Shown: positions 1 through 64,000 of the stretch, one piece after another
Layout: each line of letters opens with the position of its first letter
How positions within the stretch are numbered: position 1 is the first letter of the stretch
Source: Escherichia phage vB_EcoM_KAW1E185
DNA length: 64,000 bases
Sequence record: NC_054922.1
Reading direction: 5' to 3' (one strand)
The notes under the pieces: model-generated
Databases searched by the model: none
The model's input: the letters and a program-made list of their open reading frames with translations, nothing else
Told to the model about the DNA's origin: nothing
Translations under genes and position numbers: made by a program

Positions 1-1461
1 ACGCCAAGTAAATAAAAGAGCAATATCAATTCGTGCTTTTTCACCTTGACTGAATGAAGCATAACTAAAATCTTCACGACCACGGGATTTAATTGTCTCA
101 TTAAATTCTTCATCTAATGTAAACACATAATCCGCTTCCATTATTTTAAGATAATAGTTAATCTGCTTATTAAATAATGGAATGTACTTTTTAATAATAG
201 CACCTTTAATACCAGAATCTTTGAGCATATCAGTCAAAATTCCTCGGTGGTATTTTTCCATTACTAAATTAGTTTTTGTCTTAACAATTTTATCAAGTTC
301 TTCTTGAAGCAGTGCTATTTCATCAGCATGGTCAATAAACTCAGAAGATGCTTTTTCTATAGCCGCTTTAACTTTTTTAGCTTTATCTACCGTCGTGATT
401 AGAGATTGCTTTTTATTGCGAATATCATTTGCCAACGACTGCTGGGTTTTAATATTATCTCGGTATTCATCAACAAGAACTTTTAAATTATCACGATGTG
501 TTGAAAGCTGTTCAAACGAATGCGTGCATTCAGAAACTTTATCTTTAATTTTAGAAACAACTTTATCACCGGAACTTAATTGTGACAAACAGGTTGGACA
601 TAATCCACCTTCGTGATACATATTAATGACTTTATTATATGAGTCAATTTTTGATTTAATTAAAACTGCTTCTTGACCGATTTTATTAAATGCATCAGTC
701 GGGTCTTCATCCAAAACAATATTAACTAATCTTTCATTAGCTTCTTCTATTTCCGATTTTAGCGTTCTAGCTTCTTTTGCCAAATCATCGTACATATTTT
801 GCAGACGAGTAAGGTTGTCACCCGTTAATTTTTTCTGGCGTTCAACGTTATCATTATATATTTTAATTTGTTGGATAATACTATCTTTTTTAACATCAAG
901 CACTTGGTTCTGCGAATTTAATTCACGTATTAGTGCTTTATTAAGCTTATCCATTTCAGCTAATGTTCCTACCTCGAGCAGGTCTTCCACAAGCTTTCTT
1001 CGCGCAGGGGTCGACAAACCCATGAAAGGGGTATACCCTGCTGTACCAAGGACAACAATCTGCTTGAAACTGGCATATGACATTCCGATAAGCTGTTCAA
1101 ATTCTGCTTGGAAATCTTTACTGCTGGCAGATTCATTAAGACGTGTACCGTTAACGGTGATTTCGAAAACGTTTGGTTTTTGTCCTCTTTTGATATAGTA
1201 TTTTTTCTCATCATATTCCATCCACAGTTCAACTAAAAGTTCTTTCTTATTTGTGCTGTTTATTAATTGACCTTTCTTTACATCACGAAATGGCTTACCA
1301 AAAAGCCCAAATGTGATGGCTTCTAGCATAGTAGACTTACCACCGCCATTTCGGCCAGTAATAAGAGTTTTTTGAACCTTATCTAATTGAATGTCAATAG
1401 GATTTCCACCTACTGACATTATATTTTGATACCTAACTCGGTTTAGTTTAAAATTCTTCAC
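1..1461 (-). CDS. 46: Recombination endonuclease subunit gp46 (SbcC/Rad50-like ATPase), partial: N-terminal ~487 codons, C-terminus beyond window start
   Basis: Own reverse translation gives VKNFKLNRV...GRNGGGKST (Walker A); apparent GTG start at 1461 overlaps stop of upstream ORF (GTGA); ORF runs off window so absent from ORF track. Confidence 0.85.
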   Translation of the reverse strand, partial: MKNFKLNRVRYQNIMSVGGNPIDIQLDKVQKTLITGRNGGGKSTMLEAITFGLFGKPFRDVKKGQLINSTNKKELLVELWMEYDEKKYYIKRGQKPNVFEITVNGTRLNESASSKDFQAEFEQLIGMSYASFKQIVVLGTAGYTPFMGLSTPARRKLVEDLLEVGTLAEMDKLNKALIRELNSQNQVLDVKKDSIIQQIKIYNDNVERQKKLTGDNLTRLQNMYDDLAKEARTLKSEIEEANERLVNIVLDEDPTDAFNKIGQEAVLIKSKIDSYNKVINMYHEGGLCPTCLSQLSSGDKVVSKIKDKVSECTHSFEQLSTHRDNLKVLVDEYRDNIKTQQSLANDIRNKKQSLITTVDKAKKVKAAIEKASSEFIDHADEIALLQEELDKIVKTKTNLVMEKYHRGILTDMLKDSGIKGAIIKKYIPLFNKQINYYLKIMEADYVFTLDEEFNETIKSRGREDFSYASFSQGEKARIDIALLFTWR

Positions 1462-1721
1462 AAAAGATTCCTTTTAATGTATCTTTTAGACCATTCTATC
1501 ATATCATCATAATCTAAAAAGTATTCATCAAATTCAGCCATGCAAACAACACCTTGTGCTGTTTTTGATGTAATATAAATTATTCCAACATATCTAGAAT
1601 CTTCTTCGGTATAATCAATATTTGCTATGAATTCATCATTAATGTCAAATGTCGAAAACTTCACAGTATGCATCCTTAATACAAGATACAGCCATATCTC
1701 GCAATGATTTAGGTGTGTCAT
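1458..1721 (-). CDS. Hypothetical small protein (87 aa) between genes 47 and 46
   Basis: ORF track; stop overlaps gp46 GTG start; overlaps upstream ORF by 77 nt so true start may be internal. Confidence 0.4.
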   Translation of the reverse strand: MTHLNHCEIWLYLVLRMHTVKFSTFDINDEFIANIDYTEEDSRYVGIIYITSKTAQGVVCMAEFDEYFLDYDDMIEWSKRYIKRNLL

Positions 1722-1908
1722 TATCTAAAATGTTGAAGTTAAAAGATACAGCCCAGTCAGTGCAGACCGTAACCTTTTTAATACAATTATCTTCAACCTC
1801 TAGCGGTTCAAACCAGTATTCAATAATTTCTTTATGCCCAATATCATCTTTTACTTCGCATTCAAAATGCTGACTCATCATAACATTTTTAAATTCATCA
1901 AAAGTCAT
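1645..1908 (-). CDS. Hypothetical small protein (87 aa)
   Basis: ORF track; ATG overlaps gp47 stop (ATGA coupling). Confidence 0.45.
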   Translation of the reverse strand: MTFDEFKNVMMSQHFECEVKDDIGHKEIIEYWFEPLEVEDNCIKKVTVCTDWAVSFNFNILDNDTPKSLRDMAVSCIKDAYCEVFDI

Positions 1909-2924
1909 TGTGTTGCCTCTACATATAACTGATTTGCATATTGAATAAGTGCTTCACGGTCAGAATCAGTGATGTCTGGAATTGCATTAATATACTCTTC
2001 CATTAATGTCTGAAGCGATTGAACTTCAACTTCTTCACTGTCATCTGACTCGACAGAGTTATCAATCTTTGACACAACTCGTAATGAATGCACAACTTTT
2101 TCTAGTTCAGATTCGAACTTCGTTAGATTTTTATCTACTTCAGTTACTATAACACGTACTGATAGATTTGTAAAATCTTTATAGTCAATTTTTCCTTTAA
2201 ATGGATAATGAATTCTACGATGCCAGGTAGTATTGTTTGGAATAAATTCCATTCGTTCTGTTTCTGTATCAAACATCCAGAACCCACGAGGGTCATTCTC
2301 GTCACCTGCAGTTAGTGTCCATGGTGTCCCAATATATCTGACGTTAGCAGCCTCAGAGATAGTATGGAAGTGACCAGACCACACCTCTTTATAAGTCTTA
2401 AGGAAATCAGGTTCAAGACCGTGAGATTTCATTCCTTTATAAAAATAAAATCCATTCAGCTCCCAGTGACCAACACAAAAAGAAGCAGATGAAGTTTTGA
2501 TGTGTTCAAGAATTTCACCAGTATTTTCTTCACACATCCAAGGAATTAAATCAATCAAACATCCGTCAAAATCTACTGTAGTAGGCTTATCATATACTTT
2601 AACATTATGATATTTAGCCAAAAGCTCAGTAGAGGCATTTGGAGTTAAAGTATTTTTAAAGTGCATATCATGGTTTCCTACAACAGTATGTAGGGTAATA
2701 CCAGCATCATCAAGCATTTGAACTATTTCACGAGCGAACTCCATAGTTTTATGCGTGATTGCTTTTCGCACATCAAAAATATCGCCGTATTGAATCCATG
2801 TAGTAATTCCATTTTTCTTAGAATATTCTATTGCTTGTTTAATTCCATCCAACTGAATGGATTGAACCCACTCATCATCGGCTTTAACGCCTAAATGCCA
2901 ATCACCTAAATTTAAAATTTTCAT
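1905..2924 (-). CDS. 47: Recombination endonuclease subunit gp47 (Mre11/SbcD-like phosphoesterase)
   Basis: 339 aa; N-terminal LGDWHLG and GNHD metallophosphoesterase motifs; adjacent to gp46 and a-gt as in T4. Confidence 0.95.
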   Translation of the reverse strand: MKILNLGDWHLGVKADDEWVQSIQLDGIKQAIEYSKKNGITTWIQYGDIFDVRKAITHKTMEFAREIVQMLDDAGITLHTVVGNHDMHFKNTLTPNASTELLAKYHNVKVYDKPTTVDFDGCLIDLIPWMCEENTGEILEHIKTSSASFCVGHWELNGFYFYKGMKSHGLEPDFLKTYKEVWSGHFHTISEAANVRYIGTPWTLTAGDENDPRGFWMFDTETERMEFIPNNTTWHRRIHYPFKGKIDYKDFTNLSVRVIVTEVDKNLTKFESELEKVVHSLRVVSKIDNSVESDDSEEVEVQSLQTLMEEYINAIPDITDSDREALIQYANQLYVEATQ

Positions 2925-3084
2925 ATATCAAGAACCGTCATTGAAATGCAAAATAAAATTATTGAAATAAATCCATCTGGAGTGCTAAAGAACCCAATCC
3001 AACATGCTCTAGTGAATAGATAAAATGCAAGAAAAAGTATCACATATCCAAGAAATATCATTATATCAAACTCCGTATAAAGCT

Positions 3085-3103
3085 AAAGGGCCGAAGCCCT
3101 TTA
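3085..3103 (-). terminator. Stem-loop with UUCG tetraloop overlapping a-gt stop codon
   Basis: Minus strand AAAGGGC-UUCG-GCCCUUU; weak U-rich tail. Confidence 0.4.
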
Positions 3104-4303
3104 TTTTGTAATAATGTCAAACTGTTCTTTAAAGCAGAAGCTTGAATCTTGATGCTGATACAAAAATTCATATGCTTTTTCACGCTCACGGTCATAAAGA
3201 GCTCGGTCAGATGACAGTTCTTTAATACGTTCAAATGTTGATTCCATATCATTTTCATCAAACCAAATGATACCGCTATCATGCGAGGTCAAAGGAGTAT
3301 TATCAACACGGAATTTTAAATTTTCGCCAGTAGATTTCCAAAATACCGGAATTGTTCCACATGCACCAAGCTCGAGATGAGTATATTCTAAAGAGCGCTG
3401 TAGATATTTTTTATCCAACTTACTCAACTGATAACCAAATCCGGATTTACTCATACGTTCAAGCATTTCGTTATTTACATAACGATCGAGAATTTGCGTT
3501 GGTAAATTAGGAGCAATTTTAATTTGGTCTACTTGATGAAGACGATAATACTCGTATGGAATTCCTTTTTCTTTAATAGGAATGAACGCTGGAGAACGTT
3601 CCAGACCTTCCATAATAGTACTTAGTCCTGCAGGTTTAAGATGTTTTTCATGAAAATCAAACATCTGATAAAAACCTTTCCATGTAGTCGTACGACCAAT
3701 CCAACGGTTGATATTCATGTTAATTTCAGAAACATCTTTCCAGTAGGTTGACCGAACCTTCGCAATATCCATAGGAGGCTGAAAGTTATATACTGTCGGT
3801 GCTTCTTCAATATCATCAAACAGAGAAACTGTTTCAGGATACCATTCTTTCATCAGAACTTTATTAAAATCACCATTATCAGAATGGCTAAAAATAACAT
3901 CAGCTCGACGAACAGTTTCTTCTAATCCCAAATTTCGGCGCAAAGAAAGAGAAGAATGGTCATGTTGATAAACTACAACACGAACAGAAGGTTTAATGTT
4001 ATCAATAATTTTTTTATAGTTATTAATAGTGTCTTCTTCAACCGAAGTAGCAGGAACTGAATTGATAATTAGAATATCACAATCATTTACCAGCTTAAGT
4101 GTTTTATCGTATTCTTTTGCCAATAAAACCGGAATTGAAAATGATTTATAATCATGTGCACAGTTACGAGTAAATGATTTATCTTTAGCATAAACCAAAG
4201 TTACTTCATGACCATTTTTAATAAACCAATCACGTTGCTCGAGCGAGAATTTTGTTACACCACAACCTTCAAGACCTCGAGCCATAAAAATACATACTTT
4301 CAT
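3101..4303 (-). CDS. a-gt: DNA alpha-glucosyltransferase
   Basis: 400 aa, same length as T4 a-gt; position between 47 and 55. Confidence 0.85.
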   Translation of the reverse strand: MKVCIFMARGLEGCGVTKFSLEQRDWFIKNGHEVTLVYAKDKSFTRNCAHDYKSFSIPVLLAKEYDKTLKLVNDCDILIINSVPATSVEEDTINNYKKIIDNIKPSVRVVVYQHDHSSLSLRRNLGLEETVRRADVIFSHSDNGDFNKVLMKEWYPETVSLFDDIEEAPTVYNFQPPMDIAKVRSTYWKDVSEINMNINRWIGRTTTWKGFYQMFDFHEKHLKPAGLSTIMEGLERSPAFIPIKEKGIPYEYYRLHQVDQIKIAPNLPTQILDRYVNNEMLERMSKSGFGYQLSKLDKKYLQRSLEYTHLELGACGTIPVFWKSTGENLKFRVDNTPLTSHDSGIIWFDENDMESTFERIKELSSDRALYDREREKAYEFLYQHQDSSFCFKEQFDIITK

Positions 4304-4340
4304 TTAATATCCTCATTGTTTTGGTTTATTTTACCAAAAA

Positions 4341-4372
4341 TTTATAAAGCAATATAGGAGCCGAAGCTCCTA
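4341..4372 (-). terminator. Intrinsic terminator-like hairpin (UUCG loop) with U-rich tail
   Basis: Minus strand UAGGAGC-UUCG-GCUCCUA followed by UAUUGCUUUAUAAA. Confidence 0.5.
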
Positions 4373-4543
4373 TCCGCATAATACGCCATACAAAGGCTCG
4401 TTAGAACTTTTAAATTTTATGCGCTTATATTTTATAGTTCCTTCTGCTTTAGCTTTATCATGAGACGCTTTAAAGAGTCTCATCATTTCCTCTTTAGAGG
4501 AACGAATTTTATTATAATCTATTTCAGAAGTCTGGGTGTTCAT
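4370..4543 (-). CDS. Hypothetical small ORF (57 aa), below ORF-track size cutoff
   Basis: Own translation MNTQTSEIDYNK...; ends at the hairpin. Confidence 0.3.
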   Translation of the reverse strand: MNTQTSEIDYNKIRSSKEEMMRLFKASHDKAKAEGTIKYKRIKFKSSNEPLYGVLCG

Positions 4544-4546
4544 CTT

Positions 4547-4753
4547 TCATAACTGCCACCATTTTTTGACTTGATAAGAATCAACCCACACTTTCATATT
4601 AGGGTCTGCTCTTACAATAGGAGGATTAACTTCTTTAATTGAACTATCATGGTATTCTTTTTCAGAAATTTTCACACAAAGATGACCATTCAAAGATTCA
4701 GTAAATCCTGCATTAATTTTAAGACGCTTGAATTTTACGTGTGTAAGCATCAA
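4547..4753 (-). CDS. Hypothetical protein (68 aa)
   Basis: ORF track; same strand as flanking early genes. Confidence 0.4.
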   Translation of the reverse strand: MMLTHVKFKRLKINAGFTESLNGHLCVKISEKEYHDSSIKEVNPPIVRADPNMKVWVDSYQVKKWWQL

Positions 4754-5036
4754 TCATATCCTCAATCTGCGATCTAGTAGTCTTCCAAAGAATACTGATG
4801 AGTTCATCGTTATATGGCTGTTTTAGAATATCCCGACTTTTCTTGATAGCATATTCGTATTGAGCAAAATTATTATTTTCAGCTGCGATCTGAGCGTGCT
4901 TATAAAGACGATTCAGTTCGCGTTTATTTTTAGACAATAACTTATTTGCTTTTCTTTCTGCTTCAAGACGGTTCTTTTCTTCAATAGAAGAAATAAGCTT
5001 TTCCACTTCATCATTAATTTCGGGTTTATCAGTCAT
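4719..5036 (-). CDS. Hypothetical protein (105 aa)
   Basis: ORF track; co-oriented, tightly packed. Confidence 0.5.
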   Translation of the reverse strand: MTDKPEINDEVEKLISSIEEKNRLEAERKANKLLSKNKRELNRLYKHAQIAAENNNFAQYEYAIKKSRDILKQPYNDELISILWKTTRSQIEDMIDAYTRKIQAS

Positions 5037-5037
5037 A

Positions 5038-5256
5038 TTATTTCTCTAATATAAAATAAAAATCATCATCTGTTAAATGATACCTGTAATTTAATTCTAC
5101 ACCATTAGATTTAAAAGCGGTATCATACGGATTTTCTGGATCAATATCAATGTCAAGAGCTAAAACTTCCCTGAGATACATTTTAAGTAAATAGGGAATA
5201 GCTTCAACTTCAGGTATTTCTTCCAAGAATCCGGAGAGGTTAATCGTTAGCCTCAT
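5038..5256 (-). CDS. Hypothetical protein (72 aa)
   Basis: ORF track; start overlaps 3' end of gene 55. Confidence 0.45.
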
Positions 5257-5803
5257 ATAAAAAATCCAAACTAGGAGAATCGTCTACAACACTTTTCTTT
5301 TCAGCCCCCGGTGTTCTATAGGTTGATTCTTCGTAATGCGTCATTTTATCGTAGATGTCTTGAATAAAAGTTTCATCTACTAACGCAACCATATCGTCGT
5401 CACGACTGTCATAGACATTGTGAACGAAGTAACTATATTTCTTTGCAACTTCCTTACGTTCTTTTTTAATACGCTGGACGAATGCATTAAAACAAGCTTG
5501 AGTTATATACGCATGTGGGTTTTTATATTTCGTTTCATCAAAATTATGAAGCCCCTTAATAGAAGCTTCTATACCATCTGCAATCATTTCTTGTTTCCAA
5601 GACTGGGTGTATCCTGAAAAGTTGAAACGTTTAGATAAGCCTTCTGCAATAAGCATAATGGCTAATCCAATAGTATCATTTTGACGAACTACTTTATTTG
5701 GGTCTTTATTATTTGCTAATTCTGTTTTCCAATCAATAATAGCTTGTAAAAGCTCTTTATTGTTTACGTAATTATATTTAGGCTTAGTTTCTGACATTTT
5801 CAC
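5240..5803 (-). CDS. 55: Late-transcription sigma factor gp55
   Basis: 187 aa beginning [26 protein letters not shown]; recognised as T4 gp55 from memory. Confidence 0.9.
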
Positions 5804-5871
5804 CTCTTAGCTCAATTCATAGATCTATTATATCATAATATTTGAAGATCTATCTTAAAGCATAGAGGATA

Positions 5872-6144
5872 TCAGTTATCTAAGTAAACAGTATGCTTGG
5901 AATACTTTTCCATCATCTTTTTAAATTCATGAATATCTATATAATGACTAGTTAAATCAGCATGATATAAAAAGTCTAAAAACTTTTCATGTGTACTAAC
6001 ATATTCACTTTCATTTAATTCAGAAACATGACTTTCCCAATATCCAACACCAGTTTTATTTGGGAAAAATGAAATTTTCATGTATTGGTCAACATAGAAA
6101 ATGCCATAATTTTCAATAGTAATAGAAATATTAATAAATTTCAT
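5872..6144 (-). CDS. Hypothetical protein (90 aa)
   Basis: ORF track. Confidence 0.45.
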   Translation of the reverse strand: MKFINISITIENYGIFYVDQYMKISFFPNKTGVGYWESHVSELNESEYVSTHEKFLDFLYHADLTSHYIDIHEFKKMMEKYSKHTVYLDN

Positions 6145-6356
6145 ACATTCATCAACTTAGCCGCTTCAAGAGCTGCATCTAGTGAATCAAATTGGTCAAC
6201 ATATTCAATCAATTCGCCATAATTGGCATATAACCACCATTGGCTAAATTCATACTCAAGGATGAATCCATTTCCTTCAATTTGAGTTAAACCATTGCCG
6301 TTTGTATTTACTTCATATCCGGCAAGACGCAAATCGTTAATAAGAGCTTCGTTCAT
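6141..6356 (-). CDS. Hypothetical protein (71 aa)
   Basis: ORF track; 4-nt overlap with neighbour. Confidence 0.45.
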   Translation of the reverse strand: MNEALINDLRLAGYEVNTNGNGLTQIEGNGFILEYEFSQWWLYANYGELIEYVDQFDSLDAALEAAKLMNV

Positions 6357-6358
6357 AA

Positions 6359-6685
6359 TTATACCTTAGTAATTTTCAGGTCTGCAAATTTTTTCTTGCG
6401 TTGATTTTTCATGCGACGAATAGTTTTATCGGAAATTTCATGCTTTTGATAAGCTTTAGATTCTACACCAAAAGCTTTAACATCAAATTCTGACAAGATA
6501 TATTGAACCAACAATTCACGGACAGTATTGCGTCCAATCTTCTGATCATTCTGTTTCATCGTCTGATGAAGCTCTTTTTCCCATTTATCCAAAATTTGAG
6601 GAGTTACAATATCGCCTTTTTCTAGCAAAGAAACTACTTTATCATATGCGTAAGAATTAATGACGTTTTTAATTTGAATAGTCAT
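6359..6685 (-). CDS. Hypothetical protein (108 aa)
   Basis: ORF track. Confidence 0.5.
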   Translation of the reverse strand: MTIQIKNVINSYAYDKVVSLLEKGDIVTPQILDKWEKELHQTMKQNDQKIGRNTVRELLVQYILSEFDVKAFGVESKAYQKHEISDKTIRRMKNQRKKKFADLKITKV

Positions 6686-6716
6686 ACATTATCCTCAATT
6701 ACGTTAAAATTTTATT

Positions 6717-6738
6717 ATCCAAAAAGGGCCGAAGCCCT
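6717..6738 (-). terminator. Intrinsic terminator (UUCG-loop hairpin plus U-tract)
   Basis: Minus strand AAGGGC-UUCG-GCCCUU then UUUUGG. Confidence 0.55.
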
Positions 6739-6938
6739 TAGCTAAACTTTTTGGCACCCTTCCAGCCTTCATACATCATTGCGGCTGATATTAATATTGC
6801 TCCTGAGCAACTTGAATATTTGTGATTCCAAAACCAGTTTAGAAAAACTTCATCATCAATACCTTGGGCTATCATATTTTCAAAGAACTGACGACGAGAT
6901 TCGGCAATTCGTTGTGATAATTTAGATTCAGGATTCAT
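6738..6938 (-). CDS. Hypothetical protein (66 aa)
   Basis: ORF track. Confidence 0.4.
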   Translation of the reverse strand: MNPESKLSQRIAESRRQFFENMIAQGIDDEVFLNWFWNHKYSSCSGAILISAAMMYEGWKGAKKFS

Positions 6939-7070
6939 TTAAATTTTCCAGTTACCGTTTTCATCAATAAATTTAATCCAGTCATTTACTGACCACTTAG
7001 TTGTATCACCTTTTGGAGTAACATTTAAAGTGTATAACCCCTGCTTAAAAAGCATTCGTTTGATATTCAT
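6939..7070 (-). CDS. Hypothetical small protein (43 aa from internal ATG; ORF track gives 6939-7154)
   Basis: Strong SD GAGGAAA 5 nt upstream of ATG at 7070; longer ORF would overlap the next gene by 77 nt. Confidence 0.35.
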   Translation of the reverse strand: MNIKRMLFKQGLYTLNVTPKGDTTKWSVNDWIKFIDENGNWKI

Positions 7071-7077
7071 AATTTCC

Positions 7078-7371
7078 TCAGCTGTAACGATAACACTCGT
7101 TTGATTTACGTTTAGCAACTCGTTGAGAAGTATTATAATCAAAATCATCATCAATGTAAACAGATTTTTTCAACTTTCTTACTTCACCACGTAATTGACG
7201 ATTTAACTCATCTTTAACTTCTGAATCAATGCCTTTCATTCTACGCCATTTATCTGAGCGAAAAATGTTTTCAACCATATCTTTATGACTTACACCATCA
7301 GGAGCTTTACGCTTTCCAAAATAGTCATAATCACGAACTTTTAAGTCTTTACGACGATACGTTTTACCCAT
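7078..7371 (-). CDS. Hypothetical basic protein (97 aa; start MGKTYRRKDLK)
   Basis: SD AAGGAAA upstream of ATG at 7371; ORF track 7078-7416 begins at an unlikely upstream start. Confidence 0.5.
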   Translation of the reverse strand: MGKTYRRKDLKVRDYDYFGKRKAPDGVSHKDMVENIFRSDKWRRMKGIDSEVKDELNRQLRGEVRKLKKSVYIDDDFDYNTSQRVAKRKSNECYRYS

Positions 7372-7540
7372 GGAGTTTAATTTCCTTAGCAACTGAACTA
7401 AATACAGCACGATCACAAATCATACGTTTGTTCCATTTAATCACAGTATAATGAACATCTAGATCATCGACTGCTGTAACAATAACGATATGTCCGTTAA
7501 CACGATAATACTGGTCAATTTTAATCTCTTTATCAACCAT
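7364..7540 (-). CDS. Hypothetical small ORF (58 aa), below ORF-track cutoff
   Basis: Own translation MVDKEIKIDQYYRVNGH...; stop overlaps next start. Confidence 0.35.
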   Translation of the reverse strand: MVDKEIKIDQYYRVNGHIVIVTAVDDLDVHYTVIKWNKRMICDRAVFSSVAKEIKLHG

Positions 7541-7570
7541 ATCAATTCCTCAAAGGTAATTCATATGTTA

Positions 7571-7599
7571 ATAATACCATAGTTTGAACTTGTTGTAAA
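7571..7599 (-). promoter_or_regulatory. T4-type early promoter (sigma70-like)
   Basis: Minus strand GTTTACA - 17 nt - TATTAT. Confidence 0.6.
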
Positions 7600-7669
7600 C
7601 AACTTTGTGAAAAATATTTTAGGGAATGATAAGAAAGGAACGATAGCTTAGAATGGTAATATACAGAAT

Positions 7670-7695
7670 GTGAGAAAGAAAGGCCCAGAGGGCCC
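7670..7695 (-). terminator. Intrinsic terminator after nrdH-like gene
   Basis: Minus strand GGCCC-UCU-GGGCC followed by UUUCUUUCUC. Confidence 0.55.
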
Positions 7696-7698
7696 GTC

Positions 7699-8022
7699 TT
7701 AATCTTCTATGATATCTCTATCATATCCAAGTGAAATGAGAGTTTCTTTGAAGTGTTTAATGTTCTTTTGTCTAGAATCATTAATGAAAATGACTGGATA
7801 ACGAATGTTAAGAGATGTGAATCCAGCGCGTTTAGCAAGAGATACAATCAGCGGACGATCATACTCAATCTTACCATTATTTGTAAGAACTTTATAGAAA
7901 GTAAAAGGAGCATTGAGCTCCTTTAGAAGTTTTGTAACTGATTGACATCCAGGACAACGACCTACTTCATCTGGAATTCCATAGACTTCAATCTTATTCT
8001 TTAAGTTCGAGTTTTGTTCCAC
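7699..8022 (-). CDS. nrdH: Glutaredoxin-like NrdH-type redoxin (CPGC active site), probable GTG start
   Basis: EVYGIPDEVGRCPGCQ redoxin motif; SD AAGGAA upstream of GTG at 8022; ORF-track N-terminal extension overlaps the preceding gene. Confidence 0.6.
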   Translation of the reverse strand: MEQNSNLKNKIEVYGIPDEVGRCPGCQSVTKLLKELNAPFTFYKVLTNNGKIEYDRPLIVSLAKRAGFTSLNIRYPVIFINDSRQKNIKHFKETLISLGYDRDIIED

Positions 8023-8305
8023 GAGAAATAATTCCTTGGTAAGCCCAATAAGGAGGATTAACAGAATCCTCGCCAGAGTTTTCTTCAGGAAAATAAACCT
8101 GGATAACAAATCCAGATGCATCAAAGGTAAAATAAACCGTAGGCAGTTCACCTAACAATTCGGCACGAGCATTAATTTCTTCGAGATCTCGTTCACGTCC
8201 AGCCCAAAAACTAGGATTTAGACTACATTCGTAAAAATAATAGTCATTACCGAACATATCAAAACCCTTCCAACTCTCTACCACATACCGCTCAAAACTA
8301 ATCAT
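7994..8305 (-). CDS. Hypothetical protein (103 aa)
   Basis: ORF track. Confidence 0.45.
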   Translation of the reverse strand: MISFERYVVESWKGFDMFGNDYYFYECSLNPSFWAGRERDLEEINARAELLGELPTVYFTFDASGFVIQVYFPEENSGEDSVNPPYWAYQGIISRGTKLELKE

Positions 8306-8307
8306 AA

Positions 8308-8523
8308 TTAAGCCTTTTTATCAAGAACAGAATTCAGCTTGTTAGTAATTTTATCCAGACGCTCATTGAACTCACTAGAAGATAAGCCCTTTTCTGGAGA
8401 AATTAAACTAATCACGAAAAATACAACAATAAAAGGAATAAGAAAAATAGCTCCAACTGCCATAAACAGAAAGAACGTTACAGTTGTAAGAAAATCAGCT
8501 AAACCTTTACGAAATTTATACAT
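8308..8523 (-). CDS. Hypothetical small membrane protein (71 aa, one TM)
   Basis: Hydrophobic stretch TVTFFLFMAVGAIFLIPFIVVFFVISLI. Confidence 0.45.
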   Translation of the reverse strand: MYKFRKGLADFLTTVTFFLFMAVGAIFLIPFIVVFFVISLISPEKGLSSSEFNERLDKITNKLNSVLDKKA

Positions 8524-8638
8524 ATTTTACCCTTAATTGATTAACCAAGCATTGATAAGCACTAAACTATATTGCGAATAAAATTCTGGACCAAAATGAA
8601 AAATCATATCATTTATAGTGTCCATAATATAATTCAAT

Positions 8639-9109
8639 TTAATCATGTTTCCACACCCCATCGGTATTTGACCAAAGTCGCTGATTATCTGATCCTCGCC
8701 ACAGCTTTTTAGTCGGAAGATTTTTCTCATACTTCCCATCAATAATAACATCAACATATTTAAGCATTTCTAGTTGTTTAATATCTTCAAACTTATATCC
8801 TGTCCACAACCAAATGCTTTTATTGGGATAAAGATTTTTTACTGTTTGAACAATGCAATGAATAACATCTTGGTTATCAGGATAGAGAGGGTCACCTCCG
8901 GTTATAGTTAATCCTTCTATATAATCATTATTCAAACATTCAATTAATTGTTCTAGTGTTTCACCAGTGAATGGAATACCATTTCTAGCATTCCATGTTG
9001 ATTTATTATAACACCCTTCGCATTTATGCAAACAACCTGTAACGAAAAGAACGACCCTGCATCCAGGGCCATTCACAAAATCGCAAGGATAAAATCTATC
9101 ATAATTCAT
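8639..9109 (-). CDS. nrdG: Anaerobic ribonucleotide reductase activating protein (radical SAM)
   Basis: 156 aa; Cys cluster CLHKCEGCYN; upstream of nrdD. Confidence 0.9.
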   Translation of the reverse strand: MNYDRFYPCDFVNGPGCRVVLFVTGCLHKCEGCYNKSTWNARNGIPFTGETLEQLIECLNNDYIEGLTITGGDPLYPDNQDVIHCIVQTVKNLYPNKSIWLWTGYKFEDIKQLEMLKYVDVIIDGKYEKNLPTKKLWRGSDNQRLWSNTDGVWKHD

Positions 9110-10923
9110 TGGTGTTTAACCCTATGCATGATTTCTTTATTTTTACCGAGATTAAATCCGCGTTCGTTCGGATTTCCCAAATAACCACATGTTCTTCTTA
9201 TTGTGTTCATCTTTTTAGGGTCAGTTTCTCCACAAATAGAACAAACAAATCCGTTTTCAGTAGGAGTCATTTCATGGGTACTTCCACACGTAAAACATTT
9301 ATCTACTGGCATATTAACACCAAAATAATCTAAATGTTGTGCAGCATAATCCCATACGGCCTCAAGACCTTTTAAGTTATTTTTCATATCAGGAAGTTCA
9401 ACATAAGAAATGTGGCCGCCTGTCGCAATGAAATGATATGGTGCTTCGCGAGAAATCTTTTCAAACGGAGTAATATTTTCTTCTACTGAAACATGGAAAC
9501 TGTTAGTGTACCAACCTTTATCGGTAACATCCTTTACACTTCCATATTTTTCGGTATCGAGTTTACAGAAGCGATAACAAAGGTTTTCAGCAGGAGTAGA
9601 ATACAAGCTAAAAGCAAAACCGGTTATTTCAGTCCACTGTTTAAGATGAGCATTCATTTTAGTTAAAATTTCTCGTCCAATATCACGACCGACAAGAATA
9701 TTCAATTCGTGAATACCAATGTATCCCAAAGACACTGAACTTCTACCGTTTTTAAATAACTCAATTATGTCGTCATCAGGTTTAAGACGAACCCCGAATG
9801 CACCTTCTTGGTAAAGAATAGGAGCAACAGTAGCTTTAACTCCTTTTAAGGAACTAATTCTACACATCAAAGCTTCAAAACATAAATCCATTCGTTCATT
9901 GAATAATTCAACAAATTTCTGTTCATTGAATTGTGTTCCAATATAAGAATCTAACGCAATGCGAGGAAGATTCAGTGTTACAACACCAAGATTATTACGT
10001 CCATCAAGAATTTCATTACCAGTCGAATCTTTCCATACGCTCAAGAAGCTGCGGCAACCCATTGGAGAAACAGGAATAGATGAACCAGTGATAGCTTTAT
10101 TGTTCTTAGCTGAAATAATATCAGGATACATCCTTTTGCTTGCACACTCTAGAGCAAGCTGTTTAATATCATAGTTCGGATCGTCTTTATAAAGATTAAC
10201 ACCTTCTTCAACAAACATAACAAGCTTAGGGAAAATAGGAGTTATCCCATCACGACCAAGACCTTTAATACGATTTTTCAGAATTGCTTTCTGAATCATT
10301 CGTTCAGTCCAGTCAGTTCCCGTACCAAATGTAATTGTTACAAAAGGAGTCTGTCCGTTTGAACTAAAGAGAGTGTTTACTTCATATTCGTAAGCTTGAA
10401 ATGCATCGTATACGTCTTTTTCTGTTTTAGATTGAGCATAATTCAACGCATCAGCGATTTGCCATTTTTCTGCATCCTCAATATGTTTTGCATAGGTGCG
10501 TTTAACATAAGGAGAAAGTACTTTATCTACATTCGCAAAAGTCGTTCCGCCGTATTGGTGAGAAGCAACCTGTGCAGTAATTTGTGCCATAATTGCAGTA
10601 GCAACGCCAATTGATTTAGGAGTTTCAATCTGTGCATTACCAAGCTTAAATCCGTTCTCAAGCATTCCTTTTAAATCTACTAAACAACAATTAGTAAATG
10701 GAAGAGCAGGGGAATAATCAATATCGTGGAAATGGATAATTCCGCTTTCATGCGCTTTCATAATAAAAGACGGGACCATATTTTTGGCAATGTGTTTAGA
10801 CACAATACCAGCCATAAGGTCCCGTTGAGTTGGAAAAACACGAGAATCTTTATTAGCATTCTCGTTTAAAAGGTCTTTATTAGTTTTATGAATCAATCCT
10901 TCAATTTCTTTTTCAATTGTCAT
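9106..10923 (-). CDS. nrdD: Anaerobic ribonucleoside-triphosphate reductase (glycyl radical enzyme), uninterrupted
   Basis: 605 aa; C-terminal RRTCGYLG glycyl-radical motif and CxxC pairs. Confidence 0.95.
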   Translation of the reverse strand: MTIEKEIEGLIHKTNKDLLNENANKDSRVFPTQRDLMAGIVSKHIAKNMVPSFIMKAHESGIIHFHDIDYSPALPFTNCCLVDLKGMLENGFKLGNAQIETPKSIGVATAIMAQITAQVASHQYGGTTFANVDKVLSPYVKRTYAKHIEDAEKWQIADALNYAQSKTEKDVYDAFQAYEYEVNTLFSSNGQTPFVTITFGTGTDWTERMIQKAILKNRIKGLGRDGITPIFPKLVMFVEEGVNLYKDDPNYDIKQLALECASKRMYPDIISAKNNKAITGSSIPVSPMGCRSFLSVWKDSTGNEILDGRNNLGVVTLNLPRIALDSYIGTQFNEQKFVELFNERMDLCFEALMCRISSLKGVKATVAPILYQEGAFGVRLKPDDDIIELFKNGRSSVSLGYIGIHELNILVGRDIGREILTKMNAHLKQWTEITGFAFSLYSTPAENLCYRFCKLDTEKYGSVKDVTDKGWYTNSFHVSVEENITPFEKISREAPYHFIATGGHISYVELPDMKNNLKGLEAVWDYAAQHLDYFGVNMPVDKCFTCGSTHEMTPTENGFVCSICGETDPKKMNTIRRTCGYLGNPNERGFNLGKNKEIMHRVKHQ

Positions 10924-11393
10924 TTTAAACTCTTTCTAAGCTGCTTCTTAAATGAAGCTATTAACTGTGTTTTGGTGTCAGATTCATTATATTCAAATCC
11001 TCTTTGAAGCATCTCGGCCATCATTTCCTCTTTTCCTAAACGAGAAAATTCCTTTGATTTATCTCCAACAAAGTTAGGGTGAATATTATTTTGGGTGTAA
11101 TCGGATTTTAAATAAGTAAGTAAATTTTCTAACCATTCAAGATAATCAACACCTTGTCCCTTTAAGCCAGAACGATTAAATTTATGCTTCATTTGACCTT
11201 CTGCGGCATTACAGAGATTACAAAGCAATCCACGTACCTTTCCTGCTTTTGGTCCATTTAATTCATGGTCATGGTCGAGGTGATTAGCTTGAACATCAGG
11301 ATTTAGTTCTCGTTGGCAAATTAAGCATTTACCGTTTTGTGCATTATAAAATTTTTGTTTTTCTTCTTTGTATAATTTGCCAGTCAATAACAT
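10920..11393 (-). CDS. 49: Endonuclease VII (Holliday junction resolvase)
   Basis: 157 aa; CLICQRE...HLDHDHELNGPKAGKVRGLLCNLCN zinc/H-N-H-like core recognised as T4 gp49. Confidence 0.95.
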   Translation of the reverse strand: MLLTGKLYKEEKQKFYNAQNGKCLICQRELNPDVQANHLDHDHELNGPKAGKVRGLLCNLCNAAEGQMKHKFNRSGLKGQGVDYLEWLENLLTYLKSDYTQNNIHPNFVGDKSKEFSRLGKEEMMAEMLQRGFEYNESDTKTQLIASFKKQLRKSLK

Positions 11394-11441
11394 AATAAAC
11401 CCTTACCTTAAATAGATAAGGGTATTTATTATTTTCAAGTA

Positions 11442-11888
11442 TTAAAATGCTCGGTCAGAAAAAGAAATTTGAGTTTCAAGCCATTCAATATATTCTGCCG
11501 CAGCTTGCATCAAATTTCCTTCGTAATCATCAATATCTTTTTTCAACGCCGATTTAGCTAATGCGTATGAAATACGTTCACCTTGAAAACCGGCTTTAGG
11601 CTTCTGAACAACTTGATTAGTTCGCTCTACAACTTCTTCAATTTCGCCATTTTCGACTGATTCAGTATTCCACAAACACCAATACGTAATTGGCTTATCG
11701 TAGATGTTAATAATCTTTCCATCAGAAAGTTCAATTTCAATAATTCCAGTATCAGGTTCTATATCATCTTCACATTCTTTTGCAAGTTCACGAACTTTAA
11801 AGACAGTACCTGCACTAAGTTCCGGCCAGTAATTACACAGCCCTGTATCAGCACGATTAATTCTAAACCACTTATCTACTATAATCAT
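11442..11888 (-). CDS. Hypothetical protein (148 aa) in the position T4 places pin
   Basis: SD GGAG upstream of ATG at 11888; identity to pin not verifiable from memory. Confidence 0.45.
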   Translation of the reverse strand: MIIVDKWFRINRADTGLCNYWPELSAGTVFKVRELAKECEDDIEPDTGIIEIELSDGKIINIYDKPITYWCLWNTESVENGEIEEVVERTNQVVQKPKAGFQGERISYALAKSALKKDIDDYEGNLMQAAAEYIEWLETQISFSDRAF

Positions 11889-12011
11889 GTCCCATCTCCA
11901 TATCAATTAAGTCATTTATCGTTGGTTCATTATATACTGTTTCTTCATCAGTGTAAACCGGTTCTTCCGGCTCTGGCTCTACAGTTTCCCATCTAGCCGC
12001 CCACCAAGGTT

Positions 12012-12332
12012 TTATAGCGTAATCCATTCTCTTACTGTCTGAGTTACTACACGTTCTCGAAGCTCAACCAGTTCAACGGTAGGAACTGCATAATACCAGT
12101 CAGAATGGTAAGAACCTGAGCGAGATTCATTTACAGAAACATATACGTAGTGTTTTGGGCTAAAGTAAATTACTTGACGATATTGGCATTTGCCTTGTTG
12201 AGTCCATTCTTCGGATTCAATCGGAATAAGATAGTCGGAAAAATCGAAATCATAGTTTTCTGAAAATGCATCATGGTCTTCGATGATTTCACTCAGAACT
12301 GCATCAACATCTAATTTATTTTCAGTATTCAT
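12012..12332 (-). CDS. Hypothetical acidic protein (106 aa)
   Basis: ORF track. Confidence 0.45.
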   Translation of the reverse strand: MNTENKLDVDAVLSEIIEDHDAFSENYDFDFSDYLIPIESEEWTQQGKCQYRQVIYFSPKHYVYVSVNESRSGSYHSDWYYAVPTVELVELRERVVTQTVREWITL

Positions 12333-12343
12333 TTTTTCACCAA

Positions 12344-12553
12344 TTAGTTTCGCAATTTATTAAGTTCTTCATAATCAATCCAGGATTCTAGTCCTGATGG
12401 CAAATCAGATTCAATTTCCCAAAGAAGTTCTTCAATTTTATGAAGACGATCTAATTCTTCAGCTGGAATAGTAACCATTGATGGAGCTCTTGCTGCACTA
12501 ATATCGTAAATCATATTTACCCCAGTTTGACCATGCAATCGCCGTATTTCCAC
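12344..12553 (-). CDS. Hypothetical protein (69 aa)
   Basis: ORF track. Confidence 0.4.
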   Translation of the reverse strand: MEIRRLHGQTGVNMIYDISAARAPSMVTIPAEELDRLHKIEELLWEIESDLPSGLESWIDYEELNKLRN

Positions 12554-12732
12554 TTAGAAATAGACTTTTCACCATTAGAATAATAAACTTCGAGTTTAGC
12601 ACGATTATTTTTAATTTGAATAACCTTGGCTGTCATCAAAGTTCCATACCCATAATAAACTGCAACTTCATCACCTACATATACCGCGCTTCCGCGGTAG
12701 TCATGGATATAATCAGTTCCTTCGAGCATCAT
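12517..12732 (-). CDS. Hypothetical protein (71 aa)
   Basis: ORF track. Confidence 0.4.
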   Translation of the reverse strand: MMLEGTDYIHDYRGSAVYVGDEVAVYYGYGTLMTAKVIQIKNNRAKLEVYYSNGEKSISKWKYGDCMVKLG

Positions 12733-12992
12733 TTAAAGTATTCCCGCAATTGGTCAAATCCACCAATATGACTTCCATCAGGAGCAAATACCTGAGGCAT
12801 CGTCAGTCCAATTTGAGTATCACGACCTAGTTTCGTCAGAAGCTCAGCAATTTTCTCATCATCAAAAACACCTTTTTCCGGCATAATGTTGATAAATTCA
12901 AACGGCTGTTTCTTCACAGTCAAAAGACGTTTTGCATTATCGCAATACACACATTTATGGATGTTGCTATCATAACCATATACTTTAAACAT
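12729..12992 (-). CDS. nrdC: Thioredoxin/glutaredoxin NrdC
   Basis: 87 aa; CVYC active site; sequence recognised as T4 NrdC. Confidence 0.9.
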   Translation of the reverse strand: MFKVYGYDSNIHKCVYCDNAKRLLTVKKQPFEFINIMPEKGVFDDEKIAELLTKLGRDTQIGLTMPQVFAPDGSHIGGFDQLREYFK

Positions 12993-12993
12993 A

Positions 12994-13236
12994 TTATTCC
13001 TTAATTCCTAGTACTTGTTTAAAAGTCTCGTCGTAATCAAGACTTTGGCCCGTTTGTTCTTTATGTTTGTATATAATATCACTTACTTCTGATAGCATAT
13101 TTTTGTATGAACGAGTTACAGCAGATTTAAGCACGCTGTATCTATCAGGAAATTTACCATGTTCATTATAATAAGCTATTGCTAATTCACGGACTGCCTT
13201 TTCAGCAGTCTCCATATATTCTTTACGCTTGGTCAT
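12994..13236 (-). CDS. Hypothetical protein (80 aa)
   Basis: ORF track. Confidence 0.45.
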
Positions 13237-13238
13237 TT

Positions 13239-13628
13239 TTAATCCAAAATATTATTAGGCATTGGTTGAACACTCACAAGTTCTTTAAAGAACTCAGTAG
13301 AGTCAGGCAATTTAACCATTTCCGGAGCATGCTTATTAAATTTATGTTTACAATGACGGCATTTATATTCAAGCTCTGGTTTACGCCAGTTAATCAATTG
13401 AACTTGTTCAGTACCGCATTCAGGGCAATTAGGAACGTTTTTAGAAGCTCTTTCACGTCGTTCAACCATAGCCATAATAGCATCCCATGCTGGAGGTTTA
13501 AAATCTAAATCGTTGCAGCCGTGAATCTTTCCACGCATTTCCAGATCGTCTTCTTCACCAGCCATAATAATTTTAATTAGACTAGAATTACTTGAAGCTG
13601 CAATGTCTTCTAATAGACGCTTTTTCAT
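13239..13628 (-). CDS. Hypothetical zinc-ribbon protein (129 aa)
   Basis: CPECG...CRHCKH; ATG overlaps stop of upstream paralog P1. Confidence 0.5.
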
Positions 13629-14551
13629 TTCAATACCCCAATAGCATTACGTAAACCATTTGCTTTGGCGGTTAAAGCCTTAAGAACTTTAGTATGCTCT
13701 TCAATTTGTTTTTCAACTTCAATCAAACGAGCATTGAGATATTCGCGTTCTTCTTTCATAGTATCATTTCCATGATTGGATTTTGGTGTAGGTTTAAATT
13801 CACTAGGGTCCTTTAATTTAATAACAAATTTAGTTTCAAACAGTGAAAGACCATAATTCGTATTATCATCAAAGGATTTGACTACATCCATATCAGATAA
13901 TAACACGCGCAAATTATAAGCCAAAGAACTAATAGTTTCATTGTGTTTATTAGCTTCGCGTGGTTTCATATACGGAAGATTTTTATATATCTCATGCGGA
14001 GCGCAAACGATAATTGACAATTCAAATTGTCCATTCTGGGACGATGGAATGAATTTAGCCGTAACCCAGTCTTTTACATTCACATTAATAGTACGGTTAT
14101 CACCATGACAAAACAGTCTACGAGAATGCTTAAAAAGCATATTCACGTTATTATTGAATTCGTGTGAAAATTCACTAGCAAATTTTTCTTTACTATCTTT
14201 AGAAAACCATTCTTCTAAATAAGTTCTTTTCACGTCGTTAATAATATTAAATGTAACAACACTAGCATTTGATACATTAGTCTTAATGTAGCTTGGATAC
14301 ATAAATTTTTTAACATTATTAACAGCTATCACAGAAGATAATAATCGGGAACGTTTGAACCACTCGAGCAAAGAACCAAGAGAATGTGAATACGCATTTT
14401 GTGTATCTTTACAAATATGGTTTTCCCATCCAATATAGTCTAAAAAATCACGAAGAATATTATTGATTACTGCTCTGTGTCCTATCTGATAATTACGATG
14501 TTTAGTAATAAGACTGTCAAAATAATCAATATAATGTTTACGAGTTTTCAT
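13625..14551 (-). CDS. Paralog family member P1 (308 aa) with C-terminal coiled coil
   Basis: Shares internal LLEWF(K/R)..RLL motif and heptad-rich C-terminus with P2-P4. Confidence 0.6.
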   Translation of the reverse strand: MKTRKHYIDYFDSLITKHRNYQIGHRAVINNILRDFLDYIGWENHICKDTQNAYSHSLGSLLEWFKRSRLLSSVIAVNNVKKFMYPSYIKTNVSNASVVTFNIINDVKRTYLEEWFSKDSKEKFASEFSHEFNNNVNMLFKHSRRLFCHGDNRTINVNVKDWVTAKFIPSSQNGQFELSIIVCAPHEIYKNLPYMKPREANKHNETISSLAYNLRVLLSDMDVVKSFDDNTNYGLSLFETKFVIKLKDPSEFKPTPKSNHGNDTMKEEREYLNARLIEVEKQIEEHTKVLKALTAKANGLRNAIGVLK

Positions 14552-14605
14552 GTTCTTCTCACTTGGTTAATGATTTATACTCCGAGCCATCCTTGGCTTT
14601 AAATT

Positions 14606-15607
14606 TTACTTAATTAACTGTAAAGCCTGTTCTAAACGATCAAGACGATTAACAGATTCTTCCCAAATCCTTTTAGCCTGCTCATATTCTTTCTGCGCTT
14701 TATTAGAAATTTCTAGAACTTCTTTATAAGCTTTTTCTAATGCAATAACTTCTGGACGAATTTCTACCGGTTCAGGTGAATCATCAAGATTATCCATTAG
14801 TTCCTCAAGGGTAGTTTCTTCTTTAGGAGTATTCACAATTTCATCACATTTTTGTTGGTAAATTTCTTTATCAGTAGGTGAATAAGCACATTTCACTTCA
14901 CGAAGACTAACTACAATTTTATATCCTTCCCAACCGCATATATTTTTAAAAGGATATGTATGAATATTTTCTACTGTTTCCATACAAAGTAATGCGGTCT
15001 CTAATTGACGAGTTATAGTGCTAGCAATTGAGAAAAATTTATTAATATTCTTTTGGCTAGTTTCTGGTGTAAAAAATCCATAATTCACAAAAATAGCTAC
15101 TTTATTTTTATCAAGTTCATATTCTTTTATGATAATCATATCAGAAGCCAAAGGATGAATTTGACGATAATCGCCATAACATAATTTAGAAGCTGATTTT
15201 AAAATTTGCTTTTTGAAAAGTCTGAAATTACTGATCCAACGACGAGTAAAAATATTCTCAGGGTCTTCTTTATTATTAAGATGATAAGAATTAACATCAC
15301 CGAACCAATTATATCCTACTACATCTTTGGTTCGTTTAATTTCTTTCCCAAAATTACCAAGAATATCCCGATTAACCAAATATGAAAGAAGACGAGACTC
15401 TTTAAAGGTTTTCTTGATAACATCTTTATCTACACGGCTAGAAATTTTACGAATTTCATGAATAAATTTAGCAGAAGAAACAATACTTGCATCAACACTA
15501 TTGAGCCACTGATTGATAATAGAAAGAACGCTATTTTGGCCAAACATCGGTATAGCTTTATCATCAATAACTCTATTGAATGATTTGATATATTCGTTAC
15601 GAGTCAT
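14606..15607 (-). CDS. Paralog family member P2 (333 aa from MTRNEY) with C-terminal coiled coil
   Basis: RRWISNFRLFKKQILKSASKL motif; SD GAGGAG upstream of ATG 15607; ORF-track start at 15637 lies inside the promoter. Confidence 0.6.
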   Translation of the reverse strand: MTRNEYIKSFNRVIDDKAIPMFGQNSVLSIINQWLNSVDASIVSSAKFIHEIRKISSRVDKDVIKKTFKESRLLSYLVNRDILGNFGKEIKRTKDVVGYNWFGDVNSYHLNNKEDPENIFTRRWISNFRLFKKQILKSASKLCYGDYRQIHPLASDMIIIKEYELDKNKVAIFVNYGFFTPETSQKNINKFFSIASTITRQLETALLCMETVENIHTYPFKNICGWEGYKIVVSLREVKCAYSPTDKEIYQQKCDEIVNTPKEETTLEELMDNLDDSPEPVEIRPEVIALEKAYKEVLEISNKAQKEYEQAKRIWEESVNRLDRLEQALQLIK

Positions 15608-15635
15608 AATAATCTCCTCAGTAGAAAGTAAGAAC

Positions 15636-15670
15636 ATTATACCACATCCTTGTGGCGAAGTAAACTAGTT
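15636..15670 (-). promoter_or_regulatory. Early promoter upstream of P2
   Basis: Minus strand TTTACT - 17 nt - TATAAT. Confidence 0.6.
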
Positions 15671-16669
15671 TAGTGCATTTAGTGCGTTGTTCAATTTAGA
15701 ACGTTGCTTCGTGAGATTTTTTACTTTTTCTTGAGCTTTTTCTAGCATCTTTTCAGCTTCTAACACTTCATTAATTGCTTTAACGAGTTCATCATCTACT
15801 GCCTTGATAGACTTCTCAATCGCATCCGCGTGCCATTTTTCAACAGGTTTAAGACTCGGATTTTCAACAGGAAGAAAATTCACTTTATTGAATTTCCATG
15901 CATCATTATTACCTGAACTATACATCCAAAATTTAGGATCGTTTGATGAGTAATTAGTTTGGGGTTCAGGTTTTTTCTCTTGTGTAACTTCGTCCTTTCT
16001 CAAAAAATCATATTTAAATGAAACAATCATGTCAAGTTCATATGTTGTCGTATCTAATTTAAATCGTTCGAAATGCTGCGAAATCTTAGATTGAACAGCA
16101 GCAACAACATCCATATACTTAAATGCTTCTGTCAGCTGTGATTTAAGACATTCACAAATTGAAAGAGAATTTTTTGTATTAGGTTTAAAGCTAATTCGTG
16201 CAGTTCTATTATTTTCTTTTAATGGTCTTACTTCCATCTGAAGAGTATAACCATCAAATTTCAGATTCTTTAAGTTAATATCAGAGCCTTTTAATCGACT
16301 AGCAGTAGACAAAATTTGCTTTAATTGTTTACGAAATAGAGCAATAAATCTCCATTCAAGACGATAATGATTTGGATTAAAAAATCCTGTTGATAAATCA
16401 ACCTTACTCTGACCAACGCCTTGAACAAATAGAGGATTTTTATAATCAATAGTTTTACAGAAATCGGTGAGCTGCTCACGAGCAGTCATTTGTGTAATAT
16501 ATCCCGCTTTACTAAAATGACGTAACCATTCACTGCTATTCATATACTTAAAGTGAATGGAACTATTAACTCTATCAGGGTCTAAATTATTTTGGCACAA
16601 AAATGTCATAACATCACGAGTATAGCTGGCATTACGAACCATATCTTCAATTTGAGAACGAGTTTTCAT
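15665..16669 (-). CDS. Paralog family member P3 (334 aa) with C-terminal coiled coil
   Basis: RLEWRFIALFRKQLKQILSTASRL motif aligned with P2. Confidence 0.6.
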   Translation of the reverse strand: MKTRSQIEDMVRNASYTRDVMTFLCQNNLDPDRVNSSIHFKYMNSSEWLRHFSKAGYITQMTAREQLTDFCKTIDYKNPLFVQGVGQSKVDLSTGFFNPNHYRLEWRFIALFRKQLKQILSTASRLKGSDINLKNLKFDGYTLQMEVRPLKENNRTARISFKPNTKNSLSICECLKSQLTEAFKYMDVVAAVQSKISQHFERFKLDTTTYELDMIVSFKYDFLRKDEVTQEKKPEPQTNYSSNDPKFWMYSSGNNDAWKFNKVNFLPVENPSLKPVEKWHADAIEKSIKAVDDELVKAINEVLEAEKMLEKAQEKVKNLTKQRSKLNNALNALN

Positions 16670-16677
16670 GGTGTTCC

Positions 16678-17586
16678 TTAAGATTTAAGTAAATCAACAA
16701 TTTTAATTAACTTTTCACGCTCAGATTTAGCTTTACTACTCAATCCAGATAGTCTGAAAATTTCATCATCATATTGTTGAATAGAAATATTCAGCTCTTC
16801 AATTTGCTTATTAAAATAATCAATTTGCTCAGAATGTTTTTCGTTACTACGAACTGGTACAGGTTTTGTAGGCAATTTAGTTGAACTGGATTCATCCGGG
16901 CGATAAATTAAAATACAACTTGAACCAATTGGACATTTTGCACCAGATGAATATTCTAATGTTCCGGCTTCTTTTAAAACTTCAAAAGCTAAACAGAGAT
17001 GATGCCCCATATTAACATAATCTGTAGAGCGAGCTCTGATATAATAATCATCGCCCCGAATACTAAATTTAAAGCATTTAAGGTCTTCTGTATTATTGGT
17101 CTTAAAAATCATTTGTTTATCTAGACCTTTAGCTAATCGAGCGCCTAATGCTAATAATCGTCGTTGATTTTCCCACAAATCTGCGATCATTTGGTCAAAT
17201 GATAATTTCGGCATTAGTCGACCGTAAAGATCATAGCCTTTATTATAATTGCGAAGAATTTCACTTGCATTAATACGAGACAATGCTCCAATTTTATTAA
17301 GGGCTTTCATAATGCGATTAGATAAACCCATTCCAGACCCGTTTGTTCGCTGTAAATGTTTTTCTAATCCAAATCCAATATCAACTTTAAACTTATCTAA
17401 AATTTCTGCATGAACATCTCTGTCAATAACATTCAAATCCAAAGTTGGGTTAAATCTATGAAAAAATTTATCTGGCTCTCCACGACGAAGTACAGTCCAT
17501 TCATTCAATTTTTTATTAACTAAAGATTTAATTACTGCATTGACATTATTAATTACTACTGACATATTTTCCTCACTCAATTTCAA
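16678..17586 (-). CDS. Paralog family member P4 (302 aa) with C-terminal coiled coil
   Basis: DLWENQRRLLALGARLAKGL motif; heptad-rich C-terminus. Confidence 0.55.
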   Translation of the reverse strand: MKLSEENMSVVINNVNAVIKSLVNKKLNEWTVLRRGEPDKFFHRFNPTLDLNVIDRDVHAEILDKFKVDIGFGLEKHLQRTNGSGMGLSNRIMKALNKIGALSRINASEILRNYNKGYDLYGRLMPKLSFDQMIADLWENQRRLLALGARLAKGLDKQMIFKTNNTEDLKCFKFSIRGDDYYIRARSTDYVNMGHHLCLAFEVLKEAGTLEYSSGAKCPIGSSCILIYRPDESSSTKLPTKPVPVRSNEKHSEQIDYFNKQIEELNISIQQYDDEIFRLSGLSSKAKSEREKLIKIVDLLKS

Positions 17587-17980
17587 TTTTACTAAATACG
17601 CAGAATATGATGGAAAAGACTATATAAGCACCGCATACAGATTGAACTAATACCATTCCAAAGAACCAAACAATATTATCAAACAATGTCTGTTTTACGT
17701 CGAAAGGACGTAAACTTACAGTAATATTATCGCCTTTTTCTATTGATGAATACATCTCTGGGGAAATATATTCGCTAAATCTATAACCGTCTTTGAGTTC
17801 ATATACGGCAATAAACGATAAACTAGACCCCTTTCCTTGTGTTCCTGTAAAGGTATTAACTATAGTAACATCATAATCTTTATAATGCATATAATCATTA
17901 ATTGCGTAATAACCATATGCAATTACTATGCATAAACAACATATCAATAAATTCAATCTTTTAATTATCAACTGTTTCAT
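17573..17980 (-). CDS. Hypothetical membrane protein (135 aa; N- and C-terminal TM segments)
   Basis: Hydrophobic ends; 14-nt overlap with P4 start. Confidence 0.5.
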   Translation of the reverse strand: MKQLIIKRLNLLICCLCIVIAYGYYAINDYMHYKDYDVTIVNTFTGTQGKGSSLSFIAVYELKDGYRFSEYISPEMYSSIEKGDNITVSLRPFDVKQTLFDNIVWFFGMVLVQSVCGAYIVFSIIFCVFSKIEIE

Positions 17981-18035
17981 AATAATCTCAATTAAAAGGG
18001 CTTAGAACCATTATACCATCCTTGGTATAAAGCGG

Positions 18036-18563
18036 TTATGCGAGTACCGTCTTTAACCGTTCTTCAAATTTCCGAAGAGTGTTCTGGCGTTCAGCTCTTT
18101 GCTTTTTGTAAGTTTCAATACGCTCTGAAATGAGAGTGTATCGTTCATTTACTGATTCTTTCATAAAATCAGGAATTTCACGAGAAGCTTTAATCTCGTC
18201 AAATTTATCAATAACAGCTTGCTCTTCAGCAATTAAGTTATCATACATCAAAATATCTTTCTTGATGAACTCAATATCTTCTTGAGTTACACGAGATAAT
18301 TTAGATGCTTTATCCTTTTTGTACTGTTCGTTAGTATCACGAGACCAGTGTAATGTACGATTTTTATTCGTATTCTTGTAAATTTCTACAATACCAATCT
18401 CATCGATAATAACGATCCAATTCCAACGGGATTTGTAAATTTGTCCTCCATCAACCGTGATTTCACCACCGATTGAGACATCATTAAAGAACTTGCTTTG
18501 AGCTTCAGATTTAAATTTACCATCATTGTAGTTTACCAAGTTGAAAATATCTTTAGCATTCAT
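18036..18563 (-). CDS. Hypothetical protein (175 aa from MNAKDIF)
   Basis: SD GGAGGAA upstream of ATG 18563; ORF-track start 18623 lies in the promoter. Confidence 0.5.
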   Translation of the reverse strand: MNAKDIFNLVNYNDGKFKSEAQSKFFNDVSIGGEITVDGGQIYKSRWNWIVIIDEIGIVEIYKNTNKNRTLHWSRDTNEQYKKDKASKLSRVTQEDIEFIKKDILMYDNLIAEEQAVIDKFDEIKASREIPDFMKESVNERYTLISERIETYKKQRAERQNTLRKFEERLKTVLA

Positions 18564-18592
18564 TTTCTGTTCCTCCGTAGTTGATAGTTGTA

Positions 18593-18621
18593 TAATACCA
18601 CAGAGGAACAGTCTTGTAAAC
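18593..18621 (-). promoter_or_regulatory. Early promoter
   Basis: Minus strand GTTTACA - 17 nt - TATTAT then conserved ACAACTATC. Confidence 0.65.
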
Positions 18622-18623
18622 AA

Positions 18624-18938
18624 CTAAAAGAAACTTCTTTCACAATTTTTTCCACTGAACCAAGCGCTCACTGCTTTCTTAGTCTCAGGAGCAGTGTTAT
18701 CCATAAACCATTCAAAGGCAGCCTTTTTATGATTCTGGAGGGCTTCTCGGGCTTTAATCTGCTCACGGTCTATTAACACTAACATATGAGCCTTTCTTGT
18801 CACCAAGGGCTTCTTATGATTTTTTGAATACTCCCAATCATTTGTCCAACGCATTGTCGTTGCGAACTGAAATACTGCTTCTTTAATTTTAGTTTCGTAA
18901 ATTTCACGAGCCTTTGAGTATAACATCATTACCTCCAT
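18624..18938 (-). CDS. Hypothetical protein (104 aa)
   Basis: ORF track. Confidence 0.45.
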   Translation of the reverse strand: MEVMMLYSKAREIYETKIKEAVFQFATTMRWTNDWEYSKNHKKPLVTRKAHMLVLIDREQIKAREALQNHKKAAFEWFMDNTAPETKKAVSAWFSGKNCERSFF

Positions 18939-19027
18939 TTACCAGTTTAATTCTAGTCATCTTTTTGATGGCAGTCCATATAATCTATTTCTGAACTGCC
19001 TTTTTGTCATAGAAGGCCTCTTATGAA

Positions 19028-19996
19028 TTATTTCAGAAGAGTAACCTCAGCGATTTCTTCCCAACCATTTTTGTCGGTCATAATAAAGTCAGCAAGATAA
19101 AGAGCAGTACGCAGTGAAACATTGCGTAAACGATTAACATTGACTTTCATCCATGATAATGCTTTATAAGTTTCTTCATCAGAAAGACCGCGCTTTTGCA
19201 TCATGTCAGTTGAAAGAATAACATCTTCAACCCTGACCATAATTTCTTCATTAGTGTGAACACCCAAATCCAAATAAACTGAGCGGGACACTAATGCTTG
19301 TAAATGTGGAGCAAGTTTAGTACCACGGTCTAATTCGCGGTCAATGTCAACGTTTGTGATAAAAACAATCGTTCCTTTAAATTCAAACTCACGCTCAATG
19401 CCTTTTTCTTCCAAGTAAGAAGATGCAGTGCTCCAGCAGACTTTACGGGTCTCTCCGGTGTCCAGAGCAGCTTTCAGAAGATTAAGAATGTCCATATCAG
19501 AGAAAACATCCACATCATCAATCAAAAGGACAGAATTCTCTTCACGATTATTCCAAAGCTGTTCATAAAGACCGATACCGGAGATTTTACCGTTAATGCT
19601 TTTATATTCAATGTATCCAATATCATTTGCTTTATTTAAAGCTTTATCTAAAGAATACGTTTTACCAATACCCGCCGCACCAGAGATAATTAATGAACGA
19701 ATATTTCCATTAATAATACCATTCGTCATCATTCCCATAACATTAAATCTTTTATTAATGCGGGTTTTCATATCTTCATACGATTCTTTAACTTCTTCAA
19801 CTTTTACACCATCATATGAAATGTCTGATTTGTAAACCCAAACACCGCGACGTTTACCGTCAATTTCAACAAAAACTTTACCATCTCCTTGTGCATCTAC
19901 CGGAGCATTATCTGGGAACCATTCGCCTAAGAGCTCAAAAGTTCCAGAGATTTCTTTACCGAAGTAGATACCCTTATTGATAGTTACAGTTTTCAT
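19028..19996 (-). CDS. P-loop NTPase (AAA-like ATPase), 322 aa
   Basis: Walker A GAAGIGKT, Walker B VLLIDDVD, sensor-like FITN. Confidence 0.65.
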   Translation of the reverse strand: MKTVTINKGIYFGKEISGTFELLGEWFPDNAPVDAQGDGKVFVEIDGKRRGVWVYKSDISYDGVKVEEVKESYEDMKTRINKRFNVMGMMTNGIINGNIRSLIISGAAGIGKTYSLDKALNKANDIGYIEYKSINGKISGIGLYEQLWNNREENSVLLIDDVDVFSDMDILNLLKAALDTGETRKVCWSTASSYLEEKGIEREFEFKGTIVFITNVDIDRELDRGTKLAPHLQALVSRSVYLDLGVHTNEEIMVRVEDVILSTDMMQKRGLSDEETYKALSWMKVNVNRLRNVSLRTALYLADFIMTDKNGWEEIAEVTLLK

Positions 19997-20053
19997 TTTA
20001 TTCTCCTTTGATTTGATAGGACTACTATAACATAGTCCTATCAGTTTGTATAC

Positions 20054-20254
20054 TTATTTTGACATTTCTTCGATGTCACGACGATACCCGTCACGAACTT
20101 CACGAAGAGCTTCAAGGCCACACATAGGCTCGATACCAGTAATGTGAACTTGATTAATCTGATACTCTACATCTTCTAACTGAGCGAAAACATAACGACG
20201 TTCAGCTGCACACCCAGATTTAGCTTTACCGAAACGTTTATTCAAAGTAGTCAT
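20054..20254 (-). CDS. Hypothetical small protein (66 aa)
   Basis: ORF track; just downstream of early promoter. Confidence 0.45.
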   Translation of the reverse strand: MTTLNKRFGKAKSGCAAERRYVFAQLEDVEYQINQVHITGIEPMCGLEALREVRDGYRRDIEEMSK

Positions 20255-20292
20255 TTTGTATCTCCAATTTACTCATTTGTTTTGATAGTTGT

Positions 20293-20321
20293 ATAATACC
20301 ATAAAGCTTTATGCTTGTAAA
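20293..20321 (-). promoter_or_regulatory. Early promoter
   Basis: Minus strand TTTACA - 17 nt - TATTAT then ACAACTATC. Confidence 0.65.
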
Positions 20322-20344
20322 CAGTTTTGTGAAAAAATTTTTGA

Positions 20345-20371
20345 AATAAAAAAGGGAGCCCGAAGGCTCCC
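20345..20371 (-). terminator. Intrinsic terminator after nucleotidyltransferase gene
   Basis: Minus strand GGGAGCC-UUCG-GGCUCCC followed by UUUUUUAUUU. Confidence 0.65.
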
Positions 20372-20373
20372 TA

Positions 20374-21387
20374 TCATTTATAATAACTTCGGTGGTTTTC
20401 AAGATAGACCTTCTCAAGGAAGTCATCCCAGAAACTCATGTCTACTGTTTTAGGCATACCGTTCTTAGAAGCTTCAGTAGATGCTGCTTCTACTTGATCG
20501 ACCACATCTTCCAAAAACTCTTGAACCGTTTTAAATGGATGTTTACCCAACTTCACGTCGAGAATAAATGGAGCATCTTGGAGTGGATAAACCAAGTCAC
20601 CAGTTTTGTAAATTTCCAATAGTTGGAGTCCACCACGGCAAGCATGACTCAGAGCTTTCCAGTCAATACCTTCATTGGCTTCGGCCTTACGAGCACGTTC
20701 ACCATATTCAGCATCTAATTTGTTCAGTGACTGCTTAAGCTCAATAAGAGAAAGCGTTGTCTGATATTTACGACCCAACACAGTGTAGAACGTTTGTGGG
20801 CCTGTTTTCTCATGATTATGGAACACCCATTCACAGAATTCGTTTTCTGGAAGACGATGCTTAATATCTTCAACTTTAGTGCGACGCTGCTTAATAGAAC
20901 CATCTTCTTGGTAATCAATCCACTGCTCAGGGATTTGATTAACTACTTTCAATACATCACGTAATGCAGCCAAACGAGAACCCTTGACACCGTATTTAGA
21001 AGCTTGCTTGCGGACATATCCTAAATAGGATTTCATGTTAGTCGTATAAAAACGAGAACGGTTGTCTTGAATAAACTTCCACACATCAGGCAAATCAGAT
21101 TTAACCACTAGTTCAGGTGGAGTGTGAAGCATATCCAATGCTACAGTTTCACCATCTGTTGCTAATTTAAAGAAATATTTAAGACTGTATAGTTCATGGT
21201 CAATATCATCTTTAGTGTTTTTAGATGATGTGTTGTTAGTGTTTTTACTCATGTGCTCTTTGACATTTCCGATAAGAATATCACGAGCAGGAGGAACAAA
21301 AATTTCTTTAAAATCTACATCAGATTCTGGAGTAGAAGTTCCATAAAGATGACTACCAAAATAGCTTTTCATTACTGTTTTCATCAT
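20374..21387 (-). CDS. Predicted nucleotidyltransferase (pol-beta superfamily), 337 aa
   Basis: N-terminal YFGSHLYGTSTPESDVDF = G-S-x10-D-x-D signature; ATG overlaps stop of upstream membrane gene. Confidence 0.6.
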   Translation of the reverse strand: MMKTVMKSYFGSHLYGTSTPESDVDFKEIFVPPARDILIGNVKEHMSKNTNNTSSKNTKDDIDHELYSLKYFFKLATDGETVALDMLHTPPELVVKSDLPDVWKFIQDNRSRFYTTNMKSYLGYVRKQASKYGVKGSRLAALRDVLKVVNQIPEQWIDYQEDGSIKQRRTKVEDIKHRLPENEFCEWVFHNHEKTGPQTFYTVLGRKYQTTLSLIELKQSLNKLDAEYGERARKAEANEGIDWKALSHACRGGLQLLEIYKTGDLVYPLQDAPFILDVKLGKHPFKTVQEFLEDVVDQVEAASTEASKNGMPKTVDMSFWDDFLEKVYLENHRSYYK

Positions 21388-21845
21388 TCAGCCTTATATT
21401 CAATAACAGGACATACTTTAGCTTTACGAGCTTTTAAAAATTCAACGATAATCGATTTCTTGGGTTGAATAGGAGGTAAACCTTTATACGCCCTATCAAT
21501 ATTTTCTATGTGTAAAGCATAATCCTTTTTCCATTTATAATCTTTATATTTTTCATGCAAATGTGCAGGAATAACAAATGAACCGATAATAAGTAAAACA
21601 ACCAAAAGCGCAAGTATAAATGCTGATGGAAGAAGAGTCCATAAACTACCAAAAATAAGCCAACGTTGTAGGCTTTCTGCACAAATAATTGTTAGCCCTA
21701 CGAGTATAGCACATCCAAAAATAGAAACGAAAAATGTAGGAATGGCAATAGACCAAAAATATGCGCATAGTGTCTTAGGTCGTTGCCATTCATCGTTAAA
21801 CAATTTGAATAATTTATAGTGCCAAGAGTTTTCATTAATAATCAT
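21384..21845 (-). CDS. Hypothetical membrane protein (153 aa, ~3 TM)
   Basis: Three hydrophobic segments in the translation. Confidence 0.55.
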   Translation of the reverse strand: MIINENSWHYKLFKLFNDEWQRPKTLCAYFWSIAIPTFFVSIFGCAILVGLTIICAESLQRWLIFGSLWTLLPSAFILALLVVLLIIGSFVIPAHLHEKYKDYKWKKDYALHIENIDRAYKGLPPIQPKKSIIVEFLKARKAKVCPVIEYKAE

Positions 21846-21847
21846 AA

Positions 21848-22369
21848 TTATCCTTTCATTGAAGGCGTAACAGTTGTTAAATACTTAATCATAGCTTCAG
21901 CTTCTGATTTTGATAATGAAATTTCTCCATTGTTTTGACGAATAGAAATAAAATCCGGATGACGGTCACCACCAGCTTTTAAAACACACATATAAGTATC
22001 AACTTCATCTTCAATATTTGAAATGATTGAAGCAGTTCCACATGAATGCGGTTTTTGATAAATCAATGCAGCTTTTCTTCCGCCATTTGACTGTTCATAA
22101 ACTTTTAATACATCAAACAAATCACTTCTTTTATCAATAGCTAAAATGTTATTTTCATCTTCAATGTTAAATCCTTCGGATACTTCATAAAGTGTCACCC
22201 ATAAATCGCCAATATCAATAACAGCGTTCACTTTTCCATGACTTTCAAGAGCATGACAAATTTTCTTGATTTCGTCATAACTCATTTTAATAATATCATC
22301 TCCTTGAATAAGAAAGATGTCATTTTTAAATTCAACACGAATTAAACCACTTCCACTTGAAATAAACAT
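21848..22369 (-). CDS. Hypothetical protein (173 aa), paralog of 22376-22921
   Basis: Shared GFNIE(D/S)E and C-terminal YL..V.P.M with the neighbour. Confidence 0.5.
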   Translation of the reverse strand: MFISSGSGLIRVEFKNDIFLIQGDDIIKMSYDEIKKICHALESHGKVNAVIDIGDLWVTLYEVSEGFNIEDENNILAIDKRSDLFDVLKVYEQSNGGRKAALIYQKPHSCGTASIISNIEDEVDTYMCVLKAGGDRHPDFISIRQNNGEISLSKSEAEAMIKYLTTVTPSMKG

Positions 22370-22375
22370 ATTTCC

Positions 22376-22921
22376 TCACTTTGAAATCATAGTTGGAATA
22401 ACAGAATCAAGATAAGTCTTTAGTGCAATAGCTTCGTCTTTGGTAAATGTGACAATATGTGCTCGAAAATCATCAATTTGACGAATAGTTAAGACATCTC
22501 CATCTTCATAACATTTTGATACGTTTAAAACAGTTTCATCATTCTGATTGCAAGCGTTAGTAATAATAGCATTGCAATTTTTAAACCATTTTAAACTATG
22601 TTTTCTTTCATTAGAATAATAAAAATATTTAATCTTATCTATAAAACTATCCCAATGGATAACTGATAAGCATATTGACTCGCTTTCAATATTAAATCCT
22701 GGGCATGAAGAATAAAAATGAATTTTATGCTCATCATTAATGCTTACAATTTTATCAGTATAAGGATTTTCAATTTTGGTTAAATGAATGATTTCACTAG
22801 GCGTAAAATACAGCATATCGTCTTCTTGTGTCAAACGATACATATTATTTACTTTTTCTATAGCTAATTCACCAAAAAGTGAACTAACTTCTAATACTAA
22901 TCGTTTCGCCGCTACCGTCAT
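22376..22921 (-). CDS. Hypothetical protein (181 aa), paralog of 21848-22369
   Basis: See paralog; preceded by a 34-codon leader ORF and an early promoter. Confidence 0.5.
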   Translation of the reverse strand: MTVAAKRLVLEVSSLFGELAIEKVNNMYRLTQEDDMLYFTPSEIIHLTKIENPYTDKIVSINDEHKIHFYSSCPGFNIESESICLSVIHWDSFIDKIKYFYYSNERKHSLKWFKNCNAIITNACNQNDETVLNVSKCYEDGDVLTIRQIDDFRAHIVTFTKDEAIALKTYLDSVIPTMISK

Positions 22922-23053
22922 TACATACTCCTCTGAATCATATCAATAATGTTGTTCACCAGATTATAAGTAAACATTGGGTAATTATATTGAATCATTA
23001 CATACACAACAAACAAAACTTTCATTCTCTTCTCCTTGGCAGTTGACAAGATT

Positions 23054-23082
23054 ACTATACCATAACCTTGCCAACTTGTAAA
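23054..23082 (-). promoter_or_regulatory. Early promoter
   Basis: Minus strand TTTACA - 17 nt - TATAGT. Confidence 0.6.
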
Positions 23083-23248
23083 CCATTAAATGACGTTTTC
23101 AATAAAATTCTGAAGCTTTGTGTGAGCATCAACCATGATTTTCATTTCTTCTTTTGCGAAAGCTGTACCTCTTTCCCGAGCAGAATACTCATAGTCAGAA
23201 ACTGCATTAGCATATTCTTCAATTAGCTTCATTAAAAACATCTGCTTT

Positions 23249-23443
23249 TCAGTTTTCATTATTCCACCTAATCATTTCAAGATATTGAACTAACTTAGCT
23301 TTGGATTTATCCAAATCTCTTTTAGCTGCTTCTATACCGTCGTATGAATATCCTTCACAATGCTCAACTGCTAATTGATATGAATCTATTTCAATATCAC
23401 GTGCTAATTTAATGATTTTTTCAAACTGTTCACGTGTTAGCAT
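23249..23443 (-). CDS. Small helical protein (64 aa), family MxxxEQxxKI
   Basis: MLTREQFEKIIKL; one of four similar small proteins. Confidence 0.45.
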   Translation of the reverse strand: MLTREQFEKIIKLARDIEIDSYQLAVEHCEGYSYDGIEAAKRDLDKSKAKLVQYLEMIRWNNEN

Positions 23444-23445
23444 AA

Positions 23446-23649
23446 TTAAACTCTCGTATTATGATCGATAATTTCATCAAGAAACATATCTAACGCTTCT
23501 AAAGCATTATCAACTTTAGCTTCAAGTTCTTCAATACCTTTATTTGCAATGCCTGACGAAAACCAAGCAAAGTCACTAAATTCCTCATCTGCTTTACGAA
23601 TTAAAGCTACCAGTTCCTTAATTTTATCCGCTTGTTCGATACTAATCAT
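23446..23649 (-). CDS. Small helical protein (67 aa from MISIEQ), same family
   Basis: ATG overlaps stop of upstream ORF. Confidence 0.45.
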   Translation of the reverse strand: MISIEQADKIKELVALIRKADEEFSDFAWFSSGIANKGIEELEAKVDNALEALDMFLDEIIDHNTRV

Positions 23650-23837
23650 TATTCCACCACATATGAAAGAGAGAATATTGCACACGCCATGTGAGTTGCA
23701 ACTTCATCACACATATTATAACGTTTCTTAAGAAGTTCTACAAGTTCTTCACTAGTAACTTCATCCATGTCGACGAAAAAATCACCATTAATGATGACGT
23801 AGATATTTCCTTCTTGATTGAGTGCTTCAATTTTCAT
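23649..23837 (-). CDS. Hypothetical small protein (62 aa from MKIEALNQ)
   Basis: SD AGAGGAGAA upstream of ATG 23837; ORF-track start lies upstream of the promoter. Confidence 0.45.
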
Positions 23838-23865
23838 GATGTTCTCCTCTTTATCCGATAGTTGT

Positions 23866-23894
23866 ATAGTACCACAGCTCAAACGGAAAGTAAA
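23866..23894 (-). promoter_or_regulatory. Early promoter
   Basis: Minus strand TTTACT - 17 nt - TACTAT then ACAACTATC. Confidence 0.6.
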
Positions 23895-23900
23895 CCGGTA

Positions 23901-23927
23901 AAATGAAAAAAGTCTCCCGAAGGAGAC
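23901..23927 (-). terminator. Intrinsic terminator
   Basis: Minus strand GUCUCC-UUCG-GGAGAC followed by UUUUUUCAUUU. Confidence 0.6.
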
Positions 23928-23932
23928 TAATG

Positions 23933-24319
23933 TTATTCGAGGGAAAGAAGATACTTACTCTGGTAAAACATTCCAGTAATATCATCTATCGTACTTTGAA
24001 TGGCTGGAGGCATTTCTTTATAAATGCTGTTAGATTGGTCTAGTATGCGATCAATCATTTTAATTGTGTCGGTAGGAAGTTTACTGGCATCTGGAATTGA
24101 AGGTGTGTATTTTCTACCAGAATACCCCAAATATTGCTCACCAAATTTATCAATCAAATCTGGCAACTCGGAAAAAATAAAATCGTATGCTTTGTGTCTA
24201 GCATAACTTTTAGTTTCAAAATGTGCAGAATGAAAATAAGCTTGTGCAGCCATTAATAAACCTAAGTATTCATCTGCCTTTGAAGGTTTTCCACTTTGTG
24301 AAAAGTCGCTGAATTTCAT
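23933..24319 (-). CDS. Hypothetical protein (128 aa) immediately upstream of rI on the map
   Basis: ORF track. Confidence 0.5.
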
Positions 24320-24610
24320 TCAGTCTCCAATTTAATGTTCATAATTCTAGCGTATGAATGTGCCATCTCCGCGCCTCGTTCTATACATTCAAAATCAGAA
24401 GAGCACGGGTCATTTTTATAGGTCGTTCTCATAAAACTATAGAATTGTTCAGACGATTCTACGCTTTTATTTTCAAAAAGCATATAAACATGTCTAATAC
24501 CAGATTCCATAAATTTATCAAAATGAGGATCGACATTCGCTTCAATCGGTGGAGATAAAGCAAACGCTAATCCTAAGCATGGCAAATAGTGCCGTTGCTT
24601 TTAAGGCCAT
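24316..24610 (-). pseudogene. rI: Lysis-inhibition regulator rI, apparently disrupted by a +1 frameshift after codon 12
   Basis: ATG at 24610 with SD GGAGG encodes MALKATALFAML then stops after 22 codons; other frame continues GLAFALSPPIEANVDPHFDK...NIKLETE, matching T4 RI as recalled. Confidence 0.6.
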
Positions 24611-24622
24611 AAAGGCCTCCTA

Positions 24623-24835
24623 TCATTTTTGTCCTGTATTTACTTTATGCCGATGCACGGCCTTAACTTTATCAAGGTATTTTTCAAAATTTCGCAATCT
24701 AGTATAGTCTGCCGGAGATTGGTTGAGTGATACTTCTCGACGCAAAGCTGAAATGATATTTCCAACTTCCCTACGAATTTCATCTAATTGAAGAACAGTA
24801 AGATTGCGAAGTTGCTTTTCAGTTAATTGTAGCAT
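24623..24835 (-). CDS. Hypothetical protein (70 aa)
   Basis: ORF track. Confidence 0.45.
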
Positions 24836-24877
24836 ATATACCCCTTTAGTTAGATAAACCTATTTATAACTTTTGCA

Positions 24878-25459
24878 CTAACCGAGCTTTTTAGTTAATT
24901 CATTCCAATGTTTTCTGCACAAAGAAACATAAATTTCATCACCAATACAGATTTGATTACCTTCTTTAACTGGTGTTCCATCTTCCATTAATCGAGCTGT
25001 CATAATCGCTTTTTTACCACAATGACAAACTGCCTTTAGTTCAATAAGTTTATCTGCAATCGCTAAAAGTTCTTTAGAACCTTCAAATAATTTTCCAGCG
25101 AAATCAGTCCTTAATCCATAAGCCATAACAGGAACATTATATGTATCAACAATTCGACTCAATTGATGTACTTGTTCAGTTTTTAAAAACTGGGCTTCAT
25201 CTACAAATACGCAATGAATATCTTTTTGTGCTTCAGCCCATTTATAGAACTCGAAAATATCCATATCATCTGTAATAATATTCGCTTCCTGCTTAATTCC
25301 AATGCGAGAAACGACTTCACAGACAGAATCGCGAGTATCAATAGCAGGCTTAAGAACTAATACACTCATTCCACGTTCTTTATAATTATGCGCAGCAGTC
25401 AAAAGAGAAGCAGATTTTCCAGCATTCATTGCTGCATAAGTAAAAATTAAACTCGCCAT
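24878..25459 (-). CDS. tk: Thymidine kinase
   Basis: 193 aa; P-loop NAGKSASLL near N-terminus; C-terminal CxxC pairs. Confidence 0.9.
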   Translation of the reverse strand: MASLIFTYAAMNAGKSASLLTAAHNYKERGMSVLVLKPAIDTRDSVCEVVSRIGIKQEANIITDDMDIFEFYKWAEAQKDIHCVFVDEAQFLKTEQVHQLSRIVDTYNVPVMAYGLRTDFAGKLFEGSKELLAIADKLIELKAVCHCGKKAIMTARLMEDGTPVKEGNQICIGDEIYVSLCRKHWNELTKKLG

Positions 25460-25460
25460 C

Positions 25461-25649
25461 TTAGTCCTTAGTTAAATTTTCTAAATATGTTTCTAAATCA
25501 TTTTCAGCTTTATCGATAGATTTTACTAATTCGTAATATGTTTCGGCATCTCCATATTCAGAAGATATTTCAAAAGACAAATCCTTTTCTAAACTAATAA
25601 TTTCACCAACTAAAAATAATATTTCGTTCTTTTGTTCGCGAGTAATCAT
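25461..25649 (-). CDS. Small helical protein (62 aa), family MxxxEQxxKI
   Basis: MITREQKNEILFL. Confidence 0.45.
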   Translation of the reverse strand: MITREQKNEILFLVGEIISLEKDLSFEISSEYGDAETYYELVKSIDKAENDLETYLENLTKD

Positions 25650-25831
25650 AAGGAATTTATATAATTAATAAGTTCTTGTTCTTTATTATCGAATTCTTTA
25701 GAAAGTTCTTCGTACTCGTTTGCACTAAAAGGACCGCATTCATTACAAACTTTTTCCAATTCGCTATTTTTATCCATAACTTCGTGGATAAGAGAAAAGA
25801 GTTTGTCTTTTTGTTCTTTGCTTAGGCTCAT
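25646..25831 (-). CDS. Small helical protein (61 aa), same family
   Basis: MSLSKEQKDKLFSL. Confidence 0.45.
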   Translation of the reverse strand: MSLSKEQKDKLFSLIHEVMDKNSELEKVCNECGPFSANEYEELSKEFDNKEQELINYINSL

Positions 25832-26001
25832 ATATTAATTTCCAGAAGTTTTAAAATAATTCGCTTTTGCTTAAATATTTCCATAGTTAAATGATCAGTA
25901 TCTTTTTGACCAATTCCAATGGCAAAACCTTTATTAGCAGCGAGTTCAATTAAATTATCAAGTTCACGTAACACTTCGTACTGTAACTCAGAACTATTCA
26001 T
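25828..26001 (-). CDS. Hypothetical small ORF (57 aa), below ORF-track cutoff
   Basis: Own translation MNSSELQYEVLRELDNL...; ATGA overlaps at both ends. Confidence 0.4.
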   Translation of the reverse strand: MNSSELQYEVLRELDNLIELAANKGFAIGIGQKDTDHLTMEIFKQKRIILKLLEINI

Positions 26002-26210
26002 TTCGGTTTACCTTCTTTAACGAAATCTGGATAAGGATAAAATCCCGAATAAAATCCTTCACCTTTATGATTGACGCATCCTTTATTAGAACAATAGCAC
26101 CAATAATCGAAATCACAAGCCATTTCATCGTTGCATAAAGCAAAAACAACCGGCCACTTACACTTTTCACAATGGGCATTTTTAAGAATACTAGTTTGGC
26201 TCATAACCAT
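25998..26210 (-). CDS. Cys-rich small protein (70 aa)
   Basis: Eight Cys including CEKC and CYC. Confidence 0.45.
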   Translation of the reverse strand: MVMSQTSILKNAHCEKCKWPVVFALCNDEMACDFDYWCYCSNKGCVNHKGEGFYSGFYPYPDFVKEGKPK

Positions 26211-26428
26211 GTCACCTTTAAGCAGTATTCTTCTACATGCTGTTTACGACCTTTCTTATCAATAAAGGTATATTCAACGAATGTTCCAATGTAGTCTTTA
26301 TCTACATCATGTGGACTATTAATTGGACATTTAGTACGGCAAATGCGTTCCCATTGACGAATAATTACTGCCTTATTCTTTGGGTCATACGGATGTGGAT
26401 AATGTATATTCATAATAACGGTTCCCAA
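26201..26428 (-). CDS. Hypothetical protein (75 aa)
   Basis: ORF track. Confidence 0.4.
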   Translation of the reverse strand: MGTVIMNIHYPHPYDPKNKAVIIRQWERICRTKCPINSPHDVDKDYIGTFVEYTFIDKKGRKQHVEEYCLKVTWL

Positions 26429-26877
26429 TCAACAATCACAATTTCTAATTTAGAGGAATATGTATCTAAAATCCCCTCAATAATATCCCAGTTCCCTTTA
26501 CCTATGCCTGCACCAATCCTAGGCATATAGATTGTAGGTTTAATCAGTTTATTTTCACCAAACTCATTTAATTCTAACATACAATTCATTAAAGCGGAAT
26601 ACTCAAAATTTGGCCCCGGTTGAAATTGAGTATAAAGATTGAAGCAGTAAGCTTTATGAGTCCTAAAGTATTTTTCATAGACTGAGTAAGAACCGAGTTT
26701 AGTTACATCGCCCCATTCTGTCTGTAATTTATCAGCTTCCAAAATCTTAGGAAAAGCTTTAGCTAATTGACCAGCTACTCCTGATCCCATCGTGTGGAAA
26801 CAGTTACAGCCATGAGCGATATTTTTACCTTCAGCGAAAAGGGCGACAATATCGCCCTTGATATATTTTACAATCAT
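26410..26877 (-). CDS. Macro-domain-like protein (putative ADP-ribose binding/processing), 155 aa
   Basis: KGDIVALFAEGKNIAHGCNCFHTMGSGVAGQLAKAFP and PRIGAGIGKG resemble macro-domain motifs; not verified by profile search. Confidence 0.5.
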   Translation of the reverse strand: MIVKYIKGDIVALFAEGKNIAHGCNCFHTMGSGVAGQLAKAFPKILEADKLQTEWGDVTKLGSYSVYEKYFRTHKAYCFNLYTQFQPGPNFEYSALMNCMLELNEFGENKLIKPTIYMPRIGAGIGKGNWDIIEGILDTYSSKLEIVIVDWEPLL

Positions 26878-27221
26878 CTAGTACTCAATCCTCGATTATA
26901 AGAATCTACTAAACGGTCAACCATTGAATGACAAGCGGCTTTATCTTTCTCCTCCGCAACTGAACATTCTAAGGTATTCCACTTTTTAGCATATCGTTTT
27001 AATAATGTATCATTTTTGTATCTGCTTGATTTATCTCTTTCTCCGTCTTTATATGCATATATTAATTTCTGTGCAAATTCAGCTTGGCATGCTTTATTTT
27101 TCCCACAATAATCTGCCGCAGTGCGGTTTACATATTCTCTAATTTCAGTATATGATGTATCTGCTGATGCAGAAGCAGAAAATGAAATTAATCCTATACA
27201 TAAAACCAAAATTTTAGTCAT
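26874..27221 (-). CDS. Secreted small Cys-containing protein (115 aa) with signal peptide
   Basis: N-terminal MTKILVLCIGLISFSASASA. Confidence 0.5.
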   Translation of the reverse strand: MTKILVLCIGLISFSASASADTSYTEIREYVNRTAADYCGKNKACQAEFAQKLIYAYKDGERDKSSRYKNDTLLKRYAKKWNTLECSVAEEKDKAACHSMVDRLVDSYNRGLSTR

Positions 27222-27759
27222 TTACTATTTCCAAAAGTTTATTATTTTTAAGGTAATTAGCCTTTTCTAGGACTTCAGAAGCATATTTAGAACCAGCTTT
27301 AACATTCCATCCCGAATTATAAGAGGATATTGCTTTTCTTATATCGCCCTTATGTATATTTAACCAATAAGAAAGTTCAATGTACGCCCATGAAGCTGAA
27401 TTGGATCGTTTATTCAACATTCTTTTTATTTCAGCATCGGTCATATTATAACCAAGTTCCTTAACTCTTGCTCGCATAGTAGGCAAATAATTTTGGAACA
27501 TTCCATAGGCGTGATGCTTTGGTTTAGATTTTAAATTAACTCCGCCAGAGCTTTCTTGCCATAAAATGGCTGCCATTATATGACCTAATCCGCTCTTGTG
27601 GATATTTTTATGTGTTTTATATTTTCCATCCTTAGAAAATTGTTCCCCGAATTGATACGCGTAACGCATGTTATCGAGTTGGACATTACTGAAAGTATGC
27701 TCGGAGCTATGTGCCATCATTGAAATGGCCAATAGACCAGCGAGTAGTGCTTTTCTCAT
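27214..27759 (-). CDS. Secreted lytic-transglycosylase-like (SLT domain) protein, 181 aa
   Basis: Signal peptide MRKALLAGLLAISMMAHS; motifs WQESSGG, YGMFQ, SSYNSG. Confidence 0.55.
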   Translation of the reverse strand: MRKALLAGLLAISMMAHSSEHTFSNVQLDNMRYAYQFGEQFSKDGKYKTHKNIHKSGLGHIMAAILWQESSGGVNLKSKPKHHAYGMFQNYLPTMRARVKELGYNMTDAEIKRMLNKRSNSASWAYIELSYWLNIHKGDIRKAISSYNSGWNVKAGSKYASEVLEKANYLKNNKLLEIVND

Positions 27760-27766
27760 GCTTACC

Positions 27767-28228
27767 TCATTGAGTTTTAATTACTGCTTTAGAAGCCTTT
27801 CCTGGTAAACGACGACTGTTAATAATTGCCATCCTACATTGAAGTGACGGGTCTTTGAACTTCTCATTAGGTTTACAAACTGTAAATCCAAGCCAAAGAT
27901 TTCCATCTGTGATTTCTAAACGTCCAGGACGATATTCAACCCCATCAATAAAATCCTCGTCAATGTCAGGACGCGGAGGCATACTCAGGAATTCATTAAC
28001 TTCTAAAACATGGTCTTTTATTTTATGGAATAATTCAAAAACATATGTCTCATCAATCTCCCGCTGAATTGCGCGATCAAGAAGATGCTGAGAATATTTT
28101 AGATGAAACGATGAGACCCCTGCTGCTTTTGATGCCTCACGAATCTCATTGTTAATTTGACGAAACTCCGACTCAAAGTGACGACGAAGCTTATTTCGAC
28201 GGATAAAAACTTCTGTATTGATAGTCAT
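27767..28228 (-). CDS. regB: Endoribonuclease RegB
   Basis: 153 aa beginning MTINTEVFIRRNKLRRHFESEF; recognised as T4 RegB from memory. Confidence 0.8.
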   Translation of the reverse strand: MTINTEVFIRRNKLRRHFESEFRQINNEIREASKAAGVSSFHLKYSQHLLDRAIQREIDETYVFELFHKIKDHVLEVNEFLSMPPRPDIDEDFIDGVEYRPGRLEITDGNLWLGFTVCKPNEKFKDPSLQCRMAIINSRRLPGKASKAVIKTQ

Positions 28229-28255
28229 GTTGTTCTCCTCTTAACTGATAGAAAA

Positions 28256-28284
28256 ATTATACCACAGTCAAGAGGAAAAGTAAA
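28256..28284 (-). promoter_or_regulatory. Early promoter upstream of regB
   Basis: Minus strand TTTACT - 17 nt - TATAAT. Confidence 0.6.
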
Positions 28285-28287
28285 CAG

Positions 28288-28566
28288 TTATTCTTTAAAT
28301 CTAATCAATTTATTCATAGACTTTGAAACTTCTGCACGAACCTCATGTAGATTTTTGAGCTGTTCAAGACGCTGCGTATAGTAAGCAATTTCATCTTCTT
28401 CGAGACAGTCCTGCGAATCTTCTTTAAGATAACGTGCATAGTCCTGGAAAGCGTTACGGACTACTTCCTGGAAGTCATCAAGACTTTGAATTTTCTTAGG
28501 AGCAGCAGACACACGACGAGGGGCAGTATAATACTCATAACCAAACCCTGCGCTTAATTGAGCCAT
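28288..28566 (-). CDS. Hypothetical small acidic protein (92 aa from MAQLSAG)
   Basis: ATG overlaps stop of upstream ORF. Confidence 0.45.
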
Positions 28567-28832
28567 TAGTATTTTTCCTCTGGTTGGAACACAGCACGAC
28601 AAGCCCACATACTGGCTTCTTTGAGTTTCGTTTTAGCAATAGCTAACTGATCGAGGCTTTCAGCATAATTCTTCGCGAGTTCAAAGTCTTCGCAATCGTC
28701 CCACGCTTCCCAGAATTCATCGTATAAAGCGTCAAAGATAAGTCCTAAACGAACTTCAGCGTCTTTGATAGCATTCACTTTACCGATTTTCTCTTCAGTA
28801 TGTGGTTTATAACCCTTAATATCTTCAATCAT
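28566..28832 (-). CDS. Hypothetical small acidic protein (88 aa from MIEDIKG)
   Basis: SD GAGGAAG upstream of ATG 28832. Confidence 0.45.
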
Positions 28833-29046
28833 ATTTGACTTCCTCACCAGTACATAAATCATATTCAACTAAACGAATGGGTTCATGAATGCCATATCCC
28901 TGAACAGAAATTTCTGTCGTAGGATAAATTCCATCAATATCACCCATATTCCACGCTTCATTAAATTGCTGTTCACCTGAATTACTAAACCACTCGGCGA
29001 AAGCATTTAGCACATCTTTAGAACCTTCAATAATTATCTTTGCCAT
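28825..29046 (-). CDS. Hypothetical small protein (73 aa)
   Basis: ORF track. Confidence 0.45.
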   Translation of the reverse strand: MAKIIIEGSKDVLNAFAEWFSNSGEQQFNEAWNMGDIDGIYPTTEISVQGYGIHEPIRLVEYDLCTGEEVKYD

Positions 29047-29408
29047 TACAAACTCTCGGTGAAGGTACGAGCGATAACGTCGCGCTGCTGTTCCGGAGTC
29101 AGAGAGTTAAAGCGAACTGCATAACCGGATACACGGATGGTCAGCTGCGGATATTTTTCCGGATGCTTAACTGCATCTTCCAGAGTTTCACGACGCAAAA
29201 CGTTAACGTTCAGGTGTTGACCACCTTCAATTTTAACTGTAGGTTGTGGCTCAATTTCAATTTCACGGGCATGCAAACCATAGAAAATTTCTGGGTCTAC
29301 AAAAGAGTCCTCTTTAAAGGTTTTAGAGACAATAATTCGTGCTTGAATACCATCTTCAAAATAAATAGTACCTTTATGTGTGCCTTCAAGAATTTGATAT
29401 GCTTTCAT
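29046..29408 (-). CDS. Autonomous glycyl radical cofactor (GrcA/YfiD-like; T4 Y06I-type)
   Basis: C-terminal [29 protein letters not shown] glycyl-radical domain. Confidence 0.85.
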
Positions 29409-29415
29409 ATAAACC

Positions 29416-29796
29416 TCAATTAGAAAATAAATTTATCCAAGATTGTTCTTTAATTAAAAATGGCTCAGAATCATATGCCATTAAACTTTGCGTAATTAAT
29501 CCTTTAAAAGGTCCATCAATAAATTCCATGGTAAAATATGGAATTTTATTCATTAGCCGTGCATTAGGAGCAGTGCACAAAACTCTGCATCCTTTGAATA
29601 CGCCTTTTTGTAATTTGTATTGCTTAGGATAAAATTCACTTAAAATGTTATTTTTTGCCAAAATTTCAAAATGATTCACCAATTTATTTTTAATAGTTTT
29701 TGGTGAAAAATAAAGATATTCAAAAAGTTGCGCATCTGTCATCATTGCATTCCGATTACGAAAAACTGTGGACGAGTAATACCACCAATGCAACAT
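29416..29796 (-). CDS. Hypothetical protein (126 aa); possible 3' part of a split P-loop NTPase
   Basis: Overlaps upstream ORF by 55 nt in another frame; contains LCTAPN. Confidence 0.4.
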
Positions 29797-30281
29797 TTAC
29801 TATTACAGCAGTAGTGTACAGTGTCAATATGGACACTATAAATCTTATCCATATCAGGAGATTTGACAGGCTCATCAATTATATACAAAATTCGCGAAAG
29901 CGATAAACCTCTGAACTTGCTTCCTTTATTACCAATAAAACTGCGCACAGAATCAGTAAATAAACGAAAACGTATATCATCATTAGAATAACGCGAAAAT
30001 TCCTTTTTGATGTTATTTGCAGAAATTTTAGCGTAAGCTGAAGTATTAGAAAGAACAATAACTGTTCCGCCATCATACAACCAATTAGCAGCAAAGTTAG
30101 TCACAGCAATTGATTTACCAGATTGACGTCCACCGTCTAGTCGAAGTGTGCAGTACTGTTTAAGTAATTCTTCAAATGGCGGGATATATTCGTTTTTACA
30201 AATTTCTTCTACTCTAGCATCAGAATGGTGTGTAAAAGCATTCATCAGGGATAGATAAGGACCAGTTAAAAATGTTCTCAT
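29742..30281 (-). CDS. P-loop NTPase with terminase-like Walker A (179 aa)
   Basis: Walker A LDGGRQSGKS, Walker B ILYIIDEP. Confidence 0.5.
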   Translation of the reverse strand: MRTFLTGPYLSLMNAFTHHSDARVEEICKNEYIPPFEELLKQYCTLRLDGGRQSGKSIAVTNFAANWLYDGGTVIVLSNTSAYAKISANNIKKEFSRYSNDDIRFRLFTDSVRSFIGNKGSKFRGLSLSRILYIIDEPVKSPDMDKIYSVHIDTVHYCCNSKCCIGGITRPQFFVIGMQ

Positions 30282-30421
30282 TTCTTCTCTCTAAGTTTGG
30301 GCCATTCCATGGCGCATGAATTGTCCATTTCTGTATTTACCCATTACCGCACTTGGGCTCGACCTTATTACAGGTTGGCGGGAATCCCTCATAGAATCAT
30401 GAGGTCCAGGTTGTTCCCATG

Positions 30422-30895
30422 TTATTTGAACGATTTAACGTACTGAATAGAACCTTTACTATTCACAAAGGCAATTTTACCATTTTTGTTATACATGGTA
30501 GCAGTACGTTGATAGCCATAAGTTTGTTTACCAGATTGATAACCAACTAATGCGAAATTATCTTCACCCATTTTATTCTGCTTAGCACGAATGCGTTCAT
30601 GACCATGTGCCATAAGAACCTTAGCATCACCAGTTGCAATGGATCTACGAGTTTTTTCATCTTCAACTGTATTAACAAAGTCGTCAAATGAATCAAATTT
30701 AGCATGAGATTTATTATACAGTTTTCCATCTACTGCATAATTATATCCTTGTACATCCATCTCAACTTCTGTACCATCATCCAGTACAGCAGTGATTTTC
30801 TGTCCTTTTTTAAATTTCAAAAGATCAGTAAAAGATTCAGCAATAATTTGAGAATTAATAGCTGCTTCAGTAATAAATTCTTGATATGTTTTCAT
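30422..30895 (-). CDS. Internal-protein-like capsid-targeted protein (157 aa)
   Basis: N-terminal MKTYQEFITEA resembles the T4 internal-protein capsid targeting sequence. Confidence 0.6.
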   Translation of the reverse strand: MKTYQEFITEAAINSQIIAESFTDLLKFKKGQKITAVLDDGTEVEMDVQGYNYAVDGKLYNKSHAKFDSFDDFVNTVEDEKTRRSIATGDAKVLMAHGHERIRAKQNKMGEDNFALVGYQSGKQTYGYQRTATMYNKNGKIAFVNSKGSIQYVKSFK

Positions 30896-30954
30896 GTGTA
30901 TCCTTTAAATGTAAATATTTTAATTAATAATTTATCTCTTCAAGTAACTGTGAA

Positions 30955-30984
30955 TATACTATCACAATTCTAGGAGAAAGTAAA
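30955..30984 (-). promoter_or_regulatory. Early promoter
   Basis: Minus strand TTTACT - 17 nt - TAGTAT. Confidence 0.55.
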
Positions 30985-30989
30985 CAACT

Positions 30990-31520
<531 letters not shown>

Positions 31521-31961
31521 TTAAAAGAGGTTGTTCATTATTCGGTAAAGTGAAGGACCCATCACATATTGCCACTGAGTACGAGGAATAAGAGCAAAAG
31601 CGTCCATCTCTGGAATCATAACGCCATCTTTATTTTCAAAATAAGACTCGCAATGGCAATTTCTGAACATCTCATGCTCTACTGGAATCGTATAATAAAA
31701 TAACTGTAAGTCTTTATTACTAGAATATTTAAATACACCTAGGTCTTCTAGAAGGTCTGGATTATAATTGCTAAAACCGGTCTCTTCTAAACATTCTCTT
31801 CGTGCTGCATCTAATGCGCTCAAATCAGAACATTCTACACGACCTTTTGGAATATCCCAGCGATGTGCCATCATTCCAGGCTTACGAGAACCAGTAACTC
31901 GTCCCATAAATAAATCTTTATCTTCTGTCATAAAGATAATACCAGCTGATAATGTTTTCAT
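31521..31961 (-). CDS. nudE: Nudix hydrolase NudE (start taken at internal ATG; ORF track 31521-31976)
   Basis: Nudix box GRVECSDLSALDAARRECLEETGF; SD AGGAAA and ATGA overlap favour the ATG at 31961. Confidence 0.8.
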   Translation of the reverse strand: MKTLSAGIIFMTEDKDLFMGRVTGSRKPGMMAHRWDIPKGRVECSDLSALDAARRECLEETGFSNYNPDLLEDLGVFKYSSNKDLQLFYYTIPVEHEMFRNCHCESYFENKDGVMIPEMDAFALIPRTQWQYVMGPSLYRIMNNLF

Positions 31962-32446
31962 TTTAATTTCCTGCATTCAGTGATAAAGCTATTTAAATTT
32001 TGGGTATATTTCTTTTCATCAAAAATCTTTTGTTGTCTGCGTAAACGCCATGGCATTTCAATGAACGTGTACCATATCCCAGATAGTATTGCTGCTGTAA
32101 AAATATTAACAAGTATGGTTAAAATAATCCAATCTCCCGTTCTGTCTACTGGACTTTCTCCAAAGAAGCAAAATACAAATGATGTCACAGGAAAACTAAT
32201 AATGTACCACAGAATCATAATTTTATCTGTGAACCAATCAGCGTTCGTTAATTTAGCGCGACCATTATGAATACACACGAATTTATCATCTGTTGCAGTA
32301 GATGGCTTAGCTGCTTGATATCCCATTCTAAACTCCCTAATCAACAAATTTTTCATATCTTCGGAACAACCATTCCAGTCAACTCTATCAACTGAAATGC
32401 CATCATCCCCATCATCTAAATCATACCAGCGAGTTTTTAAAATCAT
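31958..32446 (-). CDS. Membrane protein paralog M1 (162 aa, 2 TM)
   Basis: Two hydrophobic segments then WRLRRQQK and C-terminal ECRKLK. Confidence 0.5.
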   Translation of the reverse strand: MILKTRWYDLDDGDDGISVDRVDWNGCSEDMKNLLIREFRMGYQAAKPSTATDDKFVCIHNGRAKLTNADWFTDKIMILWYIISFPVTSFVFCFFGESPVDRTGDWIILTILVNIFTAAILSGIWYTFIEMPWRLRRQQKIFDEKKYTQNLNSFITECRKLK

Positions 32447-32805
32447 TTAATTTTCCTACAATCACTCACAAACTCTTCCATTGATTCTTTTTCAATATAA
32501 GACATGTAGCTATTATATTCCTTTAATTGTATTTTGTAATCCTTTTTTCTTTGCCAATTTATTTTAAAATTATCATAATGAAAATATAACATTGTACCAA
32601 AGAATGAAAATAATGAAATAATTTTAGTATAGTGAAGTTCACTCCAAACTTCTATTATATTTACTGTGCCGTCAATGTTTAAAATAAGACAGTCAATTAA
32701 CAATCCAAAAAGACTACCCGCAAGAGCTGCAGCCAACGCCACAGCAAAAATTAAAAATGACTCAGGAAGCGAATATTTGACTTTATTTAGTTTTGGCTTT
32801 TGCAT
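32443..32805 (-). CDS. Membrane protein paralog M2 (120 aa, 2 TM)
   Basis: Two TM segments then WQRKKDYK and C-terminal DCRKIK. Confidence 0.5.
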   Translation of the reverse strand: MQKPKLNKVKYSLPESFLIFAVALAAALAGSLFGLLIDCLILNIDGTVNIIEVWSELHYTKIISLFSFFGTMLYFHYDNFKINWQRKKDYKIQLKEYNSYMSYIEKESMEEFVSDCRKIK

Positions 32806-33200
32806 CGTGATTCCTTAACAAATTTCATAATTTCATCAAATTCATACGCAGCAAGTTTAAGCTGATGTTCCTTTTTAATCTTTTTACACTGTGCTTTCCA
32901 ATCACGTACGCGTTTACGATAATGCCTTCCTTGATACCAGTATCCTACCCAATTTACAGGTATTAATAAAAATGGAACTATCATTGGAAGAATTAATGTT
33001 GACGCAAATATTATATTAGATTCAATATCAGTCATAACATCTATAACTATTCCAACCCCCAGTAGAATTACAAATGATACAGCTATTACAGGACCTATTA
33101 ATACATCAGTAGAAATTATCTGACGCTTTAATTCATACTTCAACGGTTTACTTGGAAGGTATAGTGATGGTTTTGACATATTCTCTACATTCCTTAACAA
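32787..33200 (-). CDS. Membrane protein paralog M3 (137 aa, 2 TM; start uncertain)
   Basis: Two TM segments then RHYRKRVRDWK and C-terminal ESRCK. Confidence 0.5.
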   Translation of the reverse strand: MLRNVENMSKPSLYLPSKPLKYELKRQIISTDVLIGPVIAVSFVILLGVGIVIDVMTDIESNIIFASTLILPMIVPFLLIPVNWVGYWYQGRHYRKRVRDWKAQCKKIKKEHQLKLAAYEFDEIMKFVKESRCKSQN

Positions 33201-33756
33201 ATTTTTCTAATAATAAATCGCTTTCAAAATTGGGATTTTCTACGAATTTATCAAAAAGATCATCAACAATAGTTAAGATATTCTTTTTACTAAGAATACG
33301 TTTATTTTCATGCTTCGTTTCAGAATCAACTATAAGAGTAAAGAAATATTTCTTGCCCTGAAATTTTACAGTAGTATCAATATAGAATAAATTTGACTTT
33401 TGTAAATTACGTTTAAACCATGCATCACTTAAACTATAAACGCCAAGATAATCATAATCGTCGTTTAAATAACATACTGTCCATTCAGGAGAAATGAAAT
33501 CAGTAAATTCAACATCAAAATCGCATGTTAATAAATGAATTGATTCAATACTGTTAATAAGTATTCCAGGACGTATTAAAGACTTTTTACCTCTAGAAAA
33601 TCTTCCAGAAAGGCTTTCATCAGTTTCATATGAAGAACCCCAATAATAATTACGTCCTTCTGCCATACGTTTAAGAGCATTTAATAATTGGTCTGGAACA
33701 TCAACTTGTCTTTGGAATTCTTCAAACATTGAATTGAAATCACTTTGCATTCTCAT
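33148..33756 (-). CDS. Hypothetical protein (202 aa)
   Basis: ORF track; C-terminus FVKECREYVK overlaps next gene start. Confidence 0.5.
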   Translation of the reverse strand: MRMQSDFNSMFEEFQRQVDVPDQLLNALKRMAEGRNYYWGSSYETDESLSGRFSRGKKSLIRPGILINSIESIHLLTCDFDVEFTDFISPEWTVCYLNDDYDYLGVYSLSDAWFKRNLQKSNLFYIDTTVKFQGKKYFFTLIVDSETKHENKRILSKKNILTIVDDLFDKFVENPNFESDLLLEKFVKECREYVKTITIPSK

Positions 33757-33797
33757 TCCTATTTACTCCAAGTAATAGGGGTCGAAGCCCCTTATCA

Positions 33798-34391
33798 TTA
33801 TTTCAGAGAATTAATATATTCCTGAACATCGGCAGAGGTGGTTTCAACCCCAGAAATATTACCGTTAAAGGTTTCAACTCGAGCAAGAGTATCTTCAATA
33901 TCAACCTTAGTCAGCGCTGCAATTTCAACTACATCATCGGCAGTACTAATTCCAAGGGCATTCGCTGCACGAGTTTCACGGATATATTCCAATTTAACTG
34001 CAAGTTCTTGGCGAGCATCATCTAACTCAACTACTTTCTTGGCGATTTCAATTCGCATTTCAGCATAACCATCAGCTTTAGTAGTCAACTGCTCAGCTGT
34101 TCGACGATATAGTAAACCAAGTTTAGCATGCATTGTTACATCTTGACCTTCAGAAAGAAGCTTGCGAATTTCACGCTCTTTTGATTCAGCCTGTTTATTC
34201 TTTTCAATAACAAGTTCACGAATACGTTTTTCTTCATTAATAGATTTAACAGAAGCAGTTTTTAGATCTTTAATTTTATCAAGCAATTTTGCTGCTGCGG
34301 CAGTATACTGCTCTTCAACAGATAGATTTTTAGCCATAGCAGAACCAAGTTTAGTGCGAATAAACTCAACAATTTTCTTCAGTGTGTTCAT
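33798..34391 (-). CDS. Coiled-coil protein (197 aa), PspA/IM30-like architecture (speculative)
   Basis: Long heptad-rich, Ala/Glu/Lys/Arg-rich helices throughout. Confidence 0.45.
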
Positions 34392-34679
34392 AGTATTTCC
34401 TTAGGTTAATTAAGATTTAAAATCCATGAGAGTATTATACTCCGGATAGTTTGTAAACTATTTCAACATCGCCTTTTGCTGCTTTATAACCTTCAGCCCA
34501 AGATATAACCGAGTTTTTATCTGAAGATTCAAATTCTGGCATTGGGCTTTCGCCAATGTTCACACAATATGTTTCTTCATTTTCGTCAAACCAAATAATT
34601 AAAGTAGTCATTTATTTCTCCGTTTCTGTATTTGTTTTGATAAGTCTATAATAACACCGTCCTTGGTGTTTGTACACAA

Positions 34680-34955
34680 TTATTTCATATTATTGAAATA
34701 TTCTTCTGCGATTTCATCGTTATCATGGTAAACTTTAGAAGACAGTTTAACATAACCTTCTGCCGTGAACATATTAATCACAACCTTTACAGTATACCAC
34801 TGACCATCTTCATTACCCATTACTGCGTAAGTTTCAAACATCGGATGATCAGGACCGATAACTTTAATATCATTCACTGTACGACCAAAATCTTCTGAAA
34901 CACATTTCATAAAGAAGTTGAACAGTTCGCCGTAATTATCCATTTCATTCTCCAA
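34680..34955 (-). CDS. Hypothetical acidic protein (91 aa)
   Basis: ORF track; downstream of early promoter. Confidence 0.5.
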   Translation of the reverse strand: MENEMDNYGELFNFFMKCVSEDFGRTVNDIKVIGPDHPMFETYAVMGNEDGQWYTVKVVINMFTAEGYVKLSSKVYHDNDEIAEEYFNNMK

Positions 34956-34986
34956 GTTGTTTTCTGTATCAGTAGTTGATAGTTGT

Positions 34987-35015
34987 ATAGTACCATGGAA
35001 GAACGGGGATGTAAA
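34987..35015 (-). promoter_or_regulatory. Early promoter
   Basis: Minus strand TTTACA - 17 nt - TACTAT then ACAACTATC. Confidence 0.6.
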
Positions 35016-35137
35016 CCGTTTTGTGAAAAAAATTTTAAAAATTTTTAGGGAATTCTAGGGCGGGGATGGAAAATTAAAAGATAGGATAATATATTATAAA
35101 GGGTAGAAACTAAATGATGCCTAGAGAGGCCCAGAAA

Positions 35138-35166
35138 GGCCTAGATACCAAAAAGCCCCAACCGAA
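35138..35166 (-). terminator. Intrinsic terminator downstream of internal-protein gene
   Basis: Minus strand GCCCCAACC-UUUC-GGUUGGGGC followed by UUUUUGG. Confidence 0.75.
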
Positions 35167-35184
35167 AGGTTGGGGCTAAGAATG

Positions 35185-35658
35185 TTATTTGATTTGTTTA
35201 GCAGACCAAATGCGGTCTTTGATAATTTTTTGGATGTCTTCAACATATTCAAGAGAGTGAACATGTGGGTTATCTTTGAAACTATAAGCACGAGCTAGCT
35301 TTTGGCCTTCAGTTTTGATTACTAAAAGCTCTTTAAGGATAGCTTCATATTTGGAGATAATTCCTTTAACGATATTTTTCTCTTGTGTGACTTTAGGATC
35401 TGCTTTAGGAGCAGGTTTACCCGAAGCCTTTGCAAAAGCAGCGCCAGTAGCAACTAAACTTTTCCAGGCCATACTAACTGCATTCCCTGTAAATCCTTCG
35501 GCTTTCATATCACGAGCAAATTGGAATCGTGATTCATCGGAAGCATCTTTATAGGAATATTTACCCGCGGCAATGGCTGCTTTTGCGACAGCTTGAATTT
35601 CGGTGCTAGATGCTTCATTTAACACCGCTTCATTTAAAAATTGAGCATATGATTTCAT
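35185..35658 (-). CDS. Internal protein III-like capsid-targeted protein (157 aa from MKSYAQF)
   Basis: SD AGGAAA before ATG 35658; N-terminus MKSYAQFLNEA resembles the capsid targeting sequence; ORF-track 216-aa form overruns terminator and late promoter. Confidence 0.6.
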   Translation of the reverse strand: MKSYAQFLNEAVLNEASSTEIQAVAKAAIAAGKYSYKDASDESRFQFARDMKAEGFTGNAVSMAWKSLVATGAAFAKASGKPAPKADPKVTQEKNIVKGIISKYEAILKELLVIKTEGQKLARAYSFKDNPHVHSLEYVEDIQKIIKDRIWSAKQIK

Positions 35659-35696
35659 CTTATTTCCTGTTTTAATTTGTAGATTTAATATACTAA

Positions 35697-35704
35697 TATT
35701 TATA
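35697..35704 (-). promoter_or_regulatory. T4 late promoter
   Basis: Plus tatttata = minus TATAAATA, ~40 nt upstream of ATG. Confidence 0.6.
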
Positions 35705-35733
35705 CCAAAAAGCCCCAACCTTTCGGTCGGGGC
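35705..35733 (-). terminator. Intrinsic terminator ending the tRNA/stable-RNA transcription unit
   Basis: Minus strand GCCCCGACC-GAAA-GGUUGGGGC followed by UUUUUGG. Confidence 0.75.
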
Positions 35734-35744
35734 TAAGCCTTGCG

Positions 35745-36040
35745 GCAACCTTGTCGGGGTTCCACCTGCTAAGGCAAGTGTTTGTACGAAACGCCGGGAT
35801 TCGAACCCGGTTATTAAGTAGTTGACGCTACTCAATATTTTTAAAAGGCCATATCTCGACCATATCCGAACGTTCCGTCAAAAACGCTACTCGGCTTACG
35901 GCAAAGATATTTCCTCGAATCGATAATTCGGTGCGCCGTTTCTGCTGTGATGTAAGAGGGCATCAATAAACGCAAAGATTATTAACGCAATTCCTTACTC
36001 AGGGAACATCAGTCCGACGACTTACCGGTAGCGACCCGGT
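35745..36040 (-). ncRNA. Putative stable structured RNA(s) downstream of tRNA cluster (possible analogue of T4 species 1/2 RNAs)
   Basis: No credible ORF; tRNA-like T-arm CCGGGUUCGAAUCCCGG near 35795-35811 and several further stems; boundaries approximate. Confidence 0.35.
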
Positions 36041-36043
36041 TTC

Positions 36044-36394
36044 TTAATATTCTTTTAAAGCATCAATCTGTTTACGGCGTTCACGCCATAAATCAATTGC
36101 TTCATACGCGGATTCAGCATTTCGAATTAGCCGGCATTTATGTAAAGACTTATGATTTTGATATTGTGTAGATAACGGAATTTTATCTAAAAGGTCTTTA
36201 CGTTCAAAGTATTCGTAACCATCTAAGCCAAATGAACGATTTTTGAGAAATTGCCAATGACCAAATTCGTTTTGAATATAAATATAATCCGCATGTTGAT
36301 AAAGTAAATTAATTTCACGAAATGAGATATGTTTTTCATATTCATTGAAGTAAAATGTTAAATCATGAACTACTAAATAAACATTACCTTTCAT
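36044..36394 (-). CDS. Hypothetical protein (116 aa) inside the RNA gene region
   Basis: SD GAGGAAAA 5 nt upstream of ATG 36394. Confidence 0.5.
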   Translation of the reverse strand: MKGNVYLVVHDLTFYFNEYEKHISFREINLLYQHADYIYIQNEFGHWQFLKNRSFGLDGYEYFERKDLLDKIPLSTQYQNHKSLHKCRLIRNAESAYEAIDLWRERRKQIDALKEY

Positions 36395-36412
36395 ATTTTC
36401 CTCACTTATAAT

Positions 36413-36488
36413 TGGTCGAGGCAGTAGGGATCGAACCTACGACCTAGGACTTAGAAGGTCCTTGCTCTTCCTTCTGAGCTATGCCCCG
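36413..36488 (-). tRNA. tRNA-Arg (anticodon UCU)
   Basis: Hand-folded cloverleaf, 76 nt, encoded CCA; anticodon loop CUUCUAA. Confidence 0.8.
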
Positions 36489-36492
36489 TAAT

Positions 36493-36568
36493 TGGGGTGA
36501 CCGATGGGAGTCGAACCCATGACTACGAGAATCACAATCTCGAGTTCTACCAACTGAACTACGGCCAC
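36493..36568 (-). tRNA. tRNA-His (anticodon GUG), tentative
   Basis: Hand-folded cloverleaf, discriminator C, encoded CCA; anticodon loop UUGUGAU; no encoded G-1. Confidence 0.55.
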
Positions 36569-36682
36569 ATTAATACCTACTCCAACAATCAAGATGTCTT
36601 CACACGAAATTAAGAGAAGAGTGATCAGTTCAACCCCTATAATCGCGTCAAGTAGATATTAATGTGACAGTTGTCACAAATT

Positions 36683-36757
36683 TGGCGGACGTGATAGGAT
36701 TCGAACCTATAACCAATCGCTTAACAGGCGATCGCTCTGCCATTGAGCTACACATCC
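36683..36757 (-). tRNA. tRNA-Asn (anticodon GUU)
   Basis: Hand-folded cloverleaf, 75 nt; anticodon loop CUGUUAA. Confidence 0.75.
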
Positions 36758-36761
36758 AAAT

Positions 36762-36848
36762 TGGTGGGGAGTGGTGGAGTCGAACCACCCGAGTCGCAAT
36801 GACAATGAATTTACAGTCCACACCGCTACCTCTACGGGATAACTCCCC
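36762..36848 (-). tRNA. tRNA-Tyr (anticodon GUA), long variable arm
   Basis: 87 nt; anticodon loop CUGUAAA; stem has two G-U pairs. Confidence 0.6.
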
Positions 36849-36857
36849 AAATTAATT

Positions 36858-36932
36858 TGGTGGCCCTGGGTGGAATTGAACCACCATCTGGCGATTATGA
36901 GTCGCTTGCTTGAACCTTCCAGCTACAGGGCC
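36858..36932 (-). tRNA. tRNA with anticodon CAU (elongator Met or Ile2-lysidine type)
   Basis: 75 nt; anticodon loop CUCAUAA; G1-C72 pair argues against initiator. Confidence 0.7.
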
Positions 36933-36933
36933 T

Positions 36934-37009
36934 TGGTGCTGATTGACGGAATCGAACCGCCGACCTTCTCATTACAAGTGAGTTGCTCTACCTACTAAGC
37001 TAAATCAGC
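36934..37009 (-). tRNA. tRNA-Thr (anticodon UGU)
   Basis: 76 nt; anticodon loop CUUGUAA. Confidence 0.75.
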
Positions 37010-37014
37010 AAAAC

Positions 37015-37104
37015 TGGCGGAGGCGATAGGATTTGAACCTATGAGTCGCCGGAGCGACTGCCGGTTTTCAAGACCGGTGCATTAAACCACTCTGCCACGC
37101 CTCC
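37015..37104 (-). tRNA. tRNA-Ser (anticodon UGA), long variable arm
   Basis: 90 nt; anticodon loop CUUGAAA. Confidence 0.8.
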
Positions 37105-37110
37105 AAATAT

Positions 37111-37761
37111 TTATATATTGTTAATTTGATTTAGAATTCTTTTTGCTTGAGTATGACTTACGCCAATATGCTTAGCATATTTAGACAATTCGCCACGTTT
37201 AGAAAAATCATATAATTTAGAAATTTCTATTCTTCTTTTTCTTTCATCCGCAGAAACTTTTGCTTCGTTTGCTTTTGCTATTTTACGTTTAGCTTCTTGA
37301 GAATGAGTTTTACCAGCAAAGCCATTCTTCATTAATCCATTTGAAGACCATCCTTTTAATTTTCCGTTAGAATGTGCCTTTTTAACACCCAATGAAATTA
37401 ATTCGCGTTGCTGATCTGTCATAGGATAATTATTTATATGGTCCCATCCACCTTCACCTCCAAGTTTTAAATTATACACATCTGGTCTATTTAAAAACTC
37501 TTCTGTGACAATATTTTTCTCGGCTTCAAGCATAGATTCTTTATCGTCAAAATACTCTAATATTTCTTTAGAAAAATTTTCTATACCATATTTATCTTGG
37601 GCTCTTTTTAATAATTTACCAGAACCCATATATCCATCATCTAAATTTTCGGTAGAATGCACACCAATATAAATTTTATTATTAATTTTATTTGTTATTT
37701 TATAAAGATAAAAATGCATATCAGTCCCTAATAAAGAACTGAGCGTCTCACGACGAGTCAT
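37111..37761 (-). CDS. segB: GIY-YIG homing endonuclease (SegB-like) inserted within the tRNA cluster
   Basis: 216 aa; FYLYKITN...KIYIGV GIY-YIG motif; basic C-terminal DNA-binding tail; flanked by tRNA genes. Confidence 0.8.
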   Translation of the reverse strand: MTRRETLSSLLGTDMHFYLYKITNKINNKIYIGVHSTENLDDGYMGSGKLLKRAQDKYGIENFSKEILEYFDDKESMLEAEKNIVTEEFLNRPDVYNLKLGGEGGWDHINNYPMTDQQRELISLGVKKAHSNGKLKGWSSNGLMKNGFAGKTHSQEAKRKIAKANEAKVSADERKRRIEISKLYDFSKRGELSKYAKHIGVSHTQAKRILNQINNI

Positions 37762-37765
37762 AAAT

Positions 37766-37839
<74 letters not shown>

Positions 37840-37844
37840 AAATT

Positions 37845-37931
37845 TGGTGCGAGAAGTGGGACTCGAACCCACAAGGAAATCATTCCGCAGCATTTTAAGT
37901 GCTGTGCCTTTACCAATTTGACCATTCTCGC
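37845..37931 (-). tRNA. tRNA-Leu (anticodon UAA), long variable arm
   Basis: 87 nt; anticodon loop CUUAAAA. Confidence 0.8.
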
Positions 37932-38005
37932 GCTGGGAATAAAGGACTCGAACCTTTGCATCTAGCAGTCAAAGTGCTATGCCTTACCAACTTGGCTAAT
38001 TCCCA
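37932..38005 (-). tRNA. tRNA-Gln (anticodon UUG), CCA not fully encoded
   Basis: Anticodon loop CUUUGAC; abuts tRNA-Leu. Confidence 0.75.
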
Positions 38006-38091
38006 ATTATTAACAAAGGCTCTCAAACAAGAACCCTTGATGATAGAGGGTATTAATCAGTGCGGTATGAGTTAATAATAACAAATAATTC

Positions 38092-38607
38092 TTAAAGCAA
38101 ATTAAACATTTTAACGGTCGGCAAAACAATTTCTTCTTCTATATAAGAGTATTTAACACTCTCAACTACACGCAAAAAATCATAATCATAATACTCAGAA
38201 GCATTACCTAAAATATTAATAAGTCCTTCAAGCACTTTATTACCATTCACAAAGAATAAGTCAAATACGCGTTCTTCGTCTTCTTCGGATTTATTACCAA
38301 GGTCAACTTCTATATCAAAGACCTTTTTAATGAATTCTGGATAAAGTTGTTCTGAGAACAGTCCTTCAACCAAGTATTCATAAATAAAAAGCGATTGCTC
38401 GCTGAACAAGCCATTACCACAATAACGTTCAGCTTTAGTACTAGAATGTCTACTTTTAAACTTCTTTAAAAGATATTGAAATTGTAAGATTTCATGCTCT
38501 TCTACGCCAAACAGTGTTTTAGTTTTATAGTTGTCACCATCATTTTCCCAGGTAGTGGCATCAATTACGTAACCCTGTGGAATTGTAGTACCTAAACAAA
38601 TATTCAT
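38092..38607 (-). CDS. Hypothetical acidic protein (171 aa)
   Basis: ORF track. Confidence 0.5.
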   Translation of the reverse strand: MNICLGTTIPQGYVIDATTWENDGDNYKTKTLFGVEEHEILQFQYLLKKFKSRHSSTKAERYCGNGLFSEQSLFIYEYLVEGLFSEQLYPEFIKKVFDIEVDLGNKSEEDEERVFDLFFVNGNKVLEGLINILGNASEYYDYDFLRVVESVKYSYIEEEIVLPTVKMFNLL

Positions 38608-38897
38608 TTGCTCACCATATTAATGTAAGTATATTCAATACATTCAAGACCCAAAGGATTCTTGAAAATATCATATTCAAGAGGACCTTTTTCCGTTTCA
38701 ATAAAGAAATCAAAATTTACTGTATTAAATTTACGGTCTTCCTTCACTAATTTAACCTGAGAAGATGAACGGTCAATGTAAACCTTTTCAACTTCAAAAC
38801 ATGTTAAAATGCCATAATCATCAATCAAGGCTTTAGCTGCTTCTTGATCATATTTATATCCATTTTCAATGGATGATACTTTAGCATAAAGAATCAT
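38604..38897 (-). CDS. Hypothetical protein (97 aa)
   Basis: ORF track; 4-nt overlap. Confidence 0.5.
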   Translation of the reverse strand: MILYAKVSSIENGYKYDQEAAKALIDDYGILTCFEVEKVYIDRSSSQVKLVKEDRKFNTVNFDFFIETEKGPLEYDIFKNPLGLECIEYTYINMVSK

Positions 38898-38899
38898 TA

Positions 38900-39310
38900 T
38901 CAGCCTCTATCAACGATAGCATGAGTATGGGCATTTACGATTTGCCACCAGTCGAAACGATTGGAACCATAATCTGGTTTATTTTCATTTTCTTTAATGA
39001 TATCACGCAGTTTATCTTCTGTTTCAGCATACGCAATTAAATCATCATATCCGCCACAAGGATAATAATTATCACCTGCGAATAAAAGAAAATTTACCTT
39101 AGATGGATTTACGTAATAATGGTCTTTAGGATATTTAGTTCCTCTCCAATCAGTTACTTCAACATAACGGTAAGAAAATCCATTTTTACTTTCAATCCAA
39201 CTCCACGCTTCAAAAGGAGTATTAAAAACTTTATCAGGTATTAAATTACCTTCAAAATGAGAAGGATTTGCATAATCCCCGGCATAAACATAATATTCGT
39301 TAATACTCAT
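38900..39310 (-). CDS. Hypothetical protein (136 aa)
   Basis: ORF track. Confidence 0.5.
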   Translation of the reverse strand: MSINEYYVYAGDYANPSHFEGNLIPDKVFNTPFEAWSWIESKNGFSYRYVEVTDWRGTKYPKDHYYVNPSKVNFLLFAGDNYYPCGGYDDLIAYAETEDKLRDIIKENENKPDYGSNRFDWWQIVNAHTHAIVDRG

Positions 39311-39496
39311 TTATTCACCTTTAGAAATTTTATCCATAACAATAGCAATTAAACCAATTAAAAATGCTACTACAAGTGAAAACACATTTTCTGCTGTAGT
39401 CAATAATCCACATATAAATCCAACAAACATTGAAAAACTAAAAGCGGAAGCAGAAATTGCAATAGCAACATTTCGAATTAATTCACAACGTTTCAT
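39311..39496 (-). CDS. Small membrane protein (61 aa, 2 TM)
   Basis: Hydrophobic VAIAISASAFSFSMFVGFICGLL and LVVAFLIGLIAIV. Confidence 0.45.
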   Translation of the reverse strand: MKRCELIRNVAIAISASAFSFSMFVGFICGLLTTAENVFSLVVAFLIGLIAIVMDKISKGE

Positions 39497-39524
39497 TTTA
39501 TTCTCCTCAGTAGTAGATAGGGTA

Positions 39525-39553
39525 ATAGTATCACTACCCTATCTAAAAGTAAA
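39525..39553 (-). promoter_or_regulatory. Early promoter with flanking inverted repeat
   Basis: Minus strand TTTACT - 17 nt - TACTAT; GATAGGG...CCCTATC brackets the -10. Confidence 0.6.
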
Positions 39554-39554
39554 C

Positions 39555-39788
39555 TTATTTTTTACGAAAAATTGATTTATATTTATCAGCCCATTTCTCG
39601 ATGACTTTTTCTGGTCCATAGATAACAAAATAATCACCAAACTCTTCACCACCGAGTTGACCGAAATTATCTAATGCATCACGAAGAACTCCATGAGGCA
39701 TTTCGCCCATTTTATCTTTCTTACCAATGTAAATAAACTCAACTTTTACATCAGCAGCTTCAGCAATAAATTCTTGATACGTTTTCAT
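39555..39788 (-). CDS. Internal-protein-like capsid-targeted small protein (77 aa from MKTYQEFIAEA)
   Basis: Capsid-targeting-like N-terminus; early promoter directly upstream. Confidence 0.6.
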   Translation of the reverse strand: MKTYQEFIAEAADVKVEFIYIGKKDKMGEMPHGVLRDALDNFGQLGGEEFGDYFVIYGPEKVIEKWADKYKSIFRKK

Positions 39789-39824
39789 TTTATTCTCCAA
39801 TTTCACATTTGTTTTGATAGGGCA

Positions 39825-39852
39825 ATAGTATCACTACTAAAACCCCGTGTAA
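39825..39852 (-). promoter_or_regulatory. Early promoter
   Basis: Minus strand TTTACA - 17 nt - TACTAT. Confidence 0.6.
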
Positions 39853-39873
39853 ACAACTTTGTGAAATTGTTTA

Positions 39874-40161
39874 TTACAAAAGATTTTTAGCAATAATCTT
39901 GAGATGTGCTGCAGAAATGTGTTTAGCTTTAAACAACGCAGTTTCTTCGGCAGGAGAGATAACGATTGTAGCACCATCCTTTTTAGCAGACCACCCATCA
40001 CCTAGGTAAACAGTACCTTTGATTTCTTCGCCATCAACCAGACTAATCATTGGTTTACCTTCTCGTCCTTTATTTGCTTTAATAACTTCAGAAGTAAGAG
40101 TAGCTTCGGTAATGGTAGAAACCGGGGTAGTTGTAGAAGTAAATTCTTTAAATGTTTTCAT
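39874..40161 (-). CDS. Internal protein I-like capsid-targeted protein (95 aa)
   Basis: N-terminus MKTFKEFTSTT; adjacent to 57B where T4 places ipI. Confidence 0.6.
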   Translation of the reverse strand: MKTFKEFTSTTTPVSTITEATLTSEVIKANKGREGKPMISLVDGEEIKGTVYLGDGWSAKKDGATIVISPAEETALFKAKHISAAHLKIIAKNLL

Positions 40162-40191
40162 TTTATTTTCCTAATTAATTTTGATGAGATA

Positions 40192-40220
40192 ATAGTATCA
40201 CTACCTCATCAGTATGTAAA
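40192..40220 (-). promoter_or_regulatory. Early promoter with flanking inverted repeat
   Basis: Minus strand TTTACA - 17 nt - TACTAT; GATGAG...CTCATC brackets the -10. Confidence 0.6.
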
Positions 40221-40233
40221 CAACTTTGTGAAA

Positions 40234-40930
<697 letters not shown>

Positions 40931-40931
<1 letters not shown>

Positions 40932-41656
40932 TATAGTACCTTTAGTGTATTTTTAATTTTAGAAAAAAGTTCTTCAAGAGAACCATCGTTTGTAATTACT
41001 AAATCGCCATCACGAATTGGCAATCCAGCTTCTGTAATATGCGTATCATTGGATTTTTGACCAGGACGAACTACATGAATTACTGTAGCACCCATCGCCC
41101 TAGCCGCATCCATTTCATGATCCTGACGGGTATCAGGAACGATATAATAATCATAACCTGAGTTAAATTTATCAAGATAATCTAAAGCAAATAATTTTAC
41201 CCAGTACATGCGGTCGAAGTTATTAACAATCAAATCCGTACCTAGGGCTTGCATCAGACGACGGACTGACCATTGATCTTCAATATTATTTATAACGTCA
41301 GTAATTTTGTTAAATGCTACGAAATTAACTGATTCTTTTCCTTCGTCATCAAAAACAAACACACCTTTAATTGGGCTTTTACCATTAAGATAGCAAAATG
41401 CTTGTTCCATAATCGTGATTACTTCTAATTTAGTCAGATTTAAATTAGTCTCACGATCATAGTCAATTCCTTCAAACTCTTTACGAGTTAAGCAAGGATA
41501 GTCGGTGTTTGCTGCAAATACTCCCCATGCATAAGCCAATGCATCCTTAATAGGACCAGCAAGTTGGTATTTAACTGCAGAATAATTGCTCATGATAAAA
41601 TCAGCAGTAGTATCTTTTCCACTACGCTTTACACCGCTTAAAAAGATTAGTTTCAT
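40931..41656 (-). CDS. 1: Deoxynucleoside monophosphate kinase gp1
   Basis: 241 aa from MKLIFLSGVKRSGKDT (P-loop). Confidence 0.9.
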
Positions 41657-41705
41657 GTGTTTCTCCTCAAATTTAATTAAGATTATAACACACAAAACTG
41701 AAGCA

Positions 41706-42236
41706 TTAAACTTCTGCTATAATTTTTCCATCTTTTTCTACTTGAAAATAGGTGTAAGGAATCGTTGCTGTACATACTAAAGCCGGGTCTGAATCTTCCG
41801 TGTAGCTAAATTCTACTTCAGACAGGTCAGAAACCCAAGGCTTATAAAAATTTATTGACATCACGATTTCAGTTTTGCTATTATCTAAGATGTAAAGCGT
41901 AATGTACTCAGGACCTGTTTTTTGTGCAGTATTTTCACCTGTAAGATAGTTGCTAGTTCCTAGCATCCATTCATACATTCCTATCCATGACTTAAGTTCT
42001 TCATCAACTATAAATCTCACGATGAGTGGATCATACTCGAATGTAACACCAGGACGTTGTGCTCGGCCCAGTCCAAACGGCCCAGTCACGGTATCAGTAA
42101 CAGGTATTCTAATTCCTGGAATAGGAACTGACTGAGCATTTAAAGTAAAAGCAGATGTAGTATTACTGTGCGGTATTGATACTACAAAGTTAGTTGTATT
42201 TGCTTGGTTAAAAATTTGTTGCAGAGCTTGCGACAT
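41706..42236 (-). CDS. 3: Tail tube/sheath terminator protein gp3
   Basis: 176 aa from MSQALQQ with SD GAGGA; position between 1 and 2. Confidence 0.8.
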   Translation of the reverse strand: MSQALQQIFNQANTTNFVVSIPHSNTTSAFTLNAQSVPIPGIRIPVTDTVTGPFGLGRAQRPGVTFEYDPLIVRFIVDEELKSWIGMYEWMLGTSNYLTGENTAQKTGPEYITLYILDNSKTEIVMSINFYKPWVSDLSEVEFSYTEDSDPALVCTATIPYTYFQVEKDGKIIAEV

Positions 42237-42342
42237 ATATTCCTCATAATGCTTTATAACTGTTGGTGGTATAATGGGTCTAAGTCCCTTCCATTCAATT
42301 CCATTTAGAACAAACAACAGAAAAGAATGGAAGATAATAGAA

Positions 42343-43167
42343 TTAGATATTTGACCAGACTTTGTTTGCAGAGAAACGTTTTCCTTTTGAAACGAACTGC
42401 TGAAGTGGCATCAACACAACGTTCGCCCAGTCTTTCGGGGCGATTTCAACAAGGCTACCCATAATATTACCAGGTATATATGCCTTAATCATTTGGTCTG
42501 CACCCCTAAATCCTTTCACTTGACTCCAATCAATTTTTAATTTCGTTTTATTAGTAATAGTAGGTGTATTTGCATATTGCTTTAAAAGCTCTTCTAGGAA
42601 TTGCTGACGAGCTTTAGGTGGAATATAGTGCAAGTTTAATCCGTACATTAAATTATGCTTACCTAAACCAAGGTAAATTATCAAAGGAAATTTATCCCAG
42701 TAAGGAAGAGTTTCCTTGTGTTTAGCATCATAAGCAAAAGCATATATTCGTCCCGGCTGCGGGCGAACAACTTTATGTCCTTTTACTTGCTTAATAGTTT
42801 CAGCAAACCACTTTCTGGTTTTATTATTAATTGCTGCACCTTCATTACGAATTTTATCACGCAATGTTTGTCTGAATGAATTTATCATAAGCAGTTGTCT
42901 TTCTTGCTTATTGAGTTTATTCATTGGTTTTGATTCAAGCTTTTGAATCTTTTCAGCCGTTTTAATTCCTGAAGCATATTTTGACATTGCTGAAGTAAAC
43001 GTAGAGTATTTGATTCCTCTTTCTTCAGCAAATTGCTTTCCTGTCATTCCTTTTGCTTTGGCCTTTTTATATTCAAGACCTATCTGAATCCATTTCTTTT
43101 CGTTTAATGATTGCTTAACCTTTGGAACTTGGGGAGTGCTTTCATTAATTATTTGAAAAATAGCCAT
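42343..43167 (-). CDS. 2: DNA end protector gp2
   Basis: 274 aa; length and position as T4 gp2. Confidence 0.85.
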
Positions 43168-43619
43168 TATGCCCCCTTAAAGCCAAGAGCTCGTAATCCA
43201 TCTTCTGTTAGAATTCTAAATTTTATTCCACGCTTTTCAGCTAAAGCTTGCGCTGCTTTCCATTTGTCGGTATTAACGGAATATGTATAAATTTCATTCA
43301 TAAATCTTTTCTTCGCTGCAGTTGTTAGATGTGCTGGTTTAACTGGTGGTTGTGTTTCTTTTTTAGGTTTTATTTCAATAAAAAATTCTTGTCCAGAAGA
43401 ATCTTTCATCCAAATATCCATGAAGTATCTACGTTTTTTCCCTTCTGCATTACAAAAATAAGGAATTACTGCTGTTTCACTACCCCATGCAATAATTTCT
43501 GGATTTTTATCTAACCATTCAAAAAAGAATTTTTCCCAATTTGATCTATACGTAATTTTTTTAGGGTCACCTCTATACTTTGATATATTTTTAGGAACCC
43601 ATTTTCCAGAATATGCCAT
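43167..43619 (-). CDS. 4: Head completion protein gp4
   Basis: 150 aa; length and position as T4 gp4. Confidence 0.85.
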
Positions 43620-43630
43620 TGGATTCTCCT

Positions 43631-43638
43631 TATAAATA
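43631..43638 (+). promoter_or_regulatory. T4 late promoter for gene 53
   Basis: TATAAATA 29 nt upstream of ATG; SD AGGAGGG. Confidence 0.7.
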
Positions 43639-43645
43639 GATAATA

Positions 43646-43653
43646 TATTTATA
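43646..43653 (-). promoter_or_regulatory. T4 late promoter for gene 4 (divergent from gene 53 promoter)
   Basis: Plus tatttata = minus TATAAATA. Confidence 0.65.
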
Positions 43654-43666
43654 AACAGGAGGGCCC

Positions 43667-44257
43667 ATGCTCTTTACATTTTTTGATCCGATTGAATATG
43701 CGGCCAAAACGGTGAATAAAAACGCGCCGACTATTCCTATGACAGATATTTTTAGAAACTATAAAGACTATTTTAAACGCGCTCTTGCGGGATACCGCTT
43801 ACGTACTTATTATATCAAAGGTTCACCACGCCCGGAAGAATTAGCAAATACTATATATGGAAATCCACAGTTGTATTGGGTTTTATTGATGTGTAATGAT
43901 AATTATGATCCGTATTATGGATGGATTACTTCACAAGAAGCTGCTTATCAAGCATCTATACAAAAATACAAAAATGTGGGTGGAGACCAGATAGTATATC
44001 ATGTGAATGAGAACGGTGAAAAATTTTATAATTTAATATCATACGATGATAATCCATATGTTTGGTATGACAAAGGTGATAAAGCTAGAAAATATCCTCA
44101 ATATGAAGGAGCACTTGCTGCGGTCGATACGTATGAAGCTGCTGTTCTTGAAAATGAAAAACTTCGTCAAATAAAAATAATAGCAAAATCCGACATTAAT
44201 TCATTTATGAACGACCTTATACGTATAATGGAGAAATCTTATGGAAATGATAAGTAA
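43667..44257 (+). CDS. 53: Baseplate wedge protein gp53
   Basis: 196 aa; length and position as T4 gp53. Confidence 0.9.
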   Translation: MLFTFFDPIEYAAKTVNKNAPTIPMTDIFRNYKDYFKRALAGYRLRTYYIKGSPRPEELANTIYGNPQLYWVLLMCNDNYDPYYGWITSQEAAYQASIQKYKNVGGDQIVYHVNENGEKFYNLISYDDNPYVWYDKGDKARKYPQYEGALAAVDTYEAAVLENEKLRQIKIIAKSDINSFMNDLIRIMEKSYGNDK

Positions 44258-45968
44258 TAACCTTAATTGGTTTGTTGGTGTTGTTGAAGATAGAATGGAC
44301 CCATTAAAATTAGGTCGTGTTCGTGTTCGTGTGGTTGGTTTGCATCCACCCCAAAGAGCACAAGGTGATGTAATGGGTATTCCAACTGAAAAATTACCAT
44401 GGATGTCAGTTATTCAACCTATAACTTCTGCAGCGATGTCAGGAATTGGAGGTTCTGTTACAGGGCCAGTAGAAGGAACTAGAGTTTATGGTCATTTTTT
44501 AGACAAATGGAAAACTAACGGAATTGTCCTTGGCACATATGGTGGAATAGTTCGCGAAAAACCGAATAGACTTGAAGGATTTTCTGACCCAACTGGGCAG
44601 TATCCTAGACGTTTAGGAAATGATACGAACGTATTAAACCAAGGCGGAGAAGTAGGATATGATTCGTCTTCTAACATTATCCAAGATAGTAACTTAGACA
44701 CCGCAATAAATCCCGATGATAGACCACTATCAGAGATTCCAACCGATGATAATCCAAATATGTCAATGGCTGAAATGCTTCGCCGTGATGAAGGATTAAG
44801 ATTAAAAGTTTATTGGGATACCGAAGGATATCCGACAATTGGTATTGGTCATCTTATCATGAAGCAGCCAGTTCGTGATATGGCTCAAATTAATAAAGTT
44901 TTATCAAAACAAGTTGGTCGTGAAATTACTGGAAACCCAGGTTCTATTACAATGGAAGAGGCGACAGCTTTATTTGAGCGTGATTTGGCTGATATGCAAC
45001 GGGACATTAAATCGCATTCTAAAGTTGGCCCAGTTTGGCAGGCAGTTAATCGTTCTCGTCAAATGGCGTTAGAAAATATGGCATTTCAGATGGGTGTTGG
45101 CGGTGTAGCTAAATTTAACACAATGTTAACTGCTATGTTAGCCGGAGATTGGGAAAAAGCATATAAAGCTGGTCGTGATTCATTGTGGTATCAACAAACA
45201 AAAGGCCGTGCATCCCGTGTTACCATGATTATTCTTACGGGAAATTTGGAATCATATGGTGTTGAAGTGAAAACCCCAGCTAGGTCTCTATCAGCAATGG
45301 CTGCTACTGTAGCTAAATCTTCTGACCCTGCTGATCCTCCTATTCCAAATGACTCGAGAATTTTATTCAAAGAACCAGTTTCTTCATATAAAGGTGAATA
45401 TCCTTATGTGCATACAATGGAAACTGAAAGTGGACATATCCAAGAATTTGATGATACCCCTGGGCAAGAACGATACAGATTAGTTCATCCAACTGGAACT
45501 TATGAAGAAGTATCACCGTCAGGAAGAAGAACAAGAAAAACTGTTGATAATTTGTATGATATAACCAACGCTGATGGTAATTTTTTGGTAGCCGGTGATA
45601 AAAAGACTAACGTCGGTGGTTCAGAAATTTATTATAACATGGATAATCGTCTTCACCAAATAGATGGAAGCAATACAATATTTGTACGTGGCGATGAAAC
45701 TAAGACGGTTGAAGGTAATGGAACTATCCTAGTCAAAGGTAATGTTACTATTGTAGTTGAAGGCAATGCTGACATTACAGTTAAAGGAGATGCTACCACT
45801 TTAGTTGAAGGTAATCAAACTAATACAGTAAATGGAAATCTTTCTTGGAAAGTTGCTGGGACAGTTGATTGGGACGTTGGCGGTGATTGGACAGAAAAAA
45901 TGGCATCTATGAGTTCTATTTCATCTGGTCAATACACAATTGATGGATCGAGGATTGACATTGGCTAA
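44241..45968 (+). CDS. 5: Baseplate hub / cell-puncturing protein with lysozyme domain, gp5
   Basis: 575 aa; internal lysozyme-like segment; C-terminal VxGxxxxx beta-helix repeats. Confidence 0.95.
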   Translation: MEMISNNLNWFVGVVEDRMDPLKLGRVRVRVVGLHPPQRAQGDVMGIPTEKLPWMSVIQPITSAAMSGIGGSVTGPVEGTRVYGHFLDKWKTNGIVLGTYGGIVREKPNRLEGFSDPTGQYPRRLGNDTNVLNQGGEVGYDSSSNIIQDSNLDTAINPDDRPLSEIPTDDNPNMSMAEMLRRDEGLRLKVYWDTEGYPTIGIGHLIMKQPVRDMAQINKVLSKQVGREITGNPGSITMEEATALFERDLADMQRDIKSHSKVGPVWQAVNRSRQMALENMAFQMGVGGVAKFNTMLTAMLAGDWEKAYKAGRDSLWYQQTKGRASRVTMIILTGNLESYGVEVKTPARSLSAMAATVAKSSDPADPPIPNDSRILFKEPVSSYKGEYPYVHTMETESGHIQEFDDTPGQERYRLVHPTGTYEEVSPSGRRTRKTVDNLYDITNADGNFLVAGDKKTNVGGSEIYYNMDNRLHQIDGSNTIFVRGDETKTVEGNGTILVKGNVTIVVEGNADITVKGDATTLVEGNQTNTVNGNLSWKVAGTVDWDVGGDWTEKMASMSSISSGQYTIDGSRIDIG

Positions 45969-45978
45969 TATACTTCCA

Positions 45979-46497
45979 ATGAGCGCTGATTTAGGAGAAT
46001 CCATGGAAGGTTCTTCTATCGACGTCACCTTTACCGCTCAATTAGAAACAGGTGAAACGTTAGTATCTATAAATATAACTAGTTACGAAGAAACTCCTGG
46101 AGTTTTAGTAGAAGAAAATCGCTTATATGGAACATATGAATCTGTATTTGGTTTCGGAAATGACGCGTTGAAATATCGTTTAGGCGATGAATTTAAAACT
46201 GCTGCTTCATGGGAAGAACTTCCTACTGATTCTGATACTCAGTTGTATTTGTGGAAAGCTCCTCAAAATCTCCAGAAGACATTCACTTACGAAGTAACAT
46301 TAATATATGACTACCAAGAACAAAGTGAATCTGGAGGTTCTGGCAGTAATTCTAGGTCATCTTCTGATACTACTGAACCGCCAGATCCTCCTGCTCCAGT
46401 AAGAAAAACTCTAGTTAAAAATTACACAAAAACTATAGTTGGAAATTGGAGTCGTTGGGCTAATAAATTGAGAAGCTATGTGTATGAGAGGCCATAA
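45979..46497 (+). CDS. Hypothetical protein in the position of T4 5.1 (172 aa from internal ATG)
   Basis: ORF track 45940-46497; internal start avoids overlap with gene 5. Confidence 0.55.
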
Positions 46498-46791
46498 ATG
46501 TCAGGATTAAGTTATGATAAGTGTGTTACTGCTGGCCATGAAGCATGGCCTCCAACAGTTGTGAATGCTACGCAAAGTAAAGTATTCACTGGAGGAATTG
46601 CTGTTCTCGTAGCAGGCGATCCAATTACAGAACATACAGAAATTAAAAAGCCGTATGAAACACATGGTGGAGTGACACAACCCAGAACTTCTAAGGTATA
46701 TGTCACTGGAAAGAAAGCTGTTCAAATGGCTGATCCAATATCATGCGGTGATACTGTGGCTCAGGCATCATCTAAAGTATTCATTAAATAG
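46498..46791 (+). CDS. 5.4: PAAR-repeat spike tip protein gp5.4
   Basis: 97 aa; sits directly before gene 6. Confidence 0.8.
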
Positions 46792-46799
46792 GATTTAAA

Positions 46800-48782
46800 A
46801 TGGCAAATACCCCTGTAAATTATCAATTAACAAGAACAGCAAATGCTATTCCCGAGATATTCGTCGGGGGTACGTTTGCTGAAATAAAACAAAACCTCAT
46901 TGAATGGCTTAATGGCCAAAATGAATTTTTGGATTATGATTTTGAAGGCTCAAGATTAAACGTTCTGTGTGACCTTTTAGCTTATAATACATTATACATT
47001 CAGCAGTTTGGTAATGCTGCTGTGTATGAAAGCTTTATGCGTACTGCTAACTTACGAAGTTCAGTTGTTCAAGCTGCACAAGATAACGGATATTTACCTA
47101 CTTCAAAATCCGCTGCGCAGACCGAAATTATGTTAACATGCACTGACGCATTGAATAGGAATTACATTACTATTCCTCGCGGAACTCGCTTTTTAGCATA
47201 TGCAAAAGATACTTCTGTTAATCCATATAACTTCGTTTCTACCGAAGACGTTATTGCTATTCGTGATAAAAATAACCAATATTTTCCGCGTTTAAAATTG
47301 GCCCAGGGACGTATAGTAAGAACTGAAATCATTTATGATAAATTAACACCTATTATCATTTATGATAAAAATATTGATAGAAACCAGGTTAAATTATATG
47401 TTGATGGAGCGGAATGGATTAACTGGACGAGAAAGTCAATGGTTCATGCTGGTTCAACATCAACGATTTACTATATGCGTGAAACTATTGATGGAAACAC
47501 TGAATTCTATTTTGGTGAAGGCGAAATTTCTGTTAATGCTTCTGAAGGAGCTTTGACCGCTAATTATATCGGAGGTCTTAAACCTACTCAGAACTCTACG
47601 ATTGTTATTGAGTACATCAGTACTAATGGCGCTGACGCGAACGGAGCAGTCGGATTTTCATACGCAGATACATTAACAAATATAACTGTCATCAATATTA
47701 ATGAAAATCCAAACGACGACCCAGATTTTGTCGGAGCAGATGGCGGTGGTGATCCAGAAGATATTGAACGTATTCGTGAATTGGGTACTATTAAGCGTGA
47801 AACTCAGCAGCGATGCGTAACTGCGACAGATTATGATACATTTGTCTCAGAAAGATTTGGTTCTATTATTCAAGCCGTTCAGACTTTCACTGATTCTACT
47901 AAACCTGGTTATGCATTTATTGCTGCTAAACCTAAATCAGGATTGTATTTAACTACTGTGCAGCGTGAAGATATTAAAAATTATCTCAAAGATTATAATT
48001 TAGCACCTATTACGCCATCAATTATTTCTCCTAATTATCTTTTCATTAAGACTAATTTAAAAGTCACATATGCTTTAAATAAGCTGCAAGAATCTGAACA
48101 GTGGCTTGAAGGTCAAATAATTGATAAAATTGACCGCTATTATACTGAAGATGTAGAAATTTTTAACTCGTCTTTTGCCAAGTCTAAGATGTTGACATAT
48201 GTAGATGATGCAGATCATTCTATCATTGGTTCATCAGCGACTATTCAAATGGTTCGTGAAGTACAAAACTTCTATAAAACGCCTGAAGCGGGTATTAAAT
48301 ACAATAATCAAATAAAAGATCGTTCTATGGAATCTAATACGTTTTCATTTAATTCTGGACGAAAGGTTGTAAATCCTGATACTGGTTTAGAAGAAGATGT
48401 ATTATATGACGTTCGTATAGTATCAACAGACCGAGATTCTAAAGGAATTGGTAAAGTTATTATTGGTCCATTTGCTTCTGGCGATGTTACAGAAAATGAA
48501 AACATTCAGCCGTATACAGGCAACGATTTTAACAAATTAGCAAATTCTGATGGACGCGACAAATATTATGCTATCGGTGAAATAAATTATCCAGCTGACA
48601 TGATTTATTGGAATATCGCTAAAATTAATTTAACATCTGAAAAATTTGAAGTTCAGACTATTGAATTATATTCTGACCCAACCGATGATGTTATCTTTAC
48701 TCGCGATGGTTCACTGATTGTATTTGAAAATGACTTACGTCCACAATACTTAACTATCGATTTGGAGCCTATATCACAATGA
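46800..48782 (+). CDS. 6: Baseplate wedge protein gp6
   Basis: 660 aa, same as T4 gp6. Confidence 0.95.
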   Translation: MANTPVNYQLTRTANAIPEIFVGGTFAEIKQNLIEWLNGQNEFLDYDFEGSRLNVLCDLLAYNTLYIQQFGNAAVYESFMRTANLRSSVVQAAQDNGYLPTSKSAAQTEIMLTCTDALNRNYITIPRGTRFLAYAKDTSVNPYNFVSTEDVIAIRDKNNQYFPRLKLAQGRIVRTEIIYDKLTPIIIYDKNIDRNQVKLYVDGAEWINWTRKSMVHAGSTSTIYYMRETIDGNTEFYFGEGEISVNASEGALTANYIGGLKPTQNSTIVIEYISTNGADANGAVGFSYADTLTNITVININENPNDDPDFVGADGGGDPEDIERIRELGTIKRETQQRCVTATDYDTFVSERFGSIIQAVQTFTDSTKPGYAFIAAKPKSGLYLTTVQREDIKNYLKDYNLAPITPSIISPNYLFIKTNLKVTYALNKLQESEQWLEGQIIDKIDRYYTEDVEIFNSSFAKSKMLTYVDDADHSIIGSSATIQMVREVQNFYKTPEAGIKYNNQIKDRSMESNTFSFNSGRKVVNPDTGLEEDVLYDVRIVSTDRDSKGIGKVIIGPFASGDVTENENIQPYTGNDFNKLANSDGRDKYYAIGEINYPADMIYWNIAKINLTSEKFEVQTIELYSDPTDDVIFTRDGSLIVFENDLRPQYLTIDLEPISQ

Positions 48783-51700
48783 CAGTAAAAGCACCTTCAG
48801 TCACTAGTCTCAGAATTTCCAAGTTATCCGCAAATCAGGTGCAAGTACGCTGGGATGACGTTGGTGCTAATTTCTACTATTTTGTAGAAATCGCTGAGAC
48901 AAAAACAGACTCGGGGGAAAAACTCCCGAGTAATCAATATCGTTGGATTAATTTAGGATATACTGCAAATAACAGCTTCTTTTTTGATGATGCTGATCCA
49001 TTAACAACATACATTATTAGAGTAGCCACAGCTGCGCAAGATTTTGAGCAGTCTGATTGGATTTATACCGAAGAGTTTGAAACTTTTGCTACAAATGCTT
49101 ATACATTTCAAAACATGATTGAAATGCAATTAGCCAATAAATTCATTCAGGAAAAATTTACTCTTAATAATTCTGATTATGTTAATTTTAATAATGACAC
49201 TATAATGGCTGCATTGATGAATGAATCGTTTCAATTCAGCCCATCATATGTTGATGTTTCATCAATAAGTAATTTTATTATTGGTGAAAATGAGTATCAT
49301 GAAATACAAGGTTCTATTCAGCAAGTATGTAAGGATATTAACCGCGTTTATTTGATGGAATCAGAAGGGATTCTATATCTTTTTGAGCGTTATCAACCTA
49401 TAGTTAAAGTATCTAATGATAAAGGACAAACCTGGAAAGCTGTGAAGCTCTTCAATGACCGTGTAGGATATCCTTTATCTAAGACAGTATATTACCAATC
49501 TGCGAACACTACATACGTTCTAGGATACGACAAGATTTTCTATGGCCGCAAATCTACTGATGTTAGATGGTCAGCTGATGATGTCAGATTTAGTTCTCAG
49601 GATATAACATTTGCTAAACTTGGCGACCAATTACATCTAGGATTTGATGTAGAAATTTTTGCCACTTACGCGACTTTGCCAGCGAATGTATACCGCATTG
49701 CAGAAGCTATTACTTGCACCGATGATTACATTTACGTTGTCGCCAGAGACAAAGTTAGATACATAAAAACGAGTAATGCACCTATAGATTCTGATCCATT
49801 ATCTCCAACATATTCGGAAAGACTTTTTGAACCTGATACCATGACTATAACCGGAAATCCTAAAGCAGTATGCTATAAAATGGATTCTATCGGTGATAAA
49901 GTTTTTGCTCTTATTATTGGTGAAGTTGAAACATTAAATGCTAATCCTAGAACATCAAAAATAATTGATTCCGCTGATAAAGGAATATATGTTTTAAATC
50001 ATGACGAAAAAACATGGAAAAGAGTTTTTGGTAATACTGAAGAAGAAAGAAGACGTATTCAACCCGGATATGCGAATATGTCAACTGACGGTAAATTAGT
50101 TTCTCTGTCTTCGAGTAATTTTAAATTTTTAAGTGATAATGTTGTTAATGACCCTGAAACTGTGGTGAAATATCAGTTAATCGGTGCTGTTAAATATGAA
50201 TTTCCTCGTGAATGGTTAGCTGATAAGCATTATCATATGATGGCATTTATAGCGGATGAAAAATCTGATTGGGAAACTTTTACGCCTCAGCCAATGAAAT
50301 ACTACGCAGAACCGTTCTTTAACTGGTCTAAAAAATCTAACACACGTTGTTGGATAAACAACTCTGATAGAGCTGTAGTAGTTTATGCTGATTTAAAATA
50401 CACCAAAGTTATAGAAAATATTCCGGAAACATCACCAGATAGATTAGTTCATGAATACTGGGATGATGGTGATTGCACTATAGTAATGCCAAATGTTAAA
50501 TTCACTGGATTTAAAAAATATGCGTCTGGGATGCTTTTCTATAAAGCCTCCGGCGAAATAATTTCTTACTATGATTTTAACTATCGTGTGAGAGATACAG
50601 TAGAAATTATTTGGAAGCCAACTGAAGTATTTTTAAAAGCATTTTTACAAAACCAAGAGCATGAGACTCCTTGGTCACCAGAAGAAGAGCGTGGATTAGC
50701 TGACCCTGATTTAAGACCATTAATTGGCACAATGATGCCTGATTCTTATTTGTTACAGGATTCGAATTTTGAAGCATTTTGCGAAGCATATATTCAATAT
50801 CTTTCTGATGGATACGGAACTCAGTATAACAATTTACGAAATTTAATTCGTAACCAATATCCACGAGAAGAGCATGCATGGGAATATTTGTGGTCAGAGA
50901 TATATAAAAGAAACATTTATTTAAATGCTGATAAACGTGATGCTGTTGCGAGATTCTTTGAATCGCGTAGCTATGATTTTTATTCTACTAAAGGAATTGA
51001 AGCATCATACAAGTTTCTTTTTAAAGTTCTTTATAATGAAGAAGTTGAAATTGAAATTGAATCTGGGGCTGGTACTGAATATGACATAATCGTTCAATCT
51101 GATTCTTTGACTGAAGATTTAGTAGGACAAACGATTTATACGGCAACAGGAAGATGTAATGTTACTTATATAGAAAGAAGCTATTCTAATGGTAAATTGC
51201 AATGGACCGTAACTATTCATAATCTTTTAGGACGATTAATTGCTGGTCAAGAAGTTAAAGCAGAAAGACTCCCTAGTTTTGAAGGCGAAATTATTCGTGG
51301 GGTTAAAGGAAAGGATTTGCTTCAAAACAATATAGACTATATTAATAGAAGTAGATCATACTATGTAATGAAAATTAAATCCAATTTACCTTCTTCTCGT
51401 TGGAAATCTGACGTTATTCGTTTTGTTCATCCAGTAGGATTTGGATTTATAGCAATTACTCTTTTAACTATGTTTATTAATGTTGGTTTAACTCTTAAAC
51501 ATACAGAGACTATAATTAATAAATACAAAAACTATAAATGGGATTCTGGATTGCCTACTGAATATGCTGATAGAGTAGCTAAATTGACTCCAACTGGTGA
51601 AATTGAGCATGATTCAGTAACAGGCGAAGCAATTTATGAGCCTGGCCCAATGGCTGGTGTAGAATACCCTCTTCCTGATGACTATAATGCTGAAAATAAC

Positions 51701-51877
51701 AATTCAATATTTCAAGGTCAATTGCCGTCTGAACGACGTAAATTAATGAGTCCTCTATTTGACGCATCTGGAACAACATTTGCGCAATTTAGAGATTTAG
51801 TTGATAAACGTCTAAAAGATAATATAGGAAATCCAAGAGACCCTGAAAATCCAACACAGGTTAAAATAGATGAATGA
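48779..51877 (+). CDS. 7: Baseplate wedge protein gp7
   Basis: 1032 aa, same as T4 gp7. Confidence 0.95.
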   Translation: MTVKAPSVTSLRISKLSANQVQVRWDDVGANFYYFVEIAETKTDSGEKLPSNQYRWINLGYTANNSFFFDDADPLTTYIIRVATAAQDFEQSDWIYTEEFETFATNAYTFQNMIEMQLANKFIQEKFTLNNSDYVNFNNDTIMAALMNESFQFSPSYVDVSSISNFIIGENEYHEIQGSIQQVCKDINRVYLMESEGILYLFERYQPIVKVSNDKGQTWKAVKLFNDRVGYPLSKTVYYQSANTTYVLGYDKIFYGRKSTDVRWSADDVRFSSQDITFAKLGDQLHLGFDVEIFATYATLPANVYRIAEAITCTDDYIYVVARDKVRYIKTSNAPIDSDPLSPTYSERLFEPDTMTITGNPKAVCYKMDSIGDKVFALIIGEVETLNANPRTSKIIDSADKGIYVLNHDEKTWKRVFGNTEEERRRIQPGYANMSTDGKLVSLSSSNFKFLSDNVVNDPETVVKYQLIGAVKYEFPREWLADKHYHMMAFIADEKSDWETFTPQPMKYYAEPFFNWSKKSNTRCWINNSDRAVVVYADLKYTKVIENIPETSPDRLVHEYWDDGDCTIVMPNVKFTGFKKYASGMLFYKASGEIISYYDFNYRVRDTVEIIWKPTEVFLKAFLQNQEHETPWSPEEERGLADPDLRPLIGTMMPDSYLLQDSNFEAFCEAYIQYLSDGYGTQYNNLRNLIRNQYPREEHAWEYLWSEIYKRNIYLNADKRDAVARFFESRSYDFYSTKGIEASYKFLFKVLYNEEVEIEIESGAGTEYDIIVQSDSLTEDLVGQTIYTATGRCNVTYIERSYSNGKLQWTVTIHNLLGRLIAGQEVKAERLPSFEGEIIRGVKGKDLLQNNIDYINRSRSYYVMKIKSNLPSSRWKSDVIRFVHPVGFGFIAITLLTMFINVGLTLKHTETIINKYKNYKWDSGLPTEYADRVAKLTPTGEIEHDSVTGEAIYEPGPMAGVEYPLPDDYNAENNNSIFQGQLPSERRKLMSPLFDASGTTFAQFRDLVDKRLKDNIGNPRDPENPTQVKIDE

Positions 51878-52874
51878 TTCAAGTGTTATCTATCGTGCGA
51901 TAGTTACTTCAAAATTTAGAACAGAAAAAATGTTGAATTTTTATAATTCAATTGGAAGTGGTCCGGATAAAAACACTATCTTTATCACATTTGGAAGATC
52001 AGAACCGTGGTCATCAAATGAAAATGAGGTGGGCTTTGCCCCACCTTATCCAACCGATTCTGTATTAGGCGTAACTGACATGTGGACGCATATGATGGGA
52101 ACAGTAAAGGTTCTTCCATCAATGCTTGATGCTGTTATTCCTCGCAGAGATTGGGGAGATACTAGATATCCGGATCCATACACATTTAGAATTAACGATA
52201 TTGTAGTGTGTAACTCAGCTCCTTACAATGCTACTGAATCAGGCGCAGGCTGGTTAGTATATCGTTGTTTAGATGTTCCTGATACTGGAATGTGTTCAAT
52301 AACATCTTTAACTGATAAGGATGAATGCCTCAAATTAGGTGGAAAATGGACTCCTTCTGCTAGGTCAATGACTCCGCCTGAAGGCCGAGGAGATGCTGAA
52401 GGAACAATTGAACCAGGAGACGGGTATGTGTGGGAATATCTATTTGAGATTCCGCCTGATGTATCTATAAATAGATGCACGAATGAATATATCGTGGTTC
52501 CTTGGCCTGAGGAATTAAAAGAAGACCCGACTAGATGGGGATATGAAGACAATCTCACTTGGCAACAAGATGATTTTGGATTAATTTACCGTGTTAAGGC
52601 AAATACTATTCGTTTTAAAGCATATTTAGATTCAGTTTATTTTCCTGAAGCTGCATTGCCAGGAAATAAAGGATTTAGACAAATATCAATAATCACGAAT
52701 CCTCTTGAAGCTAAAGCTCATCCAAATGACCCAAACGTTAAAGCTGAAAAGGATTATTATGATCCGGAAGATTTAATGAGGCATTCGGGCGAAATGATTT
52801 ATATGGAAAATAGGCCACCTATTATTATGGCAATGGATCAAACAGAAGAAATCAATATTCTGTTTACATTTTAA
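51870..52874 (+). CDS. 8: Baseplate wedge protein gp8
   Basis: 334 aa, same as T4 gp8. Confidence 0.95.
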   Translation: MNDSSVIYRAIVTSKFRTEKMLNFYNSIGSGPDKNTIFITFGRSEPWSSNENEVGFAPPYPTDSVLGVTDMWTHMMGTVKVLPSMLDAVIPRRDWGDTRYPDPYTFRINDIVVCNSAPYNATESGAGWLVYRCLDVPDTGMCSITSLTDKDECLKLGGKWTPSARSMTPPEGRGDAEGTIEPGDGYVWEYLFEIPPDVSINRCTNEYIVVPWPEELKEDPTRWGYEDNLTWQQDDFGLIYRVKANTIRFKAYLDSVYFPEAALPGNKGFRQISIITNPLEAKAHPNDPNVKAEKDYYDPEDLMRHSGEMIYMENRPPIIMAMDQTEEINILFTF

Positions 52875-52879
52875 ATTAA

Positions 52880-52905
52880 GGGAGCCCATGGGCTCCCTTT
52901 TTCTT
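52880..52905 (+). terminator. Intrinsic terminator after gene 8
   Basis: GGGAGCCC-AU-GGGCUCCC followed by UUUUUCUUU. Confidence 0.7.
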
Positions 52906-52913
52906 TATAAATA
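52906..52913 (+). promoter_or_regulatory. T4 late promoter for gene 9
   Basis: TATAAATA 24 nt upstream of ATG. Confidence 0.7.
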
Positions 52914-52937
52914 CTATAAACTCATAAGGAAACCGCT

Positions 52938-53804
52938 ATGTTCATTCAAGAACCAAAGAAATTGATTGATACCGGCGAAATTGGTAACGCTTCTACTGGT
53001 GATATCTTATTCGACGGTGGTAATAAAATTAATAGTGATTTTAACGCAATTTATAATGCGTTTGGCGATCAGCGTAAAATGGCAGTAGCAAATGGCACTG
53101 GAGCAGATGGTCAAATTATCCATGCTACTGGATATTATCAAAAACACTCTATTACAGAGTACGCAACTCCAGTGAAAGTTGGCACTAGACATGATATTGA
53201 TACCTCTACTGTAGGTGTTAAAGTTATCATTGAAAGAGGCGAACTCGGCGACTGTGTTGAATTTATTAACTCAAATGGATCAATATCAGTTACTAATCCT
53301 TTAACAATTCAAGCTATTGATTCAATTAAAGGTGTTTCGGGTAATTTAGTAGTAACTAGCCCATATAGTAAAGTTACTTTACGCTGTATTTCATCTGATA
53401 ATTCTACTTCGGTTTGGAATTATTCTATTGAAAGTATGTTTGGACAAAAGGAATCACCAGCTGAAGGTACATGGAATATTTCTACATCTGGATCAGTTGA
53501 CATTCCATTATTTCATCGCACTGAATACAATATGGCTAAATTGCTAGTTACGTGCCAATCGGTAGATGGAAGAAAAATTAAAACAGCAGAAATAAATATT
53601 CTTGTGGATACTGTTAATTCAGAGGTAATTTCTTCTGAATATGCTGTCATGCGAGTTGGGAATGAAACCGAAGAAGACGAAATCGCTAATATTGCATTTA
53701 GTATTAAAGAAAACTATGTAACGGCGACTATAAGTTCTTCAACTGTCGGTATGAGAGCAGCAGTTAAAGTTATCGCTACGCAGAAAATCGGGGTGGCTCA
53801 ATAA
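52938..53804 (+). CDS. 9: Baseplate protein gp9 (long tail fibre socket)
   Basis: 288 aa, same as T4 gp9. Confidence 0.95.
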   Translation: MFIQEPKKLIDTGEIGNASTGDILFDGGNKINSDFNAIYNAFGDQRKMAVANGTGADGQIIHATGYYQKHSITEYATPVKVGTRHDIDTSTVGVKVIIERGELGDCVEFINSNGSISVTNPLTIQAIDSIKGVSGNLVVTSPYSKVTLRCISSDNSTSVWNYSIESMFGQKESPAEGTWNISTSGSVDIPLFHRTEYNMAKLLVTCQSVDGRKIKTAEINILVDTVNSEVISSEYAVMRVGNETEEDEIANIAFSIKENYVTATISSSTVGMRAAVKVIATQKIGVAQ

Positions 53805-55612
53805 TGAAACAAAATATTAATATCGGTAATGTTGTAGATGATGGTACCGGTGACTACCTGCGTAAAGGTGGTATAAAAATAAATGAAAACTTTGATGAGC
53901 TTTATTATGAACTCGGTGATGGTGATGTTCCATATTCAGCCGGTGCCTGGAAAACTTATAATGCTTCATCAGGACAAACATTAACAGCAGAATGGGGAAA
54001 ATCATACGCTATTAATACATCTTCTGGAAGAGTGACTATAAATCTTCCAAAGGGTACAGTTAATGATTACAACAAGGTAATTAGAGCTAGAGACGTATTT
54101 GCTACATGGAACGTCAACCCAGTTACACTAGTAGCTGCTTCCGGCGATACGATTAAAGGGTCTGCAGTGCCAGTTGAAATTAATGTTCAATTCAGCGATT
54201 TAGAACTAGTGTATTGTGCCCCAGGACGTTGGGAATATGTCAAAAATAAACAAATCGACAAAATTACCAGTTCAGACATTAGTAATGTAGCTCGCAAAGA
54301 ATTTTTAGTTGAAGTTCAAGGACAAACGGACTTTTTAGATGTTTTCCGTGGAACTAGTTATAATGTAAATAACATCAGAGTAAAACATCGCGGTAACGAA
54401 TTGTATTACGGTGATGTGTTTAGCGAAAACAGTGATTTTGGCTCTCCGGGCGAAAATGAAGGAGAACTAGTTCCTCTTGATGGATTTAATATTCGATTAA
54501 GACAGCCTTGTAATATTGGTGACACTGTTCAAATTGAAACATTTATGGATGGTGTATCGCAGTGGAGAAGTTCATATACAAGACGTCAAATTAGATTGTT
54601 AGATTCAAAATTAACGTCAAAAACTTCTTTAGAAGGAAGTATTTACGTTACTGATTTATCAACAATGAAATCAATTCCATTTTCTGCTTTTGGATTAATT
54701 CCAGGAGAACCTATTAATCCTAACTCTCTTGAGGTTCGTTTTAATGGAATTTTACAAGAATTGGCTGGAACAGTTGGAATGCCATTATTTCACTGTGTTG
54801 GTGCCGATTCAGACGATGAAGTAGAATGCTCTGTTTTAGGTGGAACTTGGGAACAATCTCATACCGATTATTCAATTGAAACTGATGAAAACGGCATACC
54901 GGAAATTTTACATTTCGATAGAGTATTTGAGCATGGTGACATTATCAATATCACCTGGTTTAATAATGATTTAGGCACATTATTAACAAAAGACGAGATT
55001 ATTGATGAAACTGATAATCTTTATGTATCTCAAGGACCGGGAGTAGATATTTCTGGTGATGTAAATTTAACAGACTTCGATAAAATTGGTTGGCCAAATG
55101 TAGAAGCAGTTCAATCTTATCAACGCGAATTTAATGCTGTTTCAAATATCTTTGATACGATTTATCCTATTGGAACTATATATGAAAACGCTGTTAATCC
55201 AAACAACCCTGTTACATATATGGGATTCGGCTCATGGAAATTATTTGGGCAAGGAAAAGTTTTAGTTGGATGGAATGAAGATATTTCGGACCCTAACTTT
55301 GCTCTAAATAACAACGATTTAGATTCGGGTGGAAATCCTTCACATACTGCAGGTGGAACAGGTGGTTCTACTTCTGTTACATTGGAAAATGCTAATCTTC
55401 CTGCAACTGAAACAGATGAAGAAGTTCTAATAGTTGATGAAAATGGATCAGTCATTGTTGGTGGGTGTCAATACGATCCAGATGAATCCGGTCCAATTTA
55501 CACTAAATACCGTGAAGCTAAAGCATCTACTAACTCTACTCACACTCCGCCAACATCAATAACTAACATTCAACCATATATTACAGTTTATCGTTGGATA
55601 AGGATTGCATAA
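53804..55612 (+). CDS. 10: Baseplate wedge protein gp10
   Basis: 602 aa, same as T4 gp10. Confidence 0.95.
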
Positions 55613-56271
55613 TGAGTTTACTTAATAATAAAGCGGGAGTTATTTCCCGCTTAGCCGATTTTCTTGGTTTTAGACCTAAAGCTGGTAATATAGATGTAAT
55701 GAATCGTCAATCAGTTGGGTCAGTGACAATTTCTCAATTAGCGAAAGGATTTTATGAACCAAACGTAGAATCAGCTATTAATGATGTTCATAATTTTTCT
55801 ATAAAAGACGTTGGTACAATTATTACTAATAAAACTGGTGTTTCTCCTGAGGGTGTTTCTCAAACCGATTATTGGGCATTTTCTGGAACTGTAACAGACG
55901 ATTCTCTTCCTCCGGGTTCTCCTGTTACGGTATTAGTATTTGGTCTTCCAGTTTCAGCAACTACTGGAATGACGGCAATTGAGTTTGTTGCAAAAGTTCG
56001 TGTTGCCCTTCAAGAAGCTATTGCGTCATTTACTGCTATTAACTCATATAAAGACCATCCAACAGATGGTAGTAAATTAGAAGTTACTTATTTAGATAAT
56101 CAAAAACATGTATTAAGCACATATTCTACATATGGAATAACTATTTCACAGGAAATTATTTCTGAGTCTAAACCTGGCTACGGTACATGGAATTTATTAG
56201 GCGCACAAACTGTAACTTTAGATAATCAGCAGACTCCTACAGTATTTTATCATTTTGAGAGAACAGCATGA
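55612..56271 (+). CDS. 11: Baseplate wedge protein gp11 (short tail fibre connector)
   Basis: 219 aa from MSLLNNKAG; ATG overlaps gene 10 stop. Confidence 0.9.
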
Positions 56272-57851
56272 GTAATAATACATATCAACACGTTTCTAAT
56301 GAATCTCGTTATGTAAAATTTGATCCTACAGATACGAATTTTCCACCAGAGATTACTGATGTTCAGGCTGCTATAGCAGCCATTTCTCCTGCTGGCGTAA
56401 ATGGAGTTCCTGATGCATCGTCAACAACAAAGGGAATTTTATTTCTTGCCACTGAACAGGAAGTTATAGATGGAACTAATAATACCAAAGCAGTTACACC
56501 AGCAACGTTGGCAACAAGATTATCATATCCAAACGCAACTGAAACTGTTTACGGATTAACAAGATATTCAACCAATGATGAAGCCATTGCCGGAGTTAAT
56601 AATGAATCTTCTATAACTCCAGCTAAATTTACTGTTGCTCTTAATAATGCGTTTGAAACACGAGTTTCAACTGAATCCTCGAATGGTGTTATTAAAATTT
56701 CATCTCTACCGCAAGCATTAGCTGGTGCAGATGATACTACTGCAATGACTCCATTAAAAACACAGCAGTTAGCTATTAAATTAATTGCGCAAATTGCTCC
56801 TTCTGAAACCACAGCTACTGAATCGGACCAAGGTGTTGTTCAATTAGCAACAGTAGCGCAGGTTCGTCAGGGAACTTTGAGAGAAGGCTATGCAATTTCT
56901 CCTTATACGTTTATGAATTCATCTGCTACTGAAGAATATAAAGGCGTAATTAAATTAGGAACACAATCAGAAGTTAACTCGAATAATGCTTCTGTTGCGG
57001 TTACTGGCGCAACTCTTAATGGTCGTGGTTCTACAACGTCAATGAGAGGCGTAGTTAGATTAACAACAACGGCCGGTTCACAGAGTGGAGGAGATGCTTC
57101 ATCAGCCTTAGCTTGGAATGCTGACGTTATCCACCAAAGAGGCGGTCAAACTATCAATGGAACACTTCGCATTAATAACACGCTTACAATAGCTTCAGGT
57201 GGAGCAAATATTACCGGAACAGTTAACATGACCGGTGGTTATATTCAAGGTAAGCGTGTCGTAACACAAAATGAAATTGATAGAACTATTCCTGTCGGAG
57301 CTATTATGATGTGGGCCGCTGATAGTCTTCCTAGTGATGCTTGGCGTTTTTGCCACGGTGGAACTGTTTCAGCGTCAGATTGTCCATTATATGCTTCTAG
57401 AATTGGAACAAGATATGGCGGAAGCTCATCAAATCCTGGATTGCCTGACATGCGTGGTCTTTTTGTTCGTGGCTCTGGTCGTGGCTCTCACTTAACAAAT
57501 CCAAATGTTAATGGTAATGACCAATTTGGTAAACCTAGATTAGGTGTAGGTTGTACTGGTGGATATGTTGGTGAAGTACAGAAACAGCAGATGTCCTATC
57601 ATAAACATGCTGGTGGATTTGGTGAGCATGATGATTCTGGGGCATTCGGTAATACCCGTAGATCAAATTTTGTTGGTACACGTAAAGGACTTGACTGGGA
57701 TAACCGTTCATACTTCACCAATGATGGATATGAAATTGACCCGGCATCGCAGCGAAATTCCAAATATACGTTAAATCGCCCTGAATTAATTGGAAATGAA
57801 ACACGTCCATGGAACATTTCTTTAAACTACATAATTAAGGTAAAAGAATGA
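56268..57851 (+). CDS. 12: Short tail fibre protein gp12
   Basis: 527 aa, same as T4 gp12. Confidence 0.95.
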
Positions 57852-59311
57852 CAGATATTGTACTGAATGACTTACCATTCGTTGACGGCCCTCCTGCAGA
57901 GGGCCAGAGCCGCATTTCCTGGATTAAAAACGGCGAAGAAATATTAGGAGCTGACACACAGTATGGAAGCGAAGGTTCAATGAATAGACCTACAGTTTCT
58001 GTACTAAGAAATGTTGAAGTTCTTGATAAAAACATTGGAATACTTAAAACATCTTTAGAAACCGCAAATAGTGATATTAAAACAATTCAGGGCATCTTAG
58101 ATGTATCTGGTGATATTGAAGCTTTGGCCCAAATAAGTATCAATAAAAATGATATTTCTGACCTTAAAACGCTAACCAGTGAACATACAGAAATATTAAA
58201 TGGGACTAATAGTACAGTTGACAGCATTCTTGCTGATATTGGTCCATTTAACTCCGAGGCCAACTCTGTATACAGAACGATCAGAAATGATTTACTATGG
58301 ATAAAGCGTGAACTTGGACAATACACAGGTCAAGATATTAATGGTCTTCCTGTTGTAGGAAATCCTAGTAGTGGAATGAAGCATCGCATTATTAATAATA
58401 CTGATGTCATTACTTCACAGGGAATACGTTTAAGCGAATTAGAAACAAAATTTATTGAATCTGATGTAGGTTCTTTGACTATTGAAGTTGGTAATCTTCG
58501 CGAAGAGCTTGGACCAAAACCACCGTCATTTTCACAGAACGTTTACAGTCGTTTAAATGAAATTGACACTAAACAGACAACAGTTGAGTCTGACATTAGT
58601 GCTATTAAGACCTCAATAGGATATCCAGGAAATAATTCGATTATCACGAGTGTTAATACAAACACTGATAATATTGCATCTATTAATTTAGAGCTAAATC
58701 AAAGTGGAGGTATTAAACAGCGTTTAACCGTTATTGAAACTTCTATTGGATCAGACGATATTCCTTCAAGTATTAAAGGCCAAATCAAAGATAATACAAC
58801 TTCAATCGAATCTCTAAATGGAATCGTCGGTGAAAACACTTCATCTGGTTTAAGAGCGAATGTTTCATGGTTAAACCAAATTGTTGGAACTGATTCTAGC
58901 GGTGGACAACCTTCTCCTCCTGGGTCTCTTTTAAACCGAGTTTCTACAATTGAAACTTCTGTTTCAGGCTTGAATAACGATGTTCAAAACCTACAAGTAG
59001 AGATTGGTAATAACAGCACAGGAATTAAAGGACAAGTTGTAGCGTTAAATACTTTAGTAAATGGAACTAATCCAAACGGTTCAACTGTTGAAGAACGCGG
59101 ATTAACCAATTCAATAAAAGCTAACGAAACTAACATTGCATCAGTTACACAAGAAGTGAATACAGCTAAAGGCAATATATCTTCTTTACAAGACGATGTT
59201 CAAGCTCTCCAAGAAGCCAGTTATATTCCTGAAGCGCCAAGAGATGGGCAAGCTTACGTTCGTAAAGACGGCGAATGGGTATTGCTTTCTACCTTTTTAT
59301 CACCAGCATAA
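57848..59311 (+). CDS. wac: Fibritin (whisker) wac
   Basis: 487 aa; coiled-coil repeats; C-terminal foldon-like [27 protein letters not shown]. Confidence 0.95.
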
Positions 59312-59314
59312 CAT

Positions 59315-59330
59315 GGGGCCGCAAGGCCCC
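59315..59330 (+). terminator. Stem-loop (GCAA tetraloop) after wac; weak terminator candidate
   Basis: GGGGCC-GCAA-GGCCCC; no clear U-tract. Confidence 0.35.
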
Positions 59331-59342
59331 AAAGGATTTTAA

Positions 59343-61044
<1,702 letters not shown>

Positions 61045-61085
61045 TAAATATTATAAACTAATTAAAGCCCAGATTAGGAGAAATC

Positions 61086-64000
<2,915 letters not shown>

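What the first reader, a model, noticed from the sequence alone, without database searches (positions are those of the whole stretch)
28288..29046. Three small acidic early proteins between regB and the GrcA-like gene: candidates for small anti-defence factors
ORFs of 92, 88 and 73 aa (28288-28566, 28566-28832, 28825-29046) are translationally coupled and lie in the neighbourhood where T4 encodes small vs.x proteins, one of which (Vs.4) is, as I recall, the cyclic-nucleotide sponge Acb2. I cannot recognise any of them by sequence, so the assignment is positional and speculative.
Basis: inference. Interest (0 to 1): 0.4.

Follow-up and report, generated by a model that had tools for sequence, protein, structure and literature searches.

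The report
Two known phage immune-signal sponges plus orphan
The three small genes are the T4 genes vs.3, vs.4 and vs.5: two of them are already-published "sponge" proteins that soak up bacterial alarm molecules (TadIV-1 and Acb2), and the third is a conserved phage protein whose function is still unknown.

Summary
The window is a T4-like phage (Tequatrovirus): this stretch is 100% identical to Escherichia phage 303Ecol101PP and 98% to T4. The three ORFs are real. They lie on the minus strand, overlap by 1, 8 and 1 bases, have SD-like sequences and are under purifying selection.

- **ORF 28566-28832 is Vs.4, known as Acb2.** It is 83/88 identical to the crystallised T4 Vs.4 (PDB 7UQ2) and matches Pfam Acb2_Tad1_hairpin at 1.2e-20. 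The functionally tested residues Y8 and F82 are intact. All five differences from T4 fall in the family's variable middle segment.
- **ORF 28288-28566 is Vs.3, known as TadIV-1.** This is the N7-cADPR sponge that blocks type IV Thoeris (Nat Commun, April 2026). It is 91/92 identical to T4 Vs.3, is the functional long form, and keeps R17, R18 and K24.
- **ORF 28825-29046 is Vs.5, function unknown.** The family is conserved and confined to T4-like phages. A confident model (pLDDT 88) matches no solved structure and no sponge family. The protein is strongly acidic with no conserved basic residue, so a nucleotide sponge is unlikely.

That biology is already published, so only Vs.5 remains open.

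The parts
28288..28566 (-). vs.3 = tadIV-1 (92 aa): long-form TadIV-1, the N7-cADPR sponge that inhibits type IV Thoeris
   Evidence: 91/92 identical to T4T Vs.3, with V21A the only change. PDB 9WIW (UPEC07 TadIV-1) matches at E=1.3e-37 over the full length. R17, R18 and K24 are present (against the mutational data in PMC13243611). Matches phrog_2037.
28566..28832 (-). vs.4 = acb2 (88 aa): cyclic-oligonucleotide sponge (anti-CBASS), also the trigger of the Panoptes defence
   Evidence: PDB 7UQ2 'Vs.4' matches at E=1.4e-52, 83/88 identical. Pfam PF24729 Acb2_Tad1_hairpin scores 73.8 bits against a cutoff of 27. Y8 and F82 are present. The N-terminal positions E3-E26 and C-terminal positions L70-Y88 are largely invariant across 12 homologues, and the window is identical to T4 in both segments.
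28825..29046 (-). vs.5 (73 aa): conserved orphan alpha/beta protein, strongly acidic, function unknown
29044..29048 (-). TAATG junction: the vs.6 stop overlaps the vs.5 start by 1 nt
   Evidence: Read from the sequence.
28825..28832 (-). ATGATTGA junction: the vs.4 start overlaps the vs.5 stop by 8 nt
   Evidence: Read from the sequence.
28564..28568 (-). TAATG junction: the vs.4 stop overlaps the vs.3 start by 1 nt
   Evidence: Read from the sequence.
29046..29408 (-). vs.6, the GrcA-like glycyl-radical cofactor (upstream flank, same transcription direction)
   Evidence: Pfam Gly_radical 2.8e-18. NCBIfam TIGR04365 matches at 3.7e-45, which is below its curated cutoff.
27767..28228 (-). regB endoribonuclease (downstream flank)
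   Evidence: 100% identical to T4T RegB over the tblastn match. Annotated as regB in T4T.

Best explanation
This is the vs.3-vs.4-vs.5 segment of a T4-type phage, transcribed leftward from the vs.8/vs.7/vs.6 side towards regB.

Two of the three products are characterised immune-signal sponges from unrelated families, encoded side by side.

- **Vs.4/Acb2.** It assembles into a hexamer. Pockets built from the conserved N- and C-terminal segments of neighbouring protomers sequester cyclic oligonucleotides such as 3'3'-cGAMP. CBASS effectors are then never activated. The same sponging of a decoy nucleotide makes Acb2-carrying phages visible to the Panoptes system.
- **Vs.3/TadIV-1.** It is a dimer of two-helix hairpins. 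Its flexible N-terminal loop (R17, R18, K24 in T4 numbering) sequesters N7-cADPR, the signal that a TIR protein makes to activate the caspase-like effector of type IV Thoeris.

The identification of both genes is shown here by sequence. Their activities are taken from published experiments on T4 proteins that are 94% and 99% identical.

**Vs.5** is a real, selected gene found only in T4-like phages, and its function is not established. My inference (about 0.3 for the anti-defence part) is that it acts by binding a basic protein partner or by mimicking nucleic acid, not as a nucleotide sponge. The family has a net charge around -10 and no conserved Lys or Arg.
For: Identity of the locus: this stretch is 100% identical to Escherichia phage 303Ecol101PP and 98% to T4/T4T. 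Gene-by-gene correspondence to T4T vs.3, vs.4 and vs.5 is shown.

Acb2:
- PDB 7UQ2 at E=1.4e-52 and distant matches to PaMx33 Acb2 entries 8H2J/8IXZ.
- Pfam PF24729 at 1.2e-20.
- The five differences from T4 (L44W, N46D, C50F, F52L, T64A) all lie in the variable middle. The segments that form the pocket are identical to T4 (pocket description in PMC10419184).
- The Y8A and F82C alleles abolish function in T4 (PMC12657218). Both residues are present here.
- Published function: cGAMP binding, a hexamer with 3 cGAMP, and CBASS inhibition (PMC10449767).

TadIV-1:
- PDB 9WIW at E=1.3e-37 and 91/92 identical to T4 Vs.3.
- T4 Vs.3 was shown to be necessary and sufficient against type IV Thoeris and to bind N7-cADPR with KD about 216 nM (PMC13243611).
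- Only long forms are active, and R17/R18/K24 matter. All of these features are present here.

Vs.5:
- Conservation and purifying selection.
- A confident orphan fold.
- Composition.
- Conserved position between vs.7 (or vs.6) and acb2 in all 35 IMG/VR loci.
Against: No binding or infection experiment was done on these exact proteins.

The window's Acb2 differs from the crystallised protein at 5 of 88 positions, and its TadIV-1 carries V21A inside the ligand-binding loop. Either could in principle change affinity, although position 21 is variable among active homologues (alignment).

Phage T2 encodes a functional TadIV-1 yet is still sensitive to type IV Thoeris. Presence of the gene therefore does not guarantee resistance.

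For Vs.5 there is no positive functional evidence at all. The proposed protein-binding or mimicry mode rests only on charge and the lack of conserved basic residues.
Confidence: 0.88

Rival explanations
1. All three genes, Vs.5 included, are anti-defence factors. The segment would be a compact counter-defence islet, with Vs.5 inhibiting a third, still unidentified defence system.
For: Vs.5 is small, acidic and translationally linked to acb2. It keeps its place immediately upstream of acb2, or of vs.6-acb2, in 33 of 35 diverged loci. The family has variable C-terminal extensions.
Against: Gene order is conserved throughout T4-like genomes, so adjacency is weak evidence. Vs.5 alone did not inhibit type IV Thoeris. 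It has no similarity to any known inhibitor. Acb2 occurs without Vs.5 in at least 255 more records and Vs.5 occurs without Acb2 in L014, so the two are independent.
Confidence: 0.3
2. Vs.5 is a host-takeover or regulatory protein rather than an immune antagonist. It might work together with the conserved upstream genes vs.8 (P-loop NTPase-like) and vs.7 (basic, pI 9.1).
For: vs.8-vs.7-vs.5 is the most constant part of the cluster across genera, whereas vs.6, acb2 and vs.3 come and go. Vs.5 is acidic and Vs.7 is basic. Vs.8 has Walker A/B motifs and weak AAA/terminase-ATPase matches. One genome (PG7) carries a Vs.7::Vs.5 in-frame fusion.
Against: The PG7 fusion is a single sequence and looks like a frameshift relative to its close relatives. 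No interaction was tested, and my attempt to model the fusion failed at the alignment stage.
Confidence: 0.3
3. The ORFs are chance open frames in AT-rich DNA or mis-called genes, and the real feature lies on the other strand or is an RNA.
For: The plus strand carries mechanical ORFs of up to 127 aa across the same region. The promoter and terminator scans are at chance level.
Against: There is purifying selection in the minus-strand frames. Two of the products have solved structures and published functional data. There is no Rfam match on either strand.
Confidence: 0.01

Closest known systems
T4 Vs.4 / Acb2 (anti-CBASS 2; PDB 7UQ2; Pfam PF24729 Acb2_Tad1_hairpin)
   Same: ORF 28566-28832 is the same gene. 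It is 83/88 identical, has the same length, and its N- and C-terminal pocket segments are identical, including Y8 and F82. It occupies the same genomic position.
   Different: Five substitutions (L44W, N46D, C50F, F52L, T64A) in the variable helical-hairpin middle. This exact allele has not been tested.
[quoted passage not shown]
   Same: ORF 28288-28566 is 91/92 identical to the founding member. It is the 92-aa long form and keeps R17, R18, K24, K48, E49 and H74.
   Different: One substitution, V21A, in the flexible N-terminal loop. It lacks the 9-residue loop insertion of the crystallised UPEC07 protein, as T4 itself does.
Other phage sponge families (Tad1, Tad2, Acb4, sequestin, lockin) as candidates for Vs.5
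   Same: Vs.5 is small, phage-encoded and sits next to two sponges.
   Different: Vs.5 has no detectable sequence or fold similarity to any solved structure. It has no conserved basic residues. It is predicted to be an alpha/beta fold rather than a helical hairpin.
Acidic phage-encoded inhibitors that act by DNA mimicry or protein binding (e.g. Ocr, Arn; recalled from general knowledge)
   Same: High negative charge density (net about -10 over roughly 75 residues) and small size.
   Different: There is no homology, and the resemblance is compositional only. No target is known.

Membership tests
Acb2 (ORF 28566-28832) | Sequence membership in the Acb2/Vs.4 family | tested here: met
   Pfam PF24729 scores 73.8 bits against a cutoff of 27, E=1.2e-20. 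PDB 7UQ2 Vs.4 matches at E=1.4e-52 over residues 1-88.
Acb2 (ORF 28566-28832) | Conserved N- and C-terminal segments that form the cyclic-dinucleotide pocket, including the functionally tested residues Y8 and F82 (T4 numbering) | tested here: met
   Y8 and F82 are present. Most positions in E3-E26 and L70-Y88 are invariant across 12 homologues, and the window is identical to T4 in both segments. The mutant data are in PMC12657218 and the pocket description in PMC10419184.
Acb2 (ORF 28566-28832) | Homo-hexamer that binds three cyclic dinucleotides | not testable with these tools
   No multimer prediction is available. Inferred from 94% identity to the crystallised hexamer.
Acb2 (ORF 28566-28832) | Sequesters, rather than cleaves, CBASS signals and rescues phage on CBASS hosts | not testable with these tools
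   Needs ITC/HPLC and plaque assays. Published for T4 Vs.4.
TadIV-1 (ORF 28288-28566) | Homology to T4 Vs.3 / UPEC07 TadIV-1 | tested here: met
   91/92 identical to T4T Vs.3. PDB 9WIW matches at E=1.3e-37.
TadIV-1 (ORF 28288-28566) | Long form (>80 aa) carrying the N-terminal flexible region; short forms of about 70 aa are inactive | tested here: met
   The protein is 92 aa with a full N-terminus aligned to T4 and UPEC07. The criterion comes from PMC13243611.
TadIV-1 (ORF 28288-28566) | Ligand-contact residues R17, R18 and K24 (T4 numbering) | tested here: met
   All three are present in the translation.
TadIV-1 (ORF 28288-28566) | Dimeric two-helix fold that binds N7-cADPR and inhibits type IV Thoeris | not testable with these tools
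   Inferred from identity to the tested T4 protein. This allele (V21A) was not assayed, and the paper's supplementary tables are not held.
Any known nucleotide-sponge family (for Vs.5, ORF 28825-29046) | Sequence similarity to a described or solved sponge or inhibitor | tested here: not met
   phmmer and the family profile against all PDB sequences give no relevant hit. There is no Pfam or NCBIfam family. hhalign against the Acb2 and TadIV-1 alignments gives probabilities of 0.2-0.3%.
Any known nucleotide-sponge family (for Vs.5, ORF 28825-29046) | Fold similarity to a solved sponge | tested here: not met
Any known nucleotide-sponge family (for Vs.5, ORF 28825-29046) | Conserved basic residues able to hold phosphates | tested here: not met
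   No alignment column exceeds 61% K+R. Seven columns are at least 90% D/E. The median net charge is -10. This is an argument from composition, not a binding test.

The most novel reading that the evidence does not exclude
Vs.5 is a third, undescribed counter-defence protein with a new fold. It would neutralise a bacterial immune protein by acidic mimicry or direct binding rather than by sponging a nucleotide. It may have been overlooked partly because the T4 reference record carries a frameshifted 58-aa version of the gene.
Probability: 0.25. Interest if true: 0.55.

Novelty: already known. Interest (0 to 1): 0.22.

Why it matters
For this phage, the result predicts resistance to cGAMP-type CBASS and to type IV Thoeris, and sensitivity to Panoptes. 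This bears on host-range prediction and phage-therapy design.

It also shows that public annotation lags the literature. The identical GenBank record still calls these genes 'putative 10.9/10.2/6.6 kDa proteins', and other records mislabel them as RegB-like endonuclease or DNA glycosylase.

The only open question is Vs.5. It is a conserved orphan next to two sponges, and it can be tested cheaply by deletion and by expression screens against defence panels.

Tried and rejected
- **Literature on vs.5.** Four full-text searches combining vs.5 with phage terms found nothing. One search on 'vs.5/vs.6/vs.7' alone returned only clinical papers using 'vs.'.
- **Remote homology for Vs.5.** A full HMMER scan of 1.84 billion representatives found only small phage proteins. 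The other hits were spurious matches to FG-GAP-like and lipoprotein repeat proteins that share a 'WFxNxGxQ' or 'LEYEGF' motif.
- **Vs.7-Vs.5 interaction.** I tried to test it by modelling the natural PG7 fusion. MAFFT aligned the Vs.7 homologues onto the Vs.5 half, so the alignment was unusable and the job was not submitted. The fusion itself looks like a single-genome frameshift.
- **Context from Vs.7 and Vs.8.** Neither has a PDB or Pfam relative beyond a weak P-loop signal in Vs.8.
- **RNA element or opposite-strand gene.** There is no Rfam match, and promoter and terminator hits are at chance level.
- **Common origin of Acb2 and TadIV-1.** Both are helical hairpins, but hhalign probability is 0.7%, so they are not detectably related.
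- **Whether this Vs.3 allele was tested in the TadIV-1 paper.** The supplementary files are not held.

Full report
**What is there**

The 64-kb window is a T4-like myovirus. The stretch 27700-29500 is 100% identical to Escherichia phage 303Ecol101PP and 98% identical to T4, T4T and T2. It matches 810 phage records in all.

The three ORFs named in the finding exist at exactly the stated coordinates, all on the minus strand: 28288-28566 (92 aa), 28566-28832 (88 aa) and 28825-29046 (73 aa). Against the annotated T4T genome they correspond one-to-one to vs.3, vs.4 and vs.5. The order is vs.8-vs.7-vs.6-vs.5-vs.4-vs.3-regB-vs.1.

- The vs.6 stop and vs.5 start share one base (TAATG).
- vs.5 and vs.4 overlap by 8 nt.
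- vs.4 and vs.3 share one base (TAATG).
- Each start has a GAG/GAGGA-type SD-like sequence upstream.

Calculated pI values are 5.5 (Vs.3), 4.6 (Vs.4) and 4.1 (Vs.5).

The genes are not chance ORFs. tblastn finds them in 692, 1242 and 987 phage records respectively. dN/dS against T4T is 0.13, 0.12 and 0.04. Vs.5 has a median dN/dS of 0.27 over 257 diverged pairs. No Rfam family matches either strand, and promoter and terminator pattern hits are at the level of shuffled sequence.

**Vs.4 is Acb2**

The 88-aa protein matches PDB 7UQ2, deposited as 'Vs.4', at E=1.4e-52 over its whole length. It also matches the Pseudomonas phage Acb2 entries (8H2J, 8IXZ) distantly. It scores 73.8 bits on Pfam PF24729 Acb2_Tad1_hairpin, whose cutoff is 27.

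It differs from T4T Vs.4 at five positions: L44W, N46D, C50F, F52L and T64A. An alignment of 12 homologues from different genera shows that positions in E3-E26 and L70-Y88 are largely invariant, while residues ~31-69, between the two conserved ends, are much more variable. All five differences fall in that variable middle.

[quoted passage not shown] The T4 alleles Y8A and F82C lose function (PMC12657218). Both residues are present here.

Published work on T4 Vs.4 shows the following:
- cGAMP binding, a hexamer with three bound cGAMP, and sponge-type inhibition of the CBASS effector CapV (PMC10449767).
- Acb2 is necessary and sufficient to trigger the Panoptes system, by sponging its decoy 2',3'-c-di-AMP.

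**Vs.3 is TadIV-1**

The 92-aa protein matches PDB 9WIW at E=1.3e-37. The depositors' molecule name, 'Endoribonuclease', is a carried-over misannotation. The entry belongs to Chen et al., Nat Commun 2026 (PMC13243611).

That paper identified T4 vs.3 by a T4 x T6 mating screen as the sole T4 inhibitor of type IV Thoeris and named it TadIV-1. Its main results:
- It binds, and does not degrade, N7-cADPR, with KD about 216 nM.
- Only long homologues (about 90 aa) are active. Short ones (about 70 aa) are not.
- The UPEC07 homologue is a dimer of two-helix protomers with a disordered N-terminal loop that is needed for binding.
- In T4 the residues R17, R18 and K24 are important.

The window protein is 91/92 identical to T4T Vs.3, with V21A the only change. 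It is the long form and has R17, R18 and K24. By the alignment it also keeps the counterparts of UPEC07 K57, E58 and H83, which are K48, E49 and H74. The identical protein sequence occurs in other phages, such as HP3 and NBG2.

**Vs.5 remains unassigned**

There is no PDB, Pfam or NCBIfam match for the single sequence. PHROGs places it in phrog_1986, function unknown.

A profile built from diverged homologues recovered 71 protein clusters; those named by their source come from T4-like phages. A full HMMER scan of 1.84 billion representatives added only a few more small phage proteins and some spurious repeat-protein hits. The profile finds nothing in PDB sequences at E<=10.

An AlphaFold2 model built on 61 sequences is confident (mean pLDDT 88.3). 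It has a helix at 10-33 followed by strands at 44-49 and 58-63. It has no meaningful structural neighbour:
- Foldseek against PDB gives a best E of 2.3.
- BFVD returns only the protein's own family.

Profile-profile comparison with the Acb2 and TadIV-1 alignments gives probabilities below 1%.

Invariant residues are F16, G24, E25, Q26, E30 and E61. Nearly invariant residues are I6, W19, F20, G50, V60, Y62, D63, T66, E68 and E69. No column is conserved as Lys or Arg (maximum 61%). Seven columns are at least 90% acidic, and the median net charge of the domain is -10. That composition argues against a phosphate-binding sponge and for a protein-binding or mimicry role. This is inference only.

In the TadIV-1 study each of Vs.3 to Vs.8 was expressed singly, and only Vs.3 inhibited type IV Thoeris.

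**Genomic context in relatives**

In 35 IMG/VR loci and four GenBank phages, vs.5 always sits in the same cluster.

- vs.8-vs.7-vs.5 is nearly constant.
- acb2 follows vs.5 directly, or after vs.6, in 33 of 35 loci. It is absent in L014 and apparently disrupted in L013.
- vs.3 is present in only about half of the 35 loci, often as the short form.
- vs.6 lies upstream of vs.5 in Tequatrovirus, downstream of it in Jiaodavirus and PG7-like phages, and is absent elsewhere.

Acb2 occurs in more records (1242) than Vs.5 (987), including a siphovirus. Vs.5 can also occur without Acb2. The two genes are therefore independent.

Some Klebsiella phages extend Vs.5 at the C-terminus to 114 or 163 aa.

**Verdict**

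The segment encodes two unrelated signal sponges in tandem: Acb2 (published 2023) and TadIV-1 (published April 2026). Both are already in the literature, so the finding is not new biology.

The practical gain is annotation. The identical GenBank record still lists these genes as 'putative 10.9/10.2/6.6 kDa proteins'.

The residual interest is Vs.5, a conserved orphan-fold protein beside two sponges, whose role is open.

**Limits**

No multimer modelling or ligand docking was possible. The afdb50 library was unavailable. The activities of Acb2 and TadIV-1 are inferred from near-identity to tested T4 proteins, not measured for these alleles.

Noticed in passing
window 28825-29046; L006 (AF158101.6) 722-939: The classic T4 reference record has a 1-nt deletion at vs.5 codon 17/18, which gives a frameshifted 58-aa '6.6 kDa' product. 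T4T, this window and all relatives keep an intact 72-80 aa ORF. A T4 proteomics table lists the Vs.5 protein as not classified (NA), possibly because the reference protein sequence is wrong.
   Followed up: partly
L002 3716-3997; L004 3001-3231; phage records; PDB 9WIW: Several records mislabel these genes. Acb2 is called 'RegB-like RNA endonuclease'. Vs.5 and Vs.3 are called 'pyrimidine dimer DNA glycosylase'. Vs.3 is called 'endoribonuclease RegB'. The PDB entry for TadIV-1 carries the molecule name 'Endoribonuclease'.
   Followed up: partly
window 29046-29408 and loci L002, L031, L034-L038: The GrcA-like gene vs.6 lies upstream of vs.5 in Tequatrovirus but downstream of it in Jiaodavirus and PG7-like phages. 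It is absent in Dhakavirus- and Marfavirus-type loci, so it behaves as a mobile insert within the cluster.
   Followed up: partly
window 30282-30989: Between vs.8 and the lysozyme gene e, this phage has a single 157-aa internal-virion-protein-like ORF (30422-30895; phrog_3155; capsid-targeting start MKTYQEFI). T4 has denV, ipII and ipIII at this position. No denV homologue is detectable anywhere in the 64-kb window.
   Followed up: partly
window 29742-30281 (-): Vs.8 carries a Walker A motif (GGRQSGKS) and a hhhhDE Walker B-like motif. It has weak matches to AAA_14 and to the terminase large-subunit ATPase. It looks like a small uncharacterised P-loop NTPase, conserved together with vs.7 and vs.5.
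   Followed up: partly
P0061 (Enterobacter phage PG7; L034 2719-3231): A 156-aa ORF fuses Vs.7 in frame to Vs.5. Close relatives have separate, overlapping genes, so this is probably a single-genome frameshift and not a meaningful domain fusion.
   Followed up: partly
window 28256-28284 (-): A good sigma-70-like match (TTTACT-17-TATAAT with an extended TG) lies in the 59-nt gap between vs.3 and regB. It is positioned to drive regB. The count of such sites in the region is no higher than in shuffled sequence.
   Followed up: no
L002 3001-3345; L031; P0008, P0010: Klebsiella-phage Vs.5 homologues carry C-terminal extensions, giving 114 and about 163 aa in total, with no Pfam match. A separate PHROG (phrog_17468) covers the long form.
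   Followed up: no

Follow-up and report, generated by a model that had tools for sequence, protein, structure and literature searches.

A probable host-derived grcA tract in vs.6 (Y06I), the glycyl radical protein gene of a T2-like Escherichia phage

The vs.6 gene and its surroundings

The DNA analysed here, referred to below as the window, is a stretch of 64,000 nucleotides from Escherichia phage vB_EcoM_KAW1E185 (NC_054922.1). The gene of interest, vs.6 (Table 1), encodes a stand-alone protein of ~14 kDa with its own start, ribosome-binding site and stop, i.e. one of the small format known for GrcA; its Shine-Dalgarno motif overlaps the stop codon of vs.7, and its own stop codon overlaps the ATG of vs.5 in the string TAATG. 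An open reading frame on the opposite strand (29040..29423, +, 127 aa, TTG start) was rejected as a mechanical mirror of vs.6 that nothing supports. The scan for promoters and terminators around the gene found about as many promoter-like sites (13) as chance would give (12.7), and it is therefore uninformative on the timing of expression.

Table 1 Features of the vs.6 locus and of other window regions mentioned in the text
Feature	Position in window	Strand	Remark
vs.6 (Y06I) CDS	29046..29408	-	120 aa plus stop, ATG to TAA; phage autonomous glycyl radical cofactor
Shine-Dalgarno motif GAGG of vs.6	29414..29417	-	5 nt before ATG; read from the sequence
vs.6 nt 1-178, phage-type 5' part	29231..29408	-	residues 1-59 and first base of codon 60
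vs.6 nt 179-347, putative host-derived tract	29062..29230	-	glycyl radical domain; grcA nt 200-368, 168/169 identical
Codon GGT of Gly95, predicted radical site (RVSGYAV)	29124..29126	-	read from the grcA alignment
vs.6 nt 348-360, phage-type 3' edge	29049..29061	-	final sense codons (F T E S L); differs from E. coli at 5 synonymous sites
vs.7 (y06J homolog)	29416..29745	-	upstream, same direction; tblastn with T4 Vs.7, 99.1% over 109 aa
vs.5 homolog	28825..29046	-	73 aa; tblastn with T4 Vs.5; PHROG 1986, 1.3e-43
vs.4 homolog	28566..28832	-	second gene after vs.6; hit to the Pfam Acb2/Tad1 hairpin domain (1.9e-20)
vs.8 homolog	29742..30392	-	96.8% to T4 Vs.8 over all 219 aa
In-frame stop in vs.8 homolog	30291..30293		after codon 33
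DUF7412/ipIV-like gene	30422..30895		in the vs.8-e interval, as in T2
nrdD	9106..10923		Pfam NRDD, 9.6e-171
nrdG	8639..9109		radical SAM
tRNA-Tyr match	36759..36851		phage tRNA region

The single Pfam domain of the product is Gly_radical (PF01228), covering residues 61-101 with 66.8 bits (2.8e-18; gathering score 22.2 bits). Among solved structures the best match is E. coli GrcA (6owr, E = 8.6e-42), residues 22-120 of Vs.6 being aligned with GrcA 28-127, followed by residues 697-759 of PflB, which match Vs.6 residues 58-120 (E = 5e-26). The predicted radical site, Gly95 in the RVSGYAV loop, is aligned with G102 of GrcA and G734 of PflB. The protein further matches PHROG 1209 over positions 1-120 of 121 (1.2e-62). 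The first-pass annotation, made from the letters alone, had read the gene as a GrcA/YfiD-like cofactor, and these matches agree with it.

Concerning the NCBIfam profiles, the best match is TIGR04365 (GrcA) with 153.3 bits over profile positions 25-126, which is under the equivalog cutoff of 170 bits because the N-terminus is diverged and shorter, leaving the first ~25 profile positions unmatched; by that bacterial rule, Vs.6 is to be considered a diverged relative of GrcA rather than a strict equivalog. The profile of pyruvate formate-lyase (PFL), TIGR01255, is matched over positions 680-744 only (88.9 bits against a cutoff of 994), and an identity as PFL is ruled out, since both the catalytic barrel of ~760 aa and the active-site cysteines are lacking. 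The label 'pyruvate formate-lyase' carried by many phage records of vs.6 is thus wrong. Phage GrcA-like genes also go under the names 2-ketobutyrate formate-lyase, acetyltransferase-related protein and ribonucleotide reductase subunit; beyond the T-even phages, such genes are present in Krischvirus, Slopekvirus, Nanhuvirus, T5-like Demerecviridae and phages of Aeromonas and Vibrio.

The gene had also been recognised as a known T4 feature, Y06I, and this holds: T4 Vs.6 (NP_049730.1, annotated GrcA) is identical to the window protein at 119/120 residues (tblastn, 99.2% over 120 aa), and the order vs.8-vs.7-vs.6-vs.5-vs.4-vs.3-regB is kept in the window, T2 and T4. In the annotations this block, vs.8 to vs.3 and regB, follows e and either ipIV (T2) or ipIII-ipII-denV (T4). 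Over 3 kb around vs.6 the window is 99.6% identical to Escherichia phage 303Ecol101PP and 97.5% to phage T2. By identity and gene order, vs.6 can thus be taken as the ortholog of T4 Vs.6/Y06I in a T2-like Tequatrovirus. The annotation of a related phage names the neighbours y06K, y06J and y06G, which fits vs.6 being the Y06I of the biochemical literature.

Several neighbours deserve a short description. The vs.5 product has 73 aa here and 58 aa in T4, and T4 Vs.5 aligns to it in two pieces lying in different frames, so that the two versions appear to be a frameshift apart. The vs.4 homolog matches the Acb2/Tad1 family, which comprises phage sponges for cyclic-nucleotide immune signals (anti-CBASS). 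The in-frame stop in the vs.8 homolog leaves pieces of 33 aa and 179 aa; in the closest relative, 303Ecol101PP, vs.8 is annotated in the same short form of 179 aa. Between vs.8 and e (30282..30990) there is no denV, ipII or ipIII, unlike in T4, and tblastn searches of the whole window with denV and ipIII gave no match.

It should be pointed out that nrdD and nrdG, which the first-pass annotation had placed alongside the gene, are 18.1 kb away, with ~50 annotated genes between them in T2. Co-location or co-transcription of vs.6 with the nrdD-nrdG module is thus not seen, and a functional link by proximity was dropped on account of this 18-kb distance.

Mosaic structure of vs.6

Each of the 5,426 complete E. 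coli genomes has a grcA to which the last 185 nt of vs.6 are 96.8% identical (E = 2e-80), a nucleotide match far beyond chance. When a 24.9-kb query around the gene was compared with E. coli genomes, grcA was the best chromosomal match among the matches listed; the only other match among these was a tRNA-Tyr on an E. coli plasmid record (88%).

With vs.6 aligned to E. coli grcA from the 3' end, the gene is divided into three parts (Table 1). The first, nt 1-178, has a GC content of 0.337 and a GC3 of 0.186—GC of the whole window being 0.35—and an ungapped identity to grcA of 33-47%. The second, nt 179-347, differs from grcA at one position only, the synonymous nt 211, and the 3' part has the same composition as E. 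coli grcA (GC 0.49, GC3 0.46). The maximum chi-square scan put the breakpoint after nt 178, coinciding with the start of PflB homology, i.e. of the glycyl radical domain, at residue 58-61. The third part, nt 348-360, is again dense in mismatches (5/13 against 1/169 in the tract; Fisher p = 4.7e-6), and the state GAG AGT found there is common to Slopekvirus and Enterobacter phages. The reading frame is unbroken across the mosaic junction.

At the protein level, residues 61-120 are identical to GrcA 68-127 (60/60). The first-pass annotation had described the C-terminal ~60 residues as essentially identical to GrcA, and this is confirmed. Its statement that the N-terminal half differs was right in that residues 22-60 share only 14/40 identities (35%) with GrcA 28-67, but this half is not unrelated: the similarity is significant (BLASTP E = 5e-6), so that homology specific to the N-terminal region of GrcA is present in residues 22-60, while the first ~20 residues gave no detectable match to GrcA in pairwise BLASTP. 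Compared with Mosigvirus mogra, the phage-type 5' part shows a dN of 0.033 and a dS of 0.449 (dN/dS ~0.07); the N-terminal half, a strongly diverged GrcA homolog, is thus held by purifying selection among phages and, on the same ratio, functional. The whole gene is best described as an old, ameliorated phage homolog of grcA carrying a recent host patch, not as a fusion of unrelated pieces.

Direction, age and probable recurrence of the transfer

The alignment at nucleotide level to grcA and T4 vs.6, proposed at the outset for dating the transfer and mapping its boundary, gave the boundary after nt 178 and, over codons 61-115, a dS of 0-0.024 between the phages and E. coli (0.024 for the window itself). 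For the same codons, E. coli is separated by a dS of 0.049 from Escherichia sp. L017, 0.40 from Citrobacter and 0.57 from K. pneumoniae, and the phage tract agrees with E. coli at the two sites where E. coli and Escherichia sp. L017 differ. The donor would accordingly have been E. coli or Shigella itself, and the event very recent on the scale of enterobacterial divergence. Since the tract has host composition and since bacterial grcA is full-length, with graded divergence, in the 80 species sampled (Enterobacterales, Pasteurellaceae), the transfer is read as having gone from host to phage. A recent recombination with the host gene had been suggested by the first-pass annotation, and the host-like synonymous sites and GC3 argue for it; what had to be refined is the extent, the exchanged segment being an internal patch (nt 179-347) and not the whole 3' end.

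The same patch is widespread. A total of 637 phage records match E. coli grcA at ≥95%, always from grcA nt 199-202 onward; none of them matches grcA upstream of this point, and no phage record reaches coverage of 80% of grcA. When Tequatrovirus is compared with Mosigvirus, mismatches number 17/178 in the 5' part and 2/169 in the tract (p = 6e-4), and E. coli phages in general differ from each other within the tract at 0-4 of 169 positions. The 3' edge of the E. coli-like tract, on the other hand, occurs in at least seven mosaic states among near-identical phages and differs between the window (TTC ACC GAG AGT TTG), T2 (TTT ACC GAG AGT TTG), T4 (TTT ACT GAA AGT TTG), OES_C-2 (TTT ACT GAG AGC CTG) and Mosigvirus, E. 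coli grcA itself reading TTT ACT GAA AGC CTG. The edge of the more distant Slopekvirus, TTT ACA GAG AGT CTA, looks like the ancestral phage state.

Concerning other hosts, Klebsiella phages of the RCIP0102 type share the 5' boundary with the E. coli phages, but their tract is Klebsiella-like, that of RCIP0102 differing at 9/169 positions from K. pneumoniae grcA and at 18/169 from that of E. coli; in an IMG/VR contig (UViG_2974754850, our locus L124) the tract is 4/169 away from K. pneumoniae grcA. The genes of RCIP0102 and L124 are otherwise near-identical, most of their differences falling within the tract or beside it. GC3 in the Klebsiella phages is 0.57-0.62 in the tract versus 0.27 upstream. 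With K. pneumoniae grcA as the query—taken from a chromosome that PLSDB lists among its plasmids, and absent from the 80 genome-contig loci—106 phage records were found at 95-99% identity, only over nt 202-374. Salmonella grcA gave no phage tract above 84% identity and Enterobacter grcA only one phage record at 90-95%; the evidence for host-specific patches is thus limited to two host genera.

Two genes with irregularities were met in this comparison. In Escherichia phage vB-Eco-KMB39 (L006), a perfect 55-bp tandem duplication of vs.6 nt 171-225 (gene nt 171-280) straddles the 5' junction of the tract and frameshifts the gene, which is annotated there as two pieces of vs.6. Either the disruption is real, in which case vs.6 may be dispensable in the laboratory, or the duplication is an assembly error. 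In L124, a one-base deletion in a T run at gene nt ~122 breaks the otherwise intact frame of the vs.6 homolog, the probable cause being an error in sequencing the homopolymer.

One and the same segment of vs.6 has thus undergone no fewer than two independent, host-specific replacements. The common 5' breakpoint, the variable 3' end and the Klebsiella tract suggest repeated host-to-phage gene conversion, and the variable edges together with the discordant divergence suggest either further events or exchange between phages of differently converted alleles. The reading considered probable, although with some reserve, is that the glycyl radical half of vs.6 is a standing target of conversion, a segment with a fixed start overwritten repeatedly by the grcA of the current host, so that the homology provided by one patch would seed the next exchange and the phage copy would stay matched to the host PFL and its activase; the donors may be E. 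coli for Tequatrovirus and Mosigvirus and Klebsiella for the Jiaodavirus-like phages. T4 recombines efficiently with short plasmid-borne homologies, which makes repeated conversion mechanistically plausible despite the degradation of host DNA.

A possible, if rather unlikely, alternative is that conversion took place just once or twice—E. coli grcA entering an ancestor of the T-even phages and Klebsiella grcA an ancestor of the Jiaodavirus-like ones—with the patch then spreading among Tequatrovirus and Mosigvirus by recombination between phages and no continuing exchange with hosts. T-even phages do recombine freely with each other, and both the 5' boundary shared by 637 of 637 records and the few differences within the tract among E. 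coli phages are as this scenario would have them. It accounts less readily for the discordance between the 5' part and the tract in the Tequatrovirus-Mosigvirus comparison, for the seven or more states of the 3' edge, or for near-identical Klebsiella phage genes lying at 4/169 and 9/169 from K. pneumoniae grcA, although such patterns could also arise if phages exchanged alleles that had been converted differently.

The gene and its function were already known, and they are textbook T4 biology rather than a new kind of system. What is added here is a precise map of the patch taken from the host, together with evidence that different hosts have served to rewrite the same site: 169 nt (29062..29230) of precisely bounded host DNA would lie inside a virulent T-even genome, with an independent parallel at the same site in Klebsiella phages. 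The search of the literature for a mosaic vs.6 or for its gene conversion returned functional papers only; the host-identical tract may already be mentioned in the T4 genome review of 2003 or by Bowman et al. (2019). If the exchange continues, vs.6 would be a natural reporter of recombination between a lytic phage and the chromosome that is being degraded, and it would illustrate how auxiliary metabolic genes stay compatible with their partner proteins in the host. Were the half-gene indeed a standing target, it would represent a natural, recurrent sampling of chromosomal DNA by a strictly lytic phage that degrades the DNA of its host.

Proposed function and relation to known systems

Andorfer et al. 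(2021, PMC8683613) count no more than two spare-part proteins as validated, YfiD of E. coli and Y06I of T4. According to the account given there of Wagner et al. (2001), the PFL-activating enzyme installs the glycyl radical on YfiD or Y06I, and the activated protein forms a complex with PFL cleaved by O2 and restores its activity, both activation and rescue of PFL having been shown in vitro for T4 Y06I; the same work of Wagner et al. (2001) is cited in a 2026 review. The role of Y06I in the repair of PFL, put forward by the first-pass annotation as established biology, is borne out by this account.

It is therefore with high confidence that vs.6 of this T2-like Tequatrovirus is proposed to encode a 14-kDa stand-alone GrcA/YfiD-like glycyl radical protein that repairs cleaved PFL, its gene being a mosaic produced by host-to-phage conversion of codons 60-116. 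Given the 99% identity to T4 Y06I, the host PFL-activating enzyme (PflA) would put the radical on Gly95, and Vs.6 would dock onto a host PFL whose C-terminal radical domain has been severed by O2, so that activity is restored. T-even infection shuts off host gene expression. A host in this state would be unable to induce its own grcA, and the phage copy would supply the repair part, with the likely benefit of sustaining the production of acetyl-CoA, ATP and formate in the microaerobic gut; no report of a vs.6 phenotype was found in the literature searched. As to the DNA, codons 60-116 of an old, phage-adapted grcA homolog would have been overwritten by E. coli grcA through gene conversion, the patch starting exactly where the PflB-like glycyl radical domain starts, and it was probably renewed more than once, since the patch itself offers homology for further exchange.

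That Vs.6 has a different job, serving as a decoy for the host PFL activase or providing the phage NrdD with a spare radical domain, is improbable. The window does encode NrdD, itself with a Gly_radical domain, and its activase NrdG, and phages conserve the N-terminal half that is specific to them (dN/dS 0.07). The domain of Vs.6, however, is identical to that of GrcA and 70-80% like PflB 697-759, not like NrdD; moreover, 18 kb separate vs.6 from nrdDG, and the T4 ortholog restores PFL activity, as the account in PMC8683613 has it.

The remaining explanations concern the tract itself. That no DNA was exchanged recently, and that extreme purifying selection on the glycyl radical domain produced the nucleotide identity, might be argued from the complete identity of the protein segment and from the strong conservation of GrcA and PflB across Enterobacterales, but it is very improbable: the synonymous sites are nearly as invariant (dS 0-0.024), and GC3 rises abruptly across the boundary (0.19 to 0.46). 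In addition, the homologs of Slopekvirus (L009, L010, L012) and of Enterobacter phage Taquito (L011), compared with K. pneumoniae or E. coli, have tracts with a dN of 0 to host GrcA, while their dS is saturated (1.2 or more) and their nucleotide identity to any sampled bacterial grcA is 76-86%; constraint on the protein is thus insufficient to explain the identity of the tract. Selection for an exact match would, by the evidence of these homologs, be very strong, the GrcA protein sequence having apparently been kept for long without recent exchange of DNA.

No more credit is given to the opposite direction, in which a T-even phage would have supplied the 3' half of E. coli grcA. Identity of sequence is by itself silent on direction, yet GC and GC3 of the tract match the remainder of E. 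coli grcA (0.47-0.49) and not the phage (0.35), the bacterial gene is conserved at full length with graded divergence in all the species sampled, and Klebsiella phages carry a tract of Klebsiella type. An artefact, with host reads joined chimerically into a phage contig, is almost certainly not the cause, because the same junction recurs in 637 independent phage records, among them the reference genomes of T4 and T2 as well as contigs from IMG/VR, and the frame is intact across it.

Among the known systems, T4 Vs.6/Y06I is the closest, sharing the length, vs.7 upstream, vs.5 downstream and regB further on, as well as the 5' breakpoint of the E. coli-like tract. The window differs from T4 by R instead of H at residue 73, by the extra synonymous change at nt 211 and by an E. 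coli-like tract that ends ~9 nt earlier (TTC ACC GAG in the window, TTT ACT GAA in T4). E. coli GrcA (YfiD, 6owr) is likewise a small stand-alone protein with the same last 60 residues, the radical glycine included; Vs.6 is, however, 7 residues shorter, leaves the first ~25 residues of GrcA unmatched and has phage codon usage in the 5' half of its gene. With PflB, the similarity is confined to residues 697-759, homologous to Vs.6 residues 58-120 and having the conserved RVSGYAV loop, whereas the catalytic barrel and Cys418/Cys419 are lacking and the sequence is nearer to GrcA than to PflB; Vs.6 is a replacement part, not an enzyme. As far as other phages are concerned, GrcA-like genes built from the same two parts, the glycyl radical domain included, are found in the Jiaodavirus-like Klebsiella phages, Slopekvirus, Krischvirus, the T5-like Demerecviridae and phages of Aeromonas and Vibrio. 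In the Klebsiella phages of the RCIP0102 type, the place of the E. coli tract is taken by one derived from Klebsiella, whereas the other lineages hold no recent host-identical DNA, being 76-86% identical to any sampled grcA.

Follow-up and report, generated by a model that had tools for sequence, protein, structure and literature searches.

Very probable assignment of an open reading frame downstream of lysozyme gene e in Escherichia phage vB_EcoM_KAW1E185 to ip4, an allele of the polymorphic internal protein cassette of T4-like phages

The open reading frame (ORF) at 30422-30895 of the analysed 64,000-nucleotide stretch of the phage vB_EcoM_KAW1E185 genome (hereafter the window) is very probably ip4, which is among the alleles of the polymorphic internal protein (IP) cassette situated downstream of the lysozyme gene e in T4-like phages. 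Ip4 belongs to the head-packaged "internal proteins" of these phages, and its name dates from the 1990s. The gene as such is already known: ip4, its targeting signal and its locus polymorphism have been in the literature and in annotations since that decade, and the copy in the window is an ordinary one, being identical to that of phage T2. An open-access literature search found Ip4 in a phage context only in the Silas supplement (PMC12373910). The features discussed below, including the capsid targeting sequence (CTS) of the protein, are collected in Table 1.

Table 1. Coordinates of the ip4 locus and of related features in the window (sequence record NC_054922.1; position 1 is the first letter of the window).
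Feature	Position	Strand	Match or remark
vs.8 homologue, downstream neighbour of ip4	29742..30281	-	
ip4 coding sequence	30422..30895	-	157-aa precursor, ATG start
CTS codons 1-10, MKTYQEFITE, ending in I-T-E/A	30866..30895	-	Comparison with T4 IPII/IPIII
Shine-Dalgarno AAAGGA, 5 nt upstream of the ATG	30901..30906	-	Conserved with T4 ipIII and ipII
Inverted repeat AATTGTGA / TCACAGTT flanking the -10 element, stem-loop part of the IP cassette	30946..30969	-	
T4 early-type promoter GTTTAC-N18-TAGTAT, extended -10 (TG two bases upstream of the -10 hexamer)	30956..30985	-	
Gene e (lysozyme), conserved upstream neighbour of ip4	30990..31484	-	
Two TATAAATA late-promoter motifs upstream of gene e	31498..31518	-	Motif match
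Fourth CTS-like ORF, 157 aa, MKSYAQFLNEA...	35185..35658	-	PHROG 2280 (function not assigned)
Terminator hairpin (35712-35733), T-run and late promoter TATAAATA (35697-35704), upstream of the fourth CTS-like ORF	35697..35733	-	
ip6, 77 aa, MKTYQEFIAEA..., CTS-type	39555..39788	-	PHROG 8111 "internal virion protein", E=1.8e-50
Early-type promoter of ip6	39825-39854		
ipI, T4-type, GmrSD inhibitor precursor, CTS-type	39874..40161	-	Pfam IPI_T4, E=7.3e-54
Early-type promoter of ipI	40192-40221		

The identification is carried by full-length matches to named families. The product matched Pfam DUF7412 with E=5.7e-96 and 319.4 bits (cut-off 27) over protein residues 1-157 and profile positions 1-158 of 158, and PHROG 3155, "internal virion protein", with E=6e-102 over residues 1-157 of 157. 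All 157 residues were the same as in the gene product of phage T2, and identity to UniProt Q38388, "Ip4 [phage K3]", was 99%. In RB14 the gene product is annotated as "Ip4, similar to T2, RB70 Ip4", and the same protein is called Ip4 in AR1 and ipIV in GiZh. The protein body, which a sequence-only reading of this DNA had been unable to recognise, is thus that of a catalogued and named family. The Ip4 proteins of T2, K3, RB14 and AR1 are this same protein, encoded downstream of e as here and sharing its CTS and predicted fold: the AF2 model of the window protein (pLDDT 76.7, pTM 0.72) scored a TM of 0.87 against the BFVD structure of Q38388. With residues 1-10 removed, mature Ip4 would have a mass of about 16.5 kDa and a pI of about 9.1; it is basic, with 17 Lys and 5 Arg, like other internal proteins.

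The family is carried by 469 phage records, among which 289 are at least 99% and 305 at least 95% identical to the window protein, so that Ip4 is nearly invariant within the latter set. It is more widespread than IPIII, which is present in 261 records, and spans at least four phage genera with Escherichia, Salmonella, Klebsiella and Serratia as hosts. The dN/dS ratio of 0.13-0.14 against orthologues from other genera indicates purifying selection, and comparison with the RB14 copy gave zero non-synonymous changes at a pS of 0.062; on both counts ip4 is a real gene.

The idea that this gene is simply an IPII (or IPIII) orthologue draws on the locus and the CTS that it shares with T4 ipII and ipIII, and on the record of Shigella phage SH7, in which the identical protein is labelled "internal head protein II". 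However, no similarity extends past the CTS: BLASTP of Ip4 without its first 12 residues against IPI, IPII, IPIII, Ip5, Ip6 and Ip7 gave a best E of 0.28, with IPII reaching E=0.87 at best and IPIII giving no match even at E 100. PHROG matches to the other internal-protein families were weak (E 0.0009-0.009) and confined to the N-terminal part. Moreover, true IPII and IPIII homologues occur alongside Ip4 in the same Klebsiella phage genomes. The BLASTP result for the body and this coexistence refute the orthologue reading, to which we assign virtually no probability, and the core of the earlier reading, a CTS-bearing internal protein, holds for a protein that is none of IPI, IPII and IPIII. 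Neither a profile nor a fold match was found between Ip4 and Pfam PF11634 IPI_T4, and the bodies of IPII and IPIII, as well as denV, were absent from the whole 64-kb window.

Wider searches were conducted with both the model and the sequence profile of Ip4. Foldseek of the model against BFVD returned only Ip4 of K3 itself; the profile search against PDB sequences gave nothing below E=0.5, and the NCBIfam search yielded sub-threshold noise only. Among 1.84 billion representatives, the profile recovered just three further members with 34-37% identity, all with CTS-like N-termini (MNF..FLNES) and with no close relative among isolated phages, while outside the family the same search gave only short or repetitive matches (E>1e-6).

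The N-terminus MKTYQEFITEA had been read as CTS-like from the letters alone, and the comparison bears this out, since nine of its first ten residues are those of IPIII and residue 9 alone differs (MKTYQEFIAE in T4 IPII and IPIII against MKTYQEFITE in Ip4). All four CTS residues important in IPIII (Y4, F7, I8 and E10) are kept. Mutagenesis of IPIII has shown that residues 4 and 7 matter for targeting and residues 8 and 10 for processing, and that ten IPIII residues suffice for packaging foreign proteins (PMC9026906). A site for the prohead protease gp21 is present as I8-T9-E10/A11, which fits the L/I-x-E motif; E10 was invariant in 14 clusters of the Ip4 family, and position 8 was always occupied by I, L or M. 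Like Ip4, T4 IPIII is basic and has a gp21 I-x-E/A site after residue 10, and in GenBank X04567 residues -10 to -1 of both IpIII and IpII are given as removed, although the mature parts of IPIII/IPII and Ip4 are unrelated in sequence. T4 IPI* also resembles Ip4 as a small basic protein with a CTS-type propeptide encoded at a polymorphic IP locus; IPI* is injected, and gp21 removes its propeptide. In comparison, IPI has a 19-residue propeptide and a compact fold of 76 residues, whereas in Ip4 the propeptide has 10 residues and the body about 147, and the two bodies share no sequence or fold similarity.

A second candidate gp21 site, I-A-E20/S, was also considered. A mature start at S21 was first entertained because E20 does not vary and only I, L or M occurs at position 18. 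As the main cleavage site it was rejected: the virion peptide LATVGVMTESVGSNLLK of an orthologue (see below) spans it, and no separate SVGSNLLK peptide was among those listed.

A six-frame scan of the window with the motif MK[ST][YF].[EDQ]F gave exactly four matches, all on the minus strand, namely the N-termini of ip4, ip6, ipI and the fourth CTS-like ORF of Table 1, which are the same four that the sequence-only reading had picked out. In 200 shuffles of the window, the mean number of matches was 0.005 and the maximum was 1.

The region upstream of ip4 agrees with that of T4 ipIII in its promoter, stem-loop and ribosome-binding site, as do the first codons, and the promoter lines up base by base with the intergenic region between e and ipIII of T4. 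At the corresponding place, inside an inverted repeat (A/A') with a putative stem-loop, GenBank X04567 marks a "pot. -10 region (IpIII)", and promoter and stem-loop elements have been described at the two IP loci (PMC2839356). The early promoter previously placed at 30955-30984 was thereby recovered, at the position given in Table 1. A generic sigma-70 scan had missed it because it scores 8/12 against TTGACA/TATAAT, with the threshold set at 9; T4 early-type promoter matches in the window numbered 14 on the minus strand and 2 on the plus strand. The description of the protein as early-expressed nevertheless proved only half right, because a protein packaged into the prohead must also be made late. 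The early-type promoter is there, but late-promoter motifs lie upstream of e, and no terminator-like sites were predicted on the minus strand between e and ip4. These late motifs are the likely source of late transcripts that would read through e into ip4. An intergenic promoter is lacking in three other genera, where ip4 directly adjoins e or overlaps its stop codon (Melville, Klebsiella Jiaodavirus and Serratia SP1).

The position directly downstream of e is shared by the ip4 genes of the window, RB14, T2, Bas38, Bas43, Bas44, Melville, Klebsiella Jiaodavirus and Serratia SP1; the exception is Bas42, in which, unlike in the window, denV sits between e and ip4. Between vs.8 and e, T4 has denV, ipII and ipIII, whereas the window has only ip4. 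The gene occupies the e-proximal IP locus, in a cassette homologous to those of T4 ipIII and ipII, with the same e-adjacent slot and a near-identical early promoter, stem-loop and ribosome-binding site. The 140-nt spacer downstream of ip4 contains one 7-bp hairpin, and its structure is not unusual (z = 0.6); an Rfam search over 28-42 kb found only tRNAs. The ipI product of the window aligned with T4 IPI without any difference, and Ip6 was 84% identical to VR7 Ip6 and 79% identical to T6 Ip6. The surroundings of the identical Ip4 are thus a mosaic, with T4-type ipI and Ip6 in the window and an Ip5-like gene and Ip7 in T2. The window indeed holds more ip-type genes than the three of T4, as had been remarked earlier, and this excess is the long-known polymorphism of the IP loci; PMC2839356 refers to more than 30 variants.

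Published virion proteomics of a Klebsiella phage bears on packaging. For virions of ValerieMcCarty03/04 purified on CsCl, Table 3 of PMC13119998 gives gp127/119, "internal virion protein", 66/66 spectra. The corresponding gene, VMC263_127, adjoins the lysozyme gene, and its product is 70% identical to the window Ip4; its spectral count (66) is similar to that of a baseplate wedge subunit. The orthologue peptides listed in the supplement fall between residues 13 and 150 and include R.LATVGVMTESVGSNLLK.F, which starts just after the E10 site. The CTS string TYQEFLNESR occurs 66 times among the rows listed, against 69-76 times for five other strings, which fits its presence only in the repeated full-protein column and never as a detected peptide. 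This absence of the CTS peptide is consistent with cleavage at E10, though as weak evidence, coming from a 70% orthologue and trypsin-only data. That the Ip4 family is a virion component is strongly supported by the abundance of this orthologue in purified virions of a different phage. Of the two outcomes named in the sequence-only reading as refuting it, an IPII orthologue and absence from virions, neither was observed, the second as judged from the orthologue.

The same data weigh on the reading in which the CTS-like N-terminus is a by-product of recombination at a shared promoter/5' cassette and Ip4 stays out of the head as an early protein of the cytoplasm. Cassette shuffling is suggested by a promoter, ribosome-binding site and first codons near-identical to those of T4 ipIII/ipII in front of unrelated bodies, and the promoter is of the early type. 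Yet the orthologue is found in purified virions with high spectral counts, the CTS is kept in genera that lack the promoter cassette and have ip4 directly after e, and a CTS-like MNF..FLNES persists in the members of 34-37% identity. Furthermore, the ten IPIII residues are enough to package foreign proteins (PMC9026906). The unpackaged by-product was already disfavoured, and we regard it as extremely improbable.

By analogy with T4 IPI-IPIII, the CTS would take Ip4 into the scaffolding core of the prohead, where gp21 would cut after I-T-E10 to leave the basic, lysine-rich protein of about 16.5 kDa. Mature Ip4 would then stay with the packaged DNA and be ejected with it into the cell, as is known for T4 internal proteins (PMC12373910, PMC9026906). 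Once in the cytoplasm, it might bind and disarm a nuclease-type first-response defence, with a type IV (modification-dependent) restriction enzyme as the most probable case; we hold this role to be quite conceivable, if somewhat short of probable. It would match the action of IPI, Ip2 and Ip3 against GmrSD variants and of Bas37_0260 against McrBC. T4 IPI* inhibits the GmrSD of E. coli CT596. Ip1, Ip2 and Ip3 each inhibit a distinct GmrSD, with IPIII acting on the two-gene GmrSD of ECOR17 and Ip2 on GmrSD-ECOR21/BrxU (PMC12373910), and a CTS-less IPIII is effective from within the cytoplasm (PMC9391042). Bas37_0260, the CTS protein at the ipI locus of Bas37, inhibits McrBC (bioRxiv 10.1101/2025.11.20.689424) and so demonstrates that type IV enzymes besides GmrSD are within reach of IP-locus cargo. 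It is a non-T4 internal protein recognised by an N-terminal signal like that of Ip4, but it is located at the other IP locus, next to 57B, and carries a demonstrated phenotype.

Several observations count against this reading. A test of ip4-10 against a GmrSD panel gave no reproducible inhibition, the ip4 of that panel being matched to the present gene by name only (PMC12373910 Supp. Fig. 9). T2 is restricted by GmrSD-ECOR17 and GmrSD-ECOR21 (PMC12373910); since the T2 record encodes an identical Ip4, these two enzymes are not Ip4 targets. The conservation across genera, the dN/dS of about 0.13 and the near-invariance are not the pattern expected of a strain-specific arms-race effector. Finally, T4 and T6 are without ip4, and the gene is therefore dispensable.

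The strong purifying selection and the conservation across genera would also suit a mainly structural or DNA-associated head component with no specific host target, serving for charge neutralisation, DNA organisation or, as reported for IPIII, faster core and prohead assembly. Mature Ip4 is basic and lysine-rich, with K58, K62, K108 and K157 among the residues that are invariant even in the most distant members, and in T4 heads contacts with DNA phosphates were seen only for the lysines of internal proteins (PMC3012670). The abundance of the orthologue in virions (66 spectra, similar to a baseplate wedge subunit) and the tight coupling of ip4 to the late gene e outside Tequatrovirus point the same way, and IPIII mutants have slower head assembly and smaller bursts (PMC9026906). 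On the other hand, T4 and T6 form normal heads without ip4, T4 mutants without all three IPs are viable (PMC9026906), and IPIII, the precedent for this role, proved to be a specific GmrSD inhibitor (PMC12373910). A purely structural Ip4 is, in our judgement, unlikely, albeit a reading to be taken seriously.

Ip4 could also be pictured as an injected enzyme which, like the ADP-ribosyltransferase Alt, modifies a host component instead of acting as a stoichiometric inhibitor. Close members of the family (at least 61% identity) keep many polar residues unchanged, among them D47, H64, H99, R101, E111, D112 and N113, and Alt illustrates that enzyme delivery by T4 heads is possible (PMC9026906). Alt, too, travels in the head core, undergoes gp21 processing and is delivered to the host by ejection, but this large enzyme has an N-terminal propeptide of 7 residues that is not an IP-type CTS, whereas Ip4 has no enzyme signature: no enzyme-family match was found for it in Pfam, NCBIfam or PDB sequences. 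The enzyme reading is weakened because the invariant His and acidic residues of the close members are lost in the 34-37%-identical ones, H64, the H-G-H motif and E111/D112 all being replaced in the three distant members, in which the invariant positions are mostly Gly, Lys, Asn, Ser, Ala and Tyr. An enzymatic Ip4 appears very improbable.

The fourth CTS-like ORF lies outside both canonical IP loci. Its family is present in 510 phage records and is called "hypothetical protein" in all 25 records listed; F7 and L8, followed by an L/F-x-E site, are invariant in 11 of 11 aligned members, and the mature product is predicted to begin after L-N-E10 or L-N-E15. The layout of a hairpin, TATAAATA and ATG recurs in a 39%-identical homologue from a Klebsiella phage. 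A fold search with the AF2 model (pLDDT 73) gave generic helical-hairpin matches only, and the rows listed in the virion mass spectrometry supplement contained no peptides of the Klebsiella homologue, in phages that may or may not carry the gene. This unannotated ORF is a small lead.

A more far-reaching interpretation takes both genes together. Ip4 may be not a strain-specific GmrSD inhibitor but a protein injected to counter, possibly by binding nucleic acids, a defence or a host factor that is conserved across Enterobacterales, with the ORF at 35185-35658 encoding a genuine packaged protein; we consider this combination possible, but doubtful. The antagonist of a conserved factor would explain the occurrence of Ip4 in 469 records against 261 for IPIII, its spread over at least four genera, the dN/dS of about 0.13 and the negative result with the GmrSD panel. 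If true, the packaged product of the ORF would define a third internal-protein locus, whereas according to the literature none exists. Although the gene itself is an old acquaintance, Ip4 remains of interest because three internal proteins of T4 and one of Bas37 have recently been shown to inhibit type IV enzymes. Its target, once found, would be a defence or host factor relevant to a large share of T4-like phages, including many therapeutic candidates.

The sequence-only reading had singled out a 157-aa open reading frame with a capsid targeting sequence (CTS)-like start, ip4, and ORF calling confirmed it in all details. A six-frame scan of the window with the pattern MK[ST][YF].[EDQ]F returned exactly the four ORFs named in that reading, compared to a mean of 0.005 hits on shuffled sequence. 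The window is a segment of a mosaic Tequatrovirus (T4-like) genome, whereby the 24 kb surrounding ip4 match phages 303Ecol101PP and RB18 at 97-98%. The T4 gene order is kept (vs genes, e, nudE, e.2-e.8, rnaC/rnaD, tRNA cluster with segB, trna.2-4, ipI locus, 57B, 57A, gene 1), and nowhere in the 64-kb window do denV, ipII, ipIII (the IPII and IPIII bodies included) or e.7 occur. The small stable RNAs rnaC and rnaD are 99% identical to those of T4; within 28-42 kb, Rfam at gathering threshold recognised the nine tRNAs alone and matched neither RNA to a family.

Features of the internal protein loci in the window
Feature	Position	Strand	Description
ip4	30422-30895	-	157 aa, N-terminus MKTYQEFITEA
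Inverted repeat	30946-30969	-	about the -10 element, e-ip4 spacer
Early-type promoter of ip4	30956-30985	-	GTTTAC-N18-TAGTAT, extended -10 TG
Late-promoter motifs	31498-31518		two TATAAATA, 5' of e
Fourth CTS-like ORF	35185-35658	-	157 aa, MKSYAQFLNEAVLNEA..., L-x-E sites
TATAAATA motif	35697-35704	-	between hairpin and Shine-Dalgarno of the fourth ORF
Hairpin (terminator)	35712-35733	-	upstream of the TATAAATA motif
rnaC	35785-35923	-	small stable RNA
rnaD	35930-36044	-	small stable RNA
ip6	39555-39788	-	PHROG 8111; 84% to VR7 Ip6, 79% to T6 Ip6
Early-type promoter, ipI locus	39825-39854	-	GTTTAC...TGATACTAT, one per gene
ipI	39874-40161	-	Pfam IPI_T4, 7.3e-54; aligns with T4 IPI without differences
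Early-type promoter, ipI locus	40192-40221	-	GTTTAC...TGATACTAT, one per gene

The body of the protein, not recognised in the sequence-only reading, is in fact catalogued. Pfam DUF7412 covers it entirely (E=5.7e-96), PHROG 3155 'internal virion protein' matches it (E=6e-102), the RB14 locus (98.4% identical) is annotated 'Ip4, similar to T2, RB70 Ip4', UniProt Q38388 'Ip4 [Enterobacteria phage K3]' is 99% identical, and the product of T2 gene EcT2_00129 is identical at 157/157 residues; further records are labelled Ip4, ipIV or 'internal virion protein'. By its sequence, Ip4 belongs among the classic polymorphic internal proteins and is already known and annotated in several records. At least 10 internal proteins (PMC12373910) and more than 30 variants (PMC2839356, citing Comeau 2007) have been reported. 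By tblastn, ip4 occurs in 469 phage records (T4 IPIII in 261), 289 of them at at least 99% identity and 160, from Klebsiella, Salmonella, Serratia and other T4-like phages, at 60-80%. Some names are misleading: the T2 record (AP018813, 6430-6903) calls ip4 'valyl tRNA synthetase modifier', with many nearby names plainly wrong (e.g., small vs-region ORFs as 'tail sheath monomer'), and Shigella phage SH7 (KX828711) labels Ip4 'internal head protein II'.

With the CTS removed, Ip4 showed no similarity to IPI, IPII, IPIII, Ip5, Ip6 or Ip7 (best E=0.28), and the proposed alignment with the three T4 proteins thus found an unrelated body. The family is small: a collection of 5.8 billion proteins holds 14 clusters at 90% identity, and 1.84 billion representatives yielded just three additional, distant members. 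Against the orthologues of Melville and Klebsiella phages, dN/dS was 0.13-0.14, synonymous sites being close to saturation, and the comparison with RB14 gave zero non-synonymous changes at a pS of 0.062; this pattern marks ip4 as being under purifying selection. The predicted mature protein (residues 11-157) has about 16.5 kDa, a pI of about 9.1, 17 Lys and 5 Arg. Its AlphaFold2 model is alpha/beta with moderate confidence (pLDDT 76.7, pTM 0.72) and superposes on the independent BFVD model of Q38388 with a TM of 0.87. An enzyme is disfavoured, since the polar residues H64, H99, E111 and D112, invariant in close members, are not retained in distant ones. The residues persisting there are mostly Gly, Lys, Asn, Ser, Ala and Tyr, a pattern mildly favouring a binding protein.

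In IPIII, the first 10 residues are enough for packaging, residues 4 and 7 serving targeting and 8 and 10 processing, and the prohead protease gp21 cleaves after L/I-x-E (PMC9026906); for IpIII and IpII, GenBank X04567 gives residues -10 to -1 as removed. The CTS assignment holds at each of these positions: Ip4 keeps Y4, F7, I8 and E10 and differs from the IPIII CTS in residue 9 only. E10 is invariant in the family, and the three remotest relatives (34-37% identity) still start with MNF..FLNES or similar. A second candidate gp21 site is I-A-E20, with an invariant Glu and I, L or M at P3; its use in the main form is disfavoured because the orthologue virion peptide R.LATVGVMTESVGSNLLK.F spans it.

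Presence in virions, proposed as a check, was found for the family. In CsCl-purified virions of the Klebsiella Jiaodavirus phages ValerieMcCarty03 and 04, 66/66 spectra were reported for the 'internal virion protein' gp127/119, listed beside gp128/120 (lysozyme) and gp126/118 (PMC13119998, Table 3). VMC263_127, the gene directly after that for lysozyme, shares 70% identity with Ip4; VMC263_126 is an IPII homologue. The supplementary peptide table contains the complete orthologue sequence, and the peptides shown all fall between residues 13 and 150. The CTS tryptic string TYQEFLNESR occurs there 66 times, compared to 69-76 for the other five strings searched; these counts fit its confinement to the repeated full-sequence column, never as a detected peptide. 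The orthologue data are consistent with cleavage after E10, a missing peptide being weak evidence, but are not proof for the phage studied here.

The e-ip4 spacer is nearly base-for-base the T4 e-ipIII spacer, the Shine-Dalgarno and first CTS codons included, and in X04567 the corresponding T4 stretch is entered as a potential -10 region for IpIII within inverted repeat A/A'. Promoters of this type also stand before T4 ipII and, in the window, before ip6 and ipI; early-promoter and stem-loop elements of this kind probably mediate shuffling at both IP loci (PMC2839356). Matches to GTTTAC-N16-18-TAnn[AT]T number 14 on the minus strand (e.g., at 7132, 7571, 11929, 15636, 18592, 20293, 23866, 28256, 34987 and 39525) versus 2 on the plus strand, most with the TG extended -10; these positions can serve as a map of candidate early promoters throughout the window. 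With this strand bias and the T4 ipIII counterpart, the early promoter ascribed to ip4 belongs to a recognised class. The description 'early-expressed' is nevertheless incomplete, since a prohead component must be produced late: late-promoter motifs lie 5' of e, no predicted terminator separates e from ip4, and late transcripts would read through e into ip4.

The arrangement vs.8-ip4-e is common to the window, where ip4 is all that lies between vs.8 and e (region 29742-31484), RB14, T2 and the BASEL phages Bas38, Bas43 and Bas44. T4 has vs.8-denV-ipII-ipIII-e, Bas42 an intermediate e-denV-ip4-vs.8, and T6 wholly lacks an ip gene at the e locus. No promoter lies between e and ip4 in Gelderlandvirus (Melville), Jiaodavirus (Klebsiella) or Muldoonvirus (Serratia SP1), where ip4 abuts the e stop codon or overlaps it; linkage to e is therefore the feature kept across genera, while the private early promoter was found, among the loci examined, only in Tequatrovirus. 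Klebsiella Jiaodavirus and Salmonella Gelderlandvirus stretches show e-ip4-ipII/ipIII, with IPII/IPIII-type genes just 3' of ip4 (L008 3048-3620; L012 12561-13600; L007 3063-3326). These arrangements suggest a multi-ip array of which Tequatrovirus lineages may have retained different subsets.

The ipI locus of the window (39555-40161) combines a T4-type ipI with Ip6, as opposed to ipI alone in T4, Ip5 and Ip6 in T6, an Ip5-like gene and Ip7 in T2, and an ipI-like gene and Ip5 in RB14. The fourth CTS-like ORF lies outside the two canonical IP loci, directly 3' of rnaC. It belongs to PHROG 2280 ('unknown function') and occurs in 510 phage records, with 'hypothetical protein' in 25/25 of those listed. 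Its Y4, F7, L8 and E10 agree with what is required of a CTS; of these, F7 and L8 do not vary, and an L/F-x-E site follows in 11/11 aligned members. No early-type promoter was detected at this ORF; it has a late promoter of its own just after the terminator hairpin, and a Klebsiella phage homologue with only 39% identity (L017 2430-2503) repeats the hairpin-TATAAATA-ATG order. Its AF2 model consists of helices only, a fold search with it found no specific match, and no peptides of the homologue were found in the portions searched of the Klebsiella virion mass-spectrometry supplements. The ORF is a candidate for an overlooked, unannotated packaged protein.

All CTS-type internal proteins whose role is known are inhibitors of type IV restriction systems. 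With strict specificity, IPI* acts on GmrSD of CT596, Ip2 on GmrSD-ECOR21/BrxU and Ip3 on the two-gene GmrSD of ECOR17 (PMC12373910); IPIII lacking the CTS is active from the cytoplasm (PMC9391042), and Bas37_0260, from the ipI locus of Bas37, inhibits McrBC (bioRxiv 10.1101/2025.11.20.689424). The latter gene lies about six genes before gp2 (bas37_0266), adjoining 57B (bioRxiv 10.1101/2025.11.20.689424; 10.64898/2026.05.12.724681), in the slot held by ipI in the window and by Ip5 in T2, T6 and RB14. Both IP loci have been predicted to carry cargo against GmrSD variants, ip4-10 gave nothing reproducible against a GmrSD panel, and T2 is restricted by GmrSD-ECOR17 and GmrSD-ECOR21 (PMC12373910); according to its genome record, T2 encodes exactly this Ip4. 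The sequence-only observation is confirmed and its interpretation essentially right, and the best estimate for Ip4 is an injected counter-defence protein, at somewhat under an even chance. A structural or DNA-associated role, the main rival, is less likely. The wide conservation of ip4 under purifying selection is more in keeping with a conserved target, or with a structural role, than with a strain-specific arms race. The search for the Ip4 target is a real question, already recognised and pursued in the field.

Follow-up and report, generated by a model that had tools for sequence, protein, structure and literature searches.

On the evidence of codon usage across T4-like genera, the C-terminal peptide shared by four successive genes is a real protein motif that carries the ribosome-binding site (RBS) of the next gene, and not a by-product of that RBS. 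The genes lie in a 64,000-nt stretch of phage DNA (the window). We consider it probable that they form a T4 accessory chain in which the tail is dual-coded by a protein motif and an RBS, and in which the gene junctions also serve as microhomology for recombination. In a tail of this kind, the protein would fix the residues F, I/V, C and R of the motif F-[I/V]-x-x-C-R, and the RNA would fix the purine-rich middle, the R-K pair and the final K.

The gene chain and its junctions

The window is Tequatrovirus (T4-like phage) DNA. Its identity to RB3, RB14, T4 and related phages was 92-98% (T4, 92%), and the gene order e.6-e.5-e.4-e.3-e.2-nudE-e, on the early-gene strand, was identical to that of RB14 and T4. 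An earlier sequence-only reading had described three tandem membrane proteins, M1, M2 and M3, downstream of a 202-aa gene; these are T4 e.2, e.3 and e.4, and the upstream gene is e.5. All four open reading frames were found on the minus strand, e.2 at 31958-32446 (162 aa), e.3 at 32443-32805 (120 aa), e.4 at 32787-33200 or 32787-33179 (137 or 130 aa) and e.5 at 33148-33756 (202 aa). The TTG at 33200 proposed as the start of e.4 needs correction, as the start is almost certainly the ATG at 33179 annotated in RB14 and T4, which gives the 130-aa protein. The reading had also ended e.5 at ...ECREYVK, and the gene in fact runs 11 residues past the motif, to ...TITIPSK.

Each of the four proteins matched a PHROG over its full length: e.2 matched phrog_2203 (E=6e-79), e.3 phrog_2330 (E=2e-60), e.4 phrog_2604 (E=1e-69) and e.5 phrog_2607 (E=2e-109). 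Database homologues of e.2, e.3 and e.4 were 80-100% identical, protein identity with other Tequatroviruses reaching 100%, and Pfam assignments precomputed on homologues were PF26896 for e.2 and PF26873 for e.4. The genes e.2 to e.5 are already known and have been on record as orphan genes of T4 for a long time. The GenBank T4 record lists e.2-e.4 as 'conserved hypothetical, predicted membrane protein', and GenBank L13089.1 gives the older names msp7 (e.2), msp6 (e.3), msp5 (e.4) and msp4 (e.5). The present genes are orthologues of T4 e.2, e.3, e.4 and e.5 and show no difference in kind. The e.2 of the window is intact (162 aa), whereas that of the T4 reference record carries a pair of 1-nt indels that compensate each other, and its annotation there is a truncated protein of 102 aa.

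The genes e.5, e.4, e.3 and e.2 form a single chain that leads without gaps into nudE (31521-31961, minus strand), a Nudix hydrolase gene (PF00293, E=2e-13) and the final gene of the overlapping chain. The upstream limit of this chain is the stem-loop GGGGCTTCGACCCC (33777-33792, minus strand), which lies within the 41 nt that separate e.6 from e.5 and whose equivalent is annotated in the T4 record L13089.1. Overlaps were 32 nt for e.5/e.4, 19 nt for e.4/e.3 and 4 nt for both e.3/e.2 and e.2/nudE, and a Shine-Dalgarno sequence (SD; AAGGAA or AGGAAA) was located 6-10 nt upstream of the start, within the preceding gene. Overlaps of 4 to 32 nt suggest translational coupling. Since the end of every gene coincides with the start of the following one, the next RBS is written over the motif or beside it.

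All four tails are encoded on the minus strand. The motif codons of e.5, TTT GTT AAG GAA TGT AGA (F-V-K-E-C-R), are at 33184-33201, and their AAGGAA is the likely SD for e.4. Those of e.4, TTT GTT AAG GAA TCA CGA (F-V-K-E-S-R), are at 32805-32822; the SD for e.3 is AAGGAA on the Lys-Glu codons, and CGA-TGC holds the e.3 ATG (32803-32805). The e.3 tail, TTT GTG AGT GAT TGT AGG AAA ATT AAA TGA (F-V-S-D-C-R-K-I-K-stop; 32443-32472), has its SD AGGAAA at 32452-32457 and the e.2 ATG at 32444-32446 in an ATGA stop overlap. The e.2 tail, TTT ATC ACT GAA TGC AGG AAA TTA AAA TGA (F-I-T-E-C-R-K-L-K-stop; 31958-31987), has its SD AGGAAA at 31967-31972 and the nudE ATG at 31959-31961, again with an ATGA stop overlap. 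The CRK(L/I)K junction codons with AGGAAA and an ATGA overlap were present in the e.3 and e.2 tails just as the sequence-only reading had described them. For e.4 the description needs correction: the SD there is the AAGGAA on Lys-Glu, and the 'R-C' codons contain the e.3 ATG.

RNA folding of the four junctions showed nothing beyond shuffled sequences (z -0.9 to +1.0). Because no occluding RNA structure was seen, we do not propose a masked RBS, and coupling, if any, would act by proximity only. Promoter-like matches (30, against 21 ± 5 in shuffles) were not above background, the terminator scan returned the e.6/e.5 stem-loop as its sole signal with no stem-loop at the junctions, and an Rfam scan of 30500-35000 gave no matches. 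T4 routinely has overlapping, coupled cistrons, and the ATGA overlaps and the SD inside the upstream ORF are common to the T4 early operons and the present chain. In contrast to T4 coupled cistrons generally, the SD here overlies a peptide motif which is conserved and which returns in one gene after another.

Occurrence of the motif and its constraint as protein and RNA

The C-terminal motif was found in just these 4 of the 323 ORFs of the window. Across a complete Tequatrovirus genome of 168 kb, the strict motif occurred at the C-termini of e.5, e.3 and e.2 and at 2 internal positions in 68,252 residues, and of 20 occurrences at 8 loci of four other genera, 19 were within 16 residues of a C-terminus. 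The occurrence of the motif is not chance. The core F-[IV]-x-x-C-R is kept in e.2, e.3, e.5 and other families of the region in five T4-like genera. At least three more small proteins of this hyperplastic region (the T4 e-tRNA region) carry it in other T4-like genera: the Mosigvirus 101-aa protein, a membrane protein, and the soluble JS98 orf124 and PEi20 ORF-137; e.5 is likewise soluble, and its FVKECR sits 11 residues before its end.

Among e.2 orthologues with 18-45% identity only eight columns were invariant, four of them F154, I155, C158 and R159, and the motif residues were conserved in like manner in the e.3 orthologue alignment. A profile HMM of e.2 searched against 1.84 billion representative proteins returned only 15 matches, all T4-like, so the search offered no distant relatives to inform function; every full-length e.2-family representative in this set ended FIxxCR[KN]. 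The motif is short and somewhat loose, because e.4 has S, I or V in place of the Cys, K replaces the R in some e.3 orthologues, and the fourth residue varies across orthologues (E, D, G, M, Q, N or Y). The middle residue pairs found were K-E, E-E, K-G, T-E and S-D. The consensus of the gp21 prohead-protease site is [IV]-x-E, and the tail was considered as such a site; this candidate was rejected, as the E is swapped for G, M, Q, N or D in orthologues.

The sequence-only reading attributed the shared peptide at least partly to the signals for the downstream gene. In its strictest form, this would mean that the peptide exists merely to encode the SD, spacer and ATGA of the next gene and has no function itself. 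Several observations speak for such a reading. The string AGG AAA xTx AAA TGA reads equally as R-K-[I/L]-K-stop and as an SD with an A/U spacer and ATGA. The SD codons are invariant: AGG AAA of Tequatrovirus e.2 and e.3 did not vary among 12-15 genomes despite synonymous changes in adjacent codons, and the last 14 codons of e.4 showed zero synonymous polymorphism (p about 0.02). Where the DNA was read, the middle pairs K-E, E-E and K-G corresponded to the SD-like AAGGAA, GAGGAA and AAAGGA, and the pairs T-E and S-D were found where the SD had shifted to R-K. Lys is also enriched at ATGA junctions, with 6 of the 15 in the window ending in K. Within Tequatrovirus the e.2 motif gave a pS of 0.149 and a pN of 0.014, which speaks for constraint on the amino acids. 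Protein and RNA constraint are inseparable within one genus, where polymorphism reaches no more than about 27% of the silent sites.

Comparison across genera separated the two. Arg in the motif was encoded by AGG, AGA, CGA, CGT and CGC, five codons from both codon families, and Cys (TGT, TGC) and Phe (TTT, TTC) were also encoded in more than one way. The SD occupied varying positions in the motif: R-K in Tequatrovirus e.2 and e.3, K-E in Mosigvirus and Gaprivervirus e.3 and also in e.4 and e.5, E-E in Dhakavirus e.2, K-G in PEi20 e.2 and R-G in the Mosigvirus 101-aa protein. It was wholly outside the motif in VR26 e.5, PEi20 e.5 and JS98 orf124, distances of 30-45 nt between SD and motif being found, and the motif was retained where the next start was about 20-45 nt downstream or beyond an intergenic gap. 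An SD needs 4-6 nt, whereas the conserved F, I/V, C and R flank it on both sides. Moreover, the window has about 49 tight junctions, and the 45 outside this set show unrelated C-termini that lack the peptide. A peptide that serves only as RBS is already contradicted by these cross-genus codon data, and we regard it as very unlikely.

Because five Arg codons are used and the SD lies on differing codons or away from the motif, the cross-genus comparison showed F, I/V, C and R to be constrained as amino acids. The purine-rich middle, the AGG AAA of Tequatrovirus and the Lys of the terminal AAA-TGA are shaped by the ribosome-binding site. The earlier attribution of the peptide to the RBS is supported for the SD on the invariant AGG AAA, for the middle codons and for the final K, and is not borne out as the chief cause of F, I/V, C and R. 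In the dual-coded tail that we favour, the middle codons AAG GAA, GAG GAA or AAA GGA would supply the SD, a role taken instead by the Arg-Lys codons AGG AAA in Tequatrovirus, and the last sense codon, usually AAA, would give the A of the ATGA start/stop overlap. The tail would then be a natural example of dual coding in which protein and RBS constraints can be separated codon by codon. Retention of the Cys for the sake of an out-of-frame ATG (GAA-TGY) was also considered; this holds only for e.4, where it gives the e.3 start, and for the long form of nudE, and elsewhere the out-of-frame ATG meets an immediate stop.

Recombination at the junctions and the relationship of the membrane proteins

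The 16-nt sequence AAATTTGTTAAGGAAT was repeated identically at the e.5/e.4 (33189-33204) and e.4/e.3 (32810-32825) junctions. In L006, UFV-AREG1 and ECO07P4, e.2 has been lost precisely and in frame; in these three genomes the crossover is within TG(C)AGGAAA and leaves the hybrid tail FV[S/I]DCRKLK. Judged from these endpoints, the junction repeats are microhomology for exact gene loss. PeSLs in the hyperplastic regions of T4-type phages are intergenic promoter/terminator elements at gene boundaries, and their repeats act as recombination points at which whole genes are added or removed (2010, PMC2839356; Comeau et al., 2014, PMC4122927). As with PeSLs, short boundary repeats here serve as endpoints of gene-sized indels, namely the excision of e.2. 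Unlike PeSLs, the repeats here are coding (C-terminal codons and RBS), are 9-16 nt long and have no promoter or stem-loop, and unlike the products of PeSL events the recombinants are in frame and keep the tail peptide. The intergenic sigma-70 early promoter and terminator by which PeSLs are recognized were absent, and the junctions contain no intergenic DNA. Besides PeSLs, coding junction repeats of 9-16 nt mediate exact in-frame gene loss in hyperplastic regions of the T4 type, and the e.5/e.4/e.3 series probably arose by tandem duplication across the junctions.

These repeats also bear on a second alternative, in which tail, SD, start and first codons form a passive junction cassette that is copied by staggered duplication or unequal crossing-over and homogenised by recombination, the peptide itself being unselected. 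The identical AAATTTGTTAAGGAAT at two successive junctions, the natural crossovers inside the junction repeat and the head M-x-K-P-x-L, which is common to e.4 and e.3 and overlaps the upstream tails, would all be expected of such a cassette. The same applies to soluble e.5, which shares the tail of the membrane proteins, and to P0204 (83 aa), in which an unrelated N-terminus is joined to the e.2 tail; the provenance of this chimera is uncertain because it was absent from the phage collection. However, the e.2 and e.3 tails of one genome differ at many silent sites, which argues against recent homogenisation. In addition, the motif residues are kept between genera in proteins that are 18-50% identical, with codon switches, and drift would erase them. 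The site-wise pattern suggests strong purifying selection on F, C and R, which speaks against a cassette as the sole cause. We consider an unselected cassette unlikely. It accounts for the origin of the tails better than for their maintenance and is compatible with the dual-coded tail.

Hydropathy gave two strong hydrophobic segments each for e.2 and e.4 (mean KD 1.9-2.4), all encoded on the minus strand. In e.4, TM1 spans aa 27-50 (33030-33101) and TM2 aa 57-76 (32952-33011), with a basic, Trp-rich tail after TM2. In e.2, a 75-aa N-terminal domain precedes TM1 (aa 76-96; 32159-32221), and TM2 (aa 106-129; 32060-32131) is followed by a basic tail. In e.3 (minus strand), TM1 spans aa 17-40 (32686-32757) and the second hydrophobic segment, aa 62-77 (32575-32622), is marginal. 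Two hydrophobic helices per protein had been proposed, and this was borne out for e.2 and e.4, while the second segment of e.3 is weak (mean KD 1.32); the basic W/R-rich juxtamembrane stretches were seen in all three. The segments of e.2 and e.4 are bordered by K/R-rich parts and the short loop is acidic. By the positive-inside rule, the predicted topology of e.2, e.3 and e.4 is N-in/C-in. They would be helical-hairpin inner-membrane proteins with cytoplasmic ends and a helical, basic C-terminal tail. An AF2 model of e.4, of low to moderate confidence (pLDDT 65), contained helices only, at 24-49, 54-108 and 111-124. The AF2 model of e.2 also predicted helices, but its pLDDT was 50 with the N-domain not resolved. 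All three proteins had their parts in one order: a basic N-terminus came first, then the TM hairpin and the W/R-rich stretch, and the helical tail led to the motif.

The sequence-only reading had called the three proteins paralogous and had named the disappearance of similarity outside the shared tail as evidence to the contrary. That similarity was indeed gone once the motif was removed: hhalign of e.2, e.3 and e.4 gave E=0.02-0.37 and probabilities of 0.2-36%, against up to 38% for reversed-sequence controls, and the 101-aa family profile, also compared without the tail, was not above these controls. The N-terminal 18 residues of e.3 and e.4 gave a probability of 36% (E=3.7e-4), equal to the best control. 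BLASTP aligned e.2 with e.3 in the tail only, and the motif is also found on clearly different soluble proteins. These results would suit unrelated two-pass proteins that gained this tail independently, either through recombination or because they converged on a common partner, which we think rather unlikely. Against it stand the same part order in all three proteins, a collinear, full-length BLASTP alignment of e.3 with e.4 (E=0.02), a weak cross-match of e.3 to the e.4 PHROG, and the MxKPxL shared by the e.3 and e.4 heads. Furthermore, e.4 and e.2 have CCTGTGACA...TCATTTGT of TM1 in common, and an e.4::e.2 chimera that occurs in nature, joined at a 10-nt identity in TM1, is in register and viable. 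The TM segments evolve fast here (pN/pS 0.44-0.81), and loss of a paralogy signal is expected for that reason. Paralogy of e.2, e.3 and e.4, favoured by the shared architecture, the N-terminal motif of e.3 and e.4 and the e.4::e.2 chimera, is plausible but unproven. A shared tail is a poor ground for calling small membrane proteins paralogous.

Candidate roles of the tail and the membrane proteins

The sequence-only reading suggested exclusion or host-membrane functions for the tandem family, which would be candidate roles only. Sequence searches of Pfam, NCBIfam, PADLOC and the PDB gave no meaningful matches for e.2-e.4. Among holin, Imm, defence and anti-defence families (Pfam, PHROGs, NCBIfam, PADLOC) there were only sub-threshold, composition-type matches, namely Adeno_E3_14_5 (16.6 bits) and Bfi1 (18 bits, where the cut-off is 100). 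In databases, e.3 and e.4 are in some entries labelled as sulfurtransferases. This label is apparently an artefact of annotation, as no rhodanese or sulfurtransferase domain was found in Pfam or NCBIfam (E <= 0.1-1), and 'CRK' as the remnant of a rhodanese active site was ruled out since domain support was absent. Our literature search found no paper on e.2-e.5, and the CRISPRi-ART T4 preprint and its supplement are silent on them. Beyond the known genes, the present analysis adds little, but what it adds is usable: the conserved C-terminal peptide is a defined handle on at least six protein families that lack an assigned function.

In the dual-coded reading, F-[I/V]-x-x-C-R could be the element by which the cytoplasmic C-termini contact, or dock to, one partner that they have in common. 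The C-terminal tails of T4 gp43, gp33 and gp55 bind the sliding clamp gp45. By analogy only, these are likewise short peptides at the extreme C-terminus of otherwise unrelated phage proteins, and the likeness would fit a common partner. However, the sequence of the gp45-binding tails is other than F-[IV]-x-x-C-R, and half of the carriers here are membrane proteins. It is conceivable, though we hold it to be doubtful, that the motif is one shared docking signal by which e.2-e.5, the Mosigvirus 101-aa protein, JS98 orf124 and PEi20 ORF-137, otherwise unrelated, are tied to a single partner from phage or host, with the same codons acting as RBS and as recombination joint. If true, new genes could be exchanged in frame with both expression and partner binding automatically retained, a 'plug-and-play' gene end.

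T4 Imm, which confers superinfection immunity, and class II holins are small two-pass phage inner-membrane proteins. The size, the two-helix N-in/C-in hairpin and the charged C-terminal tail of e.2-e.4 resemble theirs, but there was no sequence or profile similarity. The lysis and exclusion functions of T4 are already assigned to genes other than e.2-e.4. The genes e.2-e.4 adjoin the endolysin gene e.

Gene identity and the overlapping chain

The window phage is a Tequatrovirus (T4-like). Bases 30900-34500 were 96-97% identical to RB3, RB5 and RB14, 98% to teqdroes and 92% to T4, and gene names were transferred from the RB14 and T4 annotation. All the genes lie on the minus strand: e.6 (33798-34391), e.5 (33148-33756, the "202-aa gene" of the sequence-only reading), e.4 (32787-33179), e.3 (32443-32805) and e.2 (31958-32446), which that reading had called M3, M2 and M1, then nudE (31521-31961) and the lysozyme gene e (30990-31484). 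From e.5 through e.4, e.3 and e.2 to nudE they form a gap-free overlapping chain. Genes e.2-e.4 are already known and of a familiar type: they belong to the T4 accessory "orphans" of overlapping early cistrons and are labelled "conserved hypothetical, predicted membrane protein" in the T4 record; an older T4 record named the series msp1-msp8. The e genes matched PHROG profiles with E = 1e-60 to 1e-109, and precomputed assignments place e.2 homologues in Pfam PF26896 and e.4 homologues in PF26873. Sequence searches of these proteins against Pfam, NCBIfam, PADLOC and PDB showed no meaningful match.

The ORFs and junction codons first described were present, except that e.4 starts at ATG 33179 rather than TTG 33200 and e.5 ends 11 residues past ...ECREYVK. 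Gene e.3 ends in TTT GTG AGT GAT TGT AGG AAA ATT AAA TGA and e.2 in TTT ATC ACT GAA TGC AGG AAA TTA AAA TGA, both with AGGAAA 6-7 nt ahead of the next ATG, which forms an ATGA overlap with the stop. The AGGAAA Shine-Dalgarno (SD) sequence claimed for the tails thus holds for e.2 and e.3, but e.4 and e.5 have AAGGAA in Lys-Glu codons. The "R-C" codons of e.4, CGA TGC, contain the e.3 ATG. For nudE there are two candidate starts: ATG 31961, with the AGGAAA SD and ATGA overlap, is used in RB14, and ATG 31976, formed from the e.2 Glu-Cys codons GAA-TGC and without an SD, is used in the T4 record. In T4 (AF158101.6, locus 978-1447, corresponding to window 31958-32446) e.2 carries -1 and +1 single-base indels 67 nt apart; the out-of-frame stretch meets a stop, which is why the annotation gives e.2 a length of 102 aa and leaves a 160-nt 'gap' ahead of nudE. 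This reflects either a pseudogene in the lab strain or an error in old sequencing. The 102-aa form of e.2 also occurs in Yersinia phage fPS-2 (P0193).

Database copies of e.3 and e.4 are often named 'sulfurtransferase' (for example P0002, P0005, P0048, P0064; phages JLBYU24, Shinka and F26), and one record names e.3 'DNA primase'. Both names look like propagated annotation errors, as neither has support from a Pfam or NCBIfam model. Of the genes in the cluster, the 197-aa e.6 was conserved best (~88% identity from one genus to another; pN/pS 0.04). It appeared all-helical and coiled-coil-like by eye, with a likeness to PspA/IM30-type proteins also by eye, and had no family match in Pfam, NCBIfam or PDB; the 'host specificity protein' label in some records is without visible support.

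The C-terminal motif as peptide and ribosome-binding site

The C-terminal motif F-[IV]-x-x-C-R was found in only 4 of 323 window ORFs, namely e.5, e.4 (with Ser in place of Cys), e.3 and e.2. In a complete 168-kb Tequatrovirus genome (68,252 ORF residues), F[IVL]..C[RK] occurred three times at C-termini (e.5, e.3 and e.2) and twice elsewhere, and of 20 matches to [FY][IVL]..C[RK] at 8 loci of other genera, 19 lay 16 or fewer residues from a C-terminus. The occurrence of the motif is far from chance.

The sequence-only reading had held the shared tail to be at least partly a consequence of the ribosome-binding site of the next gene. We compared the homologous region of 15 Tequatroviruses with four other genera: Mosigvirus (phage 55, phiC120 and three metagenomic contigs), Dhakavirus (JS98, E33), Gaprivervirus (VR26) and Kanagawavirus (PEi20). 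Among e.2 orthologues 18-45% identical, F154, I155, C158 and R159 made up four of the eight invariant columns. Gene e.3 and a Mosigvirus 101-aa two-helix membrane protein aligned on the same F..C block, and every full-length e.2-family representative that an HMM search recovered from 1.84 billion proteins had an FIxxCR[K/N] end. By these comparisons the motif was shown to be conserved at the amino-acid level. The Arg codon was AGG in Tequatrovirus e.2 and e.3 and Mosigvirus e.2, AGA in e.5 and Mosigvirus e.3 and e.4, CGA in Tequatrovirus e.4, the 101-aa protein and PEi20 e.2, CGT in JS98 and VR26 e.2 and VR26 e.4 and e.5, and CGC in PEi20 e.5; Cys was TGT or TGC and Phe TTT or TTC.

The SD is superimposed on or beside the motif, in differing positions. 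It fell on R-K (AGGAAA) in Tequatrovirus e.2 and e.3, on K-E (AAGGAA) in e.3 of Mosigvirus, Dhakavirus and Gaprivervirus, in e.4 and in Tequatrovirus e.5, on E-E (GAGGAA) in Dhakavirus and Gaprivervirus e.2, on K-G (AAAGGA) in PEi20 e.2 and on R-G (CGAGGA) in the 101-aa protein. It lay outside the motif in VR26 e.5 (K-E-V codons, seven codons beyond), in PEi20 e.5 (~30 nt downstream) and in JS98 orf124, where the next gene follows after 44 nt and has its own SD in that spacer. Tight junctions alone do not produce this peptide: among the roughly 49 window junctions spaced by at most 25 nt, 15 are ATGA overlaps, and the C-termini are otherwise unrelated.

The imprint on the tail at the RNA level is nevertheless real. 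AGG AAA was invariant in all 12-15 Tequatrovirus copies, while silent changes occurred in the F, V, E, C and I codons nearby. The middle pair of the motif was chemically inconsistent (K-E, E-E, K-G), with purine-rich SD sequences wherever the DNA was read, and Lys (AAA-TGA) ended 6 of the 15 ATGA junctions. In e.4, the final 14 codons hold the SD and start of e.3 and showed zero silent polymorphism against a background of 27% of silent columns (p ~0.02). Because the core is kept at large divergence through codon switches and a sliding SD, because other tight-junction ends are unrelated, and because of the RNA imprint, we conclude that the tail is dual-coded. The two middle residues, R-K in Tequatrovirus and the final K are set by the ribosome-binding site, and to that limited extent the sequence-only reading was right; the site is not the main explanation. 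F, I/V, C and R are held at the protein level.

Translational coupling would act by proximity along the overlapping chain; no masking RNA structure was predicted at the junctions (z -0.9 to +1.0). The tail peptide may contact a common cytoplasmic partner, the least secure step of this scheme. The F-[IV]-x-x-C-R tail of several families, with its triple use as peptide, ribosome-binding site and recombination joint, is possibly new, as no description was found in the literature to which we had limited access; it offers a useful lead without being surprising.

Relationship and membrane architecture of e.2, e.3 and e.4

These proteins had been read as three paralogues, on the understanding that similarity should persist once the junction-encoded residues are removed. 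BLASTP aligned e.2 with e.3 over a 14-residue tail only (E = 0.007) and e.3 with e.4 collinearly (21% identity, E = 0.02). Using hhalign profiles enriched with members from other genera, e.2/e.3, e.2/101-aa, e.3/101-aa and e.3/e.4 scored 74-89% probability with the motif. With the motif cut off, every pair dropped to the level of reversed sequences, the one exception being an 18-residue N-terminal e.3/e.4 match (M-x-K-P-x-L...K-Y-x-L) that is no better than the best reversed control, and paralogy was therefore not demonstrated by that reading's own criterion. The motif is also carried by soluble and clearly different proteins (e.5, JS98 orf124, PEi20 ORF-137), so the tail alone is no marker of whole-protein common descent. 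Paralogy is still the more likely reading, favoured by the identical order of parts in all three proteins, fast evolution of the hairpin, a start of the first hydrophobic segment (TM1) common to e.4 and e.2 (CCTGTGACA...TCATTTGT), and a natural in-register e.4::e.2 fusion in the UFV05/UFV09 lineage, joined at a 10-nt identity in the TM1 start.

Two hydrophobic helices had been assigned to each protein; e.2 and e.4 have two strong segments each, but in e.3 only one is strong and the other is marginal (aa 62-77, mean KD 1.32). The basic W/R-rich stretch was recovered as a W/R/K-rich start of each tail. With K/R clustered in the N-terminus and tail and an acidic short loop, the positive-inside rule points to an N-in/C-in topology. 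AF2 models, of low to moderate confidence only, gave helices as expected for e.4 (24-49, 54-108, 111-124; pLDDT 65) and e.2 (69-96, 103-161; pLDDT 50).

The pN/pS ratio was 0.44-0.81 in hairpins, 0.10-0.14 in tails, 0.04-0.05 in e.6 and e.5 and 0.13 in nudE. The TM1-loop of e.4 (aa 27-56, window 33012-33101) had sharply different allelic forms between near-identical flanks (for instance P0132 and P0135 versus the window), and the e.3 loop (about 32670-32690) had a 4-aa insertion allele (120 versus 124 aa); this mosaic, cassette-like variation was limited to the membrane or periplasmic part. The raised pN/pS and allele-like TM1-loop swaps suggest relaxed or diversifying selection on the membrane/periplasmic face of e.2-e.4, which would be in keeping with accessory proteins that face the host or competitors.

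Junction repeats and neighbouring elements

An exact 16-mer, AAATTTGTTAAGGAAT, occurs at the e.5/e.4 and e.4/e.3 junctions with no other copy in the window, and is followed by similar first codons in e.4 and e.3. This fits a staggered tandem duplication copying "upstream tail + SD + start", by which e.5, e.4 and e.3 probably arose. Another repeat, GAWTGYAGGAAAWTWAAATGA, is common to the e.3/e.2 and e.2/nudE junctions. Phages UFV-AREG1 and ECO07P4 and one IMG/VR contig lack exactly e.2: the sequence is e.3-like through GAT TG and e.2-like from C AGG AAA TTA AAA TGA, giving a hybrid tail FV[S/I]DCRKLK and keeping the ATGA overlap with nudE. Crossovers at junction repeats are thereby shown. Shuffling by PeSLs, intergenic promoter/terminator stem-loop cassettes, is known for T4-type hyperplastic regions (PMC2839356, PMC4122927). 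Loss of e.2 by junction repeats is a functional analogue, but the e-gene repeats are coding, 9-16 nt long and without promoter or stem-loop.

In phiC120-type Mosigviruses (L003 about 3905-4002, and L017) e.3 is lost. The start codon of e.3 and the codons just after it (ATG CAA AAG CCT GAA CTG A) survive within the e.4 tail FVKEIRCKSLN, which is itself unchanged, and ~100 nt of non-coding DNA comes next. P0204, an 83-aa metagenomic cluster representative, joins 62 unrelated N-terminal residues to the e.2 tail FDEKKYTQNLNNFITECRKLK; as a search of the phage-genome collection did not recover it, it may be either an assembly chimera or a genuine gene that has taken the place of e.2.

A second tandem family, absent from the window, occupies the same region in Mosig-, Dhaka-, Gapriver- and Kanagawaviruses (L002 2867-3661; L022 147-935 and 1165-1389; L023 509-1777; L024 229-1303 and 1643-1843; L025 534-1573). 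It consists of 3-6 small soluble paralogues, all ending ...W-[VI]-S-S-S-x-x-C-stop, and most are followed by TAA-GGAAAnnnnATG, in which the stop codon is fused to the SD of the next gene. In the window, a pair of nearly identical GC-rich hairpins of 24 nt, each with a T-run after it (AGCCCCAACCTTTCGGTTGGGGCT, AGCCCCGACCGAAAGGTTGGGGCT; 35154-35177 and 35711-35734, minus strand) flanks an ORF at 35185-35835; the two are candidate PeSL-type terminator/promoter cassettes.
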